Positions 1-32,273 of a DNA stretch of 32,273 nucleotides are shown here, piece after piece (the first letter of the stretch is position 1; each line of letters begins with the position of its first letter). Location of the stretch: contig JBBMKC010237128.1 of the NCBI GenBank assembly GCA_037834085.1, positions 1-32,273 on the forward strand, given 5' to 3'. The translations under genes were made by a program, and so were the position numbers. Below the pieces are notes generated by a model. It was not told the origin of the DNA. It ran no database searches and saw nothing but the letters and a program-made list of their open reading frames with translations. The DNA comes from Bipalium vagum. Its lineage: Eukaryota.

Positions 1-10
1 AATAATAATA

Positions 11-77
<67 letters not shown>
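1..77. repeat. (AAT)/(TTA)n microsatellite
   Basis: Trinucleotide run visible directly; lies inside a GH35 intron. Confidence 0.95.
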
Positions 78-78
<1 letters not shown>

Positions 79-331
79 TTTCTTAAATAAACACAAATTT
101 TTAAGAATTTACAAAATAACTTTGATCACAAATTAATAATGTTTTTAATATTAAAATAAACAAATTGGTCATTATTAAACTTTTAAAATTCTAAGAAATT
201 TTATTTTTATCAAATTATTAATAAAATTGCAATATTAAAATCAACTAAAATTCTATAGTTCATTAATAGATTTTTTCTATTCATTTTAAAAATTAATTAA
301 TTTTATAAATGACAAAATTGTCAAAAATTAC

Positions 332-3300
332 CCTTTCTTTGTTCATTGAAAGCTTCAGTTTGAAAATTGGCATAATTAAACCTTCCCATATTTTCCACAA
401 CGAAATCCAAATAAGCAATTTGCTTTACGGTACTCTAAACCCCATACTGTTTTGATCAATAATATAATGATCAAAATAATTACATTGACTTCTGTTTCTC
501 TGCTGAGCGTCAGATTCCAATGTTTCGTTTGATAAGTGAGCAAACTGCTTCTCCAGTTACCTGTGATAGGTTCGTTTTGATATAATACCTATTTTGATTC
601 AATAATCGAAGGCGCATCATTAAGAATTTTGACATACTATAGCTCGATCTCTGACCTTTCCTAGGAATTCAACACTAGATAATAGTTTTACTTCAGTTCG
701 GTAAGTGATGAAACCGAAACCCTGTCCAGATTTGCCATTTATTGGTAATTCTTCCATAGTCCTCAATTCATAATTGACTACCATGTCCTTAAAACAAAAA
801 AGAATAAAAGAGGAAGATCACACACACACTTATTTTGGTGTAAAAATTTAGACACATTTCTTAATGGGAAATTTCTTATTCCAAAATAAAAATCATCTCA
901 TATGAAAAACATAAAGAAAAGAAGATTATTGATTTTTAAAAAAAGATCATTTATGATTTATAACATGTAAGAAAAAGAGATACAAAACAAATTTAGAAGG
1001 AAAACAAATTAAAAAGAAAATATTGATAAAAACACCAAAATTCATCCAGAGTAAAATCAATTTAAAAAAGGTAAGCGAAATAATGTGTTCAGGATCCAAA
1101 AATAGCACCCTGACAAAAACCATCTAAAGACATCAAGTCAGTTGAGAGCAAATTTGAGAATCTAGGGCGAATTACTTGGTAATGGAAGTTAATAATAGAT
1201 GAAATTATAGTACCATCAATAAACAGAATTACAGGCAATGAATAATAATGATTTAAATGAGTAATATAAATAATTAATTTGAAAAAATACTTGATAAACA
1301 ATGAAATTTAATTTTAAGGATGACTGTTAATGTGCAAACTAAAAATTTCAATTCACAATATTGTCTCTATTGTTATTTATTGTTTCTGAATAAGTGTGAA
1401 AATTATATTATAATTGTTGAAGTAAATTTTGAGTGACTGAACAAAATAATAAATATTTTATATTAAGGTATATTATTAATATAAGGACAACAAATGAAAA
1501 GCTTTTTTAATGACCCAAGTCGAAAACAAACGTTGGGATTTTTGGGGAAATCTATCTAAGAAAAAGGATATAATCCTCTGAATGAAAATCAAATGAGTGC
1601 ATCATATTAGTCGCCATTCCACATATTGTTGAAAAACATTTGTTCTGTCAACAATTATTTCAGAAACGGAACCAGTCCACTTAAAGTAAAAGATTAAATG
1701 GTATTATTTAATGTTTTAAGGTAATGTAAACAAATAGTTAAGTGTAAACCTTTAACAAAAAATTTGACATAAGAAATAATGGTTTATTTTCCGATATATA
1801 TTTCACTTAACAAAGATACCATTTCAATGAGTACTTCAAAATTTTAAATAAAATCGATAAACGGTGTTCTTGAATCAATTGGAAATAACATAATTGTACA
1901 AAATAGGCTAGAAAATATATGATTGGGTTAATTATTAATTTCAAATCAATAAATAACCAGTTTAAAATGATTATCTGATAAAATATATTAAGCTTTTTCA
2001 CAAAAATGTTTCGTAAAATTAAGATCGGTCAACACTCGATAATTTTTTTCTGATATACACAATTTTGTTATTGTTAGATTGTTCAGAAAGTTTTGCTTTT
2101 CTATGTGCGGACTGACATTGACATGCGATAGAATTTTTTCTGTTCTTTTGATCAATGGTGGGTACATTCTTTTCTTCTTTTCTTACATAAAATCAATTTC
2201 TAGGCAGTATTTCTCTGCTGTTATCATATCTTCCTTTTCAAGGTAATTGTAATGAATCACTTCTTTTGAGCACCACCATACATTAACCATTATCATTTTT
2301 CTCGTGTTGACTCGGTTTTGGGAATGACTTGAGACATTCATAAATATCTAAAAACTGTGCTGAATGTTTAATATTATTATGGCAATCATTTTTCATCACA
2401 AGTAATATCACGATGAAAAAATGATTCGTTTCTCATCCTCAAAATGAGTTCTGAGCATATCTCATAGCGTTTCATTTTCTTTTTTATAGTTAGCTCATGT
2501 GAAACCCACGTTTCTTTGTCTTATCTAATTGCTTCATATGATTGGAGACGGTTTCAATATTGACATTTAGACTTTTGGCAATTTTTCCTAATGCTGTTCG
2601 CATATCCTCTTTAAACTCTTTAAATCCTTGTCTTGAAGTTTGGAAGGACGGTCAATTCGTTCGGCATCTTCTAGGAATAAATCTTCATTACGGAACTTTT
2701 GGTACCAACTTCATTTACGTTTTGAAACAGTTTCAGCTGCTTTTGTACCAAGTCGAAACTCAAAAATAAATTTAGCGCAAATCGCGGTACAACATACTAA
2801 ATTAAAATGAGAAAAAGATAGTAAAAAAAAACCAACACTTTATTTATGAAACTCTTTTCTGTCAACTTAATTTTTAATTTTTGACTTGCATCATTTCATT
2901 TATTTTCTTCTTTACTACATTTTTATTGCTTTTGGATTGTCTTTGACTTTTATCCGGTTTTTCGCCAGTCATCGGCTCATTTCATTGGTATTGGTATTTT
3001 TTGCCATTCATCAGCAAGAGAAGAGTGAGTTTAAACAGAGAGTAAAAAATTAACCCTTTTTCGCCCTTCTTGAGCTGCGCATATTTTGGCACATCTTTGA
3101 CATAGGAAACTTACACAACTTATAAAAAAATGGATAAAATTCAAAAAGAACCACAACATAAAAATATCTTATCTGAGTCTAGAAAGTGCCATTCCAACTC
3201 GCCTCACACATCACCCACTCGAATATATAGAGAAAAAAATCCTATTTCCTACGTCAAGATTATATCACAGATTCTAGAAAAAAATGAAAGGACCTTCTTA

Positions 3301-6300
3301 ATTGTTTCTCGGAATAATCGGTGGTTGTTTGAGTATGTATAAAGTTTTCAGGAATTGTCTTTTCAGAAAAATCGTTTATACATTACCAACACCAAAAAAA
3401 TACGTAAATAAAAACTCCGCCTCTTCATTATCTTTTCACCGTCATACTATTGAGCATTAATATTTCAGCCTATTTTGAAGTTAAGGAGCAGGGATAAACA
3501 TTCCACCTAACAAGTATATCGACAAATATACAGAAATACAGCAAAGAATTTGATTATTCGAGAATGCTATTGCTCTGATTATCTGCTGCAAAATGAATCA
3601 AGTATTTTTCAATGTATTCGGTATTAGTTATTCCACAAGAATCAGTCACGGAAGAAGCCTGGTTGGAACATCAGCAAGAAAAAGTGTTTGTGCAATAAGA
3701 TTGAAAAATATACCGGTTTGTGCAGCAGTAACAAAATGTGGACTAATCTCTATTATCATATGTGATAAAGTGTACAATTCTGAAGGCTTTAATGCTTTGT
3801 GGATATGTTCACTAAATTAAAAGATAGTGGATTAACATCTGGAATAATAATTATTAATAATCCAAGAATCCACAAAACATCTGAAATTAGTAAAACAATA
3901 GAAGATCATCATTTCCAGTTGAGTTTTCCACCGACTTACTCACCACAACGGAATCCTATTGAAGAGGTTTTCGCAAAATGGAAATATTACATCAAAACAG
4001 GAAATACAAATACTATTGAAAAGTTAAATCAATGTATCAGAATTGCTAGTAAATCTATTTCCGCCAATGATTGTGAAGGATTTCTATAACATATACGATC
4101 ATTTGTGCTAAAAGGTATAAGAGAAGAAGATTTGTGATTACGTTTTTGATTTTGTCAAATAAAGTTTCTTCTATTTTACATATAATAATATTTTTTAATA
4201 TTGTTTTATATATAATAGTTTTTTTTACATATAATAATTATATTTTAATAAATATCAGATTATAATGAAGTAAAGTTTAATTAAGTTGTATAAAGCTTAA
4301 ATTAAATTGGATAAAACTTAATTTGAATTGAGTATAGTTTAGATTGTGAGTATAGATTATCAACCTTTAGCTACATGTAGATAAATATGATATGATTGTG
4401 CGATAACGGACGCCATCATATCGGTTAATCTTTGTATGTCCGTTTCCTTAAAGCCAAATCGACGGAGCACATTATCGTTTTCTGGATCCCAGGAGCCGAG
4501 GCACCCAAGATTAATCGTCCAGGTTAGATAATTTAAATTACATAATAAAAATAAATAATCAATCCATATTAAATCTCCAGAAAGAGGGTTGGAATTGAAA
4601 TTTCAATTTCAAAATTGAACCATAAAATTAGAAACTTTCAAAAAATAATAATGTACTCTATATGTTTATGAATATAGATTATAAAAGAAAAAGGAAATCC
4701 TTACATCAACGAAATCCAAAACGGAATCAAAATCCAGAGTATGAGTGATGTCAACATCTCCTAGAATTTACACAATGGATTTATCGAAAATCAATTATTT
4801 AACTATATAATAAAATGATCCTAGAATTATAAAACGAAAAATTAATATGGAATTTTCTAAATAATGAAAAAAAATTGATTATGGTTTTTCCCATATTTTA
4901 AGAAGTTCTTAATTAATAATATTCTGTTGCTTGCAGCAGATAGCATGATACATTTTTATTGAATTTTCATGTCGGAAAACAAGAATAATTTCATAGCAAC
5001 CACTACATAACTTTTGTTGTCTTAACCCAACTGAGACTTAAAAATGGGGAAAATTTCATTGGAGCGTATGAGAATGAAGTGCAACATTAAATATTTATTG
5101 TCAATATATTTACTCAATTCGAAAATTAATTTTTGGATTTCTTCAAATTGAATATTTTTTAATATTTATATTTAAATTTAATTAAATATTTATATTAAAA
5201 TAAATTATAATTATATTAAATTAAATATTTATATTTAATTAATTTTTTAAAAAAATAAGTTTTATTTTATTTCTGACCGATTATTAAGGTTGAAGACTTT
5301 CTTCTGTTAAAGCTTTAGTTTCAACTTCTACTAAGCAATTAAGAATCTGAACTATTCACAATGATTGTATAAAAAATAACAATCAATAAATATAAATAAT
5401 TATTTAAGAGATATGCTGGTTTAAAGTTTTATAGAAAAAATCAATATCATTAATTTATTAACAACTTAATAACAATTCAGTAATTGAAAGACATAAAATT
5501 TCCATAAAGAAAATCAATGAGAAATAAATACGTGGGAAAAACAGATAAACTATTTAATTATAATACAAAGAAAAATACAAATCTTACCATATGTAGCAGG
5601 AATGTCAATTTCAGGAACTTCTGCAACTCGAAAGTCTAAATGCAATGAGCCAGATAAAAAATCAATACCAAGACGTTACAGTGACAGAATACAATCCCAG
5701 TTAACAAATTTTTCATTTTTAAAAGTTTTCACCGTTAAAATCATTTAAGTTATTTTTATTATTCTTTTTCAAATTAATTATACTGCGATTTTATTTTTTA
5801 AATAATATGGAATTTAGATTATAATAACAAATAATTTTCAAAAACTAATAATAAAATAATCATCAAGATGACATTTATTTAATATTTGTTTAAAATTTCA
5901 CTTAATTAATTAAAATCAAAATTGAAAATTGTAATTTAATTTTAATATTTACAAAAATTAATATAAAAAATCATTATTTATTTTGAATCAATTTAAAATG
6001 TTCTGTCTACTGTCCAGTAATTGTTAGAAATGTAAGAATTAAGTTAATTCATGTGATACCATGCGATAGATTTCTTTTTAGTTTGACTTCATGAAGAAAA
6101 AGTACTTTATCAATATTATAAAATTCTTATATTTATTATTATATTTATACTTTATATAGCTTTAAATTATAGTTTTTCTTATGTTTCGATAAATTATAAA
6201 TTTTGAGGTTCTGCAAAAGTGATCTTACAAAGAAAGCAATAAGAAAAAGATTTATTCATTATAAATATATAATACAAATTTTTAAATAATTATTTTATTA

Positions 6301-6358
<58 letters not shown>

Positions 6359-8097
6359 ATTATATAATCTTTATTATTACTACTTTTCTTGTTATCAACA
6401 ATTCCTATTATTATTTATTTTGTGAATTTTTGATAACAAATAGGAAAACAATAATCAATAAAAATATTACTAAATATCATTGATTAAAATTTTAAATCAG
6501 ATAATTCATATGACTTAACATGTATATACGAGGGCGGTTCAGTAAGTCCGTTAAAAATAAAATAAATTGTAACGCTAGTAATTTTAAACTTTGGTAAAAA
6601 AACAATTTAGACATTAAAAATGTAAAAACCGAAATTTCAGATAAATACATAAAATTGTTTTAATTATTTTACATTTCAAAGTTTTCAATAACAATTATCA
6701 ATATGAAAATGGAAAATCACGAATTTAGAGTCCTCCTGAAATATTATTTTTTGAGAAGTAAAACAATCAGTGAGACAAATTTACGACTCATTAAATATTA
6801 TGGTGACTCCTTCCCATCACTCGGGATGATCCATAAATGGTTCACCAGATTTTGTTGTGGCAGTACAAGCACAGATAATTCCGCACGGTTTGATCGTCCA
6901 AATGAAGTGAAAACATCGGAAATTGTTCAAAAGATTCACGATATTGTTCTTAATGATCGACGAATCAAAGTGCGCGAGATAGCCCAGGCTGTTGGCATAT
7001 CAGTTTGATCAACATTTTCAATTTTGCATAAAGATTTGGAAATTCTGTCTGCGAGATGGATGCCGCGCTTGCTTTTTGTGAAAAAAAATTTAATTAATTT
7101 AATTCATAATTGTTCCATTTGTTTTTTATCAAAATAATTGATACTGAAATTGATAAATAAATTTCGACCTAATTAAAAAAGAATAAATAAGGACTCTTAC
7201 TGATTAAAAGAAATTTATTAATTTATAAATAGAAAAATGAACAAAAATTTAGACAGTATTTGATATTATATATAAAGAAAGAATTATCAATGAATAGAAT
7301 TTAAACAATAACAGATGTATTACCATGGTAGAGAGAAAACAATTATTATGACATTCAAAAAATAATATCATTGTTTTACTACGATATACCGATGCACAGT
7401 TAGTGAATTATTACAGTTTTCAATGAATTATTAATGAAAAAATTTTAAATATATTTTAGCATAATAAGTGTGCTATTGGAAAATGTAAAAAAGATTTCAT
7501 CTAAATTAAAAATAAGATTTCTGTATGTCTTGTGAAGATTTCGGTCTCGTTTGTTTCAGCTATATGGGTGATCGCTTCTATAATATACTCTTTTTAATAC
7601 ACAGCGTGTCTGTATGTTTCATTCATATCATTAAAACGTTCGGCTGAGAACATTTCAAACCTTTAGCAAATGATTTTTGACAAAATTGTTTGAATTTGTC
7701 GCAATTTTCGGTGAACGAGCACTTCTTTTATTTCTTTCACCGTTATCACCCTTTTCAGCAAACGATAGTACCCGATACATAGTTGATTTTAGCATGTTTT
7801 CGTCAGGAAAATGTTTGCGAGTAAAAATTTTCCTTAAATGTATATTTTTATTATAAAAATTTACTACACGATTCTTGAGTCATTTTTGAGAATATAATTA
7901 ATTTATAACACTGATATCTTTGTCTTACTTTATATAGCAATTTAAACAATGTGAATCAATTTAGCTTAATTTAACAAATATTATAATTAAGTTACTTAAC
8001 TTTAAAAAAAGTTCCAAATTTTATTTATAGGGTCTTATGTTCAGTTGCCTATGTAATTCTCTATTTGATGATGATGAGATGATTAACAACAACAACG

Positions 8098-8179
<82 letters not shown>

Positions 8180-11100
8180 TATGTCCATACAAAACCGGAC
8201 TAATTTAAAAGTTTTGTTCATAAATTTCAATTCACTTCAAATAAACCGATAATTTATGGATAGATATAAAAAATTCTGTTTTCGTTTTAATTGAAGTGTA
8301 TTAATTGATAATTATCAAAATTATATTTCAAAAAAATTACAATCATTTATAAATAATTTTGATTTTTAAAAAATGAAAGAGTTGTGAATGAATCGATTTT
8401 TTATAAAAATTGATTGAAAAAAAGTACAAAAATCATTGAATTTGAAAATAAATAAATATTTTTTTAAAAATATATATAAAACTCACTATTGTCAGGTGCC
8501 AAGTGGTTGAGAATAGCTTTCCTAAGAATATAAAATTTATTGCTCGGCCTTCCGTCTTCGGTAATCGGAGCATTATAATCGTAGCTTGTAGTGACAAAAG
8601 CAACTTTGTTATCTAGGTTGTTACCACCATTAATGAAACCAAAATTGGTGCCACCATGAAACATGTAAAGATTGAAACTGTATCCTCGTTTAAGAATGAG
8701 AGTTACCAAATGTCTAAATTCTAGCTATATTTTGACCACTATTCGTACTCAATTCATGTATGCTGCTTACCTTCGTCTGAAATGGCACTCTGTTTCGACA
8801 AATCCCAAGTTTGAAACCAACCAGTAAACAATTCAGAAATAAACACGGGACAATCTGGATCTAAGGCAGAAACCATTTGAACCATTTTGTCTATTTCATT
8901 TACTTTGTTCGTATTGATGGCAAAAAACACATCTGCATGATTTTACTGCGGTCAACCAATAAATAATTTAAGTAAAAATAAATTTTAATCAACTACCGAA
9001 AAAAAAACAAAACTATTTTCACTTGTTGCATGGCAAAAAAATATTTACAAAACTCAATAAAATAATATTTGTTTTGATGGATAATTTTTGATCAATTAAT
9101 ATTTAGTACTATGAATAATTTTGAAATTTAATAATAATAATAATAAATCAAAAATTTAAATAATAAATAAATTTAGTGAATAAAATTTAGTACTATGAAT
9201 AATTTTGAAATTTAATAATAATAATAATAAATCAAAATTATTGAATGATATATTATAGTTAATTAATTAATTTTAAAACTTCACGTTAACTTTAATTTTT
9301 GAATTGATTAGTAATAGAGATTTTATAACATTTTTATTTACTTTAACAAATTTAGAGGTCCGGAAAAAAAGAACAAAAAGAAAATACATGGTTTTAGTTT
9401 TTAAAAATAAGTTTTCATATTACTCAATGAATCTAATAAATGAATCAATTCGTTGAATACATTAAAAATTAAAAATCAATGAACAAAATATGAAGATTAA
9501 ATAGATTTTTGTTTTGAATCACATTTTATTTTGTTGCCCAAACCAGGCACGTTTACAGGTATCAAAACTATTTTTAAAAATTTTATATTACTAATTTGTA
9601 AATATATGTAAATACAAAAATATAATAAAATTGTTACTGTCAATTTTTTTCTGATTGACTATTCCCAAAATATTATTAGAAATAAACATCGATTCCACAA
9701 CTCCAGATCGGACGTATAACTGAAAAAGAATTCAGAAAATAAATCAATAAGGAACGCATTTAAAAAGTCGTGTTTAATGATTTAAGTGACAAAAAATGAA
9801 GAATTATCTCAAATTTCGGATAGGTTACGAAAGAAAATTGGTAAAAATTCTGAATTTGTAAAATCAATATAAAATATTGCTTCTGTCAAGTTCATAATTG
9901 ATTGAATAAATTAAGTATTTTGAATTCCTTGCATATTTTCTTGACTCGGAATGAGTGCTGTTTCATGAATCTCTAAATCAAATTTAAAGCTCTTTCAAAT
10001 CTCTTCTTGAGAAATTTTTTTATCTTGTACTTTTCTCGTCTCTTTCTAAAAACCCTAAACAAATTCATCTTCAACATCAAGAAGAAATATCAATAACTAT
10101 TGATAGAATCAGCATGATCATGATAGCATTGAAAATCTTTTAATTGAAACCAATTCCTAAGCCTTGTCTCATTGCTTTACAAAAACTGTCATAGTTTTGG
10201 TTAAAAATTAATTAATTATTCAATTTTTACATAATTACGCAGGTAAATCGATAATCATCGATTATAATATTAAAAAATTTACATAAAAATAAAACATTTC
10301 GAATTTGTAAGCAAATGACTTTCCATAATTTAAGTACATTAATTAATTTTATATTTTTTTTAAAAAAATTTTCTTTTCAACGGAAATCGACTGAAAACGA
10401 AATTTCCAGTGAAACTAACAGATACAAATAAATTGAACCCCTTAGGTCGTGATTATTAACTAAAAATCGATTATAGAAAAATTTGATAGAAAATGTGACA
10501 AATATAATGTCAAAAATTGTAAAATGTTTCGTGGAAAAATAATATCAAATTACTTCTTTCATAGCTTGCATGTATGATGGACTATTTCCAAAGGTTCCAT
10601 ATTCATTTTCGATTTGAAAAGCAATAATAGGACCGCCATTCGAGTGCTGAGTTGTAGAACAAACAAAAATAAGTTTTATGGGCATCAAAACATACCTGCA
10701 GATCATTCACTTCTCTAAGTATTTGTCTCAAGTATTCTTCAACTGGAACCATAAAACCCATATACATACTTCGAATTTTCATATTTGGATCAGCTAATAA
10801 CCAACTGCACACAAGGGATTAAAATTCACATCAGTTATATTCAATAGTTTTCAATAACCTAGGAAGACCACCAAATTCCAATTCTGCACAAATGTAAGGC
10901 CCGGGTCTAAGTATCACATAAAGTCCAATTTCTTGAGCGATTTGAACAAAGTTCCTTGGAATATATATTTAGATTTTTTGAAAAATTAATGAATAGAACT
11001 GAACAAAAATAGACATATTGCTTTCTACAGACGACCAAATATATAAAACGAGATCCAGGATTATTAATTTTGGATTTCTTATCATTGGAACTTTTATATT

Positions 11101-12160
11101 TTTATAATCAAAATAAGAGGGATTTGAAACTAAACTAAATTGAATGCATAGCATTGTTATTTAGAAATAATTAGTTAAAAATCTGTATTATTCTTATTAT
11201 CTTAATTACCATGCTTGGTGTTACACCAACCAAAAGTACAAAAGAAACTTAACAAAAGGAGATATCAGAAATTATTACTTGAGTGCTGTTAAAAACTTAA
11301 AAAGATTTATTAATCATAAAATATTTATCATAGTAAATATAATTCCAGGGATTTATGATGTATTAATGCTTCTATGGTTCCTAATACACACTCAATGTAA
11401 ATTTCCTTAAGCGGAATTTTATGCAATAAGCTTTTAAATTTGTCTTACTTTTCATTTAAAATATGTCAAAATCAACATGGCTTATCAGACTAGCACATTA
11501 AAAATTAAATGATTCCATGGGAAATTAATAAAAAACTATAATTTATCATTAAAAAATGAATGACATTTGTTTAAAAATTATAAAAAATGTATAAGTCATA
11601 AAATTGAGTGCAAAAATAAATGAGAACTTCAAAAATGCGATACCTTAGGAAATAATGCATAAGAAAGAATTTTTTATTGATATGTTACAATTTTAAAAAC
11701 AGTTCAAAAAGAAGTACCTGATGTTTAAGTTTCCCTCAAAATTATAATTTCCTTTTCTCTCTTCGTGCAAATTCCAAGGGCAATACCTACATTACATTTA
11801 TTACATACATTCACATAAATAAACTAAACGTTTCAACAGTATTCATTCCAGAGGCCTTCAGATATTTCAGTCGATCTTTCCACTGATCAGGTGGAACACG
11901 GAAGTAATGAACTGAACCACTTAAGATTTGAAAGGCCTCGTCTTTTAAAAAGAACATTTTCTTTCTATACGTTAAACTAGCCTGATTATTCGGAAAGGAT
12001 ATCAAATTATTTGAGATAGTTAAATTACTTTTTTAAAATTAAATTTCGCTGGGGTTTCATTAGTATTCAGTTTATAATGAATAAAAAATAAAGAGAGAAT
12101 GAAAAGAGTAATTAAAAATATGAACTTTTTCAAAACAATTTTATTCCATACAATCATCAT
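332..12160 (-). CDS. Glycoside hydrolase family 35 beta-galactosidase (GLB1/GLB1L2-3-like), multi-exon, 3' end outside the window
   Basis: Hand-spliced exons: 12160-12029, 11981-11830, 11786-11718, 10954-10859, 10804-10696, 10646-10554, 9719-9638, 8932-8771, 8720-8487, 5635-5588, 4760-4705, 787-638, 588-484, 434-332. All introns are GT-AG with consistent phases; 1591 coding nt (530 codons) and no stop. GH35 motifs occur in the expected order: [59 protein letters not shown] (acid/base Glu), SELFTGWF (nucleophile Glu), [59 protein letters not shown]. Exon 1 encodes a hydrophobic N-terminal segment. Confidence 0.95.
2050..2770 (-). mobile_element. Degenerate mariner transposase (Hsmar1/cecropia-like) in GH35 intron
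   Basis: Minus-strand translation with stops and frameshifts: [92 protein letters not shown]. These match mariner WVPHEL, VTCDEKW, VWW and HDNARPH. Confidence 0.88.
3100..4356 (+). mobile_element. Degenerate IS630-like/Tc1 DD34E transposon (DDE_3 type)
   Basis: The frameshifted ORFs 3593-3820 and 3799-4089 read [70 protein letters not shown]. There are 34 residues between the decayed second Asp position and the Glu. Degenerate ~20-bp repeats lie at about 4270-4356. Ends are approximate. Confidence 0.8.
4360..4524 (-). mobile_element. C-terminal fragment of an RLE-endonuclease non-LTR retrotransposon (NeSL/R5/Utopia-like)
   Basis: GC-richer island translating without stops: [54 protein letters not shown]. 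This resembles the G.LGSW.P.N...L..LG...S..IY..H tail of R2-superclade RLE domains (from memory). Confidence 0.72.
6296..6356. repeat. (TTA)n microsatellite
   Basis: Visible directly; explains the spurious poly-Leu ORF 6301-6483. Confidence 0.95.
6529..7080 (+). mobile_element. 5' portion of an irritans-subfamily (Himar1/Hsmar2-like) mariner
   Basis: TA followed by a TIR-like CGAGGGCGGTTCAGTAAGTCCG at 6527-6550. ORF 6703-7008 [45 protein letters not shown] parallels the Himar1 N-terminus. It continues past a stop to [10 protein letters not shown] and is then truncated. Confidence 0.9.
7500..7885 (-). mobile_element. Tc1/mariner-superfamily transposase N-terminal relic
   Basis: Minus strand reads [43 protein letters not shown], an HTH plus a decayed GRPR-like motif, with stops. 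Confidence 0.55.
8086..8180. repeat. (AAC)n(AAT)n microsatellite
   Basis: Visible directly; explains the poly-Asn and poly-Leu ORFs. Confidence 0.95.
9101..9237. repeat. Identical 53-bp direct repeat (9101-9153 and 9185-9237)
   Basis: ATTTAGTACTATGAATAATTTTGAAATTTAATAATAATAATAATAAATCAAAA occurs twice with an 84-bp period. Confidence 0.93.
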
Positions 12161-13269
12161 CACATTCAACGTCAAATGTTAATATATGATATAGTCTATA
12201 TATAAAATATACGTATATATGTGTACTGATTGACTAATCATTAACATGAAATTTAAAATTGTTGAAACATTTACTATTGTTAAACAACAAATGACATTAA
12301 GAAAATATCTTGATAACAATTTCTATTTAACAAATGATATTAAAAGCTATTATAATTTTAAAATTATAAATGGTACTTAAATATTATTCAATACATTTAA
12401 GAATCCTGAAGTTTTACCAGATTTTATACTTATTTCAAAATATAATTATCATTTACCATAATTTGCATTTTAAAATTTTCAACTTTTAAAAAGTGAATCA
12501 TTCAGAGTCGTTCACATGACGCATTTATTCTGTCGGAGAATAAGGATGCATTAGCAAGTACTTTTCCGATGAAATTGTCAATCATATGCTGAACCCCTGC
12601 ATCAAATCTAAATCTTTTATTTCGCATTAGATCTTTAATATTGGTGGTTCTGTTAGGACCCTAAAAATTTAGGAACTAAAATAAATTGGATAATAGGTCT
12701 TTACGTGTGAAGGTTGCTGCTGTTTACGTGTTCGATTTAAAATTAAAATAATTAATTTAAATAAATGAAACTTTTTTCAAACGTCATGACAAATAATAGC
12801 AATTAGGTAAGTATCGTCCTCGATAAAATGTTTAATTTGTATTTTTATATTTATTTAGGTTAATATAAAAACTGTCGCTCTTGGGCGCAAAAGTCATCAG
12901 TAAAGAAAAATAAATTGTCACACCGCCTTACTTAAAGTAGGAAACAATAAAAGGTTTTTTTAGGAAATGGAAATTTTTAATTAATAAAAATGTACTTGAT
13001 GTTTAAGCTTGAGTCTTTAATTAAATAAAACTTTTTTATTTCAAAACAAGTTCGAAAAAATAATTTGAGCAATAATATTACTTAATGATCGACTCAACTT
13101 TGTTTTAAATTACAAAACAGGTTACCTTTTATTTAATACATATTTAATATACATAATTATTATTAAATATAATTAAGTTTTGTTTTGTCAAAAAATAAGT
13201 TTATTAAATTATTTAGAATAGGTACAAATTAAAATTACTTTGAATAAAAAATTTATTACGCTTTTAATA

Positions 13270-13720
13270 GTTGGCTTTTTGGTTGATCTTCCTTCATTTA
13301 TCTTTAAAGTGTGACAGTTTTTGGGGTCTACTGCTAAATGAAATTTATGGTATACTGTCATACCACAGAGATAATTACAACTAAAATATTTTTAATGTTT
13401 TTCGATCCACGTGCTGATAGTCCTGGAACTAAAAATTCCAGAGATGAAATCACGAATGTTTTTGAGAATAATAAATATTTTATGAAATCATTCTAGTACG
13501 TGTTCATTAATAATTTTGTATCAATAATTTAAGTAATAAAATACGGATGATGAATTTTCTATTATTGATCCGATTTATTAATGTAAAGATAATTTCAAAA
13601 ACTTCATAAATATAACATTTCTATTTTATCTTAAGCTCTCTCGAATTATTGACTCACTTTCTTTCTCAGATCGACCTCGCATCACCAATTTACAAAATCT
13701 ACCATGTGAATTAACTTTTC
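13270..13720 (-). mobile_element. Possible highly decayed Merlin (IS1016/ISXO2-like) transposase relic
   Basis: Fragments NW*C, EFLVPG and MTVYHKFHLAVDPKNCHTLKI occur in the order expected for WRC, PGT and TVNH..FVDP.TG.HT..IE. Confidence 0.4.
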
Positions 13721-14159
13721 TCTATTTTTTGGTTCCTGTTTTCTGGCGCTTTTCCCATTTTTTAAAATTCCTTTCCTCTTCCTTAGAAAAGTTGTCATCT
13801 GCGATCTACATATCTTTCTGTGAAGCCAAAAATTTTATACTAATTTTTAATTTTTATATTTTATTAAATCTTATCAGTCCAATTCTCTTAATCCCACAAT
13901 TTTTTTAGTTATATGAACTATGTGCTATATACATATCAATAGACATCTACATGCATAAATTTAAATTTTTTACTTATACATATATAATCTTATATTAATA
14001 TTCCAATGATATGTCTAATATTTACTTAATTATTTTATTTTACTAAATTATTTTATTTATTATTATACTTCCTTTATATATATATAGTTTATTTTTTGCT
14101 ACCCTTGAAATTTTTCTTAAACCAAAAAAAGATGTGGGATTCTTTCTAATGTTATTTTA

Positions 14160-14900
14160 CAGTGCAGCCAACCACCGTTAATTCGGACCCTCATTAAACT
14201 GGAAAAAGGAATCATATGGGTATTTTACAAAAAAAATTGAACTAATTTTCAAATAATACCTTTATAATTCACCCCATTAATCCGAAAACCGAATTATGAA
14301 CAAATTTATAAATTTTTTTAATTGAAGTAATAACTCCCGTTAATCCAGTTAAATATGGAAAAAATTAAAAATAATGCTTAACAAAAAAATTTTATTATAA
14401 GACTTACTATATGTATTTACAAAATCAAATTATTGTTAAATTAGTATTCAATACTTAACTTAATTTACAAAGTAAAAAAATTTATATTTTTTATAGATTT
14501 TAAAGGAAGATGGGACCATGTTTAGTTTTCAACCCACTTAGATTACATAAAATACTTGAATGGGTTAACATAAAACCTTGTCATCAATTGATTATCAAAA
14601 AATGTATTGGGTTACAAAATAAACTTGTTACCAATTGTCAATTGGCTAGGAATAAAATCTTACTCATCGCACAGTCTATCACAAACATAATTTTGTAAAT
14701 AAAAAACCGATGCCAATACCCAGTGAATTGAATCAAGCTGAGAAACATTAAAAAGTAAGACAAAATGTTTGAAGGGAATATATGGAACGGTACTGAAGTC
14801 TTACCTGGACATTTTCTTAAGAAAGATCCCAAGGCCGTATTTGATTTATTAAATAAATTTTTTAAGTAATTGTCAAAAAACATGAGTTGGGAAAAGAACA
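14160..14900 (+). mobile_element. Possible pogo/Tigger-like left end with decayed HTH
   Basis: TA|CAGTG start, then a repeated CC(G/A)TTAAT(C/T)C motif at about 14176, 14273 and 14336. ORF 14510-14698 (HKILEWV..HQLIIKKCIG..V..RNKI) is weakly like a CENP-B/psq HTH. No right TIR was found. Confidence 0.35.
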
Positions 14901-14939
14901 TGATTATGTTGGTTATGAAACAAACATGATAATCTTATG

Positions 14940-15310
14940 CGGGTTAGAAAACAAAATGGATTGAAAACTAAACATGATTCCTGCAAAAACCAAAATATCT
15001 AGTAATTGTGTAATTAGTATTTGCCAAAAAAGATTGGTTGGAAAGTCCATGAAAGAGGACCAAAATGAAAAATAAATGCGACCTGTAAGTTTATGTTGAA
15101 GAAGCAAATAAGCTATTTGAAGGACAATGGTGAAAAGGTAAATTGTTGAAAATTGATTGATTCCTGCAATATTCCAATTTCACGGTTTACCATTGCATGT
15201 TAACTGAAACAGCGAAGCATGAGGTACAGAAAAGTCAGAAGACGTTTACATCTAAGCCCATTGGACAAGGCTAAACGTCGTGATTTAGCGAAGTTGTTAG
15301 CAGAAAAAGT
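14940..15310 (+). mobile_element. Tc1-family transposase N-terminal relic
   Basis: Reads KRGPK*KI..LKKQISYLKDNGEKVN..SCNIPISRFTI..LKQRSMRYRKVRRRLHLSPLDKAKRRDLA, the HTH/linker pattern of Tc1-like transposases, with stops. Confidence 0.6.
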
Positions 15311-15549
15311 GTATTCGGGATCTTTTATGTGACATGTTCATAAATTGAGTATATAAAAACAGGGAAAACAATAAAAAGAGTGAAAGGTGCATGATATTTA
15401 CGGTTGATTTTAACACCATCCTTTTGGAATTTTATCAAGAAATTATTTAAATTTAATTATATAAATTATACGTTTGAAGATTAACTATTAAATGTAAGTA
15501 TTTCTGTCTGTCGAATACTAAGATTTTATAAAAAAAATTATTTAGTAAG

Positions 15550-16740
15550 ATGAGTAAAATTTCAAGATTAACCGACACCGAGAAAAGAATAATCTATGCC
15601 TACCACGACTCCGGAAAATCGAACAGATGGATCGGCACTTAGGGAAGAATGAAAGTAGTATAAGATACTTTTTAAAGAATAAAAATAAAAGAACACATGG
15701 GGTCCTAAGGCGAAGATTTCCGCAGAAACGAAGCGTTCCATTATTAGGAATGCCATCAACCAAAGCATATCCTGTGCAAAAATAAAAACGCTATTCAACC
15801 TAAATTGGTCCGTAGAGAGTATTAGAAAGATCTTAAATAAATCTTGGACGATCCGGTATAAGATGTTGGTAAAACCCCCTTTGAAGCCACAATAGAAAAA
15901 ATCTATCGTGTCTACTGAGTTAAAGAGAAAATGTCGTGGGTCACCGAATGGGAGGTCATCTGGAGTGACGAGATGAAGTTTAATTTGGATGTAACTGAGG
16001 GTTACGCATATTATTGGCAAGATTTGCAGAAGATATTTTTTTCGAATAGACACACTGAAGGAAGTTCATTTTTGATTGGGATTGTTTCAATTACCAATTA
16101 CTCTCGTGCTTATTACTGGCAGGCTAAATCAATTTGATTATCAAATGCTTTTAGGAGAACATTTACTTCCCTTTATTAATGATTTCGTCGGAGACAAACC
16201 AATTTTCCAACAGGATAATTGTCGATGCCATTTTGCACGTTCCACTTCACAATGGCTACAAAACAGAGATATTGATGTTATGTCTTGGTCGCCCTAATCA
16301 CCAGACCTGAATTGCATAGAAAATCTTTGGGGGATACTAGCACGTCGGGTATATGCTAATGGGAAACAATATGAATCAATTTCAGAGCTGGAACGAATTC
16401 ACTGTTTGGAAGAAATCGATAACAGCGTTCTGCGACCATTGGTAAATTCTATGCCAAATAGAATTTATGAAGTGATTTATTCCCATGCAAGTTCAACTAA
16501 ATATTAACAATCGAAAAAAAATTCAAAATGTATTTTTTATTATGATATACGTCTTTTGTAAATATGCGGCAATAAATTATTTTAATTTTTTCGTATATAT
16601 ATATTAATAGGATGGATATATTGTTATATTACTTTTATATATATAATAATATTTATATATATATTAATAATATTTATATATATAAATAACTTTGATAGCT
16701 TCTACATACAAAAAATATGCATTTTCTCAGTTCGGCACTG
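15550..16740 (+). mobile_element. Tc3-like DD34E transposon, near full-length transposase pseudogene (15550-16507) with right end
   Basis: Reads VIWSDEMKFNLD..EGYAYYWQDLQK..FQQDNCRCH..SWSP*SPDLNCIENLWGILARRVYANGKQY..LVNSMPNRIYEVI..TKY*, with D-(34)-E spacing and close resemblance to C. elegans Tc3. It ends ...GGCACTG|TA at 16740. No left TIR was found. Confidence 0.93.
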
Positions 16741-17341
16741 TATTAAAAAGTCTTAATTTACACTGAGATGTAATATTTTTATGATTCAAAATCAAGTTTT
16801 AAATAATCTCACTAATATAACATCAATAACAAGTCCGTATCAATAATTGTTAATATTTCAATAGACTATTATAAAATAACTAAATACACAGCTACAAGAG
16901 TAACGATAACAAGATATGTCAATATCTTGTAAAAGATACAAAATCGGACAATATCAATAAATCAGAGACAGATAGCTAATTATACTTGTAAACTAAAAAA
17001 TACACGACAAAAGATTCCACATAGTCTACAAAATATTAAAACAAATCTCAACACTGCACTATGGAAAAAGCTATAGCAAAAAACCTTAAAAGGTGAAAAA
17101 ACAAATGCATTGCTACGAATCAACAAAAAAAGGTTTTGAATATATAAAATTATAAACGATCACTGTTCATTATTATTATTATGCTTTGAAGGAAAAATAA
17201 AGTAATATTTTGTGTTTCTAAGAATAGACATAATCAATCATGCATGACAATATTATAAAGCTAATTATTATCACACTCAAAAAACCGAGAGATCCGCCGC
17301 GTTAACCATTCTGTGTAATTGGAAATCAATAAATACTTTTT

Positions 17342-20300
17342 TTAAGTACTAGCAGCTATTGTTCCACGAACTTCACCCCTGCCTCGTTGCTAAATGTTAT
17401 AAAATAAGAATACTAAAATGTGCGTTTTTCTGTTTTTTAATTAAATATGAACACGATTTTATGATTTTTTTCTTAAATTCTTTAAACTCATCTGATAAAA
17501 CCAACAAGTGCTAATGATAAAAATATAAAGCCATAATAATACATTATTTATGTACAAGATGTCAATTAAGTAGCTGAGTAACTTTAAAGCGTAATAAATC
17601 GTTAAATATTTGCATTTTTTCATCTGAACTACTGTCACTTGTAGGTAAACATATCATATTTAAAATTATACTGTACAGGTAAACCTTTAATTAACGAATA
17701 CCAAGTTAGAAATTTTTACTGATGTTCGTTACAGAAAAGTAACGAACATGTATTACACAATAGCAAATAATTTTGAAATTATTAAATATTTATCGGTAAA
17801 ATGTCGCATATTTGAGGGCATAAGAATAAATTACAAATTGAAATCTTCTGACAGATAATTCTTCCGACATAATTTTTCTTCAAACAAAAATTATTAAGTC
17901 GAGATCTCTTTTGTAGAAATCCACTGCAGATTCCAACTGTTTAAATACTATTTTGGTCAAACGATAAATCAATCGTAGACCAGTTTTATCAATAAAGGAT
18001 GCCCATTCCCTTTTTAGGTCTTTAATGCTAAATCGCCACTGTCAAGATTAGATCAGTTTTGGAAAAAGGATAAATTTATATTTTATTAATAATATTATTA
18101 TAATTAATATTTACACTTTTAATTATTATTATTTTACTTCTGACCTTTTGCGGTCTTTAACATAAATTTCTTACAAAGGTTAACAGAAATGTGTCCTTGA
18201 CTAACCGAAAATTTTTTAAAATTAAATTATTACTTTTAAAACTGATCGAATATTTAAAAAATATTTTAAGGCGTTCGTTATACTTGAAATTTAAATTTTC
18301 TTTAGAAAATATACGAAAATTTTTTGTTCGTTCGTTTAGACAGGGTTCGTTATTTAAATTTCTCATTTGGAGTATTAAAATTCGTTCGTTATTAAGTAGT
18401 GGTTCGTTAAATACAGGTTTACCCGTATATTTTTTATTTTAGTTTATGAATTGACTGTTGAGAAATCACAGGCTTAGCGTTGAAGAGTGAATCAAAATCA
18501 TTGAATTGAAATATAAATTTAACTCACCTATAAAAAAAATTAAAGAATATGGAAATTGGAAATTAATGATAATGAAAAGAAAGGAAAAATTATCGCAATT
18601 ATTTGGAGAAAAGCTTCCAATATCCAAAAAACTCACAATAACTTAATAATTAACATTTCTTCCTATTGGAAAGACAACAGTTTCTTTACAATAGCAGTAT
18701 AATATATATATGATAATATTCCATATGCGATGTTATTGATTTTATATGTACCAACATCACTAGAAATTTTAATACACAACTTATTCGATATTTTTTTAAT
18801 ATTAAATTAATTAATATATTATTGATTTTTAATTAATTTTCATAATAATAATAATAATAATAATAGAATAAATAGAAATAATATTAATATTAGTTATAAT
18901 GATAATAATAGTTATTATTAATTACTTCGTCGAGCTCTTTTTTCGTTACATCCTCTAAATGTCTAACGTCACTCAAAGAAAGTGCATGCCAATTATCCAT
19001 CCAACAAAAAATTCGTCGATGAAAATTCCGGAATATCCTCTCTTCTTGCTAAATAAGATAGAAGCAGCACAAAAATATATAGTTCGTCCACTCACTTTCA
19101 TTATGAAATTTTCTACTCTGGTCTGCAACCCCCACCATTTGAAATCACACATAACCAACTTGTAGGAGCACATAATAGGCATTGTTGAGTTCTATAATAT
19201 AAAAACACCGATATGAATTCTTTTGTACAAAAGTTAGATTTCAATGCATTTTTGGAGTTTTTAATATCTATTGTTTTGACAGTATTGATGCTTATATTTC
19301 GTTAATTATGATGTTAAGTTTCTAGAATGGCTAATTACATTATTGAAAAGGATAGAAGTAAAAGTTGAACAACTTGAATAATTTTCTTGGAAAAAATACG
19401 ATTAACTTGTGAAATAAAAAAAAACACAGAACACTTAACCAATATTGATAAAATGTGAACATTGACTTCAAGCTTTATCAGATATAACTGTTAGAGTTGA
19501 AGTTTTAATTTTATATCAATAATAATAATAAATAAATATTATGGAATTGCAAATTTGATTCTAACCTCCCACCATTTTGGTCCCAACAAAGGACCTCTTC
19601 CAGTTTTTTGGGATTGGAATATAGTCGGGTCTGATTCCGGTAAATAATCCCAACTGTCTACCGGATCGTTAGCAATATCGATATACACAACTTCTCTTTG
19701 AGCCAATAACTCATCGCTTAATTCGTGAATCTAATTGATAATACTATTATTACTAATATTCTTATTATTTTAAAAAATCGATACATATTTAAAAAAATAC
19801 ACCAAAATTAAATTAGTCATTAAAAGGAAAATAGAATGGATACAGAGAACTATGAAGTCTTTTTTAGAGTCGCATTGAACGAAATTGTGCACTCATAATG
19901 ACTTCTTATTTATGAGATACAAAATAAATATTAAAAATAAGCAATGATTTTTAATTTTTTAAAATTAGAATTATTGTTTAATAGCTAAAAATGTACTATT
20001 TGTAATATACTGAAAATTGTAAAGTTATAACGAAGATCGTTGTCCATTAACTCTATCAAGAGTGATTATTCAGAAGAACATATAACAGAAACTATATTTT
20101 AATATTATAAAACAAATAAAATTCTTTTGACTGGAATTAATTTATTAACCAGTTTAAGTTTTTTGATTTAAAGTCTCGACAAATCAATTTGTTTTTGTTA
20201 TCACAAATCTAAGATAGATTTTGTTCGATTGTTCATGGTTTACTCAGCACGTTGTGGAACTGATTATAATTTGTAAATGGCAGAAAAACAAACGAAATAG

Positions 20301-21823
20301 ACCACCATACCTTAAAAAAGTACTATTTTAACTGAAACTTTGTATATTGACTGATTGATATCAAAAAAATTATTTTACCAAATGATCATGATCGATAAAT
20401 CCATAATGTATAAATGTACAATGAGTGAATTCACTCTATGGTTGTGTGAACAATTATTGAGATTGTTGATTATTAATACACTGAGTTTTGTACAGTTACA
20501 TTATAAAATCATTTAATCTGTTAATATTTAAAAATACTGATAAATTTTCTCCCTAACGATTATTCATAAGAGCTTAATTGATTGATAATTTTATTTAAGT
20601 GACATCTATTTCTGTTGTCTTGCTAGTTATTATTGGTGAAAATTTTATTTGATTCTCTTCGATTATCATTTTTTTAATTTTACAGTTGACTGAATAAATA
20701 CAGTCAAAGCAAAATCTGTCAACGTTTTAAACAAGTAAAATTAAAATTTTAAACCAATGTCTGCTAATAATACAGCTAGATTCTTATAACTAAAAATAAT
20801 ATCTAAATCACTTTATCTGAAAATTGATTTTCTTAAAATGACATTATAAATAAATTTTGAAAATTATCATCAAATCAATAACAATATCCAAAAATAATAT
20901 GAAACCAAATCTGAATTTGGCAACGTGAAAAATTGTCATTGTCAAATAAAAAAAAATTATTCGTTTATTGGGAACTATTTTTTAAGAATATAAATATTAT
21001 TGAAACAATTTTTGTGCAAAAGATAAACCATCATCACCATAAAACAAATAATTGATCATTCACCAAAGTTAAGTCAGTAATCCGTAAAAATAAAGTCAGA
21101 GTGATAGATATACCCAAAAGCAAAGATATGCAAATCCCTCTGTTTACCAAGGAAACTTACCACTTACCACACATCTTCAGGTAAAGGGAAATCTACCTTT
21201 CCTGAACATTAAGCTGCTAACGAGTATTAGGATGAAAAAATTGCGAAAGTAGATAAAGTCGAAATATCAAAGCTTTGGAGATTATTTTCAAAAATTTAAC
21301 TTTTCCACATTTAAGAACTTACATTTTCGTTTTGATAATCATTTTGTAAATGCATACTTTCAATTTTTATTATGAACTTGTCTGCCATGTAATTTGGATT
21401 CTAAATTCATTTAAGATTTAAAAAATTTCCGTATAATTTTACCTCCAATATTGTTCTACAATATGGATAAGCATTCCAGGCCTTTTCAACAATTTCTAAA
21501 GAGTTTTTAGGCGCTAAATATCGTATAAAAGTTGGAATTTTTTGTTCTAAATAATAAATTTTGTAGGTAAACTGTCCTCGTTCATATAAATGGGAATCCT
21601 TTTTTAATGGAGTTTCAGGAGGATTTATTTCAGAATCAAATGGTTCGTTCTTAACCACTTCAATTCCTTCTCCACCACCTGTTTCACTTTTTGACATTTC
21701 AGCAACACTCCATAACTGTGCTATATGATATTCTTCGACTGTCATAGGTAAAATAATTCGACTAAATATAATATTTAAATATAATATTTAATAAGCAACT
21801 ACTAACAATTCTCTAATAATCAT
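17342..21823 (-). CDS. Class I phosphatidylinositol transfer protein (PITP alpha/beta-like), 7 exons, 281 aa
   Basis: Exons: 21823-21807, 21761-21443, 21400-21323, 19730-19566, 19191-19096, 19048-18926, 17389-17342 (ends TAA); 846 nt in total. All introns are GT-AG (45, 42, 1592, 374, 47, 1536 nt). Translation: [123 protein letters not shown], matching metazoan PITP along its full length. Confidence 0.96.
17676..18425 (-). mobile_element. Non-autonomous pogo/Tigger-type element (750 bp) with TIRs and TA target duplication, in the last PITP intron
   Basis: Left end TA|CAGGTAAACCTTTAATTAACGAA; reverse complement of the right end TA|CGGGTAAACCTGTATTTAACGAA (3 mismatches in 23 nt). Subterminal GTTCGTT motifs are repeated. 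An internal minus-strand [12 protein letters not shown] resembles a CENP-B HTH. Confidence 0.85.
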
Positions 21824-23059
21824 ATTTAAAAATTACTAATTCAATAATAAGATTTTTTCGAAATCAATTGTTTTTGAATAAAAGATAAACAAAAAATAAT
21901 TCCAACAATTAGTATTCAATATTATAAATTATACTTTTTGGAAATTGAAGTTTTGAAAAGTAACTTATATCCATTAGAATTAATAAGCATTAATAAAATC
22001 TTCAATGTTTCACTAACCTATTAGCAACGGTTAATCTATGGGATTGAATTTTTTGATTCTTCACAAAATTTGCACTAGAGCATTAACTATTTTCCCAAAG
22101 TTCAAAGATTTGAAAAAGATTTATATAGATACATAAAGTATCTTATTCTTAAAATTAAATTTAACACACTAAATCAGTGATTCTCAACATTTTTATCACA
22201 GGACCCTTTAAAAAGATTAATTCTATAGAGAAACGATTGATCCTTGGCAGTTTGAACCAATGACTAAAATTTTATATCAATTTGTTTTAATAATTTAATA
22301 TAGCTTTAAAATATGAGATTCTAGTAACTGTAAAAAAAATTTTCAGGTCGGAGGCTGTCTATTTTATTACAGACATATAAACAAAAGGACATTCATTTGT
22401 GATTTGCAAAGTTCAAATTAGGTTAATTTTGTTCTTCAAAGGTCACCAGCCAGCGAAATATTTATTCTATTATGCAAAAATATAGAGCTCTTCAAATTGA
22501 TCCTTTATAAAATGTCGGAAAGTCAGAAAAATAGAGACGGTAAATTAAGCTAAATATAGTGGTAAAAAAGTTAATATTTGATTTTCCAAGTAATACAGTT
22601 ACAAAAAGATATAGAATTATCAAGACTCAAATTTCAAAATTATTACTCTATATGGTTAAAACAATAAGTGAAATAAAATTGAGTTAAATGAATTAAATTG
22701 AAATAAATGAAATATAAATTGAGGCCAAACCATAACACCTTATGTCTACTTCAATATACTTGATAAAGTTCATGAATTCAAAAAATATTGATTATAATTT
22801 TTAAAACAGTTTTTATGCAACCATCTTTCCAATATATTAAAAAAATTTTGATTTTAGTTTTCTAAAGTCACTTATGATATGCTTAAAGAGTTAAGAATGT
22901 AAAATTAAAAAAAAAGGATTACGGTTATAAAATATATTGCTAATTTATCTGCTGGAAAAGAAGAAATTCACTTCCGGAATAATTTAGAAAAACTTTAAAA
23001 TTATTTATGATGATGTTATAAATGAAGGAAATCAACATTCTATGAAAACATAATAATGT

Positions 23060-24051
23060 TCAATAATATAACCAATATTTTCAATATGTTTAAAAATTAC
23101 ATTTCATATTTATCTTTTATATTCTTACAGCTACTTAGATCATCTTTTTTTAAACTAAGTGATCAAAATAAAAGGATTATGCTAATCGAGGTTCAAAATA
23201 AAAAGATGAGAAAAGCTATAAACTTAAATATTTATTAAAAACAAAATTGACTCTATTCTTTGCGTATTAGCACTAGTTTACTTGTTCACAAAATTCATTT
23301 TATGATTCACAGTTAGATGTGAATAGTTGTTCTTTGCCAATTGAAAGTATACTAGTCATTCATCACTCATTATAGTTGGACGAAGCTGAATAATGATTCT
23401 TGTAATGAGTAATAAAGTTGATCTTCCGTTATATGTAAAAATATGATTGCTATCTCCGAGTCGTTCATCATGCCAAAATGCCATAACTCATGTTCAGGAG
23501 TTTGCACTTTATGATTTTTGGGTTAGTATAAGTGGATTTAAGTGATCAAAATAAAGAAGAATAGTAAAATTGATCTAAAACGTCTATATAAACGATTCTG
23601 TCAACCCCATCTAGTTTAGTAAGGTGTTTCGAAAAAAAATTACATTGTTGTTTCATTTTGGCCTAAAACTATTAATAACCGATTTTGAAACTCCTATGTC
23701 TTCAGTTGCAGACTTTTTGGATCTGTCCAGGGCCAACAAATGTATTAAATAAATACAATTGTTCAGGGAAATCTTAAATTTTGCAATAAAATTTTTCTTC
23801 TGAATGTAAAATATTTTCTCGTATCTTTGCAATCGCACTGTAAACACCTTCAAAAAACCAGGTTACTTTTCTTTTTGTTGTTGATTCCTTAAAATGGTAA
23901 TCACAAGAATTACATTTATCTTAAAATTATTAAATAAAAACTAATTAATTAAAATTAAAATACCTGATAGTAATAAACCATTTTCTTTTAAGAATCAAAT
24001 TGCTCGGGCAGGAGAACCAATAATCAGGTGATTAATTTTCTTTAAGTCCAT
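23060..24051 (-). mobile_element. Merlin (IS1016/ISXO2-like) transposase pseudogene, apparently intron-containing
   Basis: Reads MDLKKINHLIIGSPARAI*FLKENGLLLS|DKCNSCD..RCLQCDCK..KLDGVDRIVYID..ELWHFGMM..STLLLI..PTIMSDE*LVY..YSHLTVNHKMNFVNK*TSANTQRIESI. This matches the Merlin Zn-ribbon and the VEIDE, WVFG, SD.W..Y and HLTVNH..FVD..TG.HTQ.IES motifs. The 3' boundary is approximate. Confidence 0.87.
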
Positions 24052-25849
24052 ATTTCTTAAAGTAAGATATTTAAAAATATATTTATTTATATTTATTTAT
24101 CAATGGCAATCGCTTTTGATAACATAATATGATGGTCATGAAAAGGCGATGCTCATTTTGTTCAACATAAGATGATGTGCTAACTTGTATTAGTATGGGA
24201 AATTTGAAAATTGAAGATTTTTATATCTTTGGAGTTGAAAATTTGATATAATTTTTTATTTTTACGATCAATGAAATCAGTCAGTTTTTTAAATTTTAAG
24301 AGAGTTTAGTTTTTACATTCAAGATTATTTTTTCAGAGTTTGTATCTCACTGGAAATTGTGCGGATATACAATATACTCAAAATTTTGCACAAAGAATCT
24401 TCTTTTGGTAATAAGTCAACATGTCAGTAAAAAATTAATTTTGGGTTTCTTAATATAATATAAGTACACTTATCAGCTAGAATGACATTCTTTTCCAAAT
24501 ATTTTCAATAGGGCAAAAGTTTTGTTTGACTAAAAGTCCATTAGAAACTTATTTTTAAAATTATATTTAAAATAAAAAATATTTTTTATTTATTTTTATG
24601 TAGTGAAAAAAATTAGGTAAAAGAAATTAATTTGAATAATAAAAAATTTTATTTCACTTAATTTTCATTTGATTTTCGATGCTCGATTATAAATTTCAAT
24701 TATTTTGATTTATTTTATATAAACATCATTAATTAGCTATAGAGTGTAAACATTTGACGAAAATCTATATTGGAATTTTTGATATTAAAAATTAATAGTC
24801 ATTAAATTTTTGTTAGACTTTGGTCTTCAAAATGGCAATTATAGACTGACAGTGTTGACTTTTTAAAAGAATTGCAAAAGCTTTTAAGTTGTTACTTTAT
24901 GATGCGTCTGTTTAGATTTGCCCTGGGCTTTGTATAGTTTGTTTTGCCGAAGTTTGAAATTATTTTATGTATTTTATATCCTAAGAAATACTCTTATGAA
25001 ACTCTCATATTCACATTTTTTTACTAATTTAAAGGAAATATTACAAGTAACTGAATTTTTCCAGAAAATTTTGATGATCTTATTTTTTAATTAATTAAAA
25101 AATCATTATAATTGAAAATTCTTTAAACAAAATTGATTCTTTAAAACAGTGGAATTCCCTTTCTGGTCATCATGGGATTTAATAATATTTCCAGATTTTT
25201 TTATATTTATCAAAAATTCTTATTCTTTTTAAAAGATTGTTAATTTTTTTTTATTAAATAAATTTATTAACTTCAGTTCTTTTTATAAAAGATATTGTGT
25301 ATAAAAAATATTTAATATCCATAGTACTTTGCCTTTTTATAATAAGAATATAAAAAATATTTTAGGTTGCTGAAAAAATCTTAAATTATTAAATTAATAT
25401 GATAAAATGATGTATAAATCAATTTTTTAAAGAAATGGACTATGAAAAATTTGATCAATAAATAAAGAAATACCTTGAATAAATTAATTTATTTTTAAAT
25501 TATATAACCATTATAATCTTAATAATTCCCAAGTTTAGGTATACTTGACTTTAGTAAGGAAGTAAATAACATTAATATTATGAATAAGTAATGTTCTGTC
25601 AGACTTTTTGACTGGCGTTCATCCTGGGGAAGAGTAATGGGTATTCTAAATATTCCCAATTGGGAAAAATATTAATTTCATTATAAATTAATTTTTTTAA
25701 GGTAATTTAACAGTTAAAAAAACTATTTATTTGTTTAAACAAAGAGTGAAAAATAAAAAATTGATAAAAAGACATTTATTTTTGTTTTATTTTTTTGTTA
25801 CCTTTTCTGAAAAATATAACAGAAAATAATCTTTACGAGATAAATTTGT

Positions 25850-26100
25850 TTTGGAGAAAAATAACACGATAAAATCTTTGAACTATCATTTAACATAACT
25901 TCAGCAAATTAACTTATGGTTTTACTATCAAAACCTCTAAAAAAGACAAAAAAGAGCAATTAATGAATCTTGTTCCACTTTCCTTCATCATCAGTTGTGG
26001 TCAGCTGTTTTACACGGGGTGCACTTTTCAAGAAAAATCGGAGAATTTTCAAAACAATCATCTTATTGTGAGTTCTCAGGTCAACACATCTTATTGATTT
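25850..26100 (-). mobile_element. Mariner N-terminal relic
   Basis: VDLRT.., DF.LKSAPRVKQLTTTDDE and IVNH resemble GDFSLKD.PRSGRP..DD and TI.NHL. Heavily decayed. Confidence 0.45.
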
Positions 26101-26375
26101 CTTTGATTGTCAAAATTATATTAAGGCCTTTTTAGAAATAAAAAAGAAAGAAAAACAAAATTTCTTGTTTTTATAGCATGTTTTTAGAAAAAAAGTAAAG
26201 TAAAATTGACTTTTTAAAGGATAAAAAAGATAAAAAATAATTAATTTCCAATGATTTGAATATATACAAAATCAAATAAGCAAATGCTTTAATAATTATA
26301 TTATTGTTGAACCTGTTAATAAATCGGACATTTCATATCTAAAAGGCTGAGGTTATACAAATACATAAGTATGTA

Positions 26376-27000
26376 TGAGGATGGTTTGAAAAGTTTCGAA
26401 ATTGAAAAGAAAAAACAAAATCGATTGTTTAAACATCACATTATTTTTCTACAAAATATCATTTTAGCTCGAAACATTTAGTCCAATGTATCTTAGGCAA
26501 TTTGTACCTTGGATGTAATGCCTTTCACCATGACTTGCAAAATAGCTGTCGAAAGCATCATTTGCTTCTTGATTGTCATGAAAACACTTTCTAAACAAGA
26601 ATTTTTTCAGATTTGGGAAAAGAACGGATCTTGTGGACCCAAATCCGGTAAATGGTTAAGCAAGTCATGCTTCAATTCATTTAATTTTGTTATGATCAAA
26701 AACTTTTGTAGTCCGGCTGCAATGTCTTGAAGAAAATGATTTTTTTTCATCTGCAAATTGAAGAAGTTTGCATTTAATTAGTTGAATAGACTTACAAATA
26801 TCCAGGAGTTTTGAATTGATTTCCCTTTCTCAAAGAAATTTAATAACAAACATTGTTGTGCATCTCAAAATATGGATTGCTTAATCTTAATGTTATTAAA
26901 ATTATCTTGATCTTCTTTGGTACATTTGAACCGGTTTCTATCCATTGTTTGGATTATGTTTTTGTCTCTGTTAGAGAGTGGTCAAGTCATATTAAAATAT
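26376..27000 (-). mobile_element. 3' portion of an irritans-subfamily mariner with right TIR
   Basis: TIR-like TA|TGAGGATGGTTTGAAAAGTTTCG at 26374. Minus strand reads TETKT*SKQWIETGSNVPKK..FLQDIA..LPDLGPQD..FPNLKKFL..FHDNQEA..DSYFAS..HWTKCFELK*YFVEK*, like the Himar1 C-terminus. Confidence 0.88.
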
Positions 27001-28339
27001 ATAATTTAATCAAATCCCTTTACATATGGAAATGACATTATAAATATGTTAATAATAAAGTTGGGATATTAATATACTTTATATACTTTTGCTTAATTGT
27101 TAAATTAATCCTGTTCGCTTTCAAAAATTTTCAAAAATCCCTCGTAATTCAGATAAAACCAATTAATTTTTTAAAAAGAATTTAGCTAAAAAAATTTCAA
27201 GATTATCCAAAATATATTTTGGATAGAAATTATTCTTGAGATTTAAATATATGTATAATATTTTGATTATTGGGTTTGATCCCAATTAAACAATTTAAAA
27301 TTATTATACAATTATATCAGATAAGATTAAAAAATATATTATATAATGAAATAAAATTCGAAACAAATGTTTTATAGATAAATAAATTTGCACAATATTA
27401 TTATGAACACGGTTCCAATTTATTATTTAAACGAATTTTTATGTAATTTGTTTTTAAAATTATTTTACTAATTTATTATTATTTTTAAAATTTTTATTTA
27501 TTTATATTGAATAAAAAAAATCACAAAATTTTGTGGCCATAAAATTCGGGTGTCATGTATATATGTATCATTTTTAGCAAAAAATAGTAAAAAGGAAATA
27601 ATTTTCTTTTTCTTTAAAATTAATATTTTTTTTTAATAATTTTTTTAGAAATTAATTAAAATATGAAAATTTTTCTTAAAAATATTTTAAAAATATAACA
27701 AGGTTATAATAAAATTTATGTTACATAAAACAAGAGAAAATTTAAAATTTGTGATCTAAATCTATATTTTTCAGAAAATTAAAATGCCATAAAGATATTT
27801 TCACGTTTTATAAACACAAAAGTTCGATAAAAATTTTGTAAAAATATTTTAATAAATTGTTGATAGATTTTCAACTATAAATATATAAATAATAAAATCA
27901 TTAAGAACTTAAAAAATTCTATTTTTCTATAAAACTTCATAGTTTAAGTAATATAACACGTATGCGGTTATTTAGTTATATTAATAATAGATCAGGTATA
28001 AAATGAAGCATAAGGTGATAAAAAATCATTTAAAATTTAATATTAGTTATTTATAAAAATTTTATTCTTTATAAAAAAAGTAATTCTACAAAAATTATTG
28101 ATATTTAGAAAATCTATATAAATATTTAGAAAATTTTTATAAATATTCAAAAATAATAAAATTTATTTTTAATAAATAAAATATTTTTAATCATTAATAT
28201 TAATTTCATAGATTAACAATAATTTTTGATGTCATAAATGTTAATAAGCATAATGATAATAAATCGAGAAATAAAGGGCATCTAATTTTTAAAATACATA
28301 ATTATATTAATTAATAATATAAAATAATGATGTACAATA

Positions 28340-28500
28340 TTTTTTATTTTCAGCATTCACAAACCTCTTTTTTTTTATTAACGATTCAAGAAGATTCGTG
28401 TTTATATTTGGTTATTGATTAACTCAGCCAACAATTCTTCAATTCTTCTGCCAGAGTACCTAAGTTTTTTTATCATGATACAGCTGGCAACCATTCATTC
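28340..28500 (-). mobile_element. Possible Tc1-like transposase C-terminal scrap
   Basis: KNLGTLAEELKNCW..NLLESL..R resembles the L...W..I...NLVESMPRR tail. Confidence 0.3.
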
Positions 28501-28899
28501 ATAATTATACAATATAGATTAAAGTTTTCTTATTTTTAAATTAGTATTTTTTCTTTAATAAATTTTCATATATTTGTTTTAATCATTAAATTTAACTATA
28601 CAATATGATAGTATTAAATTATTAGACATTAATAAGAGAGAGGATAGAATTAAAAGATAATTTATCAAAATTAAAACGGTTAACGGTTGACATAATCTTC
28701 AGTTATTTTCTAGGGTTATTCGTTCATATAGATTATTTAATTCCTAATATAAACAATTTATTATTCATTAATGTAAGTTTCTTTGTTCCTTAATATAGTT
28801 ATATAACTTTATATTAAAGAGAAAAATTAATAAAAATTTCTTATAGAAAAACTGAAATTTCATATATTGAGCCAATATATACTAAAAAATTCAACAAAA

Positions 28900-29880
28900 A
28901 TGTCAATCAAATAAATGGTCGTCTTGCCAAAGCATTGGGTAGTAAACTTCTTACATGTTTAAAAGTTGTAAGTAAGTTTCCTTCATAGCCTCTCATAACC
29001 TCTTCTCTCTTTTTTCAATTCTTTCTTGAGCCTGTTAAAGGTATAGATGCTTGATATCTCTTCTTGATTTCGTTGAAAACGTTTTCAACCAGATTGAGAT
29101 CCTATGTATATGGTGATAAAATTTATAGTTAATTCTGTTTCTATTCAGTAATTGTAAAACATCGAATCTATGATTGAACTGGTACTTATCAATCAATATT
29201 AATCAGTGTTTATTATTTCTGATTTATAGAATGATGCATGACACTAAATAACTTTTAAAAGATTCTCCACTGTATGCATCATCAATCATATTGTATCGAA
29301 TTATGCGATTGACAGAAATGACAGCCATCAAACTAATATTTTTCCCCTATTAGCTGGGACTGTTACGTATCCTTTGGTATTTTTCAGGGAATAGCTGAAA
29401 TTTTGCATTGTATGCAAATTGAAACCGGTTTCCTCTAAATATATCAGTTGCGCTAATGGGAAATGCTCCAATTCTTGGGCAAATACGTGCCTTACAAGAT
29501 ATTCCTGACGGAGAATGTCATGAGTCTGGTAATTTTAAAAGTCCCTTCTTGGTAATTTCAGCTTTGGTAGAATTTTGGAGATTGATCCTTGAGATCGCCG
29601 TATTCTTCATTCCGCCTTTTCCTTTTTGTGTTAATCATTTTTAAAAAAAAATTAATTCTAATATGCTATGATTTAATAATATTTTCTGTACTTGATTTTC
29701 TACTCTTTTTATAATATTTGGATAATTGTCTGCGGCAGTTATTTTATTTCTTACTTTTTAAATAGTTGTTAAGGAGACCTTCAACAATTCGGAGATATCC
29801 TTTTTTGATTTCCCAGCTTCTATTTGATTATCGATTATTATGATATTTTTTTAGTTAGTGTAATTCTCTTTTATCTCATA
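28900..29880 (-). mobile_element. Degenerate IS630-like/Tc1 transposon (DDE_3 type), second family in the window
   Basis: Reads IEAGKSKKDISELLKVSLTTI (HTH)..IYLEETGFNLHTMQNFSYSLKNTKGYVTVPANRG/NISLMAVIS..IDDAYSGESF..LSPYT*DLNLVENVFNEIKKRY, with stops and frameshifts. Confidence 0.85.
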
Positions 29881-30080
29881 TTTTTAATTTTATATTTCTA
29901 AAATATAACTAAGACATAGAACGTACATTAGAAAAAATTAATATTTTATCAAAATAATTTAAACATGGAAACAAAAATGTGCATAAGATTAATTAAATAG
30001 CGCTTTATTCAAACTAAGAACAACTGATTAATATGAATGTGTTAAACAATTCATATTTAGGAATAAAATAGTTTATATTA

Positions 30081-30304
30081 CAGGGTTATGCTGAAATATA
30101 TAGAAAAATATTCATAAATATATAATGGAAATAAATTCTTGTCTCGCCAAAAACAGTTGACAAATCAATGAAACCTGACATTTTAATAGCAACCGTGCAG
30201 CTGATATTTTTGGCTGACTGAAATGTGATCAAATATAAATAGAAAAAATCGAATTTTTAAAATATATTTGTAAATATTTTTCTATATATTTCTTCATAAA
30301 CCTG
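30081..30304. mobile_element. MITE-like foldback element (~224 bp) with ~45-bp inverted arms and TA flanks
   Basis: Left arm TA|CAGGGTTATGCTGAAATATATAGAAAAATATTCATAAATATAT; reverse complement of the right arm TA|CAGGTTTATGAAGAAATATATAGAAAAATATTTACAAATATAT. Confidence 0.75.
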
Positions 30305-31183
30305 TAACGAATAACACTATAAATCTAATAAATTAAATATTTTGAATATATTTTGTAAAATCACAGAAAATCGATCAACACTTGTTACAGAAAATAAAAA
30401 TCCCTTTCTTCCCAAAGAGATGAAAGGTATAATGTATATAATGAAGTCATCATTGAATATTGAGGATAGTCCCTAGATACGTCTTCTTATACCAATGATT
30501 GCTAACTCCGTTTTATAGTACAATTTCTGATACTAAGAAATACTGTTCTCTCTATATCAGATTTATTCTCCATTCAACAAAATTTATATTTATACTTACA
30601 AGGCTTTTCGATATTATTATACTAGGGATTCTTAATTTTCTCATTGTAATTACAAAGTATATTAATAATTAATGAGATATACCTAAGATCATTCATACGT
30701 TCAATTACAAAACGAGGAAAATATTTTTATATTAAAATAATTCTGTTTCCATATAAATCATAAAAATAAAAAAGAAGAAAACCGTTTTTTTAGATTTCAC
30801 CATAATTTGAGATTATTTTAATTTAATTTTAATTAAAATTAATTTAAGTTATGAGATAATTCGAGGCATTTTTATCTGGGAAAGACAAATATCTTATTAT
30901 TATAATAAAACAGAAATAGAGGTAATGTGCTAAAAATAAGAGGATATACGATAAGCATTCGAATGTCATAACAATTTTCAAAAAAAAATTGATAAGTAAG
31001 TTTGGGAATTATAGTGGTTTCCGAAGATTACATTTTCAATATTTTCTAGTAAAGTAATCATAGCATTAAATTTCATTGAAAGACTTTCTATCATATTCAG
31101 CGCAACGGTTAACTCTTGACATTACAGGCATTACTTATATTTATTTTGTAAATAAATATCATACAGCGTTCACACTTAAATGT

Positions 31184-31309
31184 TGTTAGTTGAAAATTAT
31201 TCGGAGATACTGGGATTCAGGGGATGTAGCTCAGCGGTCAGAGCAGTCCATGCGCATGCGAATGTCCAGGGTTTGAATCCCGGTATCTCCGAATAATTTT
31301 CAACTAACA
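31184..31309. repeat. 36-bp inverted repeat (31184-31219 / 31274-31309) enclosing the tRNA 5' part
   Basis: TGTTAGTTGAAAATTATTCGGAGATACTGGGATTCA versus the reverse complement of the right arm, TGTTAGTTGAAAATTATTCGGAGATACCGGGATTCA: 35/36 identical. Confidence 0.97.
31220..31291 (+). tRNA. tRNA-Ala(CGC), degenerate (probable pseudogene or tRNA-derived element)
   Basis: Sequence GGGGATG TA GCTC AGCGGTCA GAGC A GTCCA TGCGCAT GCGAA TGTC CAGGG TTTGAAT CCCGG TATCTCC G. The acceptor stem has the Ala identity pair G3.U70, the D-stem is intact and the anticodon is CGC (31253-31255). However, the anticodon stem pairs only 2 of 5, U33 is G, the T-loop TTC is TTT and the discriminator is G. Confidence 0.85.
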
Positions 31310-31499
31310 TTAAGACCACACTAAGATACCAAACAGTGCAAAATTTTATTTAAGTTTCTCCAGTTATTTCAGTCTAAGTACTTTTTAGTCTTGGCATGTA
31401 GGTATAAAATGTATTGTATAGAATGCATAAAATATTAAATAAGTATTAAACGTACGATTACTTTAAAAATTCTGAATTTTGTTTGCAATATAATTTTAA

Positions 31500-32200
31500 T
31501 TCAAAAATATGGAATTTCTCAGTGTTATTTCTCAAGTAATCTGACAAGTAGGAAATTATTAATCAGCTTCAAGGGGTATATGATAAAAAGTCCTATCTCA
31601 GGTGACCATTTAAAAATACATCCAAGAATTTTCATCTTGTTGAAAGTGTTTTGATGCAACCAAAAAAAGATAACTTAAGAAGACATGTCGAAATTAAAAA
31701 AAAATAATAAAGAATTGAAAAATATTGTGAAAAATCAAAGAAACGTTACTCAAACGCACGGGCTAAATGTATTCAAAAGAACAATCAGCTGCTTCTGGAG
31801 CAAAAAATTTTTTTAATCGAATATTATAACTGTCTATCTTTTGTACTCTAAAAGAGAGTCAAAGAAATGGGGTTTTGAAAATTATAAGCCGTCTAAGGTA
31901 TTTCGTTTCAGACTTTCGGATCGAAAATGTGCCTTGTTGAATATCTTTTGGGATAAAAATATAATCTTGAAGCTAGATTTAACTGAAAAAATTCGGATTA
32001 GTACAGTAATCCCATACTTGAGACTCGAAACATCCGACACAAGTCACGCAAACAGGAGGTTTTTTTGCTCCACGGTAACGCTCCTAATCCCATATTCAAG
32101 AAAACACAAGACACATTAACAAAAGTTGTGTGCAGATATCAAAATTCTTTTGAATGCTGAACATAGGACCAACAACAATCTTTTCATCAGGTAATACAAT
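31500..32200 (+). mobile_element. Degenerate mariner transposase
   Basis: NQLQGVYD..SQVTI*KYIQEFSS (HTH region); ORF 31841 SKRESKKWGF..PSKVFRFRLSDRK..NIFWDKNII.KLD, matching SK.QS..W..PK..S..K...FWD; ends near a decayed FHQ(DNA) motif. Confidence 0.72.
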
Positions 32201-32273
32201 TATTTTGGTAAATTTAAACTGTCGCAATTATTCTTTATAAATAAATAAATTAGTAATTTTAATTCATATACAC

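Follow-up and report, generated by a model that had tools for sequence, protein, structure and literature searches.

The closest described systems are the Helenus elements (TRIMp3; Kojima 2024, PMC10886601), an element kind which is already known and published. According to the accessible part of that description, Helenus elements are non-coding and shorter than 1 kb, they contain two LTRs with tRNA-like A and B boxes and a non-functional tRNA fold, and they have a primer-binding site for a tRNA 3' end, a purine tract and many solo LTRs. All these traits are likewise found in the repeat family reported here, whose two-LTR copies measure 310-362 bp. Priming by tRNA-Arg has been reported in wasp Helenus and, in Table S1 of the same source, every animal Helenus row with a value gives a target duplication of 4 bp, 5 bp being the fungal and plant value, whereas our family duplicates 5 bp (PMC10886601). 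Pol III transcription of Helenus itself is given as unproven in section 4.1, and no fold-back Helenus copies are described in the accessible part of the paper. The TRIMs Cassandra and Ajax likewise carry a small-RNA promoter inside the LTR, but it is derived from 5S and not from a tRNA; Ajax, found in animals, duplicates 5 bp (PMC10886601). The tRNA-derived SINEs, in turn, likewise possess a tRNA-like head with A and B boxes (PMC10886601). As regards the inverted arm treated below, the accessible parts of a study of break-induced fold-backs in yeast and of one on four-point template switches describe events which likewise produce a short, nearby-templated inverted duplication with a loop of tens of bases and microhomology at the joint; however, those events were observed in experiments or recognised by comparison with a known ancestor, whereas ours are inferred from two copies of a repeat family (PMC11724301, PMC5453318). 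In the titles and abstract openings of the literature searched, no fold-back copies of a tRNA-bearing TRIM were described.

The stretch analysed (hereafter the window) comprises 32,273 nucleotides of a 441-Mb assembly of Bipalium vagum and is AT-rich, with a G+C content of 16-34% per kb. Apart from the repeat it contains a PITP exon, whose best named matches are crustacean, mollusc and flatworm proteins (57-70%) and which marks the host as an animal, two GH35 exons and transposase remnants (Table 1), and a Pfam search with five ORFs at 23-32 kb gave no match. A very AT-rich, MITE-like structure with inverted arms of 55 nt, 84% complementary and spaced by 120 nt, was observed at 30078-30307. 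Summed contig depth of sequencing run X1 was raised at 31544-31600, which suggests another repeat about 230 nt to the right of the element.

An earlier note on this DNA had taken the unit near the right end of the window for a decayed tRNA-Ala gene or SINE, folded back on an inverted copy of its own 3' end. By comparison with its genomic relatives, the unit is instead a rearranged and cut-short LTR from a tRNA-bearing LTR retrotransposon of high copy number and without genes, that is, from a Helenus-type TRIM. The involvement of a retroelement, also proposed in that note, is thus borne out by the anatomy of the LTR family. A genome search with the unit listed 2027 candidates; 40 of these were scored. 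The family LTR is about 115 bp long, begins with TG and ends with CA; in it, a 25-nt leader precedes the tRNA-like core, which is followed by a tail of 18 nt. LTRs are either solitary or arranged as direct repeats enclosing an internal region of 132 bp, which starts with TGG, ends in a purine tract and, because of its length, has no room for gag or pol. Two-LTR copies were found at L019 and L023 (362 bp each), L021 (338 bp), L060 (318 bp) and L036 (310 bp). The LTRs of L019 differ at 1 of 115 sites, and both were called as tRNA by ARAGORN, with the type undetermined. Among 59 full-length LTR copies there were 26 solo LTRs, 15 5' LTRs, 17 3' LTRs and one middle LTR; the purine tract was present in 17 of the 59, all classed as 3', and in addition at the middle one. 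An exact 5-bp target duplication was detected around 15 of the 26 solo LTRs, and one with at most one mismatch around 22 (0.6 and 2.1, respectively, in shuffles), while a 4-bp duplication fitted 1/26. The primer-binding site matches the 3' end plus CCA of tRNA-Arg(ACG), for which a genomic tRNA lies at L101, at 17 of 18 positions. The normal 5' end gave 163 genomic matches as an exact 36-mer and 350 as a 14+13 pattern, and the family has at least several hundred copies in the genome.

On these traits the family is by definition a Helenus-type TRIM, its 5-bp duplication lying within the 4-6 bp of the Helenus definition, but to judge from the duplications it is none of the published animal lineages, because the animal rows of Table S1 give 4 bp. 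Its LTR (115 bp) is near the smallest Helenus listed in the accessible part of PMC10886601 and amounts to almost only a tRNA plus an extended acceptor stem. Three family motifs were absent from the accessible supplement of that paper, where line breaks could hide a match.

A tRNA-derived SINE was considered and rejected because of the fixed 25-nt leader, the CA end and the fixed 5-bp duplications. Such SINEs start at the tRNA head, end in an A-rich or simple-repeat tail and have duplications of variable length. Foldback and MITE DNA transposons have inverted arms, as does this one window copy. In contrast to SINE, Foldback and MITE elements, the family shows TG...CA direct repeats, a primer-binding site, a purine tract and fixed 5-bp duplications, with no poly-A or simple-repeat tail, and unlike in Foldback and MITE elements the arm layout has not been multiplied.

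Several observations concern the wider setting of the family. The T4 run of the window tail (31297-31300) and of the family tails might terminate Pol III transcription within the 5' LTR, ahead of the primer-binding site; a mobile RNA would need read-through. A second subfamily of the tRNA-bearing TRIM (loci in Table 1) differs in its leader and in its tail, which lacks the T4 run, and its primer-binding site matches tRNA-Arg at 18/18. Two other LTR families carry the same primer-binding site (L104, L123, L128 and L130; L106, L114, L118, L119 and L129). Their copies enter unrelated sequence after 18-19 nt of that site, as captured plus-strand strong-stop DNA would, with the limit that the search pattern itself selected LTRs stopping there. 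A zinc knuckle lies downstream of L128 and an RT-RNase H frame near L104, which makes their families candidate mobilisers of the TRIM. In published animal Helenus lineages the primer-binding site is common to the TRIM and an autonomous Gypsy element; here, no intact autonomous partner was found among the LTR families sharing the primer-binding site. At L100 (about 1460-1530) and L099, some 30-40 nt of the tRNA-Arg 3' end with a non-encoded CCA are joined to a reversed-looking LTR end, a match of 9 nt in L100. Both are apparent captured primer-cDNA junctions and would therefore support priming by tRNA-Arg. Finally, L011, L138, L139, L144 and L145 hold the T-arm and tail only, and the last four have a common, different upstream sequence, possibly marking a third chimeric family.

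Table 1. Features of the window, with the loci of the second subfamily
Feature	Position or loci	Strand	Basis or remark
DDE_3 and Mos1-HTH transposase remnants	3793-4089 and 6664-7008	+	
GH35 beta-galactosidase exons (two)	8464-8724 and 11811-12032	-	
PITP exon	21407-21787	-	
Left flank	31171..31183	.	CACACT and TTAA without shown role
Inverted copy of LTR 3' end (T-loop, T-stem, acceptor 3' strand, tail to terminal CA); left arm	31184..31219	-	
Junction microhomology, 2-5 nt fitting inverted arm and native leader alike	31215..31219	.	leader tallies, BLAST, L007
tRNA-Ala-like core of LTR: A box, B box with one change, anticodon arm broken	31220..31291	+	Rfam
10-nt palindrome in anticodon arm, family trait	31249..31258	.	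46/85 copies
LTR 3' tail with T4 run, ends in terminal CA	31292..31309	+	tail and end shared with other family copies
Decayed 18-nt primer-binding site for tRNA-Arg, then 9 nt of internal region; element cut off after	31310..31336	+	
Second-subfamily loci	L103, L111, L117, L121, L122, L125-L127, L131		

The inverted repeat claimed for the window is present. Its arms, the left one and its partner at 31274-31309, are 36 nt long, complementary at 35/36 positions (97%) and separated by a spacer of 54 nt; DNA folding gave a z of -9.6 against shuffles, and 0/200 shuffles were as good. The left arm occupies the place of the normal 25-nt leader and gave a reverse BLAST match to positions 81-115 of the L019 LTR, with which the alignment agrees. 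The core scored 35.7 bits with the Rfam tRNA model (RF00005) and has 84-95% matches to many genomic copies, and its acceptor pair is one which we take to be of the G3:U70 type, after the identity rule for tRNA-Ala. A functional tRNA-Ala gene has a cloverleaf with an intact anticodon arm and an A discriminator. Such a gene was rejected here, as ARAGORN did not call the unit in the window, the anticodon arm was unaligned in Rfam, the predicted fold lacked a cloverleaf and the discriminator is G. A search for a true tRNA-Ala gene for comparison gave 0 matches, an uninformative result.

Most of the motifs listed in the earlier note were recovered and several changed their meaning. The A box and most of the B box are indeed kept, and TTAA, CACACT and the palindrome were all found at the coordinates first given, although the palindrome is a trait of the family and not a private one. 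Nor are the two supposed signs of decay private: the G discriminator is carried by 54 of 60 family copies and the T-loop T by 14 of 45. What had been read as an 18-nt trailer of a tRNA gene is really the 3' end of the LTR, in a form shared by 11/42 family copies.

The statement that the junction falls exactly at position +1 of the tRNA cannot be established, because its last 2-5 bases fit the native leader too. Among 83 leaders, TC stood at -3/-2 in 65 and six ended in TCA; the last five letters of the L007 leader are the same as the junction letters of the window, and the forward BLAST match of the window LTR begins at 31217. The arm base said to share the T-loop change (A31219) is the last base of the junction and could derive from the native leader.

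The right flank was compared with the primer-binding site and internal start of L019 and agreed at 20/27 positions, the best value elsewhere in the window on both strands being 16/27. The primer-binding site is decayed (12/18), and positions 19-27, read by hand, fit the internal region (8/9) better than a continuation of the tRNA (5/9); beyond 31336 the window holds no further family match. The right CACACT (31317-31322) corresponds to positions 8-13 of the decayed primer-binding site, and as a consequence the two CACACT motifs do not form the target-site duplication for which they had been taken. By chance, 13-nt flanks of random site pairs have a 6-mer in common in 4.9% of cases, a value which falls to 1.0% once this right flank is fixed. 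On the left, the TGT at 31181-31183 may be a remnant of the original LTR start. TTAAA and TTAAG would give a 5-bp duplication around the retained TGT with 4/5 matches, close to what chance gives (about 7% per register in shuffles), which is at odds with the primer-site match of the right flank. The window copy is truncated and has neither a second LTR nor a purine tract, and it would therefore not be expected to transpose. In contigs of run X1, which probably represents the source sample, each unique flank was tied to its own arm with no differences. Among the X1 contigs listed no piece spans the junction, but this gap carries no evidential weight, as contig assembly typically discards single-copy paths that lie between repeats of high depth.

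The fold-back layout is rare. A pattern for the inverted tail matched three loci (the window, L031 and L033) against 350 normal 5' ends found with a pattern of equal length. A pattern for the T-stem arm matched two loci, the window and L008, whereas two intact tail arms were found in the window locus alone. A looser pattern covering both subfamilies added only L133, and of the 323 candidates from the junction query 40 were scored, none of them a further match across the junction. Exact patterns miss diverged copies (the inverted-tail and two-arm patterns miss L008), so that the fold-back counts are lower bounds. L008 shows the same layout with 5-8 nt of leader kept, other flanks and arms that differ at 5/34 positions; no 5-bp duplication was found around it. 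The other three candidates were discarded as fold-back copies: L033 is a short, diverged match, L133 an internal deletion, and in L031 the LTR body and the internal region lie in opposite orientation, with the switch at the native repeat. This last arrangement, at the leader/tail inverted repeat of the LTR, was observed at L031 (722-917) and at L095 (286-502), one locus per mirror type, L095 being the one locus that the mirror pattern matched and another inversion. We count two independent fold-back events, which as a minimum estimate corresponds to a frequency of the order of 1% of copies.

As for the source of the left arm, it was probably copied from the 3' end of the window copy itself, as had been claimed, since the arms are one edit apart and unbiased tails are farther away: among 27 tails fetched by 5' patterns, one lay within one edit of the right arm and none within one edit of the left arm. 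Our preferred explanation, to which we assign a probability of roughly 0.6, is a single chromosomal event of DNA synthesis, either by fold-back or by template switching, that gave rise to the inverted arm. In this scenario, a bottom-strand 3' end, left by a break or by fork stalling a few bases upstream of the tRNA-like +1, would anneal over 2-5 nt to the unpaired T-loop of its own strand, some 54 nt distant; a polymerase would then copy 31-36 nt up to the LTR end, and the new end would rejoin the left flank, perhaps aided by the 5-of-6 likeness of the LTR termini. In single-stranded DNA folding of a normal LTR, the leader pairs with the tail and the T-arm folds with an open loop. Other inversions at this inverted repeat of the LTR, those of L031 and L095, are further in favour of the chromosomal reading. 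According to the accessible parts of the two reports, break-induced fold-backs in yeast are mostly 5-34 bp long, with a 41-nt loop and 0-5 bp of microhomology at the rejoined end (PMC11724301), and a four-point template-switch model covers the replication version (PMC5453318). The right flank enters the internal region, and a genomic or full-length copy is therefore favoured as the substrate. Among 69 copies with an intact 3' end, a sample biased in that it was chosen by similarity to the window, 31 were cut or rearranged on the 5' side, many of them near the T-arm.

Several findings speak against the chromosomal origin. Both fold-back arms stop exactly at the LTR terminus and both junctions lie at most 8 nt from +1; for the stop, the chromosomal model needs the likeness of the termini, whereas strong-stop cDNA predicts both the stop and the position of the junction. 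The TGT at the arm end of the window is duplicated and not shared, the right flank is more diverged (7/27) than the LTR (5% from its best match), and the whole rests on two events. The template within the same copy is also less certain than the arms suggest, as at least 12 other genomic copies show no difference from the left arm along 35-36 nt and the arms of L008 are no closer to each other than random copies. These last two facts would suit a templated insertion, or a nested fragment, from another family copy joined by microhomology. However, the window copy's own tail is within one edit of the left arm, as none of the 27 unbiased tails is, and nesting would leave a leader on the left side, where there is none, so that we regard such an insertion as highly improbable. 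Identity of the left arm to tails of other copies, together with the missing span among the listed X1 contigs, would also be expected if an assembly or library artefact had joined the tail of a reverse-oriented copy to another forward copy. This we consider improbable: the arms resemble each other more than they resemble unbiased copies, the X1 contigs link each flank to its arm as described, the left flank is no inverted copy of the right one, as a simple library fold-back would give, and L008 has the diverged arms of an aged fold-back.

The stop at the terminus, with junctions between -8 and +1, is what would result from snap-back of minus-strand strong-stop cDNA made on a Pol III transcript, followed by genome capture or recombination. 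If Pol III started a few bases before +1, the first cDNA would end there, fold onto its own T-loop and then be elongated as far as the LTR end at which its primer had been attached. The apparent primer-cDNA junctions with a non-encoded CCA at L099 and L100 would agree with such an origin, and so would the LTRs that stop after 18-19 nt of the primer-binding site, given that the pattern selected for these. Nevertheless, we hold snap-back, the chief rival, to be possible but doubtful. Strong-stop cDNA has no internal sequence, and the right flank enters the internal region; there is no 5-bp duplication at L008 and a doubtful one (4/5) around the window copy; the 5' cut points are not piled up at -8 to +3, where only 1/31 falls, L008 itself; and a mirror-type inversion exists (L095). 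In a slightly more doubtful extension of it, the fold-back copies would be the remains of strong-stop cDNA which had primed itself and which stemmed from an LTR element transcribed by Pol III; their junctions would mark the Pol III start, in an animal lineage whose 5-bp-duplicating integrase is unlike that of published animal Helenus.

The earlier note had proposed, besides snap-back synthesis, a tRNA-derived fold-back mobile element, and a hairpin that could yield small RNAs against tRNA-Ala. The predicted hairpin is strong, since a read-through RNA would form a 36-bp stem with a z of -11.2, and L008 offers a second similar layout. Because the left arm, which lacks an A box, precedes the predicted start of Pol III, the hairpin would form only in read-through RNA begun further upstream. 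For a mobile element, five aimed searches yielded only the window and L008, against 350 normal 5' ends; these two differ in junctions and flanks, with no third copy, and CACACT gives it no target duplication; for a selected hairpin, the small RNAs would match the repeat family first. We accordingly give next to no weight to either. The outcome is close to the case which the note had itself set against its proposal, a one-off template-switch scar, there being two copies with differing junctions.

Chromosomal fold-back or template-switch synthesis thus remains our preferred reading, and the window copy is most likely a rare scar of DNA copying or repair and not a new kind of element. As found, its fold-back has little significance, being one damaged copy among at least several hundred. 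If snap-back were true, such scars would be a DNA-only readout of the Pol III start, an open point according to the accessible part of PMC10886601; the start of a Helenus-type element is not known to have been mapped, and the junctions would mark one. For work on this genome, caution is needed because tRNA-like matches can be retrotransposon LTRs. The family itself usefully adds to the Helenus record an animal case that duplicates 5 bp, has an LTR close to the minimum, finds its matching tRNA-Arg in the host genome and has left apparent fossils of primer-cDNA.
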